Origin: Planctomycetota bacterium
Lineage (GTDB): Bacteria > Planctomycetota > UBA8108 > SXIK01
DNA length: 64,000 nt
Assembly (NCBI GenBank): GCA_965223265.1
Contig: OZ244999.1
Span: 3,872,001-3,936,000 of the forward strand
Direction: 5' to 3'
In this document: in pieces, positions 1 to 64,000 of the stretch
Layout: the number at the start of each line of letters is the position of its first letter
Position numbering within the stretch: position 1 is the stretch's first letter
Program-made: the position numbers and the translations under genes
The notes under the pieces: model-generated
Database searches by the model: none
Told to the model about the DNA's origin: nothing
Seen by the model: only the letters and a program-made list of their open reading frames with translations

Positions 1-32
1 CGAGATGTGAGCCCTTGATCGTGCTGAGGAGA

Positions 33-818
33 TCAATCTTCATGCGCCCTCCCATCGGTGGTGATGCGTCGAACAAGCGGTTGAAGCTCTGCTGCCAGTA
101 GATCGTCGTCCGGGTAAGCGTGGCCGCGGTGTTGCCGGAACCCCTCTGCATAGCCGCATGCCACCAAAGCGCCTCGGGCGCGCGCCCACCGCCTCGTCAT
201 GTCGAGGTACTCGTCCACTCCGTGGTGCTCCCTGAGCCAGTCACGCTGCGAGGCATGCAGCGCCAGCATCGAGAGCTTGCGGTCGATGACGTCTGTCGTA
301 TCGACACAGTAGGACGGAGTGACCGGGGCACCGAAACGATCGACCGCCTCGACCGGGTCCGCGTAGTAGAGGTGAGGGATGCGTTCAAGCGGACGCGTGC
401 TCGGCGGCGCCGGGGCGTTGGGAATCGGTGCATTGAAGGCCGCGGCACGCGCGACGAGAGACGTTTGTTCGTGGTCGAGCATGTAGTCGCTCGGGGAATG
501 TGTGATCAGGATGTCGGGGCGCACAAGCCGCAGCAAGCCACACGCCGCGACGAGCGTGTCGTCGTCGTAGTGGACGCGAAGGTCCCGGCGCTCGAGGCAG
601 TGGTAACTACCGCCGAGGTAGGCCGCGGCGTCGGCCGCTTCGCGCCGGCGTATGGACGCGATCTCTTCGGGGGGAAGCGTCGCGGACCCACAGTCGCCCG
701 GTGTCGCTGTCGCGATGTGGATCGACCAGCCTTTATCGGCAAGCAGGACAAGCACACCGCCGCAAAGAATCTCCGCGTCGTCAGGATGCGCCATCAGCGT
801 AAGAACCGTTCGCGACAT
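33..818 (-). CDS. PIG-L/LmbE family N-acetylhexosaminyl deacetylase
   Basis: N-terminal AHPDDAE motif, RRREA..AA, ITH...DY.DH metal-binding motif and C-terminal YAEGF. Confidence 0.9.
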   Translation of the reverse strand: MSRTVLTLMAHPDDAEILCGGVLVLLADKGWSIHIATATPGDCGSATLPPEEIASIRRREAADAAAYLGGSYHCLERRDLRVHYDDDTLVAACGLLRLVRPDILITHSPSDYMLDHEQTSLVARAAAFNAPIPNAPAPPSTRPLERIPHLYYADPVEAVDRFGAPVTPSYCVDTTDVIDRKLSMLALHASQRDWLREHHGVDEYLDMTRRWARARGALVACGYAEGFRQHRGHAYPDDDLLAAELQPLVRRITTDGRAHED

Positions 819-1005
819 GGCGCTATTGTCGATAAGGCACGCACATCGTCAACTGTTGCCTTTCCCATCCCGACGTGTTTCCATTGGGACGCACAGCCCG
901 AGACTCCGGCGCGGATGCACGACGTCGCCCTACGATGCACGCGTTATGCACGCGTCATGCACGCGGATGGAAGACGATCAACGATCTGTAGAAAGGCGAC
1001 GGCGA

Positions 1006-2316
1006 ATGAAAGCGGCTGCGGGGCCGGCAACGAAGCGTGAGATTTTCGCGTGGATGATGTTCGACTTCGCCAACTCCAGCTACACGACGGTCATCATCAC
1101 GGCGGTCTACGCGCCCTATTTCGTCAACGCCATCGCCGCAGGAAGTGGTCTGTCGCGCGAAGACGGCGAATGGTACTGGGGAGCATCGGTCGCCGTGTCG
1201 CAGTTCTTCGTCCTCATCAGCGCTCCAGTCGTCGGGGCGATCTGCGATTTCTCCAGTAGCAAGAAGCGTTTTCTTTTCGCCACCTACGTCGGCTGCGTCG
1301 CCGCCACGTTCGCGCTCGGCTGGGTCGGACCCGGCGATCTGGCTGCGGGCATCGCGCTGCTCGTGGTTTCGAACTTTTTCTTTTCGAGCGGCGAAAACCT
1401 CATCGCTGCCTTCTTGCCGGAGATCACAACGCCGCAGCGTATGGGTCTCGTCAGCGGACTGGGGTGGGGGATCGGCTACATCGGCGGGCTCCTGTCGCTC
1501 GTGGCATGTTACGCGTTCGTGAGCTCGGGGATCGACTCCGAGCACGCCGAGACGGTCCAGTGGGCGTTCATCATGACGGCCCTCTTCTTCCTCGCGGGTG
1601 GCCTACCGACGATCCTTTTTTTGAAGGAGCGGGCCCACCCCATGCCACTCGCGGCGGGCGACAACTACGTCAAGGCCGGGTTCCGGCGAGTCGCCACGAC
1701 CCTGCGTGAGGTCCGACGCCATCGCCAGCTGTTCCGTTTTCTCGCGATCTTCTTCGTCTACAATATAGGCATCTTTATCGTCATCGCGTTTTCGTCGATC
1801 TACGCCATCAACGAGCTCGGCTTCTCGGCCAACGAAGTCATCACGTTCTTTGTCGTCGTCCAGCTGTCGGCATCTCTCGGCGCGCTCGGATTCGGCGCTC
1901 TCCAGGACCGTCTAAGCGCGCGCTGGGCGCTCTCGCTGTCGCTCGTGTGCTGGCTCATCGTCTGTGTTGGAGCCTACTTCACGTCGACTTCCGCCCAGTT
2001 TTACGTCGTCGGCAACATCGCGGGGATCGCCATGGGTTCGTCGCAGAGCGGCGCTCGAGCGCTCGTCGGCACGTTTTCTCCTCCGGAGCGCAGCGGCGAG
2101 TTCTTCGGCTTTTGGGGCTTAGTGTGGAAACTGAGTACCTGCGTCGGTCCATTGGCGTTCAGCACCACGACAAAACTCGTTGGGATGCGGACTGCCGTAC
2201 TCCTCACGGGCGTGACGTTTCTCGTCGGCCTGATCGGGATGTGCTTCGTCGATGAGGCCGCGGGACGACGCGAAGCACTTGAAACGCCGGTGGATTCACC
2301 TGTGAGGCGCGCGTGA
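1006..2316 (+). CDS. MFS transporter (UMF1/ATG22-like family)
   Basis: AWxMFDFANSSY signature and about 12 hydrophobic segments; ATG at 1006 follows GAAAGG, so the track's extension back to 652 is not used. Confidence 0.9.
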   Translation: MKAAAGPATKREIFAWMMFDFANSSYTTVIITAVYAPYFVNAIAAGSGLSREDGEWYWGASVAVSQFFVLISAPVVGAICDFSSSKKRFLFATYVGCVAATFALGWVGPGDLAAGIALLVVSNFFFSSGENLIAAFLPEITTPQRMGLVSGLGWGIGYIGGLLSLVACYAFVSSGIDSEHAETVQWAFIMTALFFLAGGLPTILFLKERAHPMPLAAGDNYVKAGFRRVATTLREVRRHRQLFRFLAIFFVYNIGIFIVIAFSSIYAINELGFSANEVITFFVVVQLSASLGALGFGALQDRLSARWALSLSLVCWLIVCVGAYFTSTSAQFYVVGNIAGIAMGSSQSGARALVGTFSPPERSGEFFGFWGLVWKLSTCVGPLAFSTTTKLVGMRTAVLLTGVTFLVGLIGMCFVDEAAGRREALETPVDSPVRRA

Positions 2317-3353
2317 GCGACGGCACTTCGGCAGCTCAAAATCTTCTCGGCAAGATTCGACGCGTCCACGAACGAATCCGCGCCTCCGTACTGAACGCCT
2401 GCGAGGCGGCAACAGCGAAAGAGCTGACGGAAATCGTCAGCGACGCCGACGGCGACACGATCTATGCCATCGATCGCATCAGCGAAAGCACGCTCGTCGA
2501 GGCCATCGAGCTTGAGCTCGCACCCGCAGAGCCCGTCGTCTTGATCGCCGAAGGCATTGCGTCGGAGTCCGTGGTGCTGCCGCGCGGTTCCCGCGCACGC
2601 GACGCCGCCTGGAGGGTGATCGTTGACCCGATCGATGGCACTCGCCATCTCATGTATCAGAAGCGGAGCGGCTGGATTCTCACCGGGGTCGCACCCAATC
2701 GAGGCGACCAAACGTCGCTTTCAGACATCGAGCTCGCCGTGCAAACCGAGATTCCGACACTGAAACAGCACCTCGCCGACACACTGTGGGCCGTGCGAGG
2801 CCACGCGGCCCAAGGCGAGCGCTGGAACCGACTTTCCGGCGAGCGCACGCCTCTGAACCTCGTGCCGTCGCGTGCCGAAACGGTCGAGCATGGCTTCGCG
2901 ACCGTGTGCCGATATTTTCCCGGCGCGCGCGACGTGCTGGCCGCGATCGACGACGAGATCGTCACAGCGATCGCCGGCCCTGTGCGGCCGGGAAAGGCTC
3001 TCTGCTTCGAAGACCAGTACGCCTCAACAGCGGGACAGCTCTACGAGCTGACCGTCGGGCACGACCGCTTCGTAGCGGACCTGAGGCCACTGCTGCTTCA
3101 GCGCCGACGTGAACGCCCCAGCGATGGGGTCGGAATCTGTTGCCATCCTTATGACCTTTGCACGGAGCTCATCGCCCGCCAAGCCGGAGTTGTCGTCACT
3201 GGGGTGGACGGCCGCGCGCTCAACGCACCGTTAAACGTGTCCGAAAACGTTGGCTGGATCGGCTATGCTAACCCAAACCTTCGGGCCAAAGTGGAGCCCG
3301 TGCTGCAGCGCGCGCTCAGAACCCGCGGACTTCTTGACGGCAGCGCCGGCTAG
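2313..3353 (+). CDS. Inositol monophosphatase/FIG superfamily protein
   Basis: IVDPIDGT motif; GTGA overlap with the upstream MFS gene. Confidence 0.8.
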   Translation: MSDGTSAAQNLLGKIRRVHERIRASVLNACEAATAKELTEIVSDADGDTIYAIDRISESTLVEAIELELAPAEPVVLIAEGIASESVVLPRGSRARDAAWRVIVDPIDGTRHLMYQKRSGWILTGVAPNRGDQTSLSDIELAVQTEIPTLKQHLADTLWAVRGHAAQGERWNRLSGERTPLNLVPSRAETVEHGFATVCRYFPGARDVLAAIDDEIVTAIAGPVRPGKALCFEDQYASTAGQLYELTVGHDRFVADLRPLLLQRRRERPSDGVGICCHPYDLCTELIARQAGVVVTGVDGRALNAPLNVSENVGWIGYANPNLRAKVEPVLQRALRTRGLLDGSAG

Positions 3354-3416
3354 GTTCAACAACGTCTCGACCATAACCAAGAACTTGTTGCTTCTGCGAC
3401 ACCGGGAGTAGCCCCT

Positions 3417-3854
3417 TTGCGCGCACTTGGGATTCTCATTGCAGCTCTCTCGATCGGCTTCGGAATTGTCGCGGGGCGTGTTGAACACGATCGATCGCAC
3501 GCTCCACAGATTCGCCAGCCGGTCTCGCCTGCTCCCTCACTGCCGCCGCCGGCTCCGGCTGCAGCCACCGGCGTCCCTGAGACTCCACCTGTCAACGATT
3601 CATCACCCCAGTCGGCCGAGACCGCGAGTCACGATGCGATCGTTTCCCAACTCGACGAACTGGTGAGGCGCGCGCACGTGGCATACACTGCGGCGGCCGC
3701 GGAGCGCGACAACGCTCGGCTCGACGCCATACTCAACGATCTGGAGACGGTGTTGAAACGCCTCAGCGCGCTACCGGAAAGTGACGTCACGATCGAACTC
3801 CTAGGCCGGGTGAACCAGCTGCGATCCGACATCGTGCGGATGAAAGGGTTTTGA
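3417..3854 (+). CDS. Hypothetical protein with N-terminal hydrophobic anchor, Pro-rich linker and helical C-terminus
   Basis: Signal/TM-like N-terminus, amphipathic helical tail, co-oriented with neighbours. Confidence 0.6.
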   Translation: MRALGILIAALSIGFGIVAGRVEHDRSHAPQIRQPVSPAPSLPPPAPAAATGVPETPPVNDSSPQSAETASHDAIVSQLDELVRRAHVAYTAAAAERDNARLDAILNDLETVLKRLSALPESDVTIELLGRVNQLRSDIVRMKGF

Positions 3855-4079
3855 CTGGTCACAACCCACCGCTCGCCGGAGATCGCGGCGGTTAGTGAAA
3901 GAATTGGCTCTGCCAGCAGGGCAGGGAAAGGCAGGGGATTCGGCCAGAATTGCTTTCTTCACGCGACTGACGAGTGATATCCTGAGGCGTGTAGAGGTTT
4001 TCGGGTCGCATACGGTTCACGCGATGGCTGCGGGGGGAGAGCCCCCTCGTGAGCTGCGTACGCGGATCGGTTTGGGTCC

Positions 4080-4115
4080 GTTACCGTGACGTTTGAAGTT
4101 ACCGTGACGATCGAA
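4080..4115. repeat. 18-bp tandem direct repeat upstream of the cohesin/dockerin-like gene
   Basis: GTTACCGTGACGTTTGAA / GTTACCGTGACGATCGAA (16/18 identical). Confidence 0.8.
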
Positions 4116-4228
4116 GTCGCGAGTTTTCCTCGGGACTTCCGACGCAGAGAACCAAAAATGAGAGAAGAGATGATCGACTCGCCGCTCGGGCCGCGGTGCC
4201 ACTACCGACTCAGCGTGAGGGTTTCGAA

Positions 4229-5065
4229 ATGAGTAGACGCCTGCTTTGGATCACCGTCCTGACTTCAGCATGGATGAGCTCAAGCTCGGTCCAAGCTGTC
4301 AATCGTCTCCTCGTCGAGGACGGACAGCTCTCGATCAGTCCCAACCAGCAACAAATCATCGTGCGTGTCGATAACGATGTGACGCTTTTCGGGGCCTCGT
4401 TTGGCATCGGGTTCGACCCCGCGGTTCTCCGCGTTGACAGCGTCACCTGGGAAGGCGCGCTCGCTACCGAACCCGAGTGGTTCGACGGACTCATTGACAA
4501 CGGCTCGGGAATGCTCGGCTACGGAATGGTCTTCGACTTCGGTCCGTTCGACAACGCCCTTCCCCCAGGAACCAATCAGCCGGTTGCCGTCTTGAACGTG
4601 ACGGTCCTCGCCAGTGAGGAGACGACCACCGAGATCACGTTCGCTGATCAGCCAATCAACGAGAGCCGGCCGGTGCAAAACCGTCTCACCAGCGATCTCG
4701 GTGAGACACAGATCCCGGAGCTGGTCAACGCGACCATCCAGATCGGTGGTGCGGGCGCCCTGATCCAACCATACGACGTTAACCTCGATGGCGGCGTCGA
4801 CATCTCCGACCCGATTTCGGACCTCAATTTTCAGTTCGCCGGCGTCTCGATTGACGCTTGTCTCATCGAGGAAGGCGGCGGTCCAGTGGTCACACTGAAC
4901 GCCACGGGGTTGGCACTGTTCGACTGGAATGGCGACGGCACTCACGACATTTCAGACCCGGTAGGCTCCCTCAACTTTCAGTTCGCCGGCGGCAACAACC
5001 CGCCGCATGCTCTCGGGTCCGACTGTCTCGCGTTCGTTGGGACTTGTCCGAGCGTCTGCAACTAG
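4229..5065 (+). CDS. Secreted cohesin-like plus dockerin/EF-hand-like domain protein
   Basis: Signal peptide ending SVQA; beta-sandwich segment (VRVDN...FGIGFDPAVLRVDSV); two Ca-loop repeats DVNLDGGVDISDP and DWNGDGTHDISDP. Confidence 0.75.
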   Translation: MSRRLLWITVLTSAWMSSSSVQAVNRLLVEDGQLSISPNQQQIIVRVDNDVTLFGASFGIGFDPAVLRVDSVTWEGALATEPEWFDGLIDNGSGMLGYGMVFDFGPFDNALPPGTNQPVAVLNVTVLASEETTTEITFADQPINESRPVQNRLTSDLGETQIPELVNATIQIGGAGALIQPYDVNLDGGVDISDPISDLNFQFAGVSIDACLIEEGGGPVVTLNATGLALFDWNGDGTHDISDPVGSLNFQFAGGNNPPHALGSDCLAFVGTCPSVCN

Positions 5066-5131
5066 AAGCGATCCAAGACAGGCCGCGCGCACAAGCGAAG
5101 CGCCGTGGTCTATTTCACGCGCCGGGGCGCT

Positions 5132-7024
5132 ATGATTGAGGGCTCATCCGTGAGACCACTCGCAGCAGCCATCCCGCCAGACGCGAACCGTGGTCGCCGC
5201 TCGCGGAGCTTACCGCGTGCCGTGAGTCTCGTCGCCCTACTATGTGGTACGCTCTCGACACCGCTGGCGCGAGCTGAAGATGGCCCGAGCGACCCCGCGC
5301 CGCTGCAGGTCGTCTCAAGCAGTCCAACTCCCGCCGCCGAGTTCAAAAGACTCCACGAAGTCTTCCTGGACGAGAAAGACAAGGACCCTTTCGAACGCGT
5401 CGTGACGCTTGAAAAGTTCGTCACGGCGCCCTGCACCGAGACGGTCGATTTCTTGATCGGGCTGTTCGAATCAGAGTCAGCGACTGTTCTCCATGCCACG
5501 GCTGCCGGCGTATTGGCTGAGCTTGGCACCGTGGAGGCAGTCAAAGCGGTGTTCCTCAAGGGCATTCCGCTCGTCGTCAAAGCCGAAGGCGACAAGTCGT
5601 TCAGCGTGCCGTTCATTGCGGGGCGTCTGGAAGGAAACCTTGAGACAAAGGCGGAGGAATGGCTGGTCAAGAAAGGCCTTAGACTCCCTGTTGTCAAGAG
5701 AATCAGCAGACTACGCTCGCTGGTGATGAATGCGATCGCGAGTGGCAACAGCGAAGCGCGTATGCCGCTCCTAGCACGCGAGCTCAAACGCACCGATTCA
5801 GACACTCTGCGAGTAAAGATCCTTGACAGCTTCGTGGACCGACCATCTCGAAAGGCTGCAGACGCGGCACTCGCGTTAGTGAAGTCGAGGAATGCAGAAG
5901 TCGCAGCGATCGCAACCTACGTTCTCGTGGCCGCTGAACACAAGCGCTACAGGAAACATTTCAAGACAGCGCTCAAGCATCGTGACTGGCGAGTTCGAGC
6001 CGCCGGGATCGACGGACTCAGCAAGCTCAAAGACCCGGACGATGTCGAAGTCCTCGCTCGCTCTCTTGAGGACGTGTCGCTCGAAGTGAGAATCGCGGCC
6101 ATTGGCGCACTGCGCGATATTGGCGGCACCGCAGTGATCCCCCCCCTGATCGATGCCCTCGGAAGGAATCGCGGCAGGGTCCTCGACGACGCGCTGGACG
6201 CCCTCGCACGTCTGACGAAACGCAGCGGTGGGGTGAACGTAGCGAACTGGCGCTCGTGGTGGAACGTCAATGAGGCCCGGCTCTCGGACGAGGATCTTCA
6301 AGCCATGAGCGCGCAGGAGTACAGCGACTTCAAGGCACGACAGACCCAAGGGAGCACCGCGGTGTACTATGGGCTCAGAGTGCTCTCAGAGAGAATCGCA
6401 TTCCTGATCGACACCTCCGAAAGCATGGAGCGGAAAGTAGCGGATCAAGACACGAAGAAGACGCGCAAGAAGCGAAAAAAACCGACCACGTCGGCCGCAG
6501 GCACGAACGAAAAAGATAAAGGACGCAAGAAGAGCAAAAAGCGCAAGGAAAAGAGTGAGGCCACCGGCGTCAGACGCCTCGTACTGGCAAAAAGAGAACT
6601 CCAAGAAGTGATCGGTGCTCTCGAAGATGGCATTCGTCTCAACGTGCTACGGTTCAACACGTTCATCGTTGACTTCGCGTCAACACTTCACGGTGACGGC
6701 AGCGCGAAACTCGCGTCCCTCGATGCGAAGTTACGCTCCAAGATCGGTAGGTTCGTGCGCAGTGCACGGGCGGAAGGGTTGACCAACGTGTCCGGGGCGC
6801 TCGCGGCCGTGTTTCGCTACGAGGTCGACACGATCTATCTGCTGTCGGATGGGGCGCCGACTGTTGGCATCGTCGATCACGCGACACTTCTCGCGCAGGT
6901 GCGCCGGTGGAACCGCTTTCGAAAAGTGAAGATCAACGTCATCGGCTTCGCGCTCGAAGGGGTCGATCGAGAGCTCATGCAGCGCCTGGCGGCCGAGAAC
7001 TTCGGGGTGTACGTGGAGCGTTGA
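5132..7024 (+). CDS. HEAT-repeat plus VWA domain protein, probably exported
   Basis: HEAT motifs (DWRVRAAGIDGL, LEVRIAAIGAL), WRSWW linker, MIDAS DTSESM...TN...LSDG; start uncertain. Confidence 0.85.
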   Translation: MIEGSSVRPLAAAIPPDANRGRRSRSLPRAVSLVALLCGTLSTPLARAEDGPSDPAPLQVVSSSPTPAAEFKRLHEVFLDEKDKDPFERVVTLEKFVTAPCTETVDFLIGLFESESATVLHATAAGVLAELGTVEAVKAVFLKGIPLVVKAEGDKSFSVPFIAGRLEGNLETKAEEWLVKKGLRLPVVKRISRLRSLVMNAIASGNSEARMPLLARELKRTDSDTLRVKILDSFVDRPSRKAADAALALVKSRNAEVAAIATYVLVAAEHKRYRKHFKTALKHRDWRVRAAGIDGLSKLKDPDDVEVLARSLEDVSLEVRIAAIGALRDIGGTAVIPPLIDALGRNRGRVLDDALDALARLTKRSGGVNVANWRSWWNVNEARLSDEDLQAMSAQEYSDFKARQTQGSTAVYYGLRVLSERIAFLIDTSESMERKVADQDTKKTRKKRKKPTTSAAGTNEKDKGRKKSKKRKEKSEATGVRRLVLAKRELQEVIGALEDGIRLNVLRFNTFIVDFASTLHGDGSAKLASLDAKLRSKIGRFVRSARAEGLTNVSGALAAVFRYEVDTIYLLSDGAPTVGIVDHATLLAQVRRWNRFRKVKINVIGFALEGVDRELMQRLAAENFGVYVER

Positions 7025-7487
7025 TTGGGCGCGGAGGCACTCCCGGCGGCGCAGGTAAACCCGTCCCCAAGGAGTGCCAGGCGAGTTCACTCGACGACGA
7101 TTGAGCCTGCGGCGTCTTCGCTGACTCGCTCGCTAACAGCCGGCGCTGCGTTAGCCGTCCGTTCGGCACCGCTGGAAACTCTACAGCTTCGAGATCGGTC
7201 GTTCCGCCGCGGCGGGAACTGTGCTAACATCAGTGGCGTCTCGGCCTAGCGCCGACCGGTTCCGTAAGATGATCAGAAGATCACAATCCCGTAAAGATTT
7301 GAGATGCCTCCGGACGGCAATCCGCGGCATCAGAAGCAAGTCCACAGATTGACTCAATCAGAAAACTCATGCCTTCTGACTGAGTCCGGATCGCCGCCGC
7401 CACCGCAACTTGGCCGTCAGGCTCGACGGCGAAGATAGAGGCGTTTTGGCGTCCGAGAGATCGAGACCAACCTTCCGAGGGAGTTCG

Positions 7488-7940
7488 ATGAAAAAGAAGG
7501 CTCGCAGCAAAAAAGCAAAAGCTGCCGCACCAAAGAAAACCAGAGCACCCGCTCCAGCCCGCGCCCCGACTTCAGGCGCTTGCCGTTTCGTCTGCAGCGA
7601 GTGCTACGCCGAATTCCTCCTGCCGGCGAACTTCTCGAAGGACACACTCACGTGCCCTGAGTGCCTACACGTAGGCAAGCGTCCAAAAGATGATTTCTTG
7701 CGCACGGTGCTGATCCACAAAGGCCAAGAGAAGAAATCGTTCGCTCTGACGGCGTTTTGCGGTGTCCTCTTTTTCGCCGTGTCGCTCTTCCTGGTGTGGA
7801 AGGTTTCACCCTACGCTGGCGAACAGGGCGCAGCCGATAACTTGCCCACGATTCTACTCGGCGTCTCCGCGGCGCTCCTCGTCGTCTTCCTCATCCTCCT
7901 GGCACGCTACGAAGGCAACCGCTGGGAGGTCTACTTCTGA
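7488..7940 (+). CDS. Zinc-ribbon membrane protein (CxxC...CPxC, 2 TM)
   Basis: GAGGGAG RBS before ATG 7488; CSEC and CPEC; two C-terminal hydrophobic helices. Confidence 0.7.
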   Translation: MKKKARSKKAKAAAPKKTRAPAPARAPTSGACRFVCSECYAEFLLPANFSKDTLTCPECLHVGKRPKDDFLRTVLIHKGQEKKSFALTAFCGVLFFAVSLFLVWKVSPYAGEQGAADNLPTILLGVSAALLVVFLILLARYEGNRWEVYF

Positions 7941-7974
7941 GGTTGTCGAGTGGCCGCCGCCCGATCGGACGCGG

Positions 7975-9006
7975 TCAGCGCGCTGACGGCTTAAACGGCG
8001 GTCCGCTCCTGCCACGGCGAGGGGGACGCTCCCCTCGCCGACGGTGATGACCAGCGCGCCGCTCGCCATGCACCAGGTGACGGCACGCGCGCCGACGCTC
8101 ATGCGGCTTGAGCTCGGTCCATTTCTGCCACGCCGCTGGCGACAAAAACTCTGGCCTGTCGACACCGCCGGGTTCGACCAGCGACCAAATTCGTCGCGGC
8201 GCAAGCTGCTTCATACCTGCGAGCTCAGCGTCTGAGAACGTCCCTTCCAGCACCTGCATGGCCATATAACGCCGGATCCAGCGTCGCTGCTCATCTCGCG
8301 ACAAGCCGCGCACTTCCGCCGCCTTCTCCGGCGACAACGTGGCGAGGAGTCGCTCACGTCGCTCCTCGAGAAATTTCCGGATTTCGCCGCGCCGCTGACT
8401 TGGCGGCAGTCGTTCCACTCGGTCGCGCACTTCCGCCGGCAAACGGCGCCAAAGTCGGTGGCGGCGGGCGCCCTTGAGCACCTCACACCGACGCGGACGA
8501 TCGAAACGACGCAGGTGACGAAAGAGTTTTCGCCGCTCCTCCGGACCGAGCGACTGCAACCTTGCGAACAGCTGGCGGAGCCGCTGCCGCTTCGCTTCCG
8601 GCAGGCCTTTCCAACGCTGCCGCAGCTTGAGGAGCCGTTCCTCGTCGAGCGGCGCCGTGGGCTCGGAGTCGGCGCCCTCCGCTCCAGGGCGGTCAACGCG
8701 CTTCCGATCCGTATCGCCAGGCGGCGCCTTCCGCCGCCATCGCCCTTCTCGATCCCGAGCGCCACGCCCCGCCCGTCGATCGGAGCGCCCACGAGCCCTA
8801 CCTCGAGCGGTGTCCTCGCCCTCTGCTAAGTCGACCGCACGCTCAGGCTGCGAGGGCGACCGTGTCTCGTCGTCCGCCGTCGCCGGTCGCACGACCAGAA
8901 GCAGCACCAACGTGACGGCACACACCCCACAGCCGTGCCGCCGCCGAAACGGCAGCGCGAGCGCCGCATGCCAGCCCAGGTGAGTGAAACGGAGCGTCAA
9001 CTTCAT
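7975..9006 (-). CDS. DUF3106-like helical repeat periplasmic protein
   Basis: Repeats of W/L..LP/S.E.R (WKGLPEAKR, LQSLGPEERR, WRRLPAEVR, WTELKPHERR); ATGA overlap with the anti-sigma gene. Confidence 0.7.
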   Translation of the reverse strand: MKLTLRFTHLGWHAALALPFRRRHGCGVCAVTLVLLLVVRPATADDETRSPSQPERAVDLAEGEDTARGRARGRSDRRAGRGARDREGRWRRKAPPGDTDRKRVDRPGAEGADSEPTAPLDEERLLKLRQRWKGLPEAKRQRLRQLFARLQSLGPEERRKLFRHLRRFDRPRRCEVLKGARRHRLWRRLPAEVRDRVERLPPSQRRGEIRKFLEERRERLLATLSPEKAAEVRGLSRDEQRRWIRRYMAMQVLEGTFSDAELAGMKQLAPRRIWSLVEPGGVDRPEFLSPAAWQKWTELKPHERRRACRHLVHGERRAGHHRRRGERPPRRGRSGPPFKPSAR

Positions 9007-9539
9007 AGCTGCTCCAGAAGCTCCTCCTCCAGTGCCTCCTCCGGAACACTATCCTCCCAGCCGCCGTCCAAAAGTAGCTGCACAAGATCGCTGTCGAGCT
9101 CAACACCAACCGCGTCGATGTCCTCAAGAAGATCCAAATGGGAAAGTAGCTCGGTGTCGACCTTCTCGGAGTCGTCTCCCTTTGGCAGCACCACGTCTTG
9201 ACCCGCATCTTCCTTACTGAAGAAAAACCACGCCGTCACAGCGACGAGCGTCGCTGCCGCCAGTGCCAACACCCATCGGTGTGAGGTGACATCCGACGCC
9301 GCGGCTCGCTCTCGCACGCGCGCCGCGAGCGACCCGTCGAACGGGCGCGGCTCGACGTCGAGAACCTGAGCCAACCGCAGCGTGAGTGCCCGCTCGTGCT
9401 CCAGCTCGGCGCGGCAGGCTGGGCACGAGTCAATATGGCTGACGACGAGCTGCTGCTCCTGCACCGGAAGCTCTCCATCGACAAACGCAACCAAGTTCTC
9501 ACGAACGTCGTCGCATTGCATTCGACTCGCATCTACCAT
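9003..9539 (-). CDS. Anti-sigma factor with zf-HC2 (ZAS) domain and TM helix
   Basis: C..VRENL.AFVDGEL...HIDSCPAC, then a TM segment; downstream of the ECF sigma gene. Confidence 0.88.
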   Translation of the reverse strand: MVDASRMQCDDVRENLVAFVDGELPVQEQQLVVSHIDSCPACRAELEHERALTLRLAQVLDVEPRPFDGSLAARVRERAAASDVTSHRWVLALAAATLVAVTAWFFFSKEDAGQDVVLPKGDDSEKVDTELLSHLDLLEDIDAVGVELDSDLVQLLLDGGWEDSVPEEALEEELLEQL

Positions 9540-9612
9540 TCGACTCGCTCACCTTTCTTCAACGTCGCAACTTCCAGGTCAAGAGATGCCATCAAGGCGA
9601 CAGCAGAACGCT

Positions 9613-10275
9613 TCATGGACGTGGGCTCCTCTCAGCACCGCCGTGGCTCACCAACGTCGCTCGAAGCTTCTCGCGTGCACGAACGAGGAGCGACTTCACT
9701 GCTGACGGGGTTGTTTCCAGCACTTCCGCAATCTCGGCATAGGAGAGGTGCTCAGAGAACTGCAGCTCCAAGGCCGCACGCTGATTCGTCGGCAGCTCGG
9801 CAACCGCGCTTCGCAGCACTGCATTCAACTCATGACGCTCCAGCGCTTCGTGTGGCAGCTCTGCGCTGCGATCGGCGACGTTGCTTAAGAAGTCATTCGC
9901 CTCGTCGGGCGCCGAGTTTTGAGCGGGCACGTCCCGAATCACCCGGCGTCGGCGACGCTGGGAGCGCAGCTCGTTGAGAGCCAGGCGTCGTGCTATCGTC
10001 AAGAGCCACGTCGTGAACCTCGCCGTTGGCGTGTAGCTCTGCCGCGCGCGGTAGACTCGCAGAAACGTCTCCTGGACGAGATCGTCGGCACGGTCCGCGT
10101 CGCCGACGGTGCGCAGAACGAACTGAAAGACACTCGATTGGTAGGCTGCCACAATTTCGTCAAAGGCTCTTTCATCGCCATGCTGGAGCGCCTTCATCCA
10201 CGCGACGCCGGCGTCGGCCGGAGCCAGCTCTGCTGCGTCACCGCAGCTTGGACTCTCCGGATCAGATCGATTCAC
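9613..10275 (-). CDS. ECF RNA polymerase sigma factor
   Basis: ADDLVQETFLRVY, FTTWLLTIARR, LSYAEIAEVL...AVKSLLVRAR; GTG start at 10275 after AGGA (start uncertain). Confidence 0.92.
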   Translation of the reverse strand: MNRSDPESPSCGDAAELAPADAGVAWMKALQHGDERAFDEIVAAYQSSVFQFVLRTVGDADRADDLVQETFLRVYRARQSYTPTARFTTWLLTIARRLALNELRSQRRRRRVIRDVPAQNSAPDEANDFLSNVADRSAELPHEALERHELNAVLRSAVAELPTNQRAALELQFSEHLSYAEIAEVLETTPSAVKSLLVRAREKLRATLVSHGGAERSPRP

Positions 10276-10543
10276 AGCGGTTCCTGAACGTGGCGCGATG
10301 TCTCTTGCATTGCCAATTCCTTGAACCCCGGTTCGCGGCGAGAGTTGCGGTCGTCCTGTCGGGCTGCACCTCTGCGCGCACAGTTTAAACAAAACTCTGA
10401 CATGGTGTTACAACATTCAACCAGCCTTCACTGGCACCGATATAGCGGTGCCGGTCGCTCCGTGGTAAGGTGCGGCAGCCATCGTTCGCTGCGTACGCTG
10501 CGGTCGCCGCCGCGAGACGCCGCACGCCACGGGAGGGCCCAAA

Positions 10544-12610
10544 GTGAGGTGGCTCAAGAGTCTCATCATTTGTACGCTTTTCTGCGCCGTGCTCGTAGCC
10601 GCCGCGGTGTGGCACTATTACTCGCCCGGACAGGCGCACAAACGCCTCCAGGCACACGCCAGCAGCCTCCTCGGCGTCCCGGTGCGCCTCCAGGGTTGCG
10701 AGAGCGGATTCCTACGCGGCGGAGTGAGGGTCGCTCGGCTCGACGTGCCAGCGTTCCCGATCGTCCGAAGCGGTACGCTCTTGACCTTGGAGAAACTTGC
10801 CCAGCGACACCCAGCTGATCTTTCGGCTCCGGCTGTGCGCCTGCGAATGGTCCTCGCTCCGACCGACGTGGAGCCACGGCGCTTCGACATTGCCCGCGCG
10901 GTGTTGCGTCTGGAGTATCAACCCCACCTGACGCACTCCAGCAGCGCTCGCGGGAGCTGGAATACCGTGCCGCTGGCCCACGCTGCCGCCGACCCCGTCG
11001 CCCTCGAGCGGAGCGGGTATTTTTCTGCCTTCGTCGACGAATGCTCGGTGAGTGTCGAGCGCTACGACGCCGATGGGTCTGTTGACTCTCTCGCCGTGCG
11101 TTTCGAAGATGTCGAAGTGAGCCGGACCAGCAATGGGCAAGTGTTGGCTGTGGGCGATCTCACCGAGGGGCCGCACTGGGTCGGTGGGGCACTCACTGTA
11201 CGCGTCGCCGCCGACGAATCGGTCGCCGTCTCCGGGCGGATCGATGATCTGCGGCTCGGTGACGAGCGTTGGGAACGCCTCGTGCCGATCTGGAGCGCGC
11301 TGACACACGGTCTGTCGCTCGACGGTACGGTGGATGTCGACCTCGACTCGCTGCGCCTGTCCGTCTCTGGCATCGAACAACTGGAGGCGACCCTGCGAAG
11401 CTACGGGGCGCACGTCACCCTTGGGCACGGCGATTTGCAGCTGCGAAACGTCCGCGGCTCTCTTAGTGTGACCGATCAAGGCGTCCGGAGCTTGGACGTA
11501 ACCACAAATGGGGTGACGGAACGTCAGGCACCGCTCGAGGCGGATCTCTGGGGTGTTCCGGTGCGCGTGAGCGGCGTCAGCGACGCGGGCTCGGCGCGTT
11601 GGGACATTGACCTTCCCGCCACGTCGCTGCAGGAAGCCACCCAGGCGACCCGGCCGACCTGGTCGACAACGCTCGCAGACGTCGAGAAAACCACCCGCGT
11701 CCTCGAACAGGCTCGAGCCGAGGGCGAGATCGCAGGGGGCATCAAGGCGGAGATTCGAGACGGCGCGGTCGACCGTTGGATCGCCGACTTTCTCGTCACG
11801 GTCAAGTCGTTCGGTGCCTGGCCTTGGCTCGAGAACGGACGCGCCATTGTGCAGTTGAAGTCGGTGCGTGGACACACGGAAGGCAGCCTCGACGTTCACT
11901 CGCTGACGTGGCGTGGGGTGGGGAGGCTGAGTGGCCAAGCGAGCGTCCAGGCAACGAAGGAACAGCTCACCTTGTCGATGCCGGAACTTCGCGTCTCAGA
12001 CGCGTCTGCCGAGCCACTGGTCGTCGGGCCGCGGGAGGCTACCGAACAGGACACGAGCGGTGGCAAGATTTTCGGTAGCGTGTCGTGGAACTGGGGGACA
12101 GGCATCAGTGCAGTGGATCTACGCTGGGTCAAGCTCGCGCTCGACAGCCCAGACGTTGCCATAGGTCGCTTGGATGGCGCGGTGTCGTCTGGGGCGAACG
12201 ACGCGATCACCGGACGTTTCGACCTCGCGGACGTGTCACTATCGACGCGGCTCTTTTCTTCGGCAGACGAGTCCGCCCCCGACAACACCCCGTGGGAGTT
12301 CGAGCGCGGCAGTGGTCAAGTGCGACTGCAAGAAGGTGAGATTCACCTGCTTGGACTCAAGATTCTGGGCGAGCGGCGCACCGTGAGACTGCGCGGCAAG
12401 CGCCACGTCTCCGGAGACCTCGACTGCGTCGTCGTTTTGTCGCCGGACGGCGGCGCAGCGTATCGCGACGACCGTCTGGACGCTGCCGCCGTCACCGAAT
12501 GGTGGAGGGCCGCCGGAGAGGGACGCCGTGCCTACCGGCTGACGGGCCGCATCGGCAGCTTGAAGACGCGCCAACTGGGGCCGGGCGAGCTCGCGTTCAT
12601 CAAACTGTAA
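10544..12610 (+). CDS. Hypothetical AsmA-like beta-strand-rich envelope protein
   Basis: N-terminal TM anchor followed by about 650 aa of alternating beta-strand pattern; AsmA-like is an inference. Confidence 0.55.
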   Translation: MRWLKSLIICTLFCAVLVAAAVWHYYSPGQAHKRLQAHASSLLGVPVRLQGCESGFLRGGVRVARLDVPAFPIVRSGTLLTLEKLAQRHPADLSAPAVRLRMVLAPTDVEPRRFDIARAVLRLEYQPHLTHSSSARGSWNTVPLAHAAADPVALERSGYFSAFVDECSVSVERYDADGSVDSLAVRFEDVEVSRTSNGQVLAVGDLTEGPHWVGGALTVRVAADESVAVSGRIDDLRLGDERWERLVPIWSALTHGLSLDGTVDVDLDSLRLSVSGIEQLEATLRSYGAHVTLGHGDLQLRNVRGSLSVTDQGVRSLDVTTNGVTERQAPLEADLWGVPVRVSGVSDAGSARWDIDLPATSLQEATQATRPTWSTTLADVEKTTRVLEQARAEGEIAGGIKAEIRDGAVDRWIADFLVTVKSFGAWPWLENGRAIVQLKSVRGHTEGSLDVHSLTWRGVGRLSGQASVQATKEQLTLSMPELRVSDASAEPLVVGPREATEQDTSGGKIFGSVSWNWGTGISAVDLRWVKLALDSPDVAIGRLDGAVSSGANDAITGRFDLADVSLSTRLFSSADESAPDNTPWEFERGSGQVRLQEGEIHLLGLKILGERRTVRLRGKRHVSGDLDCVVVLSPDGGAAYRDDRLDAAAVTEWWRAAGEGRRAYRLTGRIGSLKTRQLGPGELAFIKL

Positions 12611-12637
12611 TCCCTGGCCGCAAGCGCCAGCGTGAAG

Positions 12638-12666
12638 TTGTCAATGCGGAGGGGCCTGGCTATAAT
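12638..12666 (+). promoter_or_regulatory. Sigma70-type promoter for the tRNA
   Basis: TTGTCA-17 bp-TATAAT followed by a GC-rich discriminator, about 175 nt upstream of tRNA-Ala. Confidence 0.8.
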
Positions 12667-12843
12667 GCGCCCCCTCGCTTCAAGCCAGCGCTCGGATCAA
12701 CCGACAAAGGAGCTGGCGTTCGCACCTGGTGCTGTCGCAGCCAAGTGAAGACGCGAGCGCAAAAGAGAAAACCACGAGGCGGAAAGCACTCGGGAAACCA
12801 TTCGGATCGTCCCGAAGACTCTGAACAATACGGGGAACAATAC

Positions 12844-12919
12844 GGGCCTATAGCTCAGTTGGGAGAGCGCTGCGTTCGCAATGCAGAGGTCAAGGGTTCG
12901 AATCCCTTTAGGTCCACCA
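12844..12919 (+). tRNA. tRNA-Ala (anticodon CGC)
   Basis: GGGCCTA/TAGGTCC acceptor stem with G3:U70, D arm TAGCTCAGTTGGGAGAGC, anticodon arm CTGCG-TTCGCAA-TGCAG, GGTTCGAATCC T arm, encoded CCA. Confidence 0.97.
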
Positions 12920-12925
12920 AAAAAC

Positions 12926-12964
12926 ACCCTCCGTGGCGTCCTCTGCGTCGCGGAGGGTTTTTTT
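12926..12964 (+). terminator. Rho-independent terminator after tRNA
   Basis: ACCCTCCG...CGGAGGGT stem followed by a T run. Confidence 0.85.
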
Positions 12965-13103
12965 ACGGCCTTTTGCTTCCTCGCCTGGCGTCCCGAGGGG
13001 CCAGACAGAGTTTTGGAGCAGGCGCCCAAGGGGCTTGGAACCTGGGCAAGTCCATACGGCGCGGCTGGCGCGAGATGAACACACTCGAGGCTAAGGTCGG
13101 AGC

Positions 13104-13469
13104 TCATTTGATGCGCACGACGCGCGCTCCATGAGTGAGTCGTTCGATGCTGACGCGGTAGCCATTCGCCACGAGAATCTCTCTGACGGTGTCACCGTCG
13201 GCAGCGTCGATCTTGACCGCGACTTCGATAACACGGTCGGCAAGACGAGAATCGATGATCACCTCGAGCCCAGTCCAGTGCTTCAGAAAGACACCGAAGT
13301 CTCTGAGCGGAATGCGCGCCGCCTCGATCACCACTTTTTCTGCAGTCCCGTTCTCTGGTAGCCGGGCTAGGGTCTCGGAGGACAGCCACTTGTGCGCCAA
13401 CGCAACGAGGGTGCCCGCAAGAAGCAACAACGCCAGAACGCCAAACGCGGTGGCCAAGTTTCGTTGCAT
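13104..13469 (-). CDS. Small protein with STN/secretin-N0-like domain
   Basis: GAGGAG RBS; N-terminal TM; IPLRDF..FL...TGL.VIID...I.V...IL.ANGY pattern typical of N0/STN domains. Confidence 0.55.
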   Translation of the reverse strand: MQRNLATAFGVLALLLLAGTLVALAHKWLSSETLARLPENGTAEKVVIEAARIPLRDFGVFLKHWTGLEVIIDSRLADRVIEVAVKIDAADGDTVREILVANGYRVSIERLTHGARVVRIK

Positions 13470-13696
13470 TGTCTCCTCGTCGTCGAACTCGTTGACGTCG
13501 ATCGAACCGCCACGCCGCGACGCCAGCATGCTCTCGAGATCCTTGTCCCAGCGACCGAAGTGAACTGGGCCCCTTCGGCTCGACCGATAGAATGCCGTTT
13601 TTTGGCTGGCGTTGAGGTCTCACCGAGGCCCGTCGCCGATCACAGTGAAAGTCCGGCCAGTGCCACTCCCCACGAAGCTTCGAAAAACAGTGTACA

Positions 13697-14776
13697 ATGA
13701 AAGGTGCCTTGCGTCTCGGACTTGACACCGAGCGTCAGTCGAAACGCTCAACTGAAAGCCGCGAGGATTCCGTGCACGAGCTTCGCGCCATCCCCTCCGA
13801 ACCAAGCTCGAAGCCCTCCGCTGGCATGGGCCGGTGGGAGTTCGGCTTCGGTTGCCTCCTCGCCCCACTCGGCGCTGGCGTGTTTTTGCTGCTTCTCGCT
13901 CTTGCCCTTAAGAACGACTGGCCTTTGCCTCCACCGCTTCTGATCGGTGCGCTCTTCTTCGCTTGGATTTGGCTTCATCAATACAGCGGCATGCGGATCG
14001 GCCAAAGTTTCGACCGCATGCTTTCCGAGCCGCTCCGGGGTCACCACCCCCTTCGTCCCTCGAAATCGCTTGCCCGTCGGACGCCATGGCTGGAGCTCAT
14101 TGGCCTCTGCTTGGCGACGCTCTTCATGGTTTCCCTTCCCTTTCGGGAAGCAAACGGCTTCCTGATCGTCGCGTTTGCGGCGATCGCCACAGCCATCGTA
14201 CTGCACAGCAAGTCACGACGCAGCGACAACGAATCACAGCAAGAGTCGACGACGCCAAGACACCGAATGGCCGTGTTCTGCAAGGCCATCACAATCTGCA
14301 CATCGGTAGGACTCGCCACCGCATGCGGGCTGTTAGCGATCAGCGCGAGTATGAACGAGTCGCTTTCCGATGCGCTGGAGTCGCGTAACGGCGATCTGAC
14401 GCTTGCGCTTCGGAGCGTGGGACGCGGGATCGTGCGAACTTCGGGTTCAGAGGTCTACTTCGTCGACATCGGAATGTCTGCTCCGCTGCGATCGAAAGTC
14501 AGGGACGACGATTTGGCGGATATAGCCAAGCTTGAATCCCTCGAATTCCTACGGCTCGACCGATCGTACGTGACAGACGCTGGATTGCGTACCATCACTA
14601 TGTTTCCGGCGTTGAGGTTTCTTGACGTCAGCAGTACCGCGATCACCGATGACGGCCTCATCCACCTCAGGCAAATGAACCAACTCGAGCAACTCAATCT
14701 GACGAACACGCGAGTGACCGCACCGGGAATCCAAGAGCTGCGCAGCGCGCTACCGGATTGTCTGATCGTCTGGTAA
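13697..14776 (+). CDS. Membrane protein with C-terminal leucine-rich repeats
   Basis: Several TM helices, then LxxLxLxxTxVTDxGL repeats ending in ELRSALPDCLI; true start may be later. Confidence 0.8.
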   Translation: MKGALRLGLDTERQSKRSTESREDSVHELRAIPSEPSSKPSAGMGRWEFGFGCLLAPLGAGVFLLLLALALKNDWPLPPPLLIGALFFAWIWLHQYSGMRIGQSFDRMLSEPLRGHHPLRPSKSLARRTPWLELIGLCLATLFMVSLPFREANGFLIVAFAAIATAIVLHSKSRRSDNESQQESTTPRHRMAVFCKAITICTSVGLATACGLLAISASMNESLSDALESRNGDLTLALRSVGRGIVRTSGSEVYFVDIGMSAPLRSKVRDDDLADIAKLESLEFLRLDRSYVTDAGLRTITMFPALRFLDVSSTAITDDGLIHLRQMNQLEQLNLTNTRVTAPGIQELRSALPDCLIVW

Positions 14777-14828
14777 CGCCTCAACTCATATGCTGGAACT
14801 CTCGCGGCGCCGATGTTGATCGCGCGGA

Positions 14829-16352
14829 TCACCCAGCAGCCTCGAACGCCGCCACAACTGCACGCTTCTGGATCTTCCCCAGCGCGGTGCGTGGGAGCGC
14901 GGCGACGACTCTAAGGCGCGTCGGGATCTTGTAGGGCGCCAAGTGAGCCTTGGCCCAAGCGCGCAGCGACTCAAGGTCGATGGCCTGCCCGGGCGCCAGC
15001 ACGATCGCCGCCGCAACGCGCTCACCCCACTCCTCGTCCTCGAGTCCGACCACGGCGCACTCGGCGATCGCCGCGTGACTCAAAAGCACCTCCTCGACCT
15101 CAAGCGCCGAGATTTTGTAGCCACCACTCTTGAGCATGTCTGTCGAACGACGGCCGAGGATGCGATAAGAACCGCTCTCGAGCAAGGCTTCGTCTCCGGT
15201 CTTGAACCAGCCGTCCGCGGTATAGGACGCCGCCGTCTCCGATGGTCGCTCCCAGTACTCGAGAAACATCGCTTGCCCGCGCACCTGAAGCTCGCCCGAT
15301 GCGCCGGCGCCGAGCGCACGCCCGCTGTCGTCGGCAACGCGCACGTCCATGCCCGGAAACGGCGCCCCCACACAGCCGCGCCGACGCTCGCCGTCGAGAG
15401 GGTTGGTGAGCGCCATGCCGATCTCCGTCATGCCGTAGCGCTCGAGGATCGTTTCGCCGGTGATCTCGCGCCAGCGCTCGAAGAGATTCGGTGAAAGCGC
15501 CGCCGAGCCCGAGACGACGAGACGCAGCCGAGCGGCCGCGGCGCTCATCCTGCGCTGGGCGTCTTCTGTGGATTCATCCCACACCTTGACGAGACGCGCG
15601 TAAACCGTTGGAACCGCCATGAACAGTGTCAACCCTGGCGGCGATTGCGTGAATCGACTCCAAATCCGCTCGGCAGTGGCGCCGGGAAGAAACTCGCACA
15701 GCGCGCCGCACGAAAGCGGTGTCAGCAGTAGGTTGAAAATGCCGTGGACGTGATGGAGCGGCAGCGTGTGCAGCACGTGGTCATCGCGCGTCCAGCCCCA
15801 GCTATCGATCATCGCCTGCACTTCTGCGGCCAACGCTTCGTGGGTCCACACGGCTCCCTTTGGTCTGCCGGTAGAACCGCTGGTGTAAACGAGAATAGCT
15901 CGCCGCCCCGGATCAACATCGGGCAGCGTCGCGTGAGCGCCGACGCCCAGGTCCGTACCAAGACGGACGCAGCGCAGCGGGCGCTCATCCGTGGCAAGTG
16001 ACACGACCCGCCCTTCGAACTCACTGTCGACGACGATCGTTCTCGCACCGGCGTCGTCAATGACGTGGGCCATTTCAGCTGCCGGGTGAGACGTCGCTAG
16101 CGGTACCGCAATCCCACCAGCTCGCCAGATTCCCCACTGAGCGACAACGTAGGCAGCGCCGGGCGCCACCAGCAGTGCCACGCGCTCCTCGCGGAGATCT
16201 TGACGCCCATCGAGGAGCCGAGCGGCCAGACTGGCCGAGGCATCTAGGAGCTCCGAGTAACGAACGTCGCAACTTCCTTCGGCCTTGATCTGCCGCAACG
16301 CCGGGCGCTCACCGAACGCGGCGGCTTTTTCGATGATCGCAATGGCACACAC
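14829..16352 (-). CDS. Acyl-CoA synthetase (malonyl-CoA synthetase/ACSF3-like)
   Basis: YTSGSTGRPKG, LPLHHVHG, FMAVPTVY, ERYGMTE, WFKTGD, PRTALGK. Confidence 0.9.
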   Translation of the reverse strand: MCAIAIIEKAAAFGERPALRQIKAEGSCDVRYSELLDASASLAARLLDGRQDLREERVALLVAPGAAYVVAQWGIWRAGGIAVPLATSHPAAEMAHVIDDAGARTIVVDSEFEGRVVSLATDERPLRCVRLGTDLGVGAHATLPDVDPGRRAILVYTSGSTGRPKGAVWTHEALAAEVQAMIDSWGWTRDDHVLHTLPLHHVHGIFNLLLTPLSCGALCEFLPGATAERIWSRFTQSPPGLTLFMAVPTVYARLVKVWDESTEDAQRRMSAAAARLRLVVSGSAALSPNLFERWREITGETILERYGMTEIGMALTNPLDGERRRGCVGAPFPGMDVRVADDSGRALGAGASGELQVRGQAMFLEYWERPSETAASYTADGWFKTGDEALLESGSYRILGRRSTDMLKSGGYKISALEVEEVLLSHAAIAECAVVGLEDEEWGERVAAAIVLAPGQAIDLESLRAWAKAHLAPYKIPTRLRVVAALPRTALGKIQKRAVVAAFEAAG

Positions 16353-16437
16353 GGCTTCTCGACTCGTTCACCTCAGCAAGCGGGCAGACGGCAGATGTCC
16401 GAAGACGTCTCCGAATAGTGCCGCGATACAGTCGGTC

Positions 16438-16935
16438 TCAAGACCCGTGCGCGATCAAGGCGTAAAGCTGACGCGTCGTCGTGCCGTACGCCGTTTCGTA
16501 TTCGAGCCGCAGGTGGACAGGCAGCATCCGGTACGTCATCGAGCAATCATCGTTGTCCAAACCGCCGCGACCGTCAAGATCGAGAACCGGACCGAACCCG
16601 GCAGGGATCGCCAGTTCATTCACAAACGTCGCAATGCGGATGCGTGCGTCCTGGCCGTCGGCTCCTTGTAGCTGCGACACCAACACCTCGACCCCGTTGT
16701 AATTCTGATGCAGCGTGCGAAAGTCTTCGCGCTTCAGCAGCTCCAACACGTCCTCAAAAGCGACGCGCGCGGTATCGATTTCGCTCGACGCATTGGCACC
16801 GGCGGAATTGGTGTGCGCTAGAGCGAACACGCTCATGACACCGACAACGTACACGGCAACCGCAACAGCGAACTCGAGCAGAAGCGCGCCGGAGCGATTG
16901 TGGAGCGCGTCTCGTCTTATGGAGCGCATCGTCAA
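16438..16935 (-). CDS. Minor pilin/pseudopilin-like protein (PilV-like)
   Basis: RSG|ALLLE followed by a hydrophobic helix (class III signal-like); last gene of a three-gene cluster. Confidence 0.65.
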   Translation of the reverse strand: MTMRSIRRDALHNRSGALLLEFAVAVAVYVVGVMSVFALAHTNSAGANASSEIDTARVAFEDVLELLKREDFRTLHQNYNGVEVLVSQLQGADGQDARIRIATFVNELAIPAGFGPVLDLDGRGGLDNDDCSMTYRMLPVHLRLEYETAYGTTTRQLYALIAHGS

Positions 16936-18347
16936 AACTCCCGGTAGTGGAGTGGGCTATAGCTGCGCACGTTGCCGCGAAACCACTCGAGGGTCTGCGA
17001 TGAGTACCTGATCTCGGTGACGCCGGCGACGGCTTGGATCAAGCTGCCATCGACCATGAGGCCACCGACCATTTGAATGTCGCCCGCGGCAGCGTCGAAC
17101 GCCACGTCGCCGCGCACGATGAGGACTCCTTCAAACTGAAACGGACCGCTGAGCGACACCGAGCCGTTGACAACCAAAATGCCCTTGCCGCCTTCCCCGG
17201 AAAGCTGGAGATCGCCGTCGGAGTAGATGATCGGCACGGCGATCTGCTCGAGCGTATCGGTGGTGCCGCCCATGAGAGTGCCGTCGGTCTCCTCGTAGAC
17301 TCCGGATGTGTCGGTACTCGTGGTGAAGAGGGAGCTCGAACGGAGCGTAGAGTCAGTCGTTGACTGCGTCGAGGTCGAAGTCGACGTCGAGTCGGTGCTT
17401 GATCTCGTGGTCGACATTGATAGGAAACCACTCGAGTCCGATGTCGTCGTATCGTGGGAGCCGCCCGACCAAGATGAAATCATTCCCGAAAGAAGAAGGC
17501 TGTAGTCTTGAGAGATGTTGAGATCGGTGTAGGAACCGGGAACCAGATGTCGCGTCGCCTTACCGCGAAAGGTGTCGAAGACCGGACCAAAAACATCGCC
17601 GTCGATTTCACCCACCGAAGGTGTTCCGTCGGCTCCCTCGATCGTCAGCTGACCGGCCTGCGACGTCTGCGACAGAAGCGCCAGCAGATGATCTCCTGGA
17701 GACTCGCCGGCGTTCGTCGTCAAACCGGGTAACGTTTCGCCGCCGCCCGACGTCGAGCTGTCGTTGCCGCTCAGGAGCAAGTTGGCACCGGCGAGCACCT
17801 CAAGCTGCATCTCCGGGTTGACGTACGTTGCTGACGGCAGCGCGAATCGCTCCAGCTCATTGCCGTAGACGCGCTCGAGAGTCACGGTCTCGGTTGCGGT
17901 GAAGCACGTCGAGACGATCCGAAACACGCCGCTGTACGGCGTCGGGTAGACACTGACGAGAAGACGCGCGCCGATCTCCGGCGGTCCGATCGGCACCGGA
18001 GCCAGGTTTGGCTCGCCCGGAGTCGGGATTCCATCGCCCTCGCCGGAGTCGAGCGATCCCGCGATACGGTCGGCGCCGATGTCGTCGTCGCTCGTCCAGT
18101 CGATCGTGCCGACGTTGCCTTGATTGCCGGAGACGTAGTTGTCGAAGTCGTGCGCCGCGAGGGTGAAGCCGGACTCCGCGTACATTCTCAGGTCGAATCG
18201 CGTCGCGTAGGCGTGCGCTTGGCGCAGTCCGTCGTGCATGAGTGATGCCTGCAAAGTCACGAGAGTGACCATCGCCATGACGACGACAAGCGTCAGGGCT
18301 AAAACGCTGCCGCGTTCACCGGTGGTCTCTCGAATGACGCTCCGCAC
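16932..18347 (-). CDS. PilX-like minor pilin with Ser/Thr-rich insert
   Basis: ERG|SVLALTLVVV (no E5), YAESG motif, C-terminal G.GILVV.G...F.G..IV.G repeats and I.YS motif. Confidence 0.75.
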   Translation of the reverse strand: MRSVIRETTGERGSVLALTLVVVMAMVTLVTLQASLMHDGLRQAHAYATRFDLRMYAESGFTLAAHDFDNYVSGNQGNVGTIDWTSDDDIGADRIAGSLDSGEGDGIPTPGEPNLAPVPIGPPEIGARLLVSVYPTPYSGVFRIVSTCFTATETVTLERVYGNELERFALPSATYVNPEMQLEVLAGANLLLSGNDSSTSGGGETLPGLTTNAGESPGDHLLALLSQTSQAGQLTIEGADGTPSVGEIDGDVFGPVFDTFRGKATRHLVPGSYTDLNISQDYSLLLSGMISSWSGGSHDTTTSDSSGFLSMSTTRSSTDSTSTSTSTQSTTDSTLRSSSLFTTSTDTSGVYEETDGTLMGGTTDTLEQIAVPIIYSDGDLQLSGEGGKGILVVNGSVSLSGPFQFEGVLIVRGDVAFDAAAGDIQMVGGLMVDGSLIQAVAGVTEIRYSSQTLEWFRGNVRSYSPLHYREF

Positions 18348-18363
18348 GACTCGTCTGTTCCTT

Positions 18364-18942
18364 TCAATTACGAAAATTCACGGTCACCGTTGAAGACACA
18401 CTGAGCTGGGTCTCCGTGCCCTTCTTGGCAGCGACGTTTGTCACCGACAGCTGTACGGCGTCCGAACCGACGGCGGCGAACGCCGAACGATCCACCGCGA
18501 CCCCAGCGCAGACGACCGCGAATTCTCCGGTCATCAAGTTTCGGCGTACGATCCGGCCGTCGTCGACAATGCCATCGCCATTGTCGTCGGCGCCGTTTAC
18601 AGTTTCGCCCGAGTTCAACCGAATCTCGTAGCTCACCTGGTCCCCAGCAACGGAACCGGTTTCGTCGTACCCGGCTGGGAGCGTCAGCGTCAGCACGCGC
18701 CCTGCATTCTCCACGATGGCGCTGCCGCGCATAGCCCGCCGCACGTCGCTGCTGACACGATCAACCACAATGCGGTTGCGCTCGGCGAGGCGGTTGTGAA
18801 GATCGTTCTCGAGCGATGAGCTCGTCGCCGTCAAAAACGTCGCCACGAGCGGGGCACCCAGCGCAGCGGTCAGCGCCGTATAGAGAGCCACCTCAAATAG
18901 TGTGTGCCCTCTCGACCTGACGCTCATCCGACGCTGTTTCAA
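18364..18942 (-). CDS. Prepilin-type N-terminal cleavage protein (PilW-like)
   Basis: RG|HTLFEV, D..R.A motif, DDNGDGIVDD loop, C-terminal V.FRN. Confidence 0.75.
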   Translation of the reverse strand: MKQRRMSVRSRGHTLFEVALYTALTAALGAPLVATFLTATSSSLENDLHNRLAERNRIVVDRVSSDVRRAMRGSAIVENAGRVLTLTLPAGYDETGSVAGDQVSYEIRLNSGETVNGADDNGDGIVDDGRIVRRNLMTGEFAVVCAGVAVDRSAFAAVGSDAVQLSVTNVAAKKGTETQLSVSSTVTVNFRN

Positions 18943-19020
18943 TGGCGGCGCTCTCTATTCTTGACGAATACCTCGACGAGTTCGAAACCATCAATTGTCC
19001 AGTTTTGGGGCAGTTTCCCG

Positions 19021-19761
19021 CTACCGACGGACCTTTGACGTCGAAGAGTACGATGGATTATCGATGTCGTCAAATCGACTACGTTCTCGCACCCTTTGAC
19101 GCAGCACATTCTCCCAAGCGGTGACGTCTTTCCCGCAGCGCGCGCCCGTGGCACGCTCAAGCGACCTGATGAGGGCACGCTGCGTGGTCTCGTCCTTTTC
19201 CGTTGCGAGGAGCGCGACGAGCGCCTCGAGTCTGACCTTCCAATCGCCCAGAGTCTTGATCGCGAGTTGACGATTCCTCGCGTCGCGTTCGCTCCGCAAG
19301 TAGCGTACGAGCTCAGAAGCCCCAGCGTCGCCGAGCGAGCGTACAGCGCCGACGGCGCTGCGTCGAACGAGTGGTGAGGCGTCCCAAAGGCCCTCAGCAA
19401 CGACCGCGAGATCGTCTTCGACGTTACCCAAATCGCCGAGCACCCTGAGGGCGAAAACCTTTGCGCGAACCCTGCCGCGCCGACTCTCGCGGACAAGAAC
19501 AGTTCGCGATTCAGGATAGGAACGTCTGAGAGTCTCCATCGCACTATGCAGCGTCGCTGCGTCCGACGACGTGTTGAGGACTTCGACTGCCGCGCGGAAA
19601 CGCTTCTCGGCATCTGCCTTGCGCTTCGCGTCCGCGAACGAATCGGCGGCGGTCGCACCGCTCGTCAGAACGCCGATGAGAAAACAACCCATCAAAAAAG
19701 AGCCGATCAATCGGCAGCTGATCGGAGACGATTTTCTGAGTCGGAGGTGCTTCGTTGGCAT
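19021..19761 (-). CDS. Exported HEAT-repeat protein
   Basis: Hydrophobic signal ending ATAA; HEAT repeats (DASPLVRRSAVGAV, EKDETTQRALIRSL); start uncertain. Confidence 0.7.
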   Translation of the reverse strand: MPTKHLRLRKSSPISCRLIGSFLMGCFLIGVLTSGATAADSFADAKRKADAEKRFRAAVEVLNTSSDAATLHSAMETLRRSYPESRTVLVRESRRGRVRAKVFALRVLGDLGNVEDDLAVVAEGLWDASPLVRRSAVGAVRSLGDAGASELVRYLRSERDARNRQLAIKTLGDWKVRLEALVALLATEKDETTQRALIRSLERATGARCGKDVTAWENVLRQRVRERSRFDDIDNPSYSSTSKVRR

Positions 19762-20167
19762 CGACACAAGTTCCAAGGGTTCGAGTCGGAACGGTGGCGC
19801 ATTCCGAAAAAGAGGGCCATTCAAGAATAGGATGGCACGCGCAATGGCGTCAAATCGCGGTGGGAGTGTCTTGCGGGGTGGGGGAATGTGAGAGGAGGAG
19901 GGGGAGGAAACAGAGACAGACCCTACAGTTGCATAAACTTCTCGCCCGAAGACCTCAGAAGCCCTTGTTCTACGGCTCGATCGGCAGTTGGGGGACGTCG
20001 CGGCGAACGTCACGCTTGGTGAGGTTTGTCGATGTGCCGTGTTCTACCAATTCGGACCATCGACCGAACTGGCGTCCGTTGGTGACCCGCGTCCTCCACG
20101 CACGCGCACACGGAGAGGCTGTGAAGGTTTAACACGTGCCGTCAAAACTTGCGCTCCGCACGGTCAC

Positions 20168-20314
20168 CTCCGGAACGGCACACGGCGTGTGCCTGCTACT
20201 ATAAAGACGGCGCCGATACGCTCTTCAAAGTAGCAGGCACACGCCGTGTGCCGTTGCGGAGAGTTGCGATGGCAAGTTTCGAAAAATTCACAGCCTCGGA
20301 GTGTGCCTGCTACT
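20168..20314. repeat. REP-like palindromic element pair plus a partial third copy
   Basis: AACGGCACACGGCGTGTGCCTGCTACT (20174-20200) and its perfect reverse complement (20229-20255); partial copy CGGAGTGTGCCTGCTACT at 20297-20314. Confidence 0.9.
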
Positions 20315-20343
20315 TGAGCACTCGCACTCGCTCACGGTCTTGA

Positions 20344-20444
20344 AGTGTCTCTCTTTTGCAACATTGGGGACAGATACAGAGGACGAAGGCGGAGGCAGCG
20401 GGCGGAGGCGGAGACAGACCCCATTGTTGCAAAAGAGAAACACT
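20344..20444. repeat. Element of about 100 bp bounded by about 26-bp inverted repeats
   Basis: AGTGTCTCTCTTTTGCAACATTGGGG ... CCCCATTGTTGCAAAAGAGAAACACT (2 mismatches). Confidence 0.8.
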
Positions 20445-20518
20445 CTTAGGCCATGCGCGTTTGCGTTTACATGGGCGTGGGCGTGGATCCTCGAGCGCCT
20501 GCCGCTTCTCTGCTTGAT

Positions 20519-20581
20519 CTTCGCTTGCTTCTGTTCAAAATTCAAGAGATCAGAACAAGAGTTGAACAGAAGGAAGCCAAG
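20519..20581. repeat. Inverted repeat hairpin
   Basis: CTTCGCTTGCTTCTGTTCAA ... TTGAACAGAAGGAAGCCAAG. Confidence 0.75.
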
Positions 20582-20750
20582 TCAGCGAAGGACGACCGTC
20601 CAAAGGAACAGGCAACGTCGTGTGTCGTCTGGTCTGGCACACTACGAACAGATACAGAGGATGGAGGCGGAGGTAGAGGCAGAGGCCGAGGCACGCCGCT
20701 TTCGCGCGCACACGCGGTCACACACGAACTCGCACTCGCGCATCGGCCTA

Positions 20751-20912
20751 TCAGCCCGTTGAAAAAGTCATTCGGCCGAGAAACTGGCCTCTTCACGCCC
20801 AGCTCGACCGACGTCAATACTCGATAATCCCGAAGATTGCCTGCGTTTGCCGCGGCCGATCTGGAAGCGAAGCGACCAGTTTTCGACTCGAAGCACTATT
20901 TCAACAGGCTGC
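20751..20912. mobile_element. MITE-like element with IS-type terminal inverted repeats
   Basis: TCAGCCCGTTGAAAAAGT ... ACTATTTCAACAGGCTGC (15/18), flanked by TA on both sides; no transposase. Confidence 0.6.
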
Positions 20913-20918
20913 TATGGC

Positions 20919-20996
20919 ACGAGACACCCGCGCGACGAACGCGATGAGGTCATCGCAACGAAACACCCGCTCGACGAGCGCGACGAAGTCGTCGTC
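20919..20996. repeat. 39-bp tandem repeat, two copies
   Basis: ACGAGACACCCGCGCGACGAACGCGATGAGGTCATCGCA / ACGAAACACCCGCTCGACGAGCGCGACGAAGTCGTCGTC. Confidence 0.8.
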
Positions 20997-21064
20997 AGAG
21001 GCGGAGGGCGAAGCGCGGAGACGGTGCGGGTACGCGCTCCCTCACCGAGATGAATGGCGGTCGA

Positions 21065-22633
21065 TCACTCGACTCCCCGCGTCTTCAGAAAAGCCTTCAC
21101 CTGGCCGTCAACAACTAGCTTCTTGACGCCGATCTTTCGCGCCACCTTTGCCGTTTCGTCGACCGAGACACCGTGTTCGTCGCCCATGTAGAGAGACCAA
21201 AGCCCCCAGACGCGATTGCCGTTTGAGCCGTGAATCAACACGGGTTTCGGTGCCTGCCGCAGCGTTTCGAGGAAGAGCTTCATGCGCGCGTCGTCGAGAT
21301 TCGCGGGCGCGACCGGAATGTGAAAGTACTTAAAGCCGATCGATTCTGCCGCCACGTCTTCATCGAATCCCAGCCCACCAAGCTCGCGTTTCATACGGAC
21401 GTTGATCACACTCTTGATCCCCAAACCCCACGCGTCTTCAAGGTCTGGCTGAGCCGGCTGTCCAGTGAGGTGAAAATCTCCGAGGCGATGCGACACGCCT
21501 CGCAGGACACCGACTTCAGATTTGACCGGCATCAACGCCTGCGGCCAAACGCCGGGCTTCGCGCTCTTTTTCGTCGCTGGTTTCTTCGCGTCCGAGACGA
21601 CCGCTGGAGCGGGAGCGACGGGGCGCGCGGCGGCTACGCGCGCGGCGGCGCTACTCGCATACGGCACGCCACGCCCCGCTTCCTTGACGGCTGCGTTCCA
21701 TGTTCGTATTCCGAGGTCACGCAGAACCAGCGCCTGCGCCCACCGATCGGAGAGCTCTTCTCCTGACTCATTCACGATGCTATACGGCGGCGGCCCCAGC
21801 TCGCTCTTGAACACGAAGACATCACCGGGACCGGCGCCCCGCAGCCAGCTCACCATGGCCGTTTTCCACCAGCGCGCAAAGCGTGCCGCATGTTCGTTGT
21901 CGCCACTTGGTCCGACGTCAATCTGTACCTGTTGACCGTTCCCAACGCGGCCGTCTAACATGCCCGTGCGTGCCAAAACCGCATCGAACACCTCAGCGAT
22001 GCGGCCGCGTGCCACGCCACCGACACTGTACGACACGACGAAATGCGACAGGTCGGCATGAAATTGAATCGAGTCGATGGTGCGGGCCCACTCACCGGTA
22101 AGGAGGAGATCCTGAGTGATTGAGCCGCGGTGCGTCTCGACGTAAAACGGCATCTTCGCCTCGCGCGCCAGCACCATCATGGCGCGAATCTTAGCGGCTC
22201 CCTCGTCATAGGTCACGAAAGTGGGGCGAATCATCGCAACGAGGGCTCGAGCGTCCATCCGCTTCGCAGCGCTGAGAGCGACATGTAGATCCTCGCCGCT
22301 ACTCGGGGCACACTGCAGTGTCAGCGCCAGGTTGTGTTTCTGTGCGAGGGCTCGGTATTCGTCCTGATCAGACTCTGCGCTGGGAAGAAAAACCATAAAG
22401 CCGTCGAACGGAGCACCGGCGATGCGAGCCACTTGTTGTTCGCGGTTCCAAGCTGGAGCGCCGCGCGGCAGCCCGCCCATGGCCCAGATCGCCTGCTCGA
22501 CCTCAAGTCGCGGCGGCGATTCACTGCCATCGTTGATCCACTGCGGTGCGGCGGTGAGCTCGCCTCGCGGCGAGATCCAAAGGGCAAACACAAGAAACGT
22601 CAGAGCAGCGCGGAAGAGGGATAGGTAGTACAT
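21065..22633 (-). CDS. Sugar-phosphate isomerase/epimerase-like TIM barrel fused to a DUF442/PTP-like domain
   Basis: Signal peptide; ETHRG...DLSHF TIM-barrel motifs; C-terminal GQP...GIKSVINVR...HIPV...PVLIHGSNGNR. Confidence 0.75.
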   Translation of the reverse strand: MYYLSLFRAALTFLVFALWISPRGELTAAPQWINDGSESPPRLEVEQAIWAMGGLPRGAPAWNREQQVARIAGAPFDGFMVFLPSAESDQDEYRALAQKHNLALTLQCAPSSGEDLHVALSAAKRMDARALVAMIRPTFVTYDEGAAKIRAMMVLAREAKMPFYVETHRGSITQDLLLTGEWARTIDSIQFHADLSHFVVSYSVGGVARGRIAEVFDAVLARTGMLDGRVGNGQQVQIDVGPSGDNEHAARFARWWKTAMVSWLRGAGPGDVFVFKSELGPPPYSIVNESGEELSDRWAQALVLRDLGIRTWNAAVKEAGRGVPYASSAAARVAAARPVAPAPAVVSDAKKPATKKSAKPGVWPQALMPVKSEVGVLRGVSHRLGDFHLTGQPAQPDLEDAWGLGIKSVINVRMKRELGGLGFDEDVAAESIGFKYFHIPVAPANLDDARMKLFLETLRQAPKPVLIHGSNGNRVWGLWSLYMGDEHGVSVDETAKVARKIGVKKLVVDGQVKAFLKTRGVE

Positions 22634-23023
22634 GGAAGTTCGCGAGTTTGAGCGGATTGATTCGAGAGCAGCGACCGTGAACGACAAGGTGGGATCGGCA
22701 GGCCAGGCGTCTGCGCACGGCAGCCATTGCTAAAGGCTGCCGGTCGGTTCCCGTCTGGAGCGACCGCGGCGTGCGCGCTTTTCCTGGTGGTCGAGAACGA
22801 CGCTGGCTGGCCGGGCATGAAGAGGCTCGGCCTTCGGCCGAATGACGATTGATCAACAGCAATAGCCTACCATGGCGCCATCAGGGTTGCAGCGGCGTGG
22901 ACTGGCGATTTCGCGGCGCAAACCCCTTGAGCCTGCCGCGTGGGTCGCGGATCATGCTACAAAGTCTCAGACCCGGCAAGCTGAACGTGACGTCCCTTCG
23001 CCGTGGACCTGCAAAGGAGAATC

Positions 23024-23605
23024 ATGGGCGCCAAAAAGATCCTACTGCTCGCCGGCGACTTCGTGGAAGACTACGAAATCATGGTTCCGTTTCAGACCCT
23101 GCAGACGGTGGGGCACACGGTGCACGCGGTGTGCCCTGGCAAGCGGGCCGGCGAGTCGGTCCGCACTGCGATTCATGACTTTGAAGGTGACCAGACATAT
23201 AGCGAAAAACCTGGCCATAACTTCTCGCTGAATTCCGACTTCGACGCGGTCGAACCGAGTGATTTCGACGCGCTGGTGATTCCGGGTGGTCGTGCGCCCG
23301 AGTACCTTCGATTGGATGCCAAAGTCCTGGAGGTCGTCCGCCACTTCGTGACCGGCAACAAGCCCGTCGCGGCGATCTGTCACGCCGCCCAGCTCCTCGC
23401 AGCCGCCGGCGTGCTGGAAGGACGACGATGCGCGTCGTACCCCGCATGCGCACCGGAAGTTCGGGCGGCTGGTGGCGAGTATGTGGAACTGGCGATGGAC
23501 CAAGCTCACGTCGACGGCCAACTGGTCACCGCGCCGGCGTGGCCGGCGCATCCTGCTTGGCTGCAAAAGTTCTTGGCGGTGTTGGGGACGAATATCCAGC
23601 CATGA
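23024..23605 (+). CDS. DJ-1/PfpI family protein
   Basis: [31 protein letters not shown]; AAGGAG RBS. Confidence 0.93.
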
Positions 23606-23648
23606 TCTTGTATCAGTCCGTAGATCTTCATCGAAACAGAGGAGAGAC

Positions 23649-24806
23649 ATGATGCGTCATGCGCACACGACTGCACGCCGCCCGTGGCACGCAGCAGCGA
23701 CGATCGGCTGGTTGGTGCTAGGATCGGTCTGCCTTCCTGCCTGCAGGTCCATCAACATAACGATTTCCGAAGCGACGTTCGGAGAAACTGGCGATGGCGA
23801 GATCGTCAAGTCGTTCACGATCGTTAACTCAAACGGCGTCAAAGCGAAGCTCATCACCTACGGCGCACTCCTCACAGAGCTACATGTGCCGGATAAGACA
23901 GGTGCTCATGGCGACGTCGTGCTCGGCTTCCACGACCTGTCCAGCTATCTCAAGGGACATCCGTTCTTCGGTTGCACTACTGGTCGATTCGCCAACCGCA
24001 TAGCGAAAGGGCGGTTCACACTGGACGGCGTCGAGTACGCCCTCGCAACGAACAACAACACGAACCACCTCCACGGCGGCGACAAGGGGCTCGACAAACG
24101 CATCTGGACGGCGGAGATCGTCGCGTCTGGCCGTTACCCAGGGATACGCTTCCGTTACTTAAGCCCCGACGGCGAAGAAGGCTATCCGGGCAACCTGGAC
24201 GTCAGCGTCACCTATACCCTGACCGACGACGATGAGATACGAATCGACTACACCGCAACGACCGATCGACCGACTCCTGTCAACCTAACGCACCATTCGT
24301 ACTTCAACCTTGCCGGCGCGCTCAGCGGTCGTGACGTCCTCGGGCACCGCATGATGGTGGCGGCCAGCCATTTTACCCCAGTCGACGCGGAGAGCATCCC
24401 GACCGGCGAGATCCGTCCGGTGACGGCTTCGGCGATGGATTTCACAGACCCCGTCGCGATCGGAGCTCGCATCGAAGAAGTCTCTGGGGGCTACGACCAC
24501 AACTACGTCCTCGACGGCGACATCGGCGACCTCAAACTCGCGGCACGCGTCGAAGAGCCAGAGAGCGGTCGCGTCATGGAGGTTTTCACAACAGAGCCGG
24601 GGCTGCAAATCTATACCGGCAACTATTTGGATGGTTCGATTCAGGGCAAAGGGGGCGTCGCCTACCAGCGCCACGCCGGACTCTGCTTGGAGGCCCAGCA
24701 CTTTCCCGATTCCGTCAACCACAAAAACTTCCCATCAACCATCCTCCGCCCCGGAGAAACCTACAAGCAAACAACGGTTTACAAGTTTTCGGCAAACAAC
24801 GATTGA
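23649..24806 (+). CDS. galM: Aldose 1-epimerase (galactose mutarotase), possibly a lipoprotein
   Basis: GRFANRI, NHLHGG, EEGYPG, NLTHHSYFNL, GYDHNY, CLEAQHFPD; LPAC lipobox-like; GAGGAG RBS. Confidence 0.92.
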   Translation: MMRHAHTTARRPWHAAATIGWLVLGSVCLPACRSINITISEATFGETGDGEIVKSFTIVNSNGVKAKLITYGALLTELHVPDKTGAHGDVVLGFHDLSSYLKGHPFFGCTTGRFANRIAKGRFTLDGVEYALATNNNTNHLHGGDKGLDKRIWTAEIVASGRYPGIRFRYLSPDGEEGYPGNLDVSVTYTLTDDDEIRIDYTATTDRPTPVNLTHHSYFNLAGALSGRDVLGHRMMVAASHFTPVDAESIPTGEIRPVTASAMDFTDPVAIGARIEEVSGGYDHNYVLDGDIGDLKLAARVEEPESGRVMEVFTTEPGLQIYTGNYLDGSIQGKGGVAYQRHAGLCLEAQHFPDSVNHKNFPSTILRPGETYKQTTVYKFSANND

Positions 24807-25027
24807 TCGTCTGTGGAAACAGCGCGAGGTCGCCTCGGCAGGCTTCGAGACGAAAACGCGGCAGCCACATTCACCGCATTCCGTCGCTGAAAGGAGCGGG
24901 CGCCCCGCAGCGTGCCAGCGCGTGGATCCTCAGCACGGCAATAGTGCGAATCGGCTCGAACGATCGAACGGACTGATCACACCCAAAATCCAGCACATCA
25001 AAGCTACAGACGAGCGAAAGGCGAACG

Positions 25028-26398
25028 ATGGATAGAATCACGCGCAGGAGCTTCCTGAACCGCTCGGCGAGCGCTGCCGTCACGCTCGGCGCCACGACAG
25101 TCGCGGGTCGCGCTCTCAGTGGCGTCGGAGCCAACGAAAAGGTACGACTCGCGGCGATTGGCGTCGGTGGTCGCTGCTCATCTCTCATTCGAGGTTTTCT
25201 CGAACGCGGCGATTGCGAGTTCGTGACATTCTGTGACGTCAATCCCAAGCGCGATCGTCTGCTCAGGTCCCTCGAACACGTAAAGAAAACGCAAGCGGCT
25301 GCGGCGCGTTACGACCAAGACTACCGGAGAGTCCTCGACGACCGCTCCATCGATGCCGTGGTCGTAGCAACACCTGATCACTGGCACGGACCGATGACGA
25401 TCTTCGCATGCCAGGCTGGCAAAGACGTCTACGTCGAGAAACCGCCTTCTCACAACGTGTGGGAGGGACGCAAGATGGTGGAGGCGGCGAGACGCTACGG
25501 ACGGGTCGTGCAAGCAGGGACGCAGAACCGCAGCGCCCCGTACCTGCGCCGTGCTCTCGAGTTGATCCGCGGCGGCGCACTCGGCGACATTCGAATTTGC
25601 AAAGTGTTCAACATGAAGCCAGGGTCTGCGTACCGCAAAGGTCCCAACGGCACGCCGCCCACCGGAATGGACTACGACACTTGGCTCGGCCCTGCATCGG
25701 CGCGTCCCTACAACGAAAGTGTTGTCTATGGTGGTCGCGGACACGGGGTCAAGGGCTGGCACCACGAGTGGGACTTCTCTGGCGGGGACATGGCTGACGA
25801 TGGAGTCCACCAGCTCGACATCGCTCGGTGGCTCACCGGCCAGGAGTTTCCCAAGAGTGTCTATGCCACCGGCGGAAACCTGGCATTCGACGACGACCGC
25901 GAAGTCCCAGACACGCAGATCGTCAACTACGATTTCAACGGCATGGTGATGACGTTCGAGTTGTCACAATTCACCCCGTACATGCGCAAAACAAACGGTG
26001 CCACACGCGGCGGTGATCTGTTTCCTCACTGGACCACGAATGCAACTCGGATCGAACTCTACGGAACCAAAAACCTCATGCTCGTCGGTCGCCACGGGGG
26101 TGGCTGGCAAATCCTGAGTCAGAGCGGCGAGGTCATCGATCAGCAGTTCGGCCGCATTCCGGATGCGCCTCACAAGGAGAACTTCATCAGCTGCGTGAAA
26201 AGCCGCTGTCGGCCGAACGCCGACATTGAGGAAGGACACAGAAGCGCGGCACTGGTGCATCTCGCAAACATCGCCTACCGGGTGGGGCGCAAGCTGGAGT
26301 TCGACCGCGAGAGCGAGACTTGCCGTGGAGATTCTGCAGCAAACGGCCTCATCAAGCGCGACTATCGCCGGGAGTTTTCCGTCCCCAGCGTCGTATAG
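25028..26398 (+). CDS. Gfo/Idh/MocA oxidoreductase with Tat signal
   Basis: TRRSFL, GVGGR, VATPDHWH, YVEKP, GTQNRS. Confidence 0.92.
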   Translation: MDRITRRSFLNRSASAAVTLGATTVAGRALSGVGANEKVRLAAIGVGGRCSSLIRGFLERGDCEFVTFCDVNPKRDRLLRSLEHVKKTQAAAARYDQDYRRVLDDRSIDAVVVATPDHWHGPMTIFACQAGKDVYVEKPPSHNVWEGRKMVEAARRYGRVVQAGTQNRSAPYLRRALELIRGGALGDIRICKVFNMKPGSAYRKGPNGTPPTGMDYDTWLGPASARPYNESVVYGGRGHGVKGWHHEWDFSGGDMADDGVHQLDIARWLTGQEFPKSVYATGGNLAFDDDREVPDTQIVNYDFNGMVMTFELSQFTPYMRKTNGATRGGDLFPHWTTNATRIELYGTKNLMLVGRHGGGWQILSQSGEVIDQQFGRIPDAPHKENFISCVKSRCRPNADIEEGHRSAALVHLANIAYRVGRKLEFDRESETCRGDSAANGLIKRDYRREFSVPSVV

Positions 26399-26885
26399 CC
26401 TCGAGTTTGGCGCGGCGAACGAGACACGATTTCAGGGCGGCGCAGACTTGGAGCGACCAGAGACTCGGGCGAACCGGGTCCCTTCGGCAGATCAATCGTA
26501 CGCAAGCAATCCTCGAGTGTCGAAGATCGACGCCTCCTCTCGGCTCAATGCGATTTCCAATCACTGCTGAGGAAGCGATTCCCGTGCGCCGGCTAGCGGT
26601 GCGGAAAAGTCCGCAATCGACGCGCCCGACGCTTCAAAACGACTGGGTTGGCGCTGAGTCAGCTCAGTGTTTGGGAGGTCACGCTGCAGGTCGACTGCCC
26701 TGCCCACGCCGCGACACGGCCGACAATCCAGCTCGCCCGCCGTTGCAGAGGACGCTGGAAGTCTATATGTTATGAGGTGCCTCTCGGCGCCACCACGCCG
26801 CGTCTGCATCAGAAGCTCCATAGAGGCTTTACGTGTCGCAGGCACAGCTCTCGAACGTCGACCTAGAGTAGGAGAAACCTTTCGC

Positions 26886-28205
26886 ATGACACAGAAGACT
26901 CAACGTACCAACCGCCGGAACTTCCTGAAGGCCACGGCGGCCACTGGTGTCGGTTTCTGGATGGGAACCTCCTCTTCTCTATACGCCGCTCCCAAGTCTG
27001 CCAACGAAAAGCTCAACATCGGCGTGATCGGCGCAGGCGGCAAGGGGTACGGCGACATGCGAGGGGTCAGCAGCGAGAACATCGTCGCGCTTTGCGACGT
27101 CGATGAGAGTCGCGCCGCGAAGTCGTTCGCTGACAATCCGAAAGCCAACAAGTACCACGACTACCGCAAGATGCTCGACATGGAGAAGCTCGACGCAGTC
27201 ACCGTGTCGACTCCCGATCATAGCCACGCGCCGGCGAGCGTCCGCGCGATGCAGCTTGGTCTCCATGTCTTCTGCCAGAAGCCGCTGACCTACTCTGTGT
27301 ACGAGGCTCGCTTACTGCGCGATCTAGCACGCAAGTACAACGTCGCGACCCAAATGGGAAATCAAGGCACCTCGAGCAAGGGACTTCGAGAAGGCGTGGA
27401 GGTGATTCAATCCGGAGCCATCGGAAACGTCACGCAGATCCACGTCTGGACAAACCGACCGGTGTGGCCGCAGGGAATTCCGCGTCCGGCCCCGGAGCAA
27501 GTGCCTCCACACCTCAAGTGGAATCTTTGGCTTGGGCCGGCCGAGGAGCGCCTCTACAACAAAGCCTACTGCCCATTCAGCTGGAGAGGTTGGGTGGACT
27601 TCGGCACTGGCGCCCTCGGCGACATGGCGTGCCACACCGCAAACCTGCCGTTCATGGCCTTGCAGCTCGAGCACCCGACGCGCGTCGAGGTGCTGGATCT
27701 CAAGGGCAACTTGGGCGACAGCTATCCGACGGGCTCCAAGATCCAGTACGACTTCCCGGCGCGCGGTAATCTGCCAGCCCTGAAGTACTACTGGTACGAT
27801 GGCGGCATGCGCCCGCCGGCCGAGCTGACCGAACCGTTCGGTGAAATCACTTCGAGTGGATCACTGATGGTGGGGGACGGCGGCAGCATGTACTCGCCGG
27901 GCGACTACGGCACGGAATACGTCCTGGCGCCAACCGAGAAGTTCGCTGAGTACAAGCCACCGACCCCGACACTACCGCGTTCTCCCGGCCACTACAAAGA
28001 GTGGCTCATTGCCTGTAAAGGCGGCGAGCGCGCCATGTCGAACTTCGACTACGCGGCCCTGCTCACCGAGACGATTCTGCTCGGCAACGTCGCTATGCGG
28101 GCTGGCCGCCCGATCGAATGGGACGGCCCGCGACTGCGCGTCAAGAACGATCCCCGCGCGGATCAGTTCATCACTCGGACATACCGCAAGGGCTTCGAAG
28201 TGTGA
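26886..28205 (+). CDS. Gfo/Idh/MocA oxidoreductase with Tat signal
   Basis: NRRNFLK, GAGGKG, STPDHSH, CQKPL, QMGNQG, GALGDMACH; AGGAG RBS. Confidence 0.92.
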   Translation: MTQKTQRTNRRNFLKATAATGVGFWMGTSSSLYAAPKSANEKLNIGVIGAGGKGYGDMRGVSSENIVALCDVDESRAAKSFADNPKANKYHDYRKMLDMEKLDAVTVSTPDHSHAPASVRAMQLGLHVFCQKPLTYSVYEARLLRDLARKYNVATQMGNQGTSSKGLREGVEVIQSGAIGNVTQIHVWTNRPVWPQGIPRPAPEQVPPHLKWNLWLGPAEERLYNKAYCPFSWRGWVDFGTGALGDMACHTANLPFMALQLEHPTRVEVLDLKGNLGDSYPTGSKIQYDFPARGNLPALKYYWYDGGMRPPAELTEPFGEITSSGSLMVGDGGSMYSPGDYGTEYVLAPTEKFAEYKPPTPTLPRSPGHYKEWLIACKGGERAMSNFDYAALLTETILLGNVAMRAGRPIEWDGPRLRVKNDPRADQFITRTYRKGFEV

Positions 28206-28237
28206 TACCGCGCTGTTGAGACTGAAATTCTGAAACA

Positions 28238-28280
28238 AAAAAGGACGGAGTCATCCCTCGTAGGTGACTCCGTCCTTTTT
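28238..28280. terminator. Bidirectional Rho-independent terminator
   Basis: AAAAAGGACGGAGTCA-loop-TGACTCCGTCCTTTTT between convergent genes. Confidence 0.9.
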
Positions 28281-28327
28281 CGTTTGCGCGTCCGCGTTAG
28301 AATGCTCCGCGATGCGCCGAATCGGCG

Positions 28328-29398
28328 TCAGACCGACGGCTGGCCCTCGCGCGCCTTCGCCTCGATCTCGTCGGCCGTGGAGAACTCGTTCCAGTACTCC
28401 TCGGGCATATCGAGTGCAATCTTCAGGGCACCGTTCGAACCCGCATACTGAGGCTCCTCGACGGTCGTGACCTTGCCACCGCCGTACTCCTTGAGAGCCT
28501 CCTCGATCGCCAAACCAAGGCCCTTGAGCTGACTGCCTCCTCCACCGAGGAGGATGTTGTCGCGCATTTTCGCCTGGAACTCAGGGTCGTACGTGGCAAC
28601 AAGATCTTGCAGCTTCTCGACCGTCGGCGGCACGATGGTGTAGCACGCTTCGTAGATCAAATCGGTGACGTCGAATTCCTGCGGCTTACCAGCCACCGGC
28701 ATCGTTACCGTCGCCCGATCCATGTTGCGACTCACGGAGGAGTATTTCTCTTTGAAAGTCCGCGCCATGTTGATCGTGAGCTGGGCGTCGGGATGCTTCT
28801 CTTGGATCAGCTTCAGTAGCGTCTCGTCGACCTTGTCGCCTGCGACTTCATGGCTGCGCTGATCATCTGGACCAGGCATTGTGCCGTGGACACGGCAGAG
28901 GTCAGTAGTACCGGCACCCAGATCGATAACCAGGGTGTCGTCGAGGAAGTCAAGACCGTAAGCGACGGCGAACGGCTCCGAGCAAATGATCACGCTGTCT
29001 GTGCAGTTCGAGGAGACTTCGAGGATCGTCGACTTACCTTCTACGCTCGCCTCAGCGGGCGCGCCGATGACCGCAAAGAGTGTGCTCCCCGCGGGAGCCT
29101 GCGCGAGGCCAATCGCGTGCTCGAGCAGGTCCTTGAGCGCGCGCTTGCGCTCGGATGAGTCCGTCGCACCTTTCACCTTGATGGATCCGCCGGCGAGCGG
29201 GCGCACCAGGTTCAGAGACATCCGGTTCTCGACGGCTTCCTTGCCGTAGATGACGTCTCGACCACCGAACTTCTTCTTGGCGACGTGATCCTTCGGGTAG
29301 CCGACGTACGACCACACGGTCTCACGTACGCCAGTCGACGTCGTAATCGACGTTCGACTCGTACCAAGATCAATTCCCAAGTAAATCGTCTCTGACAT
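28328..29398 (-). CDS. MamK/Mad28-family actin-like protein
   Basis: LGIDLGTS, VGYPKD, VIGAPA, SEPFAVAYGL, IDLGAGTTD, GT.PGP.DQ, GGGS, GAL.IA...P..YW all line up with MamK rather than MreB; GGAGG RBS. Confidence 0.88.
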   Translation of the reverse strand: MSETIYLGIDLGTSRTSITTSTGVRETVWSYVGYPKDHVAKKKFGGRDVIYGKEAVENRMSLNLVRPLAGGSIKVKGATDSSERKRALKDLLEHAIGLAQAPAGSTLFAVIGAPAEASVEGKSTILEVSSNCTDSVIICSEPFAVAYGLDFLDDTLVIDLGAGTTDLCRVHGTMPGPDDQRSHEVAGDKVDETLLKLIQEKHPDAQLTINMARTFKEKYSSVSRNMDRATVTMPVAGKPQEFDVTDLIYEACYTIVPPTVEKLQDLVATYDPEFQAKMRDNILLGGGGSQLKGLGLAIEEALKEYGGGKVTTVEEPQYAGSNGALKIALDMPEEYWNEFSTADEIEAKAREGQPSV

Positions 29399-29609
29399 AA
29401 ACCGGTCCTCCAGCGGGGTTGAACTACGCGTCGACGGTGATTGCGCGAGACGTTGCGCTTTCCCTCTACGGAGAAGAATGCCATCAAACCCCAGACTGTC
29501 ACCCCGACCTGGCGATAATCTCGCCCTTCATGCCCGATCCGGAGTTAGCTCGTGCCGACGCGGGCGTACCGAAGATCGAAAGTGGAAGCAGCTTACGCTT
29601 GACCTTCAC

Positions 29610-31553
29610 TCACTCGGCGTTGGTCATCTCGCGGCTGGATTGCTTCTGCTCTTCGCCAGACAATTGCGAGGAGGTGTCTGCATCTTGGACATCCTCTGCG
29701 GCGGGGGTGTCGTCGGTAGGAGCATCCGACGCAGTCGCCGACTCAGCGTCCGCCTGAGGCGCTGGCTTGGCGTCCGATCCGGGATCGGCGTCGTGGCCAC
29801 GAGCTTCGATCTGCGTGCGAATCTCTTTATTCTGTTGAAAGATATCCTTGAGAAGAGCCAGCTTGCGCTCACGGTTGGCGTCGCTGTCGAGAGTGCTTGC
29901 CACCACGTTGCGCACCTGAGCGCCGGCTTGCTCCAGTGCTTGGGCGCGCTGCTTCGCAACGTCCCGCTCGCGCTGTGCATCTTCAAGCGTTTTCGACAGT
30001 CGGCCGACTTTGCGCTCGAGCAAGGCGATTTGATCCGACTGCGCATCCTGCGCTTTGGCGCTGATCTTGTCGCGTTCCTCGTCGAGCAAGGTCGACACGA
30101 CCCGGCGCATCTCGTCGGCAAGCTCCGCGCTGATCCCGTTCTCTACAACGGCCCGCCGCATCAGACGCTGTAGGCGCGTCTCGATTTCTATCATTCCGGC
30201 GTCTGAAACGGTGAACTGATCGGCGCTGACGACTCGCTGCCGTTCCTCTTCGAGAAGCGCCTGAGCTCGTTCGAGCTGACTCTTCAGCACGTTCGACTGC
30301 TCTTCCAGCCCACGTTTCTCTGCCTGGAAGGCCTCGAGTCTGTCCTTGAAGCCGACTTCGGCCTCTTCAAGAAGCCGTTTTCGTTCCTTGTCATCGAGTG
30401 AGCGGCTCAACCCCTCAACAGCCTCTGAAACGGCATCATCGATGAACGACTTCACGGTCGACTCGTTGAGGACCCGCACTTTGTCGTGCCGCGCGGCGAG
30501 CTCCGAAGCGCGCACCATCTTGGCCTTGAGGCGCAGCGACTTGGTCACATCGCTCCCCTTCAACGCCTGCTGCAGGTTCGCACGATCGCTGCGTGGAGCA
30601 TCCCCCTTGACCATGTGCGAAAACCGGAAGCTCTTCGTCGGAGTCGCGACGATGCTGTCGGCGATCGGCGCCGATGACACTTGGTCCGGCATCACCAGTA
30701 CGCTAAAACCATCGCTCTCAGGCTCAGGCGTCGCGGCTGGTACGGCAGACGACGCTGTCGGACCTGGGGCAACCGGCGTCGCGAAGTCCTCTTCAGACAA
30801 CTGCGGAACCGTGATCGGAAGAAGCGCCTCGGGAGACTCTACGGAAAACTCAGACGTCGACGGCGCCGCGGCGTCCCCGCTGCTAGCGCTACCTTCAAGG
30901 ATCGGCACTACGAATCGCTGCAACCAGTCGTTGAGGCGATCCTCTCCCAGTGGGTCTGAGTGAATCCACTCAAGCCGAACTTGAGTCGCGACGCTTTCCT
31001 CATGTTCGTCGCTGTTCGTGTCTGAAGATAGCGCGCCCGCCGAAGTGATCGTGGCACCTTTCGGGGCGATCGTTTCGTCGACGACGTCCTCTGGAGACGC
31101 GTCGCCTGTCGCGGCAGAGATTTCAGCGTCACCGACAGCACGACCCTCCGGCGCCGTTGCAACGGAGGACGGTTCACTCGAAACGGTCGACTCATCGTTC
31201 GACTCTGGATCGACGGCGTCTTTCTCGACCTCCTCCTCCGCGAGCGCTTCGACTTTGTCTTGCTCGACGAGATCGAGGCTATCGTGCTCAACAGCGGAGG
31301 CGCCCGCGGCTTCAGAAACTCCGTCGCGAGCGATCGCCTCGACGACCGTCTTTGCGTAGAGCGACACTCGACGGCCGGACGCCAGCTCGACCACCACATC
31401 GAGGTAGACCTTTTCCGGCAGAACCTCCGGTTCGAAGAGTCGCGCGCCGGAGACACTTAGCTCCTTGACATCGAGCCGAACGTCGCCGTTCTCCGCGTGC
31501 TCGAGCAGACACCAGCACGCGCCGGGACTCAAGGTGTAGCAAGGATCTTTCAA
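29610..31553 (-). CDS. Acidic low-complexity protein with PilZ-like N-terminus and long C-terminal coiled coil
   Basis: TTG start after AGAGGA; ELSVSG strand motif; D/E/S/A/P-rich tracts; heptad-like region in the C-terminal half. Confidence 0.7.
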   Translation of the reverse strand: MKDPCYTLSPGACWCLLEHAENGDVRLDVKELSVSGARLFEPEVLPEKVYLDVVVELASGRRVSLYAKTVVEAIARDGVSEAAGASAVEHDSLDLVEQDKVEALAEEEVEKDAVDPESNDESTVSSEPSSVATAPEGRAVGDAEISAATGDASPEDVVDETIAPKGATITSAGALSSDTNSDEHEESVATQVRLEWIHSDPLGEDRLNDWLQRFVVPILEGSASSGDAAAPSTSEFSVESPEALLPITVPQLSEEDFATPVAPGPTASSAVPAATPEPESDGFSVLVMPDQVSSAPIADSIVATPTKSFRFSHMVKGDAPRSDRANLQQALKGSDVTKSLRLKAKMVRASELAARHDKVRVLNESTVKSFIDDAVSEAVEGLSRSLDDKERKRLLEEAEVGFKDRLEAFQAEKRGLEEQSNVLKSQLERAQALLEEERQRVVSADQFTVSDAGMIEIETRLQRLMRRAVVENGISAELADEMRRVVSTLLDEERDKISAKAQDAQSDQIALLERKVGRLSKTLEDAQRERDVAKQRAQALEQAGAQVRNVVASTLDSDANRERKLALLKDIFQQNKEIRTQIEARGHDADPGSDAKPAPQADAESATASDAPTDDTPAAEDVQDADTSSQLSGEEQKQSSREMTNAE

Positions 31554-31648
31554 TGCAATCCTCTTGACGCATTCTTTTCACCGCTCAGCCGCTCGACGCT
31601 TCGAACGTGGCGGACAGGCGGCAACGACTGACGCTTTGACGGCATCAA

Positions 31649-31677
31649 AATATAGAATGGTGGAGTGCTCGTCGCAA
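31649..31677 (-). promoter_or_regulatory. Sigma70-type promoter upstream of the coiled-coil/actin genes
   Basis: TTGCGA-17 bp-TATATT on the minus strand, about 95 nt upstream of the start codon. Confidence 0.5.
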
Positions 31678-31890
31678 ATTGAGCCCCGACCCGCCTGCCG
31701 CGCCAAACTTTGTCGGAACGACGCGCCCCCGGGCACGATCTCTGCGTGGTAGAGAGACGCTGCGGTGCGCGGGATCGACCCCGGAGCGCAACACCGTCGC
31801 CGAGATGCTGGCGCTTTCCGGAACGTCCGCCCAAGCCTCGCACAACGTCACACCAAAGTGGGTGTGGAGCGCCGCGAAGTGTCGGCGATG

Positions 31891-32202
31891 TCAGCCCGAT
31901 AGGCTGCCGAGGAGTTCGGTCATCTCACTGACAGCTCTCTCGTCTCCGACCGCGCGCGCCACCACGACGCCGCGCTCGAGAACTTCTCGGGCGGCGTCGA
32001 ACTGCGACAGTTCACCCAAGAGGCGCGCCTTGTGGAAGTAGGCAGCCACGTAGTTAGGGTCTGCTTGAAGGGTTCGGTCGAAGCGCCTCACAGCCTCGTC
32101 GGCGTTCCCTTCCTTGGCGAGCTCAAAGGCTAGCGCGTAGTTGAGGAATGGATCGTCCGGAGACTCAACAAGGAGTCGTTCTAGTTGCTCTCGGCTCGGC
32201 AT
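31891..32202 (-). CDS. Small TPR protein
   Basis: PDDPFLNYALAFE...DPNYVAAYFHKA TPR pattern. Confidence 0.85.
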   Translation of the reverse strand: MPSREQLERLLVESPDDPFLNYALAFELAKEGNADEAVRRFDRTLQADPNYVAAYFHKARLLGELSQFDAAREVLERGVVVARAVGDERAVSEMTELLGSLSG

Positions 32203-32306
32203 CTCGCTCGCGTCTCGGAAACGGAAGACTGGTCGTGATTCGCGGGGCCAGCCTGGCGCTCATGTCGCCGGCCGACATGAGCGCCAGGCGTGACCGAACG
32301 ATTTGT

Positions 32307-32717
32307 TCAATTGGTCTCAAGCGCTGCGCTCAGCGCAGCCTGCGCTGATTCCACCGTTGCGTTCGCGTCGAGGCGACCGAGAAGACGCTGATCAGGGCTC
32401 AGGAGCACGATTTCCGGCACGTACCGGGTCGACTTAAACTGATAGGTCCGTCGATCGAAGGACGACGACCGCGGGTCCGCCTTCACCACCACGAACTTCT
32501 CCTGCAGGCTCGCAACACGTCGATCGGAGAACACACGGTTCTCCAGGTCCACGCAGGCACCTCACCACTTGCCGCCGAACTTCAGAAGAATGGGACGCGA
32601 GTTCGCCTTGGCTGTGGCCAAGGCCGCGTCCCAGTCGTCGCTGCCGCCTCCGGGAGTGCAGCTTCCCACGACCGTTGCAATAGCAATAAAAGCCGATGTC
32701 GTAACGAGTTGTCTCAT
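32307..32717 (-). CDS. Thioredoxin-family lipoprotein, selenoprotein (UxxC; in-frame TGA at 32564-32562)
   Basis: GGAAAGGAG RBS; MRQLVTTSAFIAIATVVGSC lipobox; ...RPILLKFGGKW-TGA-GACVDLENRVFSD...YVPEIVLL; SECIS-like hairpin 3' of the TGA. Confidence 0.85.
32526..32544 (-). promoter_or_regulatory. Bacterial SECIS-like hairpin
   Basis: GGAGAAC-CGUGU-GUUCUCC; apical loop starts 24 nt after the UGA, with G at loop position 2. Confidence 0.65.
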
Positions 32718-32964
32718 TGAGCTCAGCTCCTTTCCAGTGGCAGTATCTTACCCTCCGAGCGGGCAGTGCGATAGCGCGCATGAGGCGCAGAAATGTGGGA
32801 CGCTGGCCGACGTGGGCAGCGGCATTTCACGACAGGGCGCGTTACAATCACTACTTACGATCAGGTTCGGTCCGCCGGAACGGCTTGCGGTCTGTTGTCG
32901 CGGGAAGACCGCCGCCGACGCCCGGGGCCTGTTGTTGGTATCGGCTCCAAAGAGATCTTCTTCA

Positions 32965-35900
32965 GTGCCCATCGTCCTACGATTGTCGCACGGCCAGGTT
33001 GTTCCGCTTCACTCCGGCACGGTCATCCGTATCGGCGCCGCGTCAACCTGTCAGATTCGCCTCGACCACCCCGACATTCTTCCGCAGCATCTGGCGCTCA
33101 AGCTCGAAGGCGATCAGGTGCGTCTCGCTGCGGTGGCCGACGCCGGTGTCTACGTCAACGACCGACCAGTGTCGAAAGCACTCCTACGTGTTAACGACCG
33201 CATTCGAGTCGCGACGTTCGAGGCGACGCTCGAATCGAGTGGCGCGTACTCGCTCGAAGGCAAGGTCCTCGACGGCTATCGCATCGAAAGCTGCCTCGGC
33301 CGCGGCGCCATGGGGACGGTCTATCGTGCCACCCAACTATCGCTCGATCGAACCGTCGCCCTCAAGATCCTTGCCGATCACGCCACGGAAGATCACGCTT
33401 TCGTGCAGGCTTTTTTGAAAGAGGCACGAGCCATCGCCAAACTGAACCATCCCCGCGTTGTCCAGGTCTACGACGCCGGCCAATGCGACGGAAAGTTCTA
33501 CTTTTCGATGGAGTTTCTATCGGGTGGGACCGTCGCCGATCTGCTGACTCGAGAAGAACGCCTGCCGATGGAACGAGCCTTGACCATCGCGCTTGACGCG
33601 GCAGATGCGCTCGTGTGGGCGGAGGAGCAAGAGATCGTTCACCGTGACATCAAGCCAGCGAACCTCCTGCTCACCGAGGACGGCGCCGTGAAGGTCGGCG
33701 ACCTTGGCATCGCGCTCGACACGACCCAACGAACCGCGCAAGACGCCACGCGCAAGGCAGGTTCCCCGAAATACATGGCGCCCGAACAGGCACTGGGAAA
33801 ACCCGTCGATCGGCGCGCCGACATCTATGGACTTGGCAGCACGATCTTTCACATGCTTGCCGGCCGCCCGCCGTTCGAAGGGCAGTCGATGGCCGACCTC
33901 ATGCGTGCGAAGCTCGCTGAGGAGGCGCCAAGACTCGACGAATTCATGGCCATTGTGCCGCCACAAATCAATCGACTCGTCGCCAAGAGTCTGGCTCGCG
34001 AAGCGGAAGACCGCTTCAGCACGTGTGCTGAGATGCGAGATGCGATCGAGTCCGCGCTGCAGAGTCTTTCCCAACAGCAGGAGCCTCAAGAGAATAAAAG
34101 GATACACCGGACGCTCAAAAGAAAGCGCACCCTGGAGCGCCTATCGCTGTTCGCGTCTGTCGTGATCATTGTCGCCGCAGCCGTGTGGGCAACTCGCCCC
34201 AAGGACCCATCGGTGCAGCAGCCGCCCCCCACAACAACTGACGTGGATGTCGGAGCCAACAAACCGAAAACGCCGCAACAAGACTCGACCCACTCATCAG
34301 CTGACTCAAGCGACACGCAGCTCGCGGAGCTCCGGGACATTCGGCGGCGCTGGCAAAAAGGCTTGCTCACCGATGACGCCGCATTGCTTCAGTACAACAG
34401 GTTCCGCACGCTTCACCCAGGCGTGCATCGAAAGACTGTGGACGCGTTCCACGCCGAAGTCCAAACGGAGATCGTTCAAGCAGAGAAGAAAGTGGTCGAG
34501 CAGGAGGTTGCCAAACGAATTATGCCTTTGATCGACCGCGGTGAGTTCCGGCAAGCAGCGACTCATATTGCAAGCATTCGCGAGAAATACCGCCACGGAT
34601 CAGCGCCAGTGGACAAGGCGACGGACAAGATCCGGACGAAAGTAGGACTACTGATCGACGAGTCATTTGCCGTTGTCTCACAGCTCGTTGACGAGGGCAA
34701 GCTATCTTCTGCTCTCGATGAGCTCGACGCCCTCGCCTCGCTTGTGCCGTTCGAGTTCCGCAGTAAGGTGGACGATCGCCGTGAAGAAATCGACGCGATG
34801 GTCACGACTTTTTCGATTCGCGAGCGACAGCTCCGCGAGATCGAAGGAGACGTTTGGGTGGCACTCAGCCTTGGTGAAGCAGACGATGCCGAGGCACTGG
34901 CGCGTTCCGTCCCACCGGTCGCTCCGCTCTCCGCCGTCGATTCGCTCATCTCTGATCGCCGATCCGAGATGATCGGAGATGTCGAGCGGGCAGTGAGGAC
35001 CTGGAAGCGACTAAGAAAAGAGCTAAAAGACCTTCAGAAGCGAAGGAAGGCTTTCGTCTTCGCTTTCGCGCCCGATTGCCAGGAGAAGTTCGCCCGGTCG
35101 AAGTTTAGGGCATACGTCGGCGCACTAGGCGAAAGTCGTGTCACAGTTCACAGATCGAGAGGAGTGCGCCAACGAACGTTCGATGTGTTGGATCTCTCGG
35201 ACGAAGTGCTTCTCACACTGCTGGATTCGACCGAATCGCCGCCAGCGGAGATCAGCCAAGGCTTAGCGACGTTGCTGCTTCTAAGCCGAGGGCCGCAGCG
35301 CGCACGCCCCCTCTTGACGTCGCCTCGTCTGACGGGCGAGGATCGCGCGTCCAATCTCCACAAACTCGATGGAGGCGAGGAGAATTACCTGACTCGTGTG
35401 CTCTTTGGTGTAAGACGCCAATACGAGGCTGCTGCTACTCACTCGACGCCGGCACCCGTAGAGTCGCAAAGAAGAACCACTGAAGCCCTCGTACAGGCAT
35501 TGGTGCGTGTCATCACGAGCTATCGAGAAGATCCGGCATACGGAGAGCATCGCGCTGAGTTTTCTTCCCTCTTTCTCAAGTCGCACATAGCTCACGCTCG
35601 AGCCTACGGCGTTGAGACACTGTTCTCTGGCGAAGTGACGCGTTCAACCAACGACAGCGTTGACGTCTTCTACGATTTTTTGAGTAAGGAACAGCTCGCA
35701 GACTTCACGAAAACGACACCTGACACATCGACTCGCATCACAGACGAAGGTCTCGAGCTGTCAGGTGAGGTGAGACTGTTGCGGGGGATCCCCTTCAAGA
35801 GATACCTGAGCGTCACACTGGATGTACCAGCTGGTGGATACCATCTCAACGCTCCGAACATCAACCTCGCCCTCTGGACGCATGATGGCGATCTCGTCTC

Positions 35901-36414
35901 AGCGGGCCGCGGCCAATCCGCGGCGCGACCGAAGCAGAGCCCCGGCGACTACTTCGTCTTCGCGATCGGCTTCAAACCGTCGTCGATCAGTCGGTCCCAC
36001 CTACGAGTACGTGGGTTGAGCACCTCCGTACCCATGCCGGCCAACGCTTTCATGGGCGGCGAGCGCGGAACGAAACTCCTCACCTACCCGACCGACGAGT
36101 GTATCTGGGCATCCAGCGTCCAAGGAAAAACGCAAGGCGATCAACGTCTCGCGGTGGACATGAGCCCGCAGTCCCTCACCTGGACTGTGAATGGCGAAGC
36201 TATTCCCATCACCGATTCACGGGAAGCGGACCGCTTCAAGTCCCGCGCTTTTTACTCAGGTTCGTTCACACTATTCACGAACGGACAGAGGGTGGTCTTT
36301 CGCAGCTTACGCATCGGTGCGACGTTGTCGAGCGAGTGGATCGAAGAAGAGTTCGAGCGCCATGCACACGCCGCCCTCGAAACAATCGACCCGGTCGGGA
36401 CCGCGGAGGAGTAG
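32965..36414 (+). CDS. FHA-domain Ser/Thr protein kinase with TM helix and large C-terminal region
   Basis: FHA-like N-terminus (IRIG...C.IRL...H), GRGAMGTVY, VALK, HRDIKPAN, DLG, YMAPE, DIYGLG; GTG 32965 chosen because earlier starts overlap the selenoprotein gene or its divergent upstream region. Confidence 0.9.
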   Translation: MPIVLRLSHGQVVPLHSGTVIRIGAASTCQIRLDHPDILPQHLALKLEGDQVRLAAVADAGVYVNDRPVSKALLRVNDRIRVATFEATLESSGAYSLEGKVLDGYRIESCLGRGAMGTVYRATQLSLDRTVALKILADHATEDHAFVQAFLKEARAIAKLNHPRVVQVYDAGQCDGKFYFSMEFLSGGTVADLLTREERLPMERALTIALDAADALVWAEEQEIVHRDIKPANLLLTEDGAVKVGDLGIALDTTQRTAQDATRKAGSPKYMAPEQALGKPVDRRADIYGLGSTIFHMLAGRPPFEGQSMADLMRAKLAEEAPRLDEFMAIVPPQINRLVAKSLAREAEDRFSTCAEMRDAIESALQSLSQQQEPQENKRIHRTLKRKRTLERLSLFASVVIIVAAAVWATRPKDPSVQQPPPTTTDVDVGANKPKTPQQDSTHSSADSSDTQLAELRDIRRRWQKGLLTDDAALLQYNRFRTLHPGVHRKTVDAFHAEVQTEIVQAEKKVVEQEVAKRIMPLIDRGEFRQAATHIASIREKYRHGSAPVDKATDKIRTKVGLLIDESFAVVSQLVDEGKLSSALDELDALASLVPFEFRSKVDDRREEIDAMVTTFSIRERQLREIEGDVWVALSLGEADDAEALARSVPPVAPLSAVDSLISDRRSEMIGDVERAVRTWKRLRKELKDLQKRRKAFVFAFAPDCQEKFARSKFRAYVGALGESRVTVHRSRGVRQRTFDVLDLSDEVLLTLLDSTESPPAEISQGLATLLLLSRGPQRARPLLTSPRLTGEDRASNLHKLDGGEENYLTRVLFGVRRQYEAAATHSTPAPVESQRRTTEALVQALVRVITSYREDPAYGEHRAEFSSLFLKSHIAHARAYGVETLFSGEVTRSTNDSVDVFYDFLSKEQLADFTKTTPDTSTRITDEGLELSGEVRLLRGIPFKRYLSVTLDVPAGGYHLNAPNINLALWTHDGDLVSAGRGQSAARPKQSPGDYFVFAIGFKPSSISRSHLRVRGLSTSVPMPANAFMGGERGTKLLTYPTDECIWASSVQGKTQGDQRLAVDMSPQSLTWTVNGEAIPITDSREADRFKSRAFYSGSFTLFTNGQRVVFRSLRIGATLSSEWIEEEFERHAHAALETIDPVGTAEE

Positions 36415-36432
36415 GTGCGCGTCGCGAATGCT

Positions 36433-37089
36433 TCAGGGCATTCGCTGGAAGCGAAGCACGGCTCGCGTTCCGAATCCGTGGGGGAGTTCGTATTGCATCG
36501 CGACCTCACCGTCGAACCCGAGACGCGAAGCAACGGAAAGCCCCTCTTCAAGCTCCTCACGAGCTTTCGGCCCCTTGTAAAGCAGAAGCGTACGAAAGTT
36601 CGCCGCTACCGGCTTCAGCAAACGCAGGAGCTTCGCTGCACTGCCCACGGCACGAGCGACGACAACGTCCACTTCACGATCGCGCAGTAACATCTCCGCT
36701 CGCTCCGCACACACCTCGGCGTCCGCACCAGACGCCTCGACAGCGAGACGCAAAAACGCAGCCTTCTTGCCCACGGACTCGCTCAGAATCACGCGCGCCG
36801 GCAGGCAAACGGCGAGAGGTAGGCCTGGAAAACCGCCGCCGCTGCCTAAATCGAGCACCGTGCGGGCCTGCCGCAATAATTGATAGGGAAAGACAGAGTC
36901 GACGACGTGCTTGACGACCATCTCCTGTGGCGACTGCAGCGACGTCAGGTTGACTCGCCGGTTCTCCTCCTTCAGCAAAGCGAGATGGCGGGCAGAGACT
37001 CGTACCAAAGCGTCACGCGCTGGAAGGTCGGACGGTAGCTCGCGCTCAAGGTGCTCTGTGAAAACTTCGCGCGCGGCTGGGTCAATCAC
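36433..37089 (-). CDS. rsmG: 16S rRNA m7G527 methyltransferase
   Basis: N...NLT, KH..DS, DLGSGGGFPG, ES..KK..FL, RAE, RAV, YKG. Confidence 0.92.
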   Translation of the reverse strand: MIDPAAREVFTEHLERELPSDLPARDALVRVSARHLALLKEENRRVNLTSLQSPQEMVVKHVVDSVFPYQLLRQARTVLDLGSGGGFPGLPLAVCLPARVILSESVGKKAAFLRLAVEASGADAEVCAERAEMLLRDREVDVVVARAVGSAAKLLRLLKPVAANFRTLLLYKGPKAREELEEGLSVASRLGFDGEVAMQYELPHGFGTRAVLRFQRMP

Positions 37090-37126
37090 ACATCAACTCG
37101 AGTTCGGTCACTCCTGCAGCGCTCTC

Positions 37127-38767
37127 TCACTCTGCGGCCTGACCGGAAGCCAACCACAGGTCGACGCCGTCCTCCGGACTATTCAAGATCTGCGGCGTCA
37201 CGTGAAATACTCGTCGGCCGGTCTTCTCCTGAACGGCGGCAAGAAACTCGACGTAGCTGTCGAATTTATCGCGAAGGTACTGGTCAACGTCAAGGTGGAG
37301 CTCTGAAGAAACCGTCACCGCCATGTCGATGGAAGCTCGGTCAAGCTCAAGCTGTATGCCGTGCTCGCGCGCGAACCTCTTCTCGAATTCGCGCACCTCC
37401 TGAACCTCGAACTGACCTTCGAGAGCACCTGGGTCTTCGAGAAGCGCCTCCAGCTGAACCCGCGGTTCTTGCACGATATCCGGCGTCACCACGAGACGTC
37501 GGATATCGGTGTCGGGAAGGGCAAATTTGAAATCTCGAAGCGCCTCCTCCAAAACCGTCATCAGACCACGAGCTCCTGTGTTCTCCTCTTTGGCTCTACG
37601 TGCCACAGTGCGGAGAGCGTCGTCGTTGAATGTCACCTCGATGTCGTAGCCGAGGAAACTCTCACGGTGCTGTTTCAAGATCGAACCCTCGGAAGTGGAT
37701 AAGATCTCGAACAGGTCTTCCTCAGTCAAGTCATCGAGTGCAACGCGAATCGGAAGGCGCCCGACAAACTCTGGTTCAAAACCATAGTCAACAAAGTCTC
37801 GGGTGGTGGCGAATCGCAGAAGATTCTGCTGGTCCGCGTCACCGCTCGAGCCCTCTTGCTTTGTCGAGAAGCCGACATTCCGCTCGGTCAGCCGCTTCTC
37901 GATGATCTCCGTTAGCCCAGAAAACGCGCCACTGACGACGAACAGGATGTGCCTCGTATTGATTGTGCGACGCACACTCTTGCCGTCACGCGCTTGGAAG
38001 AGCTCTTGAAACTGTGCGCTTATGTCGTTCGGGCTGCGTGCCGGCACGTCAGTCTCTTCCAATAGCTTCAGTAGCCCGGTCTGCACACCACGGCCGCTGA
38101 CATCGCGCCCAACCATTTTGTCGGCCGAAGCGATCTTATCGATCTCATCGAGAAAGACGATGCCGTACTCGGCGAGCTCAGCATTGCCGTCCGCCGCGCG
38201 AACTAGCTCTCTGACAAGATCGTCGACGTCACTGCCGACGTAGCCGGTCTCCGAAAACTTGGTGATGTCGGCCTTGACAAAGGGAACACCGATCAGTTGG
38301 GCAAGTGTGCGGATCAAATACGTCTTTCCAACACCGGTCGGTCCGAGCAGCATGACGTTCTGTTTGACGTACTCAAACCCCGCGACGACGTCGTCCTCGT
38401 CCGCCTCCACATCCTCGGAGCGCACTGCCTCGTCGCGATCGAGAGCTCGTCGGGCGTGGTTGTAGTGATCACAAACTGCCACTGACAGCGCACGCTTCGC
38501 ATCTTCCTGGCCGATCACGAACCGATCAAGTTGAGCTTTGATCTCTGAAGGACGCAGCGAAAGGTTGAGGGCCTCGAGCAGAGTCTCACGCGTTTCACTC
38601 TCGTCAACGCTCCCACCATCACCTGCCGCGGCCGGCGGAGGCGACGGCGTACCAACGGGAGAGATGATGACGTTCTCGCCGAATTTGCTCTTGAAGAAGT
38701 CCTGGAGGTCCCGTTGAATCTCCTCCGGCGACGGCGGACTCCCCTTCTTATCTTCTTGTTTATCCAT
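37127..38767 (-). CDS. ClpX-like AAA+ ATPase lacking the zinc-binding domain
   Basis: VIGQEDAKR, KQNVMLLGPTGVGKT, DITKFSETGYVG, DEIDKI, GRDVSG.GVQ, SGAF, VGF loop, PEFVGRLP, TGARGL. Confidence 0.88.
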   Translation of the reverse strand: MDKQEDKKGSPPSPEEIQRDLQDFFKSKFGENVIISPVGTPSPPPAAAGDGGSVDESETRETLLEALNLSLRPSEIKAQLDRFVIGQEDAKRALSVAVCDHYNHARRALDRDEAVRSEDVEADEDDVVAGFEYVKQNVMLLGPTGVGKTYLIRTLAQLIGVPFVKADITKFSETGYVGSDVDDLVRELVRAADGNAELAEYGIVFLDEIDKIASADKMVGRDVSGRGVQTGLLKLLEETDVPARSPNDISAQFQELFQARDGKSVRRTINTRHILFVVSGAFSGLTEIIEKRLTERNVGFSTKQEGSSGDADQQNLLRFATTRDFVDYGFEPEFVGRLPIRVALDDLTEEDLFEILSTSEGSILKQHRESFLGYDIEVTFNDDALRTVARRAKEENTGARGLMTVLEEALRDFKFALPDTDIRRLVVTPDIVQEPRVQLEALLEDPGALEGQFEVQEVREFEKRFAREHGIQLELDRASIDMAVTVSSELHLDVDQYLRDKFDSYVEFLAAVQEKTGRRVFHVTPQILNSPEDGVDLWLASGQAAE

Positions 38768-38778
38768 GAGTTGCTGCT

Positions 38779-39912
38779 GTGACGGTGCTCAAAGTCTTGG
38801 CGGTCGACCCGTATTTAAGTGCGTCGCACCGCGAATTCTTAGAAGGTTATCAACGTTTCTCTAGTCATTCTATTGAGATCTGGTCGCTTTCGCCACGCAA
38901 GTGGAAGTGGCGGATGCGCGGCGCCGCACTCTACTTCGCAGAAAGAGCTCGCCGGCAGCCACCTCAGAATCAACCAGACGTTATGTTGGCAACGGACTTT
39001 CTGCAGCTCGCCGATTGGCGCGCCCTGGCACCGCGCCCACTGAACGATCTACCGACCGCGCTATACTTTCATGAGAATCAGATCACCTACCCGATTTCCC
39101 GCCATGCCACAGTCGAGGCGATGCACGAGTTCGGTTGGATCAATCTCCGATCTGCGCTCGCAGCGGACCGCGTGCTGTTTAACTCAAGCTACCATCGCAA
39201 CTCCTTCCTAAATGCGGTGACGAGCGTTATTGGGCAGATGGCAGACTTTATCCCACGCGAAAGCATCGATTCCCTGGTTGGGGTCTGCGACGTCTTCCCA
39301 GTAGGCCTCGATTTCTCAGAACATCGACGCGTTCTTGGCCGGGTTCCGCCAGCGAATAACGCCTCAGAGCCAACGATCGTGTGGAATCACCGCTGGGAAT
39401 ACGACAAGAATCCAGACCTCATGGTCGCGTGTCTCTCGACGCTAAAGGACCGAGGTACACCGTTTCGACTGATACTCTGCGGTGACGGACGAGACACTGA
39501 GTGCGCGGCGTACCGCCGTGCTGAGGTGGCGCTACGCGATCGTATCGAACACATCGGATTCATCGAGCAGCGCCCGGAGTACCTCCAGACCGTGGCATCG
39601 GGAGACTTCGTGCTGTCGACCGCTCAGCACGATTTCTTTGGTGTCGCCGTCGTTGAAGCGATGTTTTTAGGCTGCTTGCCCGTGTTGCCACACGACCTCA
39701 GCTACCCCGAGATCGTACCGTCGGATCTGCACTCGACGTTCCTCTATCGAGGCGAGGAGGAACTCACCGCACATCTCGACCGCTTGCTACGGTCACCACC
39801 GACTCAGTTCCGACAGGCCATTCGCAACGCTGCGGCGAGATACGACTGGGCGGTGCTCGCACCGCGGATGGACGCCATTCTCGCTGATACCGCAGCGCGT
39901 CGACGTCACTAG
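38779..39912 (+). CDS. DUF3524/GTDC1-like GT-B glycosyltransferase
   Basis: PY..SH, WKWRMRG, YFHENQ, FNS.YH, WNHRWEYDKNP, HDFFG.AV.EA, LSYPE. Confidence 0.88.
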   Translation: MTVLKVLAVDPYLSASHREFLEGYQRFSSHSIEIWSLSPRKWKWRMRGAALYFAERARRQPPQNQPDVMLATDFLQLADWRALAPRPLNDLPTALYFHENQITYPISRHATVEAMHEFGWINLRSALAADRVLFNSSYHRNSFLNAVTSVIGQMADFIPRESIDSLVGVCDVFPVGLDFSEHRRVLGRVPPANNASEPTIVWNHRWEYDKNPDLMVACLSTLKDRGTPFRLILCGDGRDTECAAYRRAEVALRDRIEHIGFIEQRPEYLQTVASGDFVLSTAQHDFFGVAVVEAMFLGCLPVLPHDLSYPEIVPSDLHSTFLYRGEEELTAHLDRLLRSPPTQFRQAIRNAAARYDWAVLAPRMDAILADTAARRRH

Positions 39913-40003
39913 TCTGGTTTTCACTTGCAACCAACGCTGCAGCGCCGCAAGATTCGGATCTTTCGGTGGTCGCACCGCCCGCATTCCTTGGTTCCTGTCG
40001 ACG

Positions 40004-41098
40004 ATGAAACAAGAAGCCACTGTCCAAGAGTTAGCAGACCTCGTAGGCGGCACCGCTACCGGCGCGACTGACCGCCGCATCACCGGTGTGGCGTCGATCC
40101 CTCATGCAAGGCCAGGCGATATCGTATTCGTCGAGCAAGCGCGCTTTCTCGACCAACTCGGCGAGTCGCAAGCGAGCGCCGCGATCGTCTATCAAGGGGC
40201 AAACGTGGACACGCAGATGGCGACGATCGAATCGCCGTTCCCGGCGCTCGCGATGGCGAAAGTCACGGACTTTCTTTACCCGCGTCGACGCCACTTCACG
40301 GAAGTCTCCGCGGCCGCAAACATCGGCGAAAACGTCGAGCTCGAGGCCGGCGTCGGGGTCGCTCCGGGAGTCCACATCGGCGATGGGGCGCACATTGGTG
40401 CCGGAACGGAGATTCATCCGAATGCGACGATCGGCGCCGGAACGAGAATTGGCGCCAACTGTGTCATTTACGCCGGTGTGCATATCTACCACGAGTGCCA
40501 GATCGGCTCACGAGTCATCATTCATAGCGGCGTTGTGCTGGGCGCCGATGGATACGGATTCCTGCAGGAGCCGGTCGCCGACAATCCCGAGGAACCAGTG
40601 CGACACCGAAAGATCCAACAGGTCGGGAACGTTGTCGTCGAGGACGACGTCGAGATCGGAGCGAACACCACGATCGACCGGGCAGCATTCGACGTCACTC
40701 GAATACGTCGCGGCACGAAAATCGATAATCTGGTCATGCTAGGGCACAACACCAGCATCGGCCGCCACTGTCTTTTGGCGGGTCAAACCGGAATCGCAGG
40801 TTCAACGAGCCTTGGCGACTACGTAACGCTTGCTGGGCAAGTCGGGGTCACGGGGCATGTACACATCGGATCGCGTGCGGTTGTTGGTGCCCAATCCGGC
40901 GTCACGGGAAACCTCGACGGATCGAAGACTTACTTGGGGTTCCCGGCTACGGAGATGAGCAGAGCGCGTCGAACCTACGCGACACTGCCTCACCTCCCGG
41001 AGATCAGGAAGCGGGCCAGCGAGCTAGAGCGACGGGTCCGTCGCCTCGAAAAAGAGGCGGGCGTTGAGGTCGACGACAGCGGCACGACCGAAGGCTAA
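40004..41098 (+). CDS. lpxD: UDP-3-O-acylglucosamine N-acyltransferase
   Basis: Hexapeptide repeats, GADGYG, EIGANTTIDR, TKIDNLVMLGHN. Confidence 0.95.
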   Translation: MKQEATVQELADLVGGTATGATDRRITGVASIPHARPGDIVFVEQARFLDQLGESQASAAIVYQGANVDTQMATIESPFPALAMAKVTDFLYPRRRHFTEVSAAANIGENVELEAGVGVAPGVHIGDGAHIGAGTEIHPNATIGAGTRIGANCVIYAGVHIYHECQIGSRVIIHSGVVLGADGYGFLQEPVADNPEEPVRHRKIQQVGNVVVEDDVEIGANTTIDRAAFDVTRIRRGTKIDNLVMLGHNTSIGRHCLLAGQTGIAGSTSLGDYVTLAGQVGVTGHVHIGSRAVVGAQSGVTGNLDGSKTYLGFPATEMSRARRTYATLPHLPEIRKRASELERRVRRLEKEAGVEVDDSGTTEG

Positions 41099-41242
41099 GG
41101 CAGCGTTTGGTCGACGGCGATCAAGCCGCAGTCGTTCAACGGGCGCGCGGGTAATCGGTCGCCTTCTCGCTGAGCAAGCTCCTCTGGCCAGCTCGGCCGG
41201 CGCGAATAGCCGGAACCCGATCTCACACGTTATTGGGAGCTC

Positions 41243-42130
41243 TCACTCGCCGGAAAAGGCATCGCCTTGACGCTCGACCGAACCGAGGCCGTTGAGGAGC
41301 CCGACACTCTCGGTTTCCACTTCGCGTCGTTCCACGGAGGTTTCGCTGCTCGACGACTCGCTCCTCTCCGGTTCTGCTGAGGAGTCACCCGAGCCGTGGG
41401 AAGTCCCACCGCCATCAGGACTCGCTTCCTCTTTCATGCTCATACTGGCGACCAATCGGCGAAACGATTCTGACGCGGCCGTGAACTCCTTCGGTGGGGC
41501 GGAAAGGGTGAGGACCTGTTTCGCCGCGCCGAACTCGAGAAACAGTTTCCGTTCGCGAACGACGGTGCCGTCAAGTGCGTACTCGAAATCGATCTCCCAC
41601 GTTTGCACGTTTTGCCACACGTTTCCGAATCGCTCGCCGTGGAGCCGCATGCGGCTGCGCTGCTTCAACTCGGCTTTCTGGCGTGACGTGAGGCTCCAAA
41701 GCGATTGAGCCGTCGTTAGCTTCTCGACGCAGAATCGTATGTCAGTAGCCTTTTCGTGAAACGCAGTCTTCTCTTCAGTTTCCGATTCTTTGCGCCAACT
41801 CTTGGGCACGGCGAGGCGTAGCTGACGGTTGGTGTCGATCTCGATGACGTGCTCTGACGTGCGCGCACGAGCGTCCTCTCGGACGCCGGCGTTCTCTTCG
41901 TCGCTCACGACGTGTTCCGTTCGCTCGCCGAAGACTCTCTTCACCTGACGGAGCTCAAGCCGCAGTTCGCCGCCTTCGATCGACAGGACAATCGCGTCAC
42001 CGTCTTTCTCGACAAACTCACCTTCGAGAAGATTACCGTTCTTCAGTTCGACCACAACAGTTCCTGTGAGGCCTTCTCCGAAGCCGTCGGATTGAAGCAA
42101 CAAGATGATCGTCAGAAGGATCGTGTTCAA
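41243..42130 (-). CDS. Hypothetical exported protein
   Basis: Signal peptide; VVVELKNGNLLEGE SH3-like start; PsbP-like second half; low-complexity tail. Confidence 0.6.
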   Translation of the reverse strand: MNTILLTIILLLQSDGFGEGLTGTVVVELKNGNLLEGEFVEKDGDAIVLSIEGGELRLELRQVKRVFGERTEHVVSDEENAGVREDARARTSEHVIEIDTNRQLRLAVPKSWRKESETEEKTAFHEKATDIRFCVEKLTTAQSLWSLTSRQKAELKQRSRMRLHGERFGNVWQNVQTWEIDFEYALDGTVVRERKLFLEFGAAKQVLTLSAPPKEFTAASESFRRLVASMSMKEEASPDGGGTSHGSGDSSAEPERSESSSSETSVERREVETESVGLLNGLGSVERQGDAFSGE

Positions 42131-42508
42131 GGGCTACCTCCTCTGACCGAAACCACGGGTCAAGTCGCGCGTTCCGATCCATTGGCGCTCGCGTGCGTCA
42201 TGAAGACACGAGCAAAAACGCCTTCTTCACTTCTTTGGAATGTGTGTGAAAGGCGCGCGGGTCGGTCGCCAGCGCGCCGCCTGCGTGTCGTTAACGCATT
42301 CTCCCTTTTCGGAGGAAGCGTTCACAATCCTGAACGTTCCACGTGCCGGCGTTGAGGAACGCCCCAGGAGGCACTCCGATAACCTCCACATGGCCTACTT
42401 CGCCCGGCTCGCGCTCCGACAGGCTTCCCTTCACCTGCGTTTGGTGGTGCAATGGTCCCTGGAGTCGCCTGTTCCAACTTGTGCTGAACGCTTCGCCGAA
42501 TCAACCGA

Positions 42509-43792
42509 ATGTTACGACCAGGTTTTGGAGCGCCCGAGGCTGTCTTCGTCGCCTGCGCGGTTCTCTTATCTCGTGGGGAAGTCCATGGCCAGTCTCGCCC
42601 GCTTAAGGCAAGTTCGAGTGTCGATGAGCGAATCGAATCGGCCCGAGAGGCGCTGTGTGGCGGCGATGTGAAGTCGGCCGCAGAATGGCTTGCACCCATT
42701 TTCGAGCGCCGGGCAGAGAACCGTCTCGACGCACGCCAGGAGACCGAGGCGCATCTTCTCTGGGGCACGATCTTGTTGACCCAAGAAGATCCGGAAGCCG
42801 CGCTCGTACACCTACAGAAAGCTCTGCGCGGCAACGCGGAATTTCGTCACGAGACAGCTGCGACAGCGGTGGAGGCCGCGCTCGCGATAGGGGACACACA
42901 GTCGGCCCGAGAAGTGCTCGACTCCATTCCAGGCGCATCGACCAAGTCATGGTCCCTTCGGCTCGTCGGCCATGTCGATTTGGCGGCAGGAAACTCCTCG
43001 GACGCGATCAAATCATTCGAGGCGAGTTTTCGCCTCGAGCCGTCCGCAGACGCGGCGCTGCAGCTCGGCATGCTTCGCTACGAAGCTCTTGACCTCCCGG
43101 CTGCGCGCCTCTGGTTCGATGCCGCGCTGCACCACGATCCGCGTTCGTACTACGCCCGCGTCTTTCGAGCACGCGTCGCTCTGCAGCTCGGAGATCTTGG
43201 CAGCTGCGCATCCGACGCTGAGATACTCATCGAGGAGTTCGAAACCCCAGAAGCTCTAACACTCGCTGGACGAGTCGCCCAACGCAAAAAGGAATGGTCA
43301 AACGCAGCGGCGATGTTTCGACGCGCCCTGAAGATCGAGCCGCGCAATCTCGAGGCGCGATTCGGACTAGCGACATCGCTCCGTCGTCTTGCCGACGATG
43401 ACGCTGGCGAAGAGTTCGCAAGATTCCGGCGACAGCAGCGCCAAGACTCCGAAACCCGCCGCCGACTCGAATCTGCCGAGCAGCTCCTCCTCCGTGAGCC
43501 GCAGAGAGTCGAGCTCCATCTGAACATCGCACAATCCGCCCTCGAGATCGGAGACATGCAGAAAGCGGAGAGCCACGCCTGGGCCGCAGTGCGGTCAAAT
43601 CGTCACTCCAGAGAGCCCCGTTTCTTTCTCGCAGCCACACTCCGAAAACAAGGGAGGTACCGTGCGGCATCGGTTCAGTACCAACGAATCCTCGTAGAAC
43701 ATCCGGATGACCCTCAAGCCCGCGCTCTTCTCAAGGATTTGATCGACCGGCATAGTCGACCCAGCACCAGACGAGACGTCCAGCAAAAGTGA
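42509..43792 (+). CDS. TPR-repeat protein
   Basis: Multiple TPR units (AL..EP.N..AR..LA); GTGA overlap with the next gene; start uncertain. Confidence 0.8.
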   Translation: MLRPGFGAPEAVFVACAVLLSRGEVHGQSRPLKASSSVDERIESAREALCGGDVKSAAEWLAPIFERRAENRLDARQETEAHLLWGTILLTQEDPEAALVHLQKALRGNAEFRHETAATAVEAALAIGDTQSAREVLDSIPGASTKSWSLRLVGHVDLAAGNSSDAIKSFEASFRLEPSADAALQLGMLRYEALDLPAARLWFDAALHHDPRSYYARVFRARVALQLGDLGSCASDAEILIEEFETPEALTLAGRVAQRKKEWSNAAAMFRRALKIEPRNLEARFGLATSLRRLADDDAGEEFARFRRQQRQDSETRRRLESAEQLLLREPQRVELHLNIAQSALEIGDMQKAESHAWAAVRSNRHSREPRFFLAATLRKQGRYRAASVQYQRILVEHPDDPQARALLKDLIDRHSRPSTRRDVQQK

Positions 43793-45576
43793 ATCGCTCG
43801 CCACGCCACCGCCGCCTCGTATCGAGGAGATTCCGACCGCCGCGAGCGGCGCACCTGCAATTGGCGGCGGTCTCTCTCCTCCCGTTGCTGCTGGGTTGTA
43901 CCCGTTCCACACCGGATGCGGAGTCAACTCGCCGGGCTCCCGGGACATCAGGAAAACAGCCGGACTCGGTCGAACGTGTGGCGTTCGTCGACATCGCGCC
44001 GGCGGTAGGAATCACGACACGGCTCGTCTGCGGCGACGAGCAAAAACTGCACATCATCGAGAACTTGGGCGTCGGGTGTGCTCTTTTTGACGCGAACAAA
44101 GACGGCCTTCTCGACGTTTACCTCGCTAATGCCGGCACCGTGACATCTTCCGAACTCGTGCCGGGACCTGGATGTGCCTATTACGAGCGCAGAAGCGACG
44201 GTTCGTATGCAAACCTTACGGCATCCTCGGGCTTGGGGTTTGCCGGTTGGGCGACAGGAGTCGCCGTCGGAGACATCGACAACGACGGCGATGCAGATCT
44301 GCTGCAAGCGTGCGTCGGTCGCAATCTTCTCTACCTCAACGACGGAGGCGGGCGGTTTCGTGAGGTGGGGCGCGAGTTCGGCCTTGTCGGCGAAGACTGT
44401 AGCACCAGCGTCGCATTTTTCGACTACGACCGAGATGGGTTCGTCGACCTTTACGTAACGAACTACGTCCTGTTCGATTTCGCCTCCCTGCCCAACGACG
44501 GCAAGCCGTGCTTAACCAAGAGCGTGCCGACTTCGTGCGGGCCTAGTTTCTACGAGCCCGCGCCCGACCGGCTGTTTCGCAACGTCTCGGGACAGCGTTT
44601 CGAAGACGTCTCGGACCGGCTCGGGATCGCCTCCGTCGAGCCAAGCTACGGACTTGGGCTAGTGTCCCAAGACTTCAACGACGATGGCTTCGTCGATGTC
44701 TACGTGGCGAACGACGGGCAAGCGAACTTCCTGTGGATGAATCGGCAGGCGCGAATCTTCGAGGAAACCGGCCTGCTCGCCGGCGTCGCGCTCGGCGAAG
44801 CTGGACGCGGGCAGGCGGGAATGGGAGTGGACGCGGCCGACGTTGATCACAATGGCCTTCCCGATCTCTTCGTGACGAACTTTGCCGAGGAGTATTTCGC
44901 ATACTACACGAATCAAGGCGAGGAACTCTTCGAGGACGCATCGCACGCAGCCGGTTTCGCCGCAGCGACCTATCACCATCTCGGCTGGGGCGTTCGGTGG
45001 ATCGATCTGACGAACGATTCGCTCTGCGATCTCATCGTCGCCAATGGTCACGTCTACCCGCAGGCCGATAGCATCTTTCCGAGGTCTCCATTCCGCCAGC
45101 CCCTGATCGCTTTTGTGCAGCGACCTGGAGGCAGCTTCGAGCAGCTGGCAGCCGGTCCGAACACCTGGCTACAGCAGCGGGCTGCCTACAGATCCATCGC
45201 TTCAGGCGACATCGACAACGATGGTGACATGGACCTCCTGGTTACGGTAATTGATGGCGTACCGCTGCTGCTCGAAAACCGCACGCAGCCGCACCAGCAC
45301 TGGACCCGCATACACCTGCAAGGGCGTCGTTCGAACCGCGAAGCCGTGGGCTCGAAGCTGATGCTGAGCGTCGACGGCACACCACGCCACATTCAAGTGA
45401 CACGCAGCGGCAGCTACTTGAGTGCCAGTGACGTGCGAGTGCACGTCGGCCTCGGCGCGGCAACGGCGTCCGGCCCGGTGGTGGTCCGCTGGCCAGACGG
45501 TACCGAAGAGGAGTTCCCGGGCGCACCTGCCGACCGCGAGCGGATGATCATCGAGGGCACTGGTCGCCGCCGCTAG
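43789..45576 (+). CDS. CRTAC1-family FG-GAP repeat/ASPIC-UnbV lipoprotein
   Basis: LLGC lipobox; repeated DxDxDGxxDL; AGMGVD; SNR.AVG, SYLSASD..VH.GLG, VRWP.G. Confidence 0.92.
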   Translation: MNRSPRHRRLVSRRFRPPRAAHLQLAAVSLLPLLLGCTRSTPDAESTRRAPGTSGKQPDSVERVAFVDIAPAVGITTRLVCGDEQKLHIIENLGVGCALFDANKDGLLDVYLANAGTVTSSELVPGPGCAYYERRSDGSYANLTASSGLGFAGWATGVAVGDIDNDGDADLLQACVGRNLLYLNDGGGRFREVGREFGLVGEDCSTSVAFFDYDRDGFVDLYVTNYVLFDFASLPNDGKPCLTKSVPTSCGPSFYEPAPDRLFRNVSGQRFEDVSDRLGIASVEPSYGLGLVSQDFNDDGFVDVYVANDGQANFLWMNRQARIFEETGLLAGVALGEAGRGQAGMGVDAADVDHNGLPDLFVTNFAEEYFAYYTNQGEELFEDASHAAGFAAATYHHLGWGVRWIDLTNDSLCDLIVANGHVYPQADSIFPRSPFRQPLIAFVQRPGGSFEQLAAGPNTWLQQRAAYRSIASGDIDNDGDMDLLVTVIDGVPLLLENRTQPHQHWTRIHLQGRRSNREAVGSKLMLSVDGTPRHIQVTRSGSYLSASDVRVHVGLGAATASGPVVVRWPDGTEEEFPGAPADRERMIIEGTGRRR

Positions 45577-45901
45577 CGCTAGCTGCGGTCGCCCCCGGAT
45601 TGTCGTCAACCGCCGCAAAAACGGTAGAGTTCACATGTCGGTGAACGGGCACGATGCGTCGATCGGCTGAAGAATTCTTCGAGAACTCGCCCTGCGGCCA
45701 CCCTCAACAGCCGCTCAAAAGTCATTCGGCCGAGTCCAGCGGGGTCTCGATGCCGGAGAGGGGAGTATCGAAGCCCTGCTTGCCCTTCTTGCGCGCGACA
45801 ACGCTCCTCGAAACTCGTCTCGGCGGCCAAAGTTCGAGCGAAGGAATCCCTTGCCGGGCTCGCACGCGCACCCAGCGCCTGAGCCTTGTCTCAACAGGCG
45901 G

Positions 45902-46819
45902 TCAACCGTCTTCAGCGCTGCGGATCCCCGCGGCGTCGAGAATCGCGTCCAGCTGCGCCGCGACTTCCTCGCCCACGGCACGGAGGGGGCGTCGCGGCGG
46001 GCCAGCCCGATACCCAAGGCGCTCAAGTGCGTACTTTAGCCCGGCGACACCGAAACGTGAGGTCACCGCCGCATTCAGCTCAAGCAAGCGAAAGTGAAGC
46101 TCACGCGCTGCGGGCAAGTCACCTGCGCGCACAGCCTCACAAAGTCGAACGCAGAGGCGCGGAGCAACCCCAGCAAGCGCCACAATGCCGCCGTCAGCGC
46201 CCATCGCCGCGGCATAGAGCAGCTGATGCCCCGACCCCGCATAGACACGGAACGCGTCGCTGCGATCACGCGTCAGGCGGGCGAGCAGCATCATGTCCCC
46301 GGAGGTGTCTTTGATGCCGATGACGTTTTCGTGGCGCGATAGGCGCTGCACCAGACCAGCAGAGAAAACGACGGGCGCAAACTTTGGCACGTGGTAAAGG
46401 ATCACCGGAAGCTCCGCTGCGTCGGCAACGCGCTCATAGTACTCGGCGACGACCGACTCAGTCATGCCGCCCAAGAAGTAGGAGGGAGGCACGACCAACA
46501 CTGCGTCGCACCCGCAGCCCGCGGCCCGCTGCGTGAGCTCGAGTGTCTCACGCAAAGACTGCCGCCCGGTCCCGGCGATCACCAATTTGCCCGGCGCGCG
46601 AGCCGTGACAGCGCACTCGAAGCAGGCTTCCGCCTCATCTGCGGTGAGATGGACCCCTTCGCCATTCGATCCGAGGACGACGTAGCCGGCGAGGCCCGTG
46701 GCGTTCCAGCGTTCGATGTTCTGCTGCAGCCCGTCAATGTCAACACGCTCGTCCTCGTGCAACGGCGTCACAATCGGCGGGAACACTCCGGCGCCAAGAC
46801 TCATTCGTTCCTCCCGCAA
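45902..46819 (-). CDS. Dihydrodipicolinate synthase family lyase (4-hydroxy-2-oxoglutarate aldolase-like)
   Basis: GVFPPIVTP, GSNGE, P.ILY.VP, H.N..GIKDT. Confidence 0.88.
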   Translation of the reverse strand: MREERMSLGAGVFPPIVTPLHEDERVDIDGLQQNIERWNATGLAGYVVLGSNGEGVHLTADEAEACFECAVTARAPGKLVIAGTGRQSLRETLELTQRAAGCGCDAVLVVPPSYFLGGMTESVVAEYYERVADAAELPVILYHVPKFAPVVFSAGLVQRLSRHENVIGIKDTSGDMMLLARLTRDRSDAFRVYAGSGHQLLYAAAMGADGGIVALAGVAPRLCVRLCEAVRAGDLPAARELHFRLLELNAAVTSRFGVAGLKYALERLGYRAGPPRRPLRAVGEEVAAQLDAILDAAGIRSAEDG

Positions 46820-46834
46820 CCTGCGGTCGTGCGC

Positions 46835-48052
46835 TCAGTGGGTCGCGGGCACCACGACTCGATCGGCTAATCGTCCTATCGGCGGCAGCTCCCCGAGAAG
46901 TGGCAAAGCGTAGTCACGAAAGCTCGCCGCGATGTTGTTTCCTTCGGGAGCGACAAACTCCTGCGGTAGGCTTCTCGTGTTACGGGCAACATTGCTCAGC
47001 TCGGTCATCTCGTAGCGCACGGAATACTCAGCTCCAGGCTCGCGAATGATGACAACTGAACCGCTCTCGACGCGTCCCTCAGCAAGTGACTCGACAGCAA
47101 ATCTCCCGACGTCGCGTGCCTCGCGCGCGTCGACCTCAGAATGCATGCCAGGAAAACAGCGCTGGAGGTAACCGAACGTGTCTGCCCTCACCCGCGACGC
47201 GCCGACTCGCTTCTTCACCTGTTCAGCCAAAAAGTCGCCAAGGGCACCACTCCCTGAAAGCTGCACGTTGCCGTGAGAGTCGACCTCGCCAGTCGAGAAA
47301 ACGGGCGCGCCGTGACGATCACGGATGCCTTCGGAAACGGCCACGACGCAGCGCCCATGCTGATGGAGCACCCGAGCAACGTCGGAGCAAAACGCTTCCA
47401 CATCGAATTCCGCTTCAGGTACGTAGATCAGATGCGGTCCGTCATCTTCATGCTGGCGTCCAAGACTGGTCGCGGCCGTCAGGAATCCCGCATGCCGCCC
47501 CATGATCACGTCGATCTTGACGCCGCCGAGCGCGCGGTTGTCGAGATTGTCACCCATGAGAGCCATGGCGACGAAGCGCGCGGCCGAACCGAACCCGGGG
47601 CAGTGGTCCGTGACGAGCAAATCGTTGTCGATCGTCTTCGGGATATGAGCGACGCGAAAGTCATACCCCGCCTTGCGCGCCAATGAATCGACCAGGTGAG
47701 CTGTCTCCGCGCTATCGTTGCCGCCGATATAGAAGAAGTAACGAATGTCGTGCTTCTGAAAAATCCTGAAGATCCGCTCACACTCTTCGGCTTTGGGTTT
47801 CTTGCGGACCGAACCGAGGGCAGCGGACGGCGTCACCGCGACAGCCTCGAGCTCTGCGTCGCTCTGCGCCCCGAGGTCAATCAGCTCCTGCGCCAAAATG
47901 CCGCGGACTCCATGGCGCGCGCCATAGAAACCTGTGATCACATCGCCGAATTGCCGACTTGCCTGGACGGCGCCAACAAGACTCTGGTTGATCACGCAGG
48001 TCGGCCCGCCCGATTGGCCAATCAGCGCTTTTCCTACCAGACGACTAGTCAT
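46835..48052 (-). CDS. Pyrophosphate-dependent 6-phosphofructokinase
   Basis: QSGGP, GGNDS (Asp), PKTIDNDL (Lys), MGRHAG, GYLQR; the Asp/Lys pair indicates PPi specificity. Confidence 0.88.
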   Translation of the reverse strand: MTSRLVGKALIGQSGGPTCVINQSLVGAVQASRQFGDVITGFYGARHGVRGILAQELIDLGAQSDAELEAVAVTPSAALGSVRKKPKAEECERIFRIFQKHDIRYFFYIGGNDSAETAHLVDSLARKAGYDFRVAHIPKTIDNDLLVTDHCPGFGSAARFVAMALMGDNLDNRALGGVKIDVIMGRHAGFLTAATSLGRQHEDDGPHLIYVPEAEFDVEAFCSDVARVLHQHGRCVVAVSEGIRDRHGAPVFSTGEVDSHGNVQLSGSGALGDFLAEQVKKRVGASRVRADTFGYLQRCFPGMHSEVDAREARDVGRFAVESLAEGRVESGSVVIIREPGAEYSVRYEMTELSNVARNTRSLPQEFVAPEGNNIAASFRDYALPLLGELPPIGRLADRVVVPATH

Positions 48053-48387
48053 TTGTGTCCTCGAGATGACTGGATAGAATCCGGGTGCAGACCAACTCTT
48101 TTACCAGATGATCGTGACCCGGGAAAGCTTCGGGATGCGCGCAGCGACCACACACGACGCAAGCGCGCAGATTATGGCCAGAACGGGATGTTGCCAGAAA
48201 ACCGGGCAAAAACCAGCCATTCAATCTAAGTTCTTGTATTTTTGGATGATAGAACCGCGCCGCACATCAAGCCAGCGCTGAATGCATGGATTCTGCCCAC
48301 TTGCGACCATCGAGCGGATGACCACCCCTCCGCCGTAATCGCTGACATCTAAACCACTTGGGACATCTGAATGTTTTCTGCAGCAAA

Positions 48388-48403
48388 TGGAACAATGCTT
48401 GCA
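48388..48403 (+). promoter_or_regulatory. Sigma54 (-24/-12) promoter
   Basis: TGGAAC-AATGC-TTGCA with exact GG-N10-GC spacing. Confidence 0.6.
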
Positions 48404-48413
48404 TATCGGACCT

Positions 48414-48621
48414 CACAGCAGCAAAAGAGTCCATGAGAGCGCCGCAAGGCGCGGAGTAAGAAAAAGGAAATCGGAGGGGTAACCTACGAAAGGGTAGGGT
48501 TGGGGTTGGGTATTCTCTCTTTGAGGGAGTTTGGGAGGGAAAGCAGATACCCATTTCTCCTTTTACTTGCTTCATTTCTTACGGAAGGGCGCCAGAAAAG
48601 ACGGTCTGGCGTCCTTTTTTT
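48414..48621 (+). ncRNA. Candidate structured small RNA 1
   Basis: Lies between the sigma54 promoter and a terminator; GCGCC-GCAA-GGCGC GNRA hairpin, nested stems, no ORF on this strand; 5' end is an estimate. Confidence 0.5.
48585..48621 (+). terminator. Rho-independent terminator
   Basis: AAGGGCGCCAGA/TCTGGCGTCCTT stem ending in T7. Confidence 0.8.
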
Positions 48622-48936
48622 GTGGGCTCGTCCAGCCGGCTCGTGGAGCGTTGTGAGTTTTTTGTTGCGCACCCCACGATTTGCCCCTAGGATGGCGCTA
48701 TCGATGTGCGTAGGGCCAACAGGCCCCTAAGATCGTGAGTTTTTAGGGAGACCTCTTGGCGCGCCGGGCGGCATTCATGCCGGCTTCCGCGGGTTCCGTT
48801 GGTTCCCAGTTCGGTTCCATGCTGGGGAGAGAACGGGGAAGTCCAGGGAAGCGTGGAACACCTGGCGGGTGAACGCTCATCGCGCGATGGCAGTTCGATA
48901 GACTCAAAGCTTTTTCATTTTTTCTCCTCGTTTGTG

Positions 48937-48973
48937 CCCCCTCGCCGTGGATCCTGCGCGAGGGGGTTTTTTT
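48937..48973 (+). terminator. Rho-independent terminator
   Basis: CCCCCTCGC/GCGAGGGGG stem plus T7. Confidence 0.8.
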
Positions 48974-49249
48974 GTGTCAGCCCGTTGACCTCGAGTCGAA
49001 TTCTCAGGTTGGCGAGAAACGGTACTCGGCGGCGTGGGTTGGTGGGCCTGAGGGTTTCTTGGTGCCGAATTCTCGCGACACTTGCTGCGCCATGCGCAGC
49101 TCTCCGGACGGCGATCGAGCCATCAACACCACGGCAGTCGGGCGCCGGATCGCGACGACAGTCCACAGAACCATTCCGTCAGCGGCTGGGACGTGACCAC
49201 CTGATCAGCGCCAGAGATCTGATCAGCGAAGAGATGCGGGGCCGCCGCT

Positions 49250-50518
49250 TCACGGACTCGTCGCGCCGTCGACACACGCCAGCTCGTCACTGATTCCGGA
49301 ATCCTCGCCAGGATACGGAAACGGACTCTCGGGCGCGGCACCCGAACGAAAGAGATGCCCGGCAAGAAACAGCGCGTCCGACACGTCAACAGCGCTGTCG
49401 TCGTTGACGTCCGCCGCGTCCGGGCATTCGAAAACTTCGCTGAGCGCGGCAATAGAGTCTTTGCCGCCGCCGACAAAAAGCCCATTGAGAATTGTCACCA
49501 CGTCAGCGAGATCAATCCGCCAGTCTCGATTGGAATCGCCGCGAACGAACAGTTCATCGCCGGAGACCACGCGAATCGTCATGGGACAAGCTCGAAACGG
49601 CTGCGCCGTGCCATCGCGCGAGAGCTCATTGACCAGCGCCGGGAAGCCATCAGCAGCAGGAACATCGGCAAAGCTGAGAATGATCTCCTCACCAACCGGC
49701 GCGTCGGGGCTGACGTCAAAAAGAAGGCGTCCAACAACACCGTTGTAAAACGACGGCAAAGGCTCGAATGGTGGCTGTAAGCCGATTCCAGCCGAGAAGG
49801 CAAACAACCCGTCGCTCGCCTGTCGGTCATACGGCAAGAAAAGCCCAGGCTCCACGCCGAGCTCGTCGAACACGGAGTCGGTGATCGAAACGGAACGCAT
49901 CGTCACGTGCTCAGGCGACACGCTGAGGCTGAGCGTGAAACCCTCAGTAGGTCCAGCGGTCGTGAGCAGGATGGGCACGCTCGCAGTCTGTCCCGGCATG
50001 ACCTTCACTTCACGGAGGAGTCGCACAAACTCAAGATCAGCGACACCGATGTCTTGGTCGCCGCAAGGTCCGCTGCGCGGCAGCCCACCGCCGCCACCAT
50101 CCCCTGCGAGAAGACCATCTTGCTCGAGATTGGCCGCGGAACGCTGACCGCAGGTGAGTCCATCAGGCGTTGGGTCTGTGCCGGCTTCGGCGCTGGGAGC
50201 CGGAATCAAGCCGCTTCGGAAAAACACACTGCCAATGAGGTAAAGTGGATCGACGAGGTCCAGCCGACCGGAATCGTCGACGTCAACGGCGTCCTCGCAA
50301 ACCACGGGAAACCCAAGGTGGAGGTGACGGAAGATCGCGAAAACGTCAGACAGCGTGACAGCGCCGTCGGCGTTTGCGTCGCCGCGAAGAAATGTAGGCT
50401 CCGCAGCACGTGCGGACGAACGGACAGAGGCTGCCAAGAAGGTGACAGCAACAGCAATCGCGACAGAGACGATCGCGCGCTCTCCACCCCTGCGCAGGAC
50501 ACAAGATCTCCAACGCAA
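49250..50518 (-). CDS. Secreted dockerin-like/cohesin-like/dockerin-like protein
   Basis: Signal peptide; FLRGDANADG...C.DAVDVDDSG...DPTPDGLTC; central beta-sandwich; FVRGDSNRD...CPDAADVNDD...PFPYPGED...LAC; start uncertain. Confidence 0.8.
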   Translation of the reverse strand: MRWRSCVLRRGGERAIVSVAIAVAVTFLAASVRSSARAAEPTFLRGDANADGAVTLSDVFAIFRHLHLGFPVVCEDAVDVDDSGRLDLVDPLYLIGSVFFRSGLIPAPSAEAGTDPTPDGLTCGQRSAANLEQDGLLAGDGGGGGLPRSGPCGDQDIGVADLEFVRLLREVKVMPGQTASVPILLTTAGPTEGFTLSLSVSPEHVTMRSVSITDSVFDELGVEPGLFLPYDRQASDGLFAFSAGIGLQPPFEPLPSFYNGVVGRLLFDVSPDAPVGEEIILSFADVPAADGFPALVNELSRDGTAQPFRACPMTIRVVSGDELFVRGDSNRDWRIDLADVVTILNGLFVGGGKDSIAALSEVFECPDAADVNDDSAVDVSDALFLAGHLFRSGAAPESPFPYPGEDSGISDELACVDGATSP

Positions 50519-50806
50519 ATCATACCCTCCCGTGTAGCAGCCGCTGAACTCGCGGCTCAGTGTATAGTAAGGGTCAAATTCTAGAGCTCATCCGGCGCCG
50601 CATCAAGCTTCGTCCGGCAACGTTTTCACTTGAGGCCGGCTGGAATTCGACTCGAGCTGATGTGGGCCCGGAACAAAAGTTCCGCGCGACCATCGGAAGT
50701 GTAAATCGAAGGTTCAATTTGGCGCCGAATCCAGGCCGGAAAGTTTTCTATAAGATATTTAAAATAAATAATTTACAACACTTCATCCAAGCCAAACAGA
50801 ACCCCG

Positions 50807-50822
50807 TGGCACGACCATTGCT
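50807..50822 (+). promoter_or_regulatory. Sigma54 (-24/-12) promoter with upstream IHF-like site and palindrome
   Basis: TGGCAC-GACCA-TTGCT consensus; AT-rich AATAAATAATTTA at 50763-50775; CGGAAC-AAAA-GTTCCG at 50669-50684. Confidence 0.75.
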
Positions 50823-50906
50823 TTTAATTGGACGGGTGGAAGTGGAGCCCTGAAACGGCCGCGGGGGCACAGGCGAGCGAGAAAAAAATGAAGTTCATGC
50901 GCCGTT

Positions 50907-53900
50907 TCAGGGAATCTTTTTGGAAACCCCTTCCTCAGAACCCTCGGGTTCTGCGGGCTCGAAACCGCGTCCCGGCGTGGACGGTCGAAGTTCGTGCTTG
51001 GCGATCAGCTGGCGCAAATAGCGTTCACTGATCCCGAGTGCGTGCGCGGCTTGGGGGACGTTTCCGTCAAACTCGTGGAGTGCGTCGAGAGCCAGCTGGC
51101 GCTCGGTCTCAAGACGTGCCTCTTTGAGCGTCGGAAGCTGTCTGGACGTCGACTCGCTCTGCAAAGGGACGCGGGGAGCCCGTATCACTTCTGGAGTCAC
51201 CTCGGCAGGCTGCTGGAGAAGCAGTCGAACGAGTTCGTTTTCAAGCTCGCGGACATTGCCGGGCCAGTCGTACTGCTGCCACAGCGTCAACACCTCGGGG
51301 TGTACAGCTGGGGACGGCGTGCCATGTTGAGCGCTGAGGTCTGCGATCAACAGGTTAACCAGCTCCGGAAGATCTTCGCGCCGCTGCCGCAAGGGCGGCA
51401 CGGTGAGCACCTCGCCGCTGAGGCGGTAGAAGAGATCCGATCGCAGTGTGGTACCGCTGGCCAAAACGCTGAGCGGCTGGCGACTGGAGGCTAACAGGCG
51501 AAAACTCACATCACGGTTCGAAGTGGCCCCGACTGGTCGCACGCGCCGGTCTTCGAGAACCTTCAAGATCTTTGCCTGAAGCGGCGCCGGAAACTCGGTA
51601 ACCTCATCGAGATACACGCTGCCGCCAGCCACCTGCTCAAAGATTCCGGGGCGATCCGCCGCCGCGCCGGTAAAGCTACCCCGCGCGAAGCCGAAGAGCT
51701 CCGCCTCGATCAAATTCTCCGATAGGTTGCAGACCTCGCTGAAGAACGGCAGTTCCCGGCGGCCGCCGAGCGCGTGGATCGCTCGCGCCACCAGGTCTTT
51801 CCCCGTCCCGCTCTCCCCGACGATGAGCACCGGAAGGTCGTGCTGAGCTACCCGCGAGACTCCATCGAGAAGCTCTTGCATGCGAGGAGAGCGACCGACG
51901 AGACGTCTTAACCACCCGCCGCCGGCAAGGACGCTCGTCTCCAGCTCACGCGTGGCACACTGCAGCTCCCGTCGCTGAGTCAACAGCTCAGTTTCAAGGT
52001 CCGACCGGCCGCTGGCAAGCATCTCGTTCAAGCGTCGCAGCTCATCCTCAGCTCGCGCCAACGCTGACTCCCGTTCGCGTAGGTTACTGCGCGTCGCGTG
52101 ATGCGACAGCACAGAACCAACAAGCAGGCCAGCAAGCAGGCAGGATCGACGCGTCTCAGGGTGCAGGGCGAGCTCTTCGCCGCCAAACTCGAAAACGACC
52201 TCGCGGCCGCGGATCCACTCTGTCGAGACGAATCGGCCACAGGTCTCAACGTCGCCTGACTCACGAGACGAGGCCCCACCACAGTGCTGCGCGAAGCGGC
52301 GCCAGTCCGCCGCCGGGGGCGCCGAGTACTCCAGACGACGCTCAGAACGACCGCCTGAGAAGACGAAGACAGCAGACGCTGCTAACCGCTGCTTCAGTCC
52401 GTCGAGAAAACCCTCAATTTCCGCCGCGCCCACGGAGTCGGGGAGAACTGTAGCTGCGAAGAGCGATGAGATCTCGGACGAGAGATTCGTTGCGGCGTCG
52501 GATCGGCTCGCGACGGCGCCCACGGCGCGCGGTGGCGTAGCATTCGTCAGCCCCCAAAACGTCTCAAAATCCGCTCGATCGGAATCGATCAGCCTCTGAG
52601 CGAGTCTCTGCCCAACTGTGAACTTCAGCCACTCCACTCGCCGTTGCACATCCGATGCCAGTCGGCGTCCTTCGACGAGCGCATGAGTGACAACGAACGC
52701 TTCCCACACATCCCCACGGGCAACGCCTGCCTGCAGCGCTCGAGTTAACTCCTCTCCTACAGACCCCGCGTCTCCTTCGAAGGACATCGCACCCGATAGC
52801 AAGGCCACGACGTCACGAGTCAACGCTTCGCGCTCCATCTCACTCAGCTCGCTGCGACGCCGCAGCCAACTGCGCGCAAAGTGACGTCGACCGCGGCTTA
52901 CGAGATAGAGCAGGAGGTTCAGCTGGCCAATGCGCAGATGGGTCAAGTCGTTTGTTGCTCGACTGGCGGCGATCCCTCGTCGCAAGTATTTGACCGCGAG
53001 CGACTCGTTCCCCGCAACGAGCTCGAGCTGGCCGAGGCTGAGCGCACTGTAGCCAACGCCGCGCAAATCTCCGGCAATTTCGGCCGCTTGTAACGAGGAC
53101 TCGATCAAACTTCTTCCTTCGTTGAGCGCGCCGCAGCCCCACTGGACTCGACCTGAAAGACACCGTGTGAGTCGCTCGAGAAAAACACTGGAGATGTCGG
53201 CGGCGCGGCGAGAGGCGGCGGCGCAGTGCCGCCGCGCCTTGCGTAAGTGTCCGAGATTCAGATAAATCTCACCGAGATTGTTGTGCGCCAAGACGAGATC
53301 GTTCGGACGCGTTGCAACGGTGGGGCGCAGGACGCGCTTGTAGAGTCTCATCGCGTCCAATAGTCGACCGCGCTCCCTCAAGACTCCCGCGAACCCAAGC
53401 CAGACAGTGGTCACCAAGGTGTGTCGACCGATCTCATCCGACAACGCACGTGCGCGATGAAAGAGCGATTCCGCTTCGTCAAGCTCGCGCCGTCGATAGT
53501 GAATCACAGCTCGATTGTAAACCGCACGCAGCGCTAAGACCCGGTCGCCCCGTCCACGTGCCAGTTCCTCGAGCTCTCTAAAGGACTCTTGCGCTTCATT
53601 CCACCTGCGTTTCTTGACATGAAGAATGCCGAGCTCGTTGAGCGCTGAACTCAGCACGTCGGGACGCCCGCTTTGACGCACCTCTTCAAGGTTGTGAGCC
53701 AAGGCTTCGACGAAGGGGCCGTCGTCACCATGGACTCCGAGGGCTTCAGCGTACAAGAAGAGCGTCCGGGTCCCTGAGAGCTGGCGGAGAGCTGGCGGCA
53801 GCCCCGAGAAGAGACGCAAAAACTCACTAGCTTTCTCCAGATGATGGGCGCCGCTGTCGACGTCACCGAGCGCAAAGCAAGTCGGGGCTAGTCGCGCATG

Positions 53901-56237
53901 CCACTCGTGAGCCGCGAGTCTCTCAATCAGCGCGTCGCCGCGCGCACACTCACGTTCCAGCGCGTCCTCCAGTACATCGTGCGCCTCCGCCGTGCGCCCG
54001 TTTGCACGCAGCGCTTCGAACGCGAGGCGAGCCGCCTGCCGTTGAAACCAAACTGGCGAGATGCGATCGCGATCCAAGGCCGTCAACACGTCGTCGAATC
54101 GGGACAGACGAAAGTAAGCTTGCGCCAATCGCAGTCGGAGAACAAACGACCGCCCGTCTGTCGTCGCCTGAAGCGCGTCACGACCACCGCAGCGCTCCGT
54201 CGCCGCAACGAACTCGGCGTCCAATTGGCGATGCAAAAGCCTCGAGGCGACTCGGCTGAGCTGCCGCATTGCGGCCTTAGGTGCTCCGAGCGCGGCAGTG
54301 TTTTCTGCATAGATCAGAAGCTCTCGACATGAGAGGTGCCGCGTCGCGCCCGGCTTGGGTTGAAAGTAGGTCGCGATTTGCTGGCGCAGACGCAACCATT
54401 CCTTCGGCTCAAGCAACTCCGCATGCTCGGAAACGCGCACGGTCGCCTCAAACTCCGGACGCTCGGGAGTGCCGACCAGCCGACAGACACCGTGAGCGCG
54501 CAGCGAATCAAGAGACGAGCGCCAATCCAGAGAGGTCTCGTGTGGAAAGTATTCGATCAACTGTTCGAGCGTCGCACGTTCACGTACGAGCAGCAGTGCA
54601 CCCAACACGACTTTCTCAGCTTTCGACAGAGACTCGGCGAGGGACGTCTCCACGTTGACGAGTCGGTCAGGAAGCTCTCGAGGTACGCGAAGATGTCCGA
54701 ATGAGTCGACCTGCAGCCCGAGCTGCTCTAGCCGAGCCAACGCCTGAAAGACGCGCTGTGGTAGTCCTTCTGACTCAGCCTCGAGACGCTTTATGAGCCA
54801 ATCAGGAGCCTCGTCGACAAGAAAGAACTCGCGCACGATAGCGCGGATCTCCGCCGATCCAAGAGGATCGAGATGAAGTATCTGGACTCCTGCGGGCGGC
54901 GCAGCAGCAGTGGCGAGAGCGCGCGCCAAATTCTTCGTCGCAATGAGCAACCGCGGCGATTTACGGTTCCCATCGAAGCGCTGACGGGAGGCAACCGCGC
55001 GAACGAACAAACGAGCCGGCGAGTTCGAAGGATCGTCCGAAGCTGAATCCTTCGACGAAGCGTCGAACACGTCACTCAGTAAAATGACCACGGATCTCTT
55101 GCGAAGACGCAGAAGCACGTCAGCAACGTCATCCTCTTTCGACGACAAACTCGACGATGGCGAAGGTTCATCGAGCTCACCAGCGAAACGCTGCACGGCA
55201 CGGAAGGTCTCCACGTCGTCCCAATGCTTGAAAGAAAAGACATGTAGACCTTCCATCTGAAGGCGGCCCGCGATCGCTTCAAGAAAAGCTCCGTGGCCAC
55301 TTCCTTCCGGTCCGACGACCAGATGCACTCGATCGGCGACCTCCACGACACGTCGCGCGCAGCTCGGGACGAGCGCTGCACGCCCGGCGAACCACAGATG
55401 TTGACGCCACTCCCCGCCGGTCGTCGTTCGACGCACGGCAACTCGCTCCTGCAGAACGTCGAGTGCCTCCCTCGCCCTCAGGAAGCGGCGAGGCCCAGAC
55501 ACGCTCGTCAGTCGCTCGACCAGGTCATTCAGTACGGGCGAGACGTCGTGAATGATTTGACGAAGCTGCGCCGGCCGACCAGCACGATGCCACTGCTCAA
55601 GGCCCGCACGATCGCCAAGTCGAAACGGAAGCCGCGCTGCGACCACGTGATAGAGCGACATACCGAGCGCGTAAAGATCGAGGTTCACATCACCGGCATC
55701 GACACGTGCTCGGTCCGGCTGGTACGCCGGGGTACCGCCGGCGACGGCGGCTTCGTTCATGCGATAGTGCTGCGACGTACCGAAGTCGATGAGACGCAGA
55801 CGCCCCTGCGGCGATTCGTTCGAAGTCTGGACGAGAAGGTTGGTCGGTTTCACGTCATGGTGCAGGATACCCCGGTGATCCAGATAGGCGAGCGCCGCGA
55901 GCGCGTCCGCCGCAATCTGAAGAATCCACTGCTCCCGCGCGCTCGCATCGACCCTTTGGAACGCCTGAAAAAGGTTTCCGCCGCCCACATAGTCGCTGGT
56001 GTAGTACGGGCCTGTCGACGTTTCTCCGTAGTCATGGACTCGTGCGATGTTCGGGTGAAACAGGTCGAAGAGCGTCGCGAATTCGGCAGCAAGGGCGGAC
56101 GCAGGAAACGCGAGATTGCGGAGGCGCTTCAGAGCCACGGGGGTGTTGGCTCGTTCTCGATCGAGCGCCAGAAACACCTCACCGTGCGCCCCGCCACCCA
56201 AAGATTTCACGATGTTGTAACGACGTGGGAGGCTCAT
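50907..56237 (-). CDS. Ser/Thr kinase - degenerate NTPase - TPR - sigma54 interaction (AAA+) - Fis HTH transcriptional activator
   Basis: GGGAHGEV, VALK, HHDVKPTN, DFG; GPEGSG; TPR block; GESGTGKD, ELFG..RGSFTGA, LDEV, R.DLFYRL, PPLR.R.ED, WPGNVREL; C-terminal HTH. Confidence 0.92.
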   Translation of the reverse strand: MSLPRRYNIVKSLGGGAHGEVFLALDRERANTPVALKRLRNLAFPASALAAEFATLFDLFHPNIARVHDYGETSTGPYYTSDYVGGGNLFQAFQRVDASAREQWILQIAADALAALAYLDHRGILHHDVKPTNLLVQTSNESPQGRLRLIDFGTSQHYRMNEAAVAGGTPAYQPDRARVDAGDVNLDLYALGMSLYHVVAARLPFRLGDRAGLEQWHRAGRPAQLRQIIHDVSPVLNDLVERLTSVSGPRRFLRAREALDVLQERVAVRRTTTGGEWRQHLWFAGRAALVPSCARRVVEVADRVHLVVGPEGSGHGAFLEAIAGRLQMEGLHVFSFKHWDDVETFRAVQRFAGELDEPSPSSSLSSKEDDVADVLLRLRKRSVVILLSDVFDASSKDSASDDPSNSPARLFVRAVASRQRFDGNRKSPRLLIATKNLARALATAAAPPAGVQILHLDPLGSAEIRAIVREFFLVDEAPDWLIKRLEAESEGLPQRVFQALARLEQLGLQVDSFGHLRVPRELPDRLVNVETSLAESLSKAEKVVLGALLLVRERATLEQLIEYFPHETSLDWRSSLDSLRAHGVCRLVGTPERPEFEATVRVSEHAELLEPKEWLRLRQQIATYFQPKPGATRHLSCRELLIYAENTAALGAPKAAMRQLSRVASRLLHRQLDAEFVAATERCGGRDALQATTDGRSFVLRLRLAQAYFRLSRFDDVLTALDRDRISPVWFQRQAARLAFEALRANGRTAEAHDVLEDALERECARGDALIERLAAHEWHARLAPTCFALGDVDSGAHHLEKASEFLRLFSGLPPALRQLSGTRTLFLYAEALGVHGDDGPFVEALAHNLEEVRQSGRPDVLSSALNELGILHVKKRRWNEAQESFRELEELARGRGDRVLALRAVYNRAVIHYRRRELDEAESLFHRARALSDEIGRHTLVTTVWLGFAGVLRERGRLLDAMRLYKRVLRPTVATRPNDLVLAHNNLGEIYLNLGHLRKARRHCAAASRRAADISSVFLERLTRCLSGRVQWGCGALNEGRSLIESSLQAAEIAGDLRGVGYSALSLGQLELVAGNESLAVKYLRRGIAASRATNDLTHLRIGQLNLLLYLVSRGRRHFARSWLRRRSELSEMEREALTRDVVALLSGAMSFEGDAGSVGEELTRALQAGVARGDVWEAFVVTHALVEGRRLASDVQRRVEWLKFTVGQRLAQRLIDSDRADFETFWGLTNATPPRAVGAVASRSDAATNLSSEISSLFAATVLPDSVGAAEIEGFLDGLKQRLAASAVFVFSGGRSERRLEYSAPPAADWRRFAQHCGGASSRESGDVETCGRFVSTEWIRGREVVFEFGGEELALHPETRRSCLLAGLLVGSVLSHHATRSNLRERESALARAEDELRRLNEMLASGRSDLETELLTQRRELQCATRELETSVLAGGGWLRRLVGRSPRMQELLDGVSRVAQHDLPVLIVGESGTGKDLVARAIHALGGRRELPFFSEVCNLSENLIEAELFGFARGSFTGAAADRPGIFEQVAGGSVYLDEVTEFPAPLQAKILKVLEDRRVRPVGATSNRDVSFRLLASSRQPLSVLASGTTLRSDLFYRLSGEVLTVPPLRQRREDLPELVNLLIADLSAQHGTPSPAVHPEVLTLWQQYDWPGNVRELENELVRLLLQQPAEVTPEVIRAPRVPLQSESTSRQLPTLKEARLETERQLALDALHEFDGNVPQAAHALGISERYLRQLIAKHELRPSTPGRGFEPAEPEGSEEGVSKKIP

Positions 56238-56328
56238 TCGGATGACGCGCCGACCAGCAGAAACGAAAAACGCAGACTCCGCGTACGATTATACCAGCTC
56301 CATCCGCGTCGACCCGGCGAGCATCGGC

Positions 56329-57246
56329 TCAGTTGTTCGTCGTGCCGGCACCGGCGGTCTTCGCCGATCGCGCGTGAAAGAATTGCTGGGCCGACTCGAG
56401 AAACGCTCGCGCCGCGTGGGAGAGCCGCTTGTCCTTGCGATGCACGACAGCGGATCGAATGACGAGACGCTTGGATAGCGGCACAACGGCGAGACGATCT
56501 CGACTTGAGTCGACAGCGGTTTCAGGAATCAACGAGACTCCCAGCCCGATCTCCACGTAGCGTTTGATAATCTCGAAGTTGCTCAGCTCCATCGCTCCGA
56601 TAGTCGACACACCCGCGCCTTCAAGCCCTTCCACGATCAAACGCTTCGTCGCGCTACCGGGCTCAAGCATGATGAATCGTTCCTTGCGCAGCGCGCTGAA
56701 CGACACCTTCCGGCGATTCGCCAGCGCGTGGGTTGGCGCGACGATACAACACAGCCGCTGTTCAAAGAGCGGAAGGACTTCGAGCCGATCGTCATTGACC
56801 GGCATCGTCGCGATGCCAATGTCGACGGTGCGCCCCAGAACACGCTCAACGACACCGGAAGAAAACGTACTGGCGATCGTCACTTCGATGCCGGGATGCT
56901 CTCGGACAAAACTGCCGACGAGATCAGGCAACAGGTGAATGCTTGTCGTGTCGCTGGCGCCGAGCGACAGCCGCCCCCTGTCGAGGCTCTTGAGGTCATC
57001 GACCAACCTCTGGACCTCTTCCAACTTACCGACAACCTCGGCCGCCTCCCGCAGAAGAATCTCTCCAGCCGGGGTCAAGCGAATCGTTCGCCCTCGACGT
57101 TCGAAGAGCTGCTCACCGAGTTCTTTCTCGAGTGCCTTGACTTGCAAGCTAATCGCCGGCTGCGTCAGGTACAGCCGACCCGCCGCCTCCGTGAAGCTGC
57201 CACACTTCGCCACGTAGTAGAAGCCCTTGAGCTGATCGTACTCCAT
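56329..57246 (-). CDS. LysR family transcriptional regulator
   Basis: MEYDQLKGF..VA..GSFTEAA..L.LTQPAIS.Q.K.LE.ELG..LF.R...LT.AG; start reset to 57246. Confidence 0.93.
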   Translation of the reverse strand: MEYDQLKGFYYVAKCGSFTEAAGRLYLTQPAISLQVKALEKELGEQLFERRGRTIRLTPAGEILLREAAEVVGKLEEVQRLVDDLKSLDRGRLSLGASDTTSIHLLPDLVGSFVREHPGIEVTIASTFSSGVVERVLGRTVDIGIATMPVNDDRLEVLPLFEQRLCCIVAPTHALANRRKVSFSALRKERFIMLEPGSATKRLIVEGLEGAGVSTIGAMELSNFEIIKRYVEIGLGVSLIPETAVDSSRDRLAVVPLSKRLVIRSAVVHRKDKRLSHAARAFLESAQQFFHARSAKTAGAGTTNN

Positions 57247-57721
57247 GTCCGTCCACCGATTGATCCTGTCGAGAAGATGCCACGCCCGCCCGGCGGACCC
57301 CCGCTCGGCGGCGCTCACCAAGCGTACGCCGGCGTGCAGCAGCCATTCTGCCAGACAAACGCAGCTGCTGAAAGACTCCCACGAAGAGCTCGCTCGGAGC
57401 GCCGCCCACGCTATGAGCGACGATGGGTCGCTGCCGACGCAGCGAGCGTCATCTTCTCGGTGAATAGAAACCCGCTTGACAGGGAAACCGCGGCGTCTGT
57501 CTACTGGCGCCGCTGACCGAGAGTTGCCGTTGGCGTCGGCGCGGCCAGACAATTCACCGGGATCGAACCCGCAAGCAAGCAACATGCGCCGCGGTGGCCA
57601 GAGAAAAGCAGCTCGGCGCGTGGAGTGTACGTGCACCCCCGCGTTCGAATCCGCCGACGTGCCGTTATTTCGCAACGCGAGGGCCTCGCGAACGCTCCCT
57701 GCGCCGATAAGATAGAGGTCC

Positions 57722-58810
57722 ATGATCGAATCGAATCTCCACAACGGCACGAATACGTCGGCCGTCGAAACCGCGCCCTCGGGCGACACAACGAACACCA
57801 AGCGCCGCGCTTTGATCACCGGCATCACGGGGCAGGACGGCTCCTATCTCGCGGAGTTCTTGTTGGGTCGAGGTTACACCGTCGCCGGACTGGTTCGGCG
57901 CCATAGTGAACCTCGCTTTCAGCGCATAACACACCTACTCGAACGGCTGGAGCTGATCGCCGGCGACGTCACCGACGCCAGCGCGGTACTGCGCGCCGTC
58001 GATTCATTTCGCCCGACAGAAATCTACAACCTCGCGGCACAATCGTCCGTGCCGGAGTCGTGGCGACAGCCCTACTTGACCGGTCAGGTCACTGGGCTCG
58101 GAGTGATGCACCTGCTGGAGGCGATTCGCAACGTCGACCCGTCGATCCGTTTTTACCAGGCGTCGTCGAGCGAGATGTTCGGCAATGCACCGCAGTCGCC
58201 GCAGCACGAACGGACGCCTTTTCGTCCTCGTTCTCCATATGGTGCCGCCAAAGTCTACGCCCATCACTTGACCGTGAACTACCGCGAAAGCTACGACCTC
58301 TACGCCGCTTGTGGCATCCTCTTCAACCACGAGTCGCCGCGACGAGGCATCGAGTTCGTCACCCGCAAGGTCACGCAGGCGGCAGCCAAGATCAAGCTGG
58401 GACACGAAACACGTCTGGCAATGGGAAACCTGGACGCCGAACGTGATTGGGGCTATGCCGGCGACTACGTTCGTGCTATGCACCTCATACTCCAGAATCC
58501 CGACCCTGACGACTTCGTCGTCGCGACAGGACAGTCGCACTCTGTGCGTGAACTTCTCGAAATCGCTTTTCGCCATGTTGGACTCGATTGGCAAGATCAT
58601 GTGGTGACAGATGCACGGTTTCTTCGGGCGACGGATGTCGACTGCCTGGTCGGTGATGCAGCGAAGGCGTGTGAGACCCTCGGGTGGACTCCGCGCCTCG
58701 GATTCGGGCGCATGATCGAAGGCATGGTGGACTACGATCTCGCCCTTCTAGCCCCGGATCAAGGGGATCCATTGAAGCTACAGCGGTTAGAAGACTTAGC
58801 AGCTTGTTGA
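57722..58810 (+). CDS. gmd: GDP-mannose 4,6-dehydratase
   Basis: ALITGITGQDGSYLAE, YNLAAQS, YQASSSEMFG, PRSPYGAAK, FNHESPRRG.EFVTRK, RDWGYA. Confidence 0.95.
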   Translation: MIESNLHNGTNTSAVETAPSGDTTNTKRRALITGITGQDGSYLAEFLLGRGYTVAGLVRRHSEPRFQRITHLLERLELIAGDVTDASAVLRAVDSFRPTEIYNLAAQSSVPESWRQPYLTGQVTGLGVMHLLEAIRNVDPSIRFYQASSSEMFGNAPQSPQHERTPFRPRSPYGAAKVYAHHLTVNYRESYDLYAACGILFNHESPRRGIEFVTRKVTQAAAKIKLGHETRLAMGNLDAERDWGYAGDYVRAMHLILQNPDPDDFVVATGQSHSVRELLEIAFRHVGLDWQDHVVTDARFLRATDVDCLVGDAAKACETLGWTPRLGFGRMIEGMVDYDLALLAPDQGDPLKLQRLEDLAAC

Positions 58811-59009
58811 AGGAAATGCCTCGAGACAAAACTGGTCTCTTCGCGTCCATTGAGCTGCAGGCGACGGCGCCGACAGCTCCGCGACGCAAGGAGCCCCCTT
58901 CGGACACAGTAGATTGAAAAGTTGCGGCTAATTTGCCGAAGAAGTGAAGGAAGAGGTGGGCTACAGTTCGCCCAGTTCGTAGCAAGCCGCTTGCAAGAGG
59001 AGATCCCAC

Positions 59010-59783
59010 GTGTCGGAACCGGCGAAAGCTGCCGTTCTCGGCCTCGTCCAAGGCATCAGTGAATTCTTCCCGATCTCCTCGAGCGCGCACCTTCGCGCGC
59101 TTCGCGTCATTCTCGACTTTCAGGTCGAGGGCTTGGCATTCGACATCGCCGTGCACGTCGCAACCTTGGGGGCGGTGGTCGTCTATTTTCGACGCGAGAT
59201 TCTCTCGATCGCTCGCGGTCCGAAGGCAGTCCCTGTTGCGTTGCGCTTGGCCGCCGCTTCGATCCCGCTCTTTCTGATCGGCTACCTATTCGGCGGCCAC
59301 CGCGAGAGCCTCTCCCTCTGGGTCCTCGTCCTCTGCTGGCTCTTCTCTGGTACGTATCTGCTACTCCTCAAAGGAATCAAGGGCGATAAGAACTTCACGT
59401 CACTATCGTTGCCGCGCATAGCATTGATCGGGGTCGCGCAGTCGCTGGCTTTCTTCCCGGGGATGTCGCGCTCCGGCTCGACCATCGCGGCTGGCCTCCT
59501 CGTCGGGCTCAGCCGGGATCAGGCCGCAACCTTCTCGTTCCTTCTGGCCATCCCCGCAATTCTCGGGGCCGGCGCCTATCAAACCCTGAAATTCGTCCGC
59601 GACGATGCAGACACTGGCTCCCTCGGCTTGGCGCTCGGCATTGCCATGCCGGTGGCCTTCGTCGTCGGCCTGCTCGCCATCCACCTCCTCCTCCGCATGG
59701 TCCGCGGGAACGCGTTCTATCGCTTCGGCTACTACAATCTCGCCGCAGCCATGGCGTTCGCGAGCTATTTGGTCTGGTCCTGA
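59010..59783 (+). CDS. uppP: Undecaprenyl-diphosphate phosphatase (BacA family)
   Basis: LGLVQGISEFFPISSSAH, PGMSRSGSTI, FSFLLAIP. Confidence 0.95.
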   Translation: MSEPAKAAVLGLVQGISEFFPISSSAHLRALRVILDFQVEGLAFDIAVHVATLGAVVVYFRREILSIARGPKAVPVALRLAAASIPLFLIGYLFGGHRESLSLWVLVLCWLFSGTYLLLLKGIKGDKNFTSLSLPRIALIGVAQSLAFFPGMSRSGSTIAAGLLVGLSRDQAATFSFLLAIPAILGAGAYQTLKFVRDDADTGSLGLALGIAMPVAFVVGLLAIHLLLRMVRGNAFYRFGYYNLAAAMAFASYLVWS

Positions 59784-59869
59784 CCTAACCTAACCTCGAG
59801 TTTGGCCGTTTCGCGCCGGCCTGACCGGACGAGTGTGCCGGATTCAAAGGCCTTTCTAAATTCTTCGTT

Positions 59870-61069
59870 TTACGTGTGGTGCAACAGGCCCGACGGACGC
59901 TCATCAACGACGTGAAGAGAACGCGGCTCATCGCGCGGCGTGAGGTCAGGCGACGCCATGACACTCACGCGGCGGGACGCCACCGCGTACACGAGCGCCA
60001 CAGCGGCATAAGACGAGACAAGACTGGAGCCACCGTAACTCACGAACGGCAAGGTAAGTCCCGTGATCGGCGTCAGCCCCATAGCCATACCGATGTTCTG
60101 AAGACCTTGAGCTGCGAAGCCGACACCGACCCCTGTAGCGAGCAATCGCCCGAACGGCTCCCGTGCGTAGATCGCCACCCGAAGAATCATCACGACGAGG
60201 AGAAAGAACCCAAGAATCGACAAGGCGGCGCCAACAAATCCAAGCTCTTCGGCGATCACGCTGAAAATGAAATCCGTGTGCCGCTCGGGCAGAAAGTCGA
60301 GCCGATTCTGCGTTCCGAGGCCGTAACCTTTGCCCAGGAACCCGCCGGAACCTATAGCGATTTCGGATTGATCGAGTTGATAACCGTCGTCCTGCCGCGA
60401 CGCCTCACCGCGAAAGAGAAAAGCCGCGATCCTCTCGTATTGATACTCGCGGACGATCGGAACACCAATGCGGTAGGCAAAGTAGGCCGTCGGTAGCAGC
60501 GACGCGCCAATCACGATCGCGGCGAGTAGATACTTCCAGCGCGCACCAGCCACGAAGAGCATGCCGAGGAGGATCGGGGGAAACATGAGACTTGTACCGA
60601 GGTCGGGCTGCAAAAGCACCAGCGCCATCGGCAGCACTGTCAAACTGAACGGGATGACGAGGCCACGAAGTCGGTGCTGGTCCTCGCGGAAGCGGAGATA
60701 GCGAGCCAGAACCAGCACGAGTGCAATTTTCATAAGCTCGCTCGGCTGAATCTGGAACACACGCAGGTTGATCGAACGCAAGATCCCACCGCGGGAAAAC
60801 TTGGCGGCAAGCATCACGGCGAGGACACACATGAGGCCTACGAAAAGGACGTAGGCGTAGCGGTCCCAGAGTCGGTAGTCGAAACGCGAAATGATCACGA
60901 ACGCGCAGACGCCAACACATGCCTTGACGATTTGCGAGCGCGCATCTTGGCCGGGAAAGTCGCCCGAGTGGAGGTCGGTCGAATGGACGAACGCAACTCC
61001 CAGAACGGTCAACAACAGCGGCAACATGAGCAGCCCGAGTCTGGTGAACGGTCCAACCGTCGCCTTCAT
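59870..61069 (-). CDS. rodA: Rod shape-determining SEDS protein RodA
   Basis: QPSELMK, QPDLGT, YQ..QS.IAIGSGG..GKG, LPE.HTDFIFS...EE.G, P.TG.TLPFVSYGGSS. Confidence 0.92.
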   Translation of the reverse strand: MKATVGPFTRLGLLMLPLLLTVLGVAFVHSTDLHSGDFPGQDARSQIVKACVGVCAFVIISRFDYRLWDRYAYVLFVGLMCVLAVMLAAKFSRGGILRSINLRVFQIQPSELMKIALVLVLARYLRFREDQHRLRGLVIPFSLTVLPMALVLLQPDLGTSLMFPPILLGMLFVAGARWKYLLAAIVIGASLLPTAYFAYRIGVPIVREYQYERIAAFLFRGEASRQDDGYQLDQSEIAIGSGGFLGKGYGLGTQNRLDFLPERHTDFIFSVIAEELGFVGAALSILGFFLLVVMILRVAIYAREPFGRLLATGVGVGFAAQGLQNIGMAMGLTPITGLTLPFVSYGGSSLVSSYAAVALVYAVASRRVSVMASPDLTPRDEPRSLHVVDERPSGLLHHT

Positions 61070-63342
61070 CTCTCTGCTCCGGAAAGGAAGTACGCGTCCG
61101 GATCGACACTGGCGAAACGTTTTTTGATCATCCTGCTGACAATCGGCGCGCAGACGTCGGCTCCGTGCCCCCCCGTGCCTTCAACGACGACAACAAAAGC
61201 TATCCGCGGCGGCGCGTCGATCAATTCACCGCTAGCGGATGCCGGTGCGAATCCCGCAAGCCATGCATCGTTCGTCTCTCCAGCGCCGGGGCGTGCGGCA
61301 CGCTCGGCTGTACCGGACTTGGCTGCGACGCGAAGCCCGAGCAAACCGTGGTGCTCCTTGGCGGCAGTGCCGGGAGCTCCACGTCGATCATGAGTGACGC
61401 GCCACATCGCCCGTCGCAAGTACATCGCAGTCGACGCGTCGTTGAAAACACTCCCGCTGCGGTCAAAGCTCACGGCGCAGCCATCCGTGGAGCCGGGGTG
61501 CGGTCGCGGCGCCACGAGATGCGGCTGGATCCGCCGACCATCTGTCGCAATCGTGGCCACACTGGAGAGCACCTGTAGTGCTGTGGCGCGAACGTGAACC
61601 TGCCCGATCGAGTAGCGGCACACCTGAATGCCTTCCACGGCATCAGCAGGTTTGAGGAATCCAGACTGATCCAAGGGCACGAGGTCGATCCCCACCGGGC
61701 AGCCGTACCCAAGCCTCTCCGCCCAGGGATGAAATCGCTCCGCTGTCAGTCGCTGGAGACCAAGTTCGTAAAAATACGTGTTGCACGAAACCTTGAGCGC
61801 CGTCGACAGATCGAGACCGTCGAGACCATGGCCGGTCGTGCTGACGCAGCGCAGACCATAGGGCTCGTAGCGGTGCTCGCAGCGCAGCAGATCGGTGGGG
61901 GAGTAGCCAGTCTCGGCGGCCGACTCGAGAGCCGCCGCCGCCAGCACAAGCTTAAATACGGAGCCCGGATCCATCGCGTGTCGGCTTGGGCGGTCCAAAA
62001 ACCACCCGTCAGTCCGCCCACCCCAGCGTCGGGTCATCTCCTCGAGGTAACTAGCATACTCACGCCCGAGCATGCGATTCGGGTCAAACGAGGGCAAGCC
62101 GACGTACGCAAGCAGGGCTCCTGTACTCAGGTCCATCACGACGGCGCTTGCCGCAGCACCGCCGGACTGCCCGCGCAGCACGCTCTCAAGCTCGCGATGG
62201 AGGAATCTCTGCAGCTCGAGATCGACGGTACAGTAAAGATCGACTCCGTCCTCGGGCTCCACCTCGGCAATGACGCGAACCGTTCGGCCGACACTGTCGA
62301 CCTGCCGTACCCGCGCACCGTAACGACCACGCAGCTGGTCTTCATAGAACGCTTCGAGACCGAGAGCTCCAACAAGATCTTTCTCGCTGCGCAGGTACGG
62401 ACGCAAGGCGATGAATTCTTCGGTGTCGAAAGTGCCGTCGAACCGAGCCCGTTCGACGGTGAGCCCTTGAGCCCGCAGCTCCTCGATGAGCTCAGCTTCC
62501 GGCCGGCGTAAGTGGCCGAGAAACGAGCCACAAATTTCGCGCTCCGGATAAAAGCGCCGATCCGCATGGACGCACTTCAGACCACGAAAGTCCGTCGGGC
62601 TGTACTCAATTGCGGTCACCACATCAAGGGATACGTCGCGCAGAAGCGGTCGCCACTGCAACCGTAGCCCCGGCGCAATACGGCCGACGCTATCGACAAG
62701 CCGCTCGTAAATTTGAGTCACCGACTCGGACCCTCGCGCTGCGACGACTCTCGCCACCCGCATCAGCGCAAACTCCTCGTTGAAGAGGACCGTCGGCGAG
62801 AAGCAGAGCTCGTGCCGACGACCACCCTCTTCCATCGGACGCAGCAAAAACGCGCGCCGCACTGCTCGGCGCTGCCGCTTGAGCCGTTTTCGCAACCTCT
62901 CCGCGATGGGGCGATCGATCCGAGTCAGAAACGGTATCCATTGGGTGGGCTGACTGTGACCGCGAGCATCTGCGAATTGACTGTTCGTGATCGGGTCGAT
63001 TTCGGCCAGCTGTCGCATTCGCGCTTCAAGAGTCTGGCGATCGAAGCCGATGTCGCCCCGGAAAACCCTGAACAAGCTGTCCAGCAAGCGCTCTCTCGGA
63101 CTCAAGTCACGGTGGAAAACGTGCAATTCAAACGTCGGTTGGTTGACCGACAGCACGTGACCGTCTTGGGAAAGGATGCGCCCCCGACGTGGGGCCGGGT
63201 AACTGATGGCGAGGTGTTGCGAGCGGCGGAGAAACTCCGCGTGGCGTTCACCGTCGAGCTGAAGCGCCGCGAGCCGCACAGTCAACACTGCGTAGAGCGC
63301 GCCCAGTATCACGATCAACGTTGCGATGCGCCTTCGAACCAT
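61066..63342 (-). CDS. mrdA: Penicillin-binding protein 2 (class B)
   Basis: TM then RG.I..G; R.YP; GLE..Y...L.G..G; SVFK, SCN and KSG catalytic motifs; lies between mreD and rodA. Confidence 0.88.
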   Translation of the reverse strand: MVRRRIATLIVILGALYAVLTVRLAALQLDGERHAEFLRRSQHLAISYPAPRRGRILSQDGHVLSVNQPTFELHVFHRDLSPRERLLDSLFRVFRGDIGFDRQTLEARMRQLAEIDPITNSQFADARGHSQPTQWIPFLTRIDRPIAERLRKRLKRQRRAVRRAFLLRPMEEGGRRHELCFSPTVLFNEEFALMRVARVVAARGSESVTQIYERLVDSVGRIAPGLRLQWRPLLRDVSLDVVTAIEYSPTDFRGLKCVHADRRFYPEREICGSFLGHLRRPEAELIEELRAQGLTVERARFDGTFDTEEFIALRPYLRSEKDLVGALGLEAFYEDQLRGRYGARVRQVDSVGRTVRVIAEVEPEDGVDLYCTVDLELQRFLHRELESVLRGQSGGAAASAVVMDLSTGALLAYVGLPSFDPNRMLGREYASYLEEMTRRWGGRTDGWFLDRPSRHAMDPGSVFKLVLAAAALESAAETGYSPTDLLRCEHRYEPYGLRCVSTTGHGLDGLDLSTALKVSCNTYFYELGLQRLTAERFHPWAERLGYGCPVGIDLVPLDQSGFLKPADAVEGIQVCRYSIGQVHVRATALQVLSSVATIATDGRRIQPHLVAPRPHPGSTDGCAVSFDRSGSVFNDASTAMYLRRAMWRVTHDRRGAPGTAAKEHHGLLGLRVAAKSGTAERAARPGAGETNDAWLAGFAPASASGELIDAPPRIAFVVVVEGTGGHGADVCAPIVSRMIKKRFASVDPDAYFLSGAER

Positions 63343-63436
63343 GATTCGATTCCTGGCGAACCTCTGAACCTAGATAGGCGTCAAGACAAGGACCCGCCAA
63401 ATTCAAACGGTCAACCCTCTACGACTCACCTCGAGG

Positions 63437-63943
63437 TCAACCTCCCGATTGCAGAAAGGCAACGCGCGGCGTGGCAATTGACGCCCCGAGCGGCCTCAGA
63501 AGCTCGACGACGACAACGCTCATTGACACGTCGTAGACGGCTCGCGCCAGGACCACGCCCCACGCCGGAAGCAGGGAATCACCCGCCAAGACAAACAACA
63601 TACAGTGCGTGATCGCGTTGGCGTAAAGTGCCGAGAAAGCGACTGCTGAACTGCGTGTGAGAAAGTCTCCACCAAGGCGCCAGGCACGAATGCGCAGCAA
63701 AGCGAGCGCAGCAAGCACGTAGGCGATTGAATGCGTGCCCGCCGCATCGAGGGAAAAAAGCTCCACGACAAGCCCTGCCAGCGCCGCCGAGATCAAAACC
63801 CGCGCGGGAGGAGCAAATAGTGCGATGAAACAGAGTACTGCGAGGACGAAATCGGGGGCGATGCCGGCAAACGAGTACACGGGTAACGTCACCGCTTGAT
63901 ACACAAATGCGACAGAAAGGAGGACGAGCAACGTGCGATTCAC
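63437..63943 (-). CDS. mreD: Rod shape-determining protein MreD
   Basis: Hydrophobic, PDF.L...; GL..E..S...G pattern; position upstream of mrdA. Confidence 0.75.
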   Translation of the reverse strand: MNRTLLVLLSVAFVYQAVTLPVYSFAGIAPDFVLAVLCFIALFAPPARVLISAALAGLVVELFSLDAAGTHSIAYVLAALALLRIRAWRLGGDFLTRSSAVAFSALYANAITHCMLFVLAGDSLLPAWGVVLARAVYDVSMSVVVVELLRPLGASIATPRVAFLQSGG

Positions 63944-64000
63944 CAGATCACGACGACCTTCTGGTCGACACCTCCAGGTACGTGGGGTCCATAAGGTCGG
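63940..64000 (-). CDS. mreC: Probable 3' end of MreC (partial)
   Basis: Open frame ...RPYGPHVPGGVDQKVVVIW* whose TGA overlaps the mreD GTG; identity rests on gene order only. Confidence 0.45.
   Translation of the reverse strand, partial: RPYGPHVPGGVDQKVVVIW

What the first reader, a model, noticed from the sequence alone, without database searches (positions are those of the whole stretch)
28328..31553. MamK/Mad28-type actin paired with an acidic coiled-coil protein, without magnetosome genes
Seen: the 356-aa protein carries MamK-type signatures (GIDLGTS, VGYPKD, SEPF.V.YGL, GT.PGP.DQ, C-terminal P..YW). It is directly preceded, on the same strand, by a 647-aa D/E/S/A/P-rich protein with a long coiled coil. 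No mamA/B/E/M/Q/P/O-like gene is recognisable in the 64 kb, and the mreC-mreD-mrdA-rodA operon is more than 30 kb away. Known: in Magnetospirillum the acidic low-complexity MamJ is encoded just upstream of mamK and links cargo to the filament. Inference: this is a two-gene filament-plus-adaptor module positioning some non-magnetosome structure (internal membranes, vesicles or another organelle) in a probable planctomycete.
Basis: partly seen in the sequence, partly recalled or inferred. Interest (0 to 1): 0.82.

Follow-up and report, generated by a model that had tools for sequence, protein, structure and literature searches.

The report
Planctomycete MamK-like actin with dedicated partner
A planctomycete without magnetosome genes carries a MamK-type actin gene that, across much of its phylum, sits directly behind a gene for a coiled-coil protein predicted to dock onto the actin, so this is probably a filament-plus-partner system whose cellular job is still unknown.

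Summary
Window 28328-29398(-) encodes a 356-aa actin-like protein. It scores 392 bits on NCBIfam MamK (cut-off 400), 260 bits against solved MamK, and only 36 bits against MreB. The 647-aa acidic protein at 29610-31553(-) lies 211 nt upstream on the same strand.

The complete 9.18-Mb genome has no family-level MamB, E, I, M, O, P or Q. It has a separate canonical MreB.

The pairing is not chance. In a 201-genome sample of the phylum, 66 genomes carry the actin, and 50 of these have a partner homologue immediately upstream on the same strand. In 74 named loci, 63 have the partner beside the actin.

The partner is not MamJ-like in what is conserved:
- a PilZ-fold head without the c-di-GMP motifs;
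- a disordered linker;
- a conserved ~250-aa coiled coil ending in a helix (DPxRxxKLxLMKEIxxxNRxLR).

The complex model (0.75; best control 0.01) places that helix on the actin's subdomain IA/IIA face.

Best reading: a filament with an adaptor or end-binding factor that resembles ParR in logic. Cargo is unknown. The actin family is known (MamK family, saltatorellin, BeeR). I found no description of the partner.

The parts
28328..29398 (-). MamK-family actin-like ATPase, 356 aa
   Evidence: ORF. NCBIfam MamK 392.2 bits. PDB MamK 260 bits. Nucleotide-binding motifs are invariant in 26 aligned relatives: D10, G12, T13, S14, D159, G161, A162, G163, D166, G286-G288.
29399..29609 (-). 211-nt intergenic spacer with GGAGG at 29407-29411, 8 nt before the actin ATG
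   Evidence: Sequence read. No terminator-like site on the minus strand between the two genes.
29610..31553 (-). Partner protein, 647 aa: PilZ-fold head, disordered linker, coiled coil, acidic tail
   Evidence: ORF. 62 homologues. Alignment A1. Fold.
31329..31553 (-). Residues 1-75: first part of the PilZ-like beta barrel
   Evidence: pLDDT 83-94 for residues 1-70, strands E5-74. The top 10 listed Foldseek PDB matches are all PilZ-domain proteins (MrkH 5kgo E 6.4e-4, 4xrn, Alg44 4rt0, YcgR 5y6g). PF07238 matches 3 of 16 homologues.
30993..31328 (-). Residues 76-187: disordered acidic insert inside the PilZ-like domain (in residues 76-195: 32 D/E, 6 K/R)
   Evidence: Composition. pLDDT below 50. 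Present only in the window's protein among 16 aligned.
30888..30992 (-). Residues 188-222: last strand and helix of the PilZ-like domain
   Evidence: E189-196 and H201-219, pLDDT 88-91. W196 and D200 are at least 90% conserved.
30564..30887 (-). Residues 223-330: S/P/A-rich disordered linker
   Evidence: pLDDT 31-49. Composition. Not alignable among homologues.
29784..30563 (-). Residues 331-590: conserved coiled-coil domain, the family's core
   Evidence: 51 invariant columns in A1 fall here. Helices 336-588. The short homologues (~260 aa) consist of this domain alone.
29790..29888 (-). Residues 556-588: C-terminal amphipathic helix, the predicted actin-docking element
   Evidence: The interface of the complex model covers 543-585. 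N575 is invariant; K564 and R579 are at least 90% conserved in 41 homologues. It is the only such motif in the genome.
29613..29783 (-). Residues 591-647: acidic disordered tail, not conserved
   Evidence: 14 D/E against 3 K/R. pLDDT 33-40. Replaced in homologues by tails with PDDxPWE and PPL motifs.
31649..31677 (-). Sigma-70-like promoter match upstream of the partner gene (weak evidence)
   Evidence: 1 found against 0.6 expected from shuffles.
28240..28259 (-). Terminator-like hairpin with a T run downstream of the actin stop (weak evidence)
   Evidence: 3 found in the region against 3.9 expected, so position only.

Best explanation
The two genes form a bicistronic module found across much of the Planctomycetota.

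The downstream gene encodes a MamK-family actin-like ATPase that presumably polymerises (inferred from intact nucleotide motifs and from relatives). The upstream gene encodes its dedicated partner.

The conserved core of the partner is a ~250-aa coiled coil. This probably oligomerises (inferred). Its last helix (residues ~556-588) is predicted to dock on the barbed-end face of the actin. That face comprises subdomain IA and the IA/IIA cleft, including the MamK-type C-terminal DMPEEYW segment.

That cleft is used for subunit-subunit contacts in actin-like filaments (recalled knowledge). The partner would therefore bind filament ends or monomers. This is the logic of ParR on ParM, or of WH2-type helices on actin (inferred).

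In this lineage the coiled coil is linked through ~100 disordered residues to an N-terminal PilZ-fold domain. This domain lacks the c-di-GMP motifs, so it most likely acts as a protein-binding head that ties the filament to an unknown cellular target (inferred).

The module has nothing to do with magnetosomes here.
For: Actin identity.

No mam genes in the complete genome: with the positive control.

Pair conservation in the phylum sample:
- 66 of 201 genomes have the actin at E<=1e-40.
- By my tabulation, 50 of the 66 have a partner homologue directly upstream on the same strand.
- All 21 assessable matches of at least 62% identity have it, as do 39 of 63 matches of 45-57% identity.

Pair conservation in named genome contigs:
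- 63 of 74 loci carry the partner beside the actin, 53 upstream at gaps of -4 to 211 nt.
- In 10 loci labelled Verrucomicrobia the order is swapped, yet the association is kept.

Nothing else is syntenic beyond the same-family genome.

Complex model: ipSAE 0.74, 0.75 and 0.75 against a best control of 0.01. This mark was reached by 58 of 80 solved complexes and 2 of 110 mismatched pairs. The runs share at least 53% of contacts, and the partner's pLDDT is at least 68. The partner profile has no sequence relative in the PDB, so a pass from memory is unlikely at the sequence level.

The docking helix is the most persistent element of the family:
- It is the extreme C-terminus of the ~260-aa short forms.
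- It survives in two highly divergent flanking genes of the Verrucomicrobia-labelled loci.

PilZ fold. Motifs absent.
Against: - Interface residues are not more conserved than the rest. Actin: 0.77 against 0.71, p=0.077. Partner: 0.55 against 0.61, p=0.92.
- The complex model is a prediction with one actin monomer and one partner chain. The filament state and the partner's oligomer were not modelled.
- 14 of 66 actin-bearing genomes show no partner beside the actin, including all 7 of family f57. One more has it divergent.
- One close second copy (L077) has none.
- There are no expression data.
- The cargo is wholly unknown.
- My mapping of interface residues to the IA/IIA cleft rests on recalled actin anatomy. 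I did not inspect coordinates.
Confidence: 0.55

Rival explanations
1. The partner is a regulator of polymerisation (capper, nucleator or monomer sequesterer) rather than a cargo adaptor. In this view the PilZ-fold head only feeds in a signal.
For: The predicted docking site overlaps the face used for longitudinal contacts (with recalled anatomy). The short forms consist of the coiled coil and helix alone, with no obvious cargo domain. PilZ domains are typically signal receivers (fold matches).
Against: The canonical c-di-GMP motifs are missing: RxxxR is absent in most forms, and D/NxSxxG is replaced by E[IL/V]SxxG or lost. A ~200-residue coiled coil and a long linker are more than a capper needs. 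The two roles do not exclude each other (ParR does both; recalled).
Confidence: 0.25
2. The module is a chromosomal ParMRC-like (type II) DNA segregation system. The partner would be the centromere-binding adaptor.
For: The two-gene actin-plus-adaptor architecture and a C-terminal docking helix are what ParR and ParM show (recalled; model).
Against: No DNA-binding domain was detected in the partner. ParM-type Pfam models score only 21-22 bits on the actin. The module is chromosomal and vertically conserved, with no mobile-element context. The gene order is adaptor then actin, the reverse of parM-parR (recalled).
Confidence: 0.07
3. The actin is a relic of an ancestral magnetosome cluster that kept mamK after the other genes were lost. 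The neighbour is incidental.
For: The score is only 8 bits below the MamK cut-off, and tier-2 relatives pass it (414 and 403.5 bits). A quick tree placed a Nitrospirae magnetosome MamK as sister, with SH-aLRT 92.
Against: The careful tree does not resolve that sister relation (supports 45-60). The paired clade is a lineage of its own, at 93/91. The neighbour is conserved with the actin in 50 of 66 genomes, so it is not incidental. The true magnetosome MamK locus lacks the partner. Sequence conservation is high: 73-83% identity among the 119 other listed hits.
Confidence: 0.05
4. The two genes are merely adjacent. The proteins do not interact.
For: Interface conservation is not elevated. Neighbouring genes alone are weak evidence.
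Against: The adjacency persists across deep divergence (actin 45-100% identity) and through a swap of gene order. The complex model scores 0.75 against 0.01 for the best control.
Confidence: 0.03

Closest known systems
MamK (magnetosome actin; solved filaments 5jyg, 5ljv)
   Same: Full-length alignment with E 1.8e-76. Same signature motifs, including the C-terminal P..YW. 45-46% identity to a MamK encoded beside mamP and mamM in a Nitrospirae locus.
   Different: No magnetosome genes in the genome. The score is 392, under the NCBIfam cut-off of 400. It forms its own clade with planctomycete relatives. It is paired with a partner that the magnetosome locus lacks.
Saltatorellin (MamK-like actin of Saltatorellota; bioRxiv 10.1101/817700, passages read)
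   Same: A MamK-like actin of a non-magnetotactic, Planctomycetes-related lineage. It formed filaments in E. coli and M. gryphiswaldense. By my translation, the published primers encode termini MTDITTD... and ...YWEQLK. The latter resembles the ends of the 45-57% identity relatives here (...FWEQLK in L036).
   Different: No sequence was at hand, so orthology is untested. The passages I read mention no partner gene. Its supplements (Fig. S6, Table S4) could not be seen.
BeeR (three-stranded tubular actin of Verrucomicrobiota; PMC11929497, part 1 of 2 of the text read; PDB 8r2n)
   Same: A MamK-related actin of unknown function in the PVC group.
   Different: 199.8 bits against a cut-off of 530. 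It lacks the 30-50-aa disordered N-terminal extension. The genome has a separate BeeR-like paralogue (377 bits).
ParM/ParR (recalled; no paper read here)
   Same: An actin-like filament plus an adaptor encoded beside it. By recollection, the adaptor's C-terminal helix docks in the IA/IIA pocket at the filament end. This matches the predicted interface.
   Different: The partner has no ribbon-helix-helix DNA-binding domain. The module is chromosomal and conserved across a phylum. The actins are only remotely related (ParM_N 21.8 bits).
MamJ/MamK, and the coiled-coil Mad proteins with MamK and Mad28 (PMC12748827, passages read)
   Same: An acidic or coiled-coil partner encoded near a MamK-type actin. 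In RS-1, coiled-coil Mad25 interacts with MamK and Mad28 in two-hybrid assays.
   Different: No detectable sequence relation: the partner matches no NCBIfam family and only a sub-threshold Pfam coiled-coil hit. Acidity is not the conserved trait. There is no magnetosome context.
PilZ-domain adaptor proteins (MrkH, Alg44, YcgR, MapZ)
   Same: The N-terminal domain has the PilZ fold. 3 of 16 homologues match PF07238.
   Different: The c-di-GMP motifs (recalled: RxxxR and D/NxSxxG) are absent or degenerate. The domain is split by a 110-aa acidic insert in this protein.

Membership tests
MamK family (NCBIfam NF040964) | Whole-protein score at or above the curated cut-off of 400 bits | tested here: not met
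   392.2 bits, 8 below the cut-off. Relatives L036 (414.4) and L037 (403.5) pass. L084 (385.7) does not.
MamK family | Closest solved structure and best family model is MamK, over the full length | tested here: met
   PDB 5jyg/5ljv: 260 bits over residues 4-339, against BeeR 130 and MreB 36.
MamK in the functional sense | Encoded in a magnetosome gene cluster, in a genome with mamA/B/E/I/M/O/P/Q | tested here: not met
   Seven Mam core models fall far below their cut-offs in the complete genome. MamA was not tested.
Actin/ASKHA ATPase | Phosphate-1, connect-1, phosphate-2 and adenosine motifs intact | tested here: met
   DLGTS, SEPF, DxGAGTTD and GGGS are invariant or nearly so in 26 relatives. 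The motif names are recalled.
MreB | Family-level score; located with mreCD | tested here: not met
   NCBIfam MreB 60.3 against 293 and 50.5 against 365.75. A separate canonical MreB (426.5 bits on PF06723) sits next to mreD, PBP2 and rodA.
BeeR | Score of at least 530 bits; a disordered N-terminal extension of 30-50 aa | tested here: not met
   199.8 bits. The protein starts 7 residues before GIDLGTS.
Saltatorellin | Orthology to the S. ferox Poly30 protein | not testable with these tools
   No sequence was held. Only the primer-encoded termini could be compared.
PilZ domain (partner, residues 1-75 and 188-222) | PilZ beta-barrel fold | tested here: met
   The top 10 listed Foldseek matches are all PilZ-domain proteins, with probability 1.00 and TM by target 0.27-0.55 (up to 0.62 at rank 14). 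Only 1 match has E<=0.001. The window's own protein has no PF07238 hit. 3 of 16 homologues do.
PilZ domain | c-di-GMP binding motifs RxxxR and (D/N)xSxxG (recalled) | tested here: not met
   No RxxxR in the first 45 residues of the window's protein, nor in 27 of the 31 P-numbered homologues. In all four exceptions the match lies in a longer or truncated N-terminus. Here the second motif reads ELSVSG; 13 of those 31 homologues have an E[ILV]SxxG form.
MamJ | Sequence relation to MamJ; acidic repetitive composition as a family trait | tested here: inconclusive
   No NCBIfam family matches the partner. I do not know whether the library holds a MamJ model. Acidity is not conserved across the family.
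ParR-type adaptor | N-terminal DNA-binding domain; C-terminal helix that binds the actin's IA/IIA pocket | tested here: inconclusive
   No DNA-binding domain found. The C-terminal helix contact is predicted only.

The most novel reading that the evidence does not exclude
The pair is the core of a cytomotive system, ancient in the Planctomycetota, in which a coiled-coil adaptor rides or caps the barbed end of a MamK-type filament through a ParR-like C-terminal helix. Through variable heads it couples filament growth to a cell structure. The heads are a PilZ fold here, nothing in the short forms, and a membrane-spanning protein in the Verrucomicrobia-labelled relatives. The structure could, for example, be part of FtsZ-independent division or budding, or of envelope and invagination organisation. 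On this reading the magnetosome MamK would be one specialised offshoot of a wider family of positioning actins, each with its own adaptor.
Probability: 0.3. Interest if true: 0.8.

Novelty: new variant of a known kind. Interest (0 to 1): 0.62.

Why it matters
Many Planctomycetes divide without FtsZ (recalled) and have complex envelopes and invaginations, yet their cytoskeleton is barely known.

This finding gives a concrete handle:
- A MamK-type actin present in about a third of sampled genomes of the phylum.
- A dedicated partner almost always beside it.
- A specific predicted docking helix, so the interaction can be tested with a few point mutants.

It also shows that MamK-family actins outside magnetotactic bacteria come with their own adaptors. 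That bears on how the magnetosome cytoskeleton evolved.

The partner family carries no annotation beyond 'hypothetical protein' in the sources seen.

Tried and rejected
- Partner profile against PDB sequences: 0 matches at E<=1.
- ESM Atlas with the coiled-coil domain: best score 0.83, under the 0.9 mark, no named family. No lead.
- Rosetta-stone test. One search listed 150 representatives, among them proteins of 523-1232 aa with a C-terminal MamK-like domain. None of the 150 matches the partner's coiled-coil HMM at E<=1. So there is no fusion evidence.
- Interface conservation test: not significant.
- My guess that the upstream gene in L084 is LysM/FimV-like: no Pfam match. I dropped it. Only the hydrophobic stretch visible stands.
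- Extended synteny: only the two genes are shared beyond the same-family genome (20 loci).
- RNA evidence: no RNA holder listed.
- Consensus promoter and terminator scans are at chance level. I give them as positions only.
- NF040962 turned out to be an unrelated family (near_HgcAB).
- Tree. The quick tree's sister relation to a magnetosome MamK was not upheld by the careful tree. For the careful tree I dropped 29 of 85 rows (long or redundant rows). Own paralogues L003 and L004 were never in the tree, because their alignment covered too little. No labelled Mad28, ParM or AlfA sequence was available.
- Names of representatives were mostly 'rod shape-determining protein'. Only P0240 is labelled magnetosome MamK.
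- Literature. Searches found no description of this partner or of the pair. The library lacks most subscription journals, and supplements were closed. An earlier mention may therefore exist, for example in the supplements of 10.1101/817700.
- The genome-level adjacency counts are my hand tabulation of the coordinate tables.


Full report
**What is there.** One search confirms two minus-strand ORFs. One is a 356-aa protein at 28328-29398. The other is a 647-aa protein at 29610-31553 (TTG start; the start aligns with those of homologues). They are 211 nt apart, GGAGG lies 8 nt before the actin ATG, and no terminator-like site lies between them on that strand. The window is part of a single-contig genome of 9,179,496 bases. 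Its relatives are labelled Planctomycetota.

**The actin.**
- NCBIfam scores it 392.2 bits on the MamK family model (cut-off 400). BeeR scores 199.8 against 530, and MreB 60.3 against 293.
- Against solved structures, MamK (5jyg, 5ljv) gives 260 bits over residues 4-339. BeeR (8r2n) gives 130 and MreB 36.
- The nucleotide-binding motifs are invariant in 26 relatives.
- The genome has five actin-like loci. One is a canonical MreB (426.5 bits on PF06723) just beyond the window's right end, next to MreD, PBP2 and RodA at 59870-63943. One is a BeeR-like paralogue (377 bits).

**No magnetosome genes.** Seven Mam core models were run on the whole genome: MamP, I, Q, O, B, E and M. They give nothing or generic hits far below their cut-offs, best 125.9 against 800 for MamE. 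The same models score 230-469 bits on a Nitrospirae magnetosome locus found in passing (L108), so they can see divergent Mam proteins.

**The partner.**
- It has 62 homologues at E<=0.001 among the 8000 candidates scored; those that carry a name are called hypothetical.
- The alignment and the fold (mean pLDDT 61.8) show four parts. They are an N-terminal beta barrel (residues 1-75 and 188-222, pLDDT 83-94), a disordered linker, helices from 336 to 588, and a disordered tail.
- In this protein alone the barrel is split by a disordered acidic insert.
- Foldseek's top 10 listed matches are all PilZ-domain proteins. PF07238 matches 3 of 16 homologues. The c-di-GMP motifs are missing or degenerate.
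- The coiled-coil domain (331-590) holds nearly all invariant columns.
- Strong acidity is not a family trait. This protein, at pI 4.5, is the most acidic of 41. The long forms lie at pI 4.8-5.9, with one outlier at 9.4. The four short forms in that set lie at 6.5-9.1, and a fifth (L036) at 9.3.

**Is the pairing conserved?** Yes.
- In a 201-genome sample of the phylum, 66 genomes have the actin at E<=1e-40.
- The partner alone finds 22 of 201. A profile of long forms finds 39. A profile of five short forms finds 75. The last figure includes weak hits elsewhere in genomes that cover only the front of the domain.
- I tabulated the coordinate tables by hand. Results by actin match:
  - All 21 assessable matches of at least 62% identity have the partner directly upstream on the same strand. 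One more is split over two contig ends.
  - Of the 63 matches of 45-57% identity, 39 have it so, 1 has it divergent, 2 are not assessable, and 21 show none.
  - The three remote paralogues have none.
- By genome: 50 of 66 have it, 1 divergent, 1 split, and 14 none. The 14 include all seven genomes of family f57.
- In the named genome contigs, 63 of 74 loci have the partner on the actin's strand. 53 are upstream at gaps of -4 to 211 nt. 10, labelled Verrucomicrobia, are downstream.
- Of the rest, eight held too little upstream DNA. Three have none: a second copy (L077), the true magnetosome MamK (L108), and an MreB-like protein.
- Among 20 fetched loci, only these two genes are shared beyond the same-family genome.

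**The short forms.** The 45-57% identity actins are preceded by a ~260-aa protein. It is the coiled-coil domain alone and ends at the conserved helix. That helix carries the motif DPxRxxKLxLMKEIxxxNRxLR. N575 is invariant, and K564 and R579 are at least 90% conserved in 41 sequences. It is thus the C-terminal end of the conserved unit in every form. In the Verrucomicrobia-labelled loci the actin is flanked by two very divergent genes that both keep this helix. In the window's genome no other protein carries it.

**Do they bind?** The complex model of the actin with partner residues 331-590 scored 0.74, 0.75 and 0.75, against a best control of 0.01.
- That mark was reached by 58 of 80 solved complexes and 2 of 110 mismatched pairs. 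The counts hold only roughly, because my own alignments were used.
- The runs share at least 53% of contacts, and the partner's pLDDT is at least 68.
- The interface is partner 543-585 against actin 19-25, 119-127, 137-153, 172-174 and 315-344.
- From recalled actin anatomy, this is subdomain IA and the IA/IIA cleft, including the C-terminal DMPEEYW segment. It is the face that takes the next subunit in a filament, and the face to which ParR's C-terminal helix binds on ParM.
- Against this, interface residues are not more conserved than others, and I could not model a filament or a partner dimer.

**Phylogeny.** One search found 163 representatives at E<=1e-30 in the whole library, so the MamK-like space is small. 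In the careful tree (56 rows):
- The planctomycete paired actins form one clade at 93/91.
- The close relatives form a clade at 100/99.
- Two anchors for magnetosome MamK lie in other clades: L108, and P0240, which is labelled 'Magnetosome protein MamK'.
- The deep order is unresolved.
- MamK-like proteins also occur in MAGs labelled Nitrosomonadaceae, Acidobacteriota, Gemmatimonadota, Nitrospinota and ANME-2.

**Known or new?** The actin belongs to a known kind.
- NCBI's MamK family model names such proteins.
- A MamK-like 'saltatorellin' from Saltatorellota forms filaments in heterologous hosts (10.1101/817700, passages).
- BeeR is a related family in Verrucomicrobiota (PMC11929497, part 1 of 2 of the text read).
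- Coiled-coil proteins that work with MamK and Mad28 are described for Desulfovibrio magneticus RS-1 (PMC12748827, passages).
- I found no description of this partner family or of the conserved pair. Supplements and most subscription journals were out of reach.

**Verdict.** Its conserved logic resembles ParR and ParM more than MamJ and MamK, and its cargo is unknown.

Noticed in passing
G000:C1:5231375-5232409 (locus L002, ORF 1489-2682 minus): A second MamK-related actin in the same genome. It scores best on BeeR (377.4 bits, cut-off 530) and has a ~45-aa N-terminal extension like that described for BeeR. No coiled-coil partner lies beside it.
   Followed up: partly
G000:C1:3174409-3175389 and 8738008-8738862 (L003, L004): Two further actin-like loci score about 121-122 bits on the MamK model. 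Their family was not determined.
   Followed up: no
L084-L093, L098, L101 (MAGs labelled Verrucomicrobia or Akkermansia): The actin (64-67% identical to the window's) is followed, not preceded, by the partner-like gene. In 6 of the 10 loci (L084, L085, L086, L088, L092, L101) it is also preceded by a ~520-580-aa protein that ends in the same helix motif. In L084 this protein has a 23-residue hydrophobic stretch, so a membrane-anchored version may exist.
   Followed up: partly
P0197-P0224 (representatives): A well-supported clade of 523-1232-aa proteins carries a long coiled-coil-like N-terminal extension fused to a C-terminal MamK-like domain. The extension is not detectably related to the partner here.
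   Followed up: partly
P0240 (768 aa): Labelled 'Magnetosome protein MamK' by NCBI nr. Its N-terminus reads like FtsZ (my reading of the first 120 residues), which suggests an FtsZ-like/MamK fusion.
   Followed up: no
G053:C152:65184-65867, G018:C160:12589-13269, G000:C1:6317693-6318811 and others: Proteins that match only the front two thirds of the partner's coiled-coil profile, lack the C-terminal helix, and are not next to an actin. This may be a paralogous family.
   Followed up: no
window 32569-36414 (+) and 31891-32202 (-): A 1281-aa FHA plus Ser/Thr kinase protein and a 103-aa TPR protein lie just upstream of the operon. Both are shared with the same-family genome; the kinase also matches one further locus (L024).
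   Followed up: partly
homologues of the partner (alignment A1): Many long forms carry repeated GTRRxxxP motifs in the disordered linker, and PDDxPWE and PPL motifs in the tail. All of these are missing from the window's protein.
   Followed up: no
L108 (Nitrospirae MAG nDJH6bin1): A magnetosome locus with mamK (469 bits), mamP-like and mamM-like genes. It served as a positive control. A 172-aa ORF with no family match lies directly upstream of its mamK.
   Followed up: partly
P0195 cluster: MamK-like actins occur in MAGs labelled ANME-2 and Methanosarcinales archaea.
   Followed up: no
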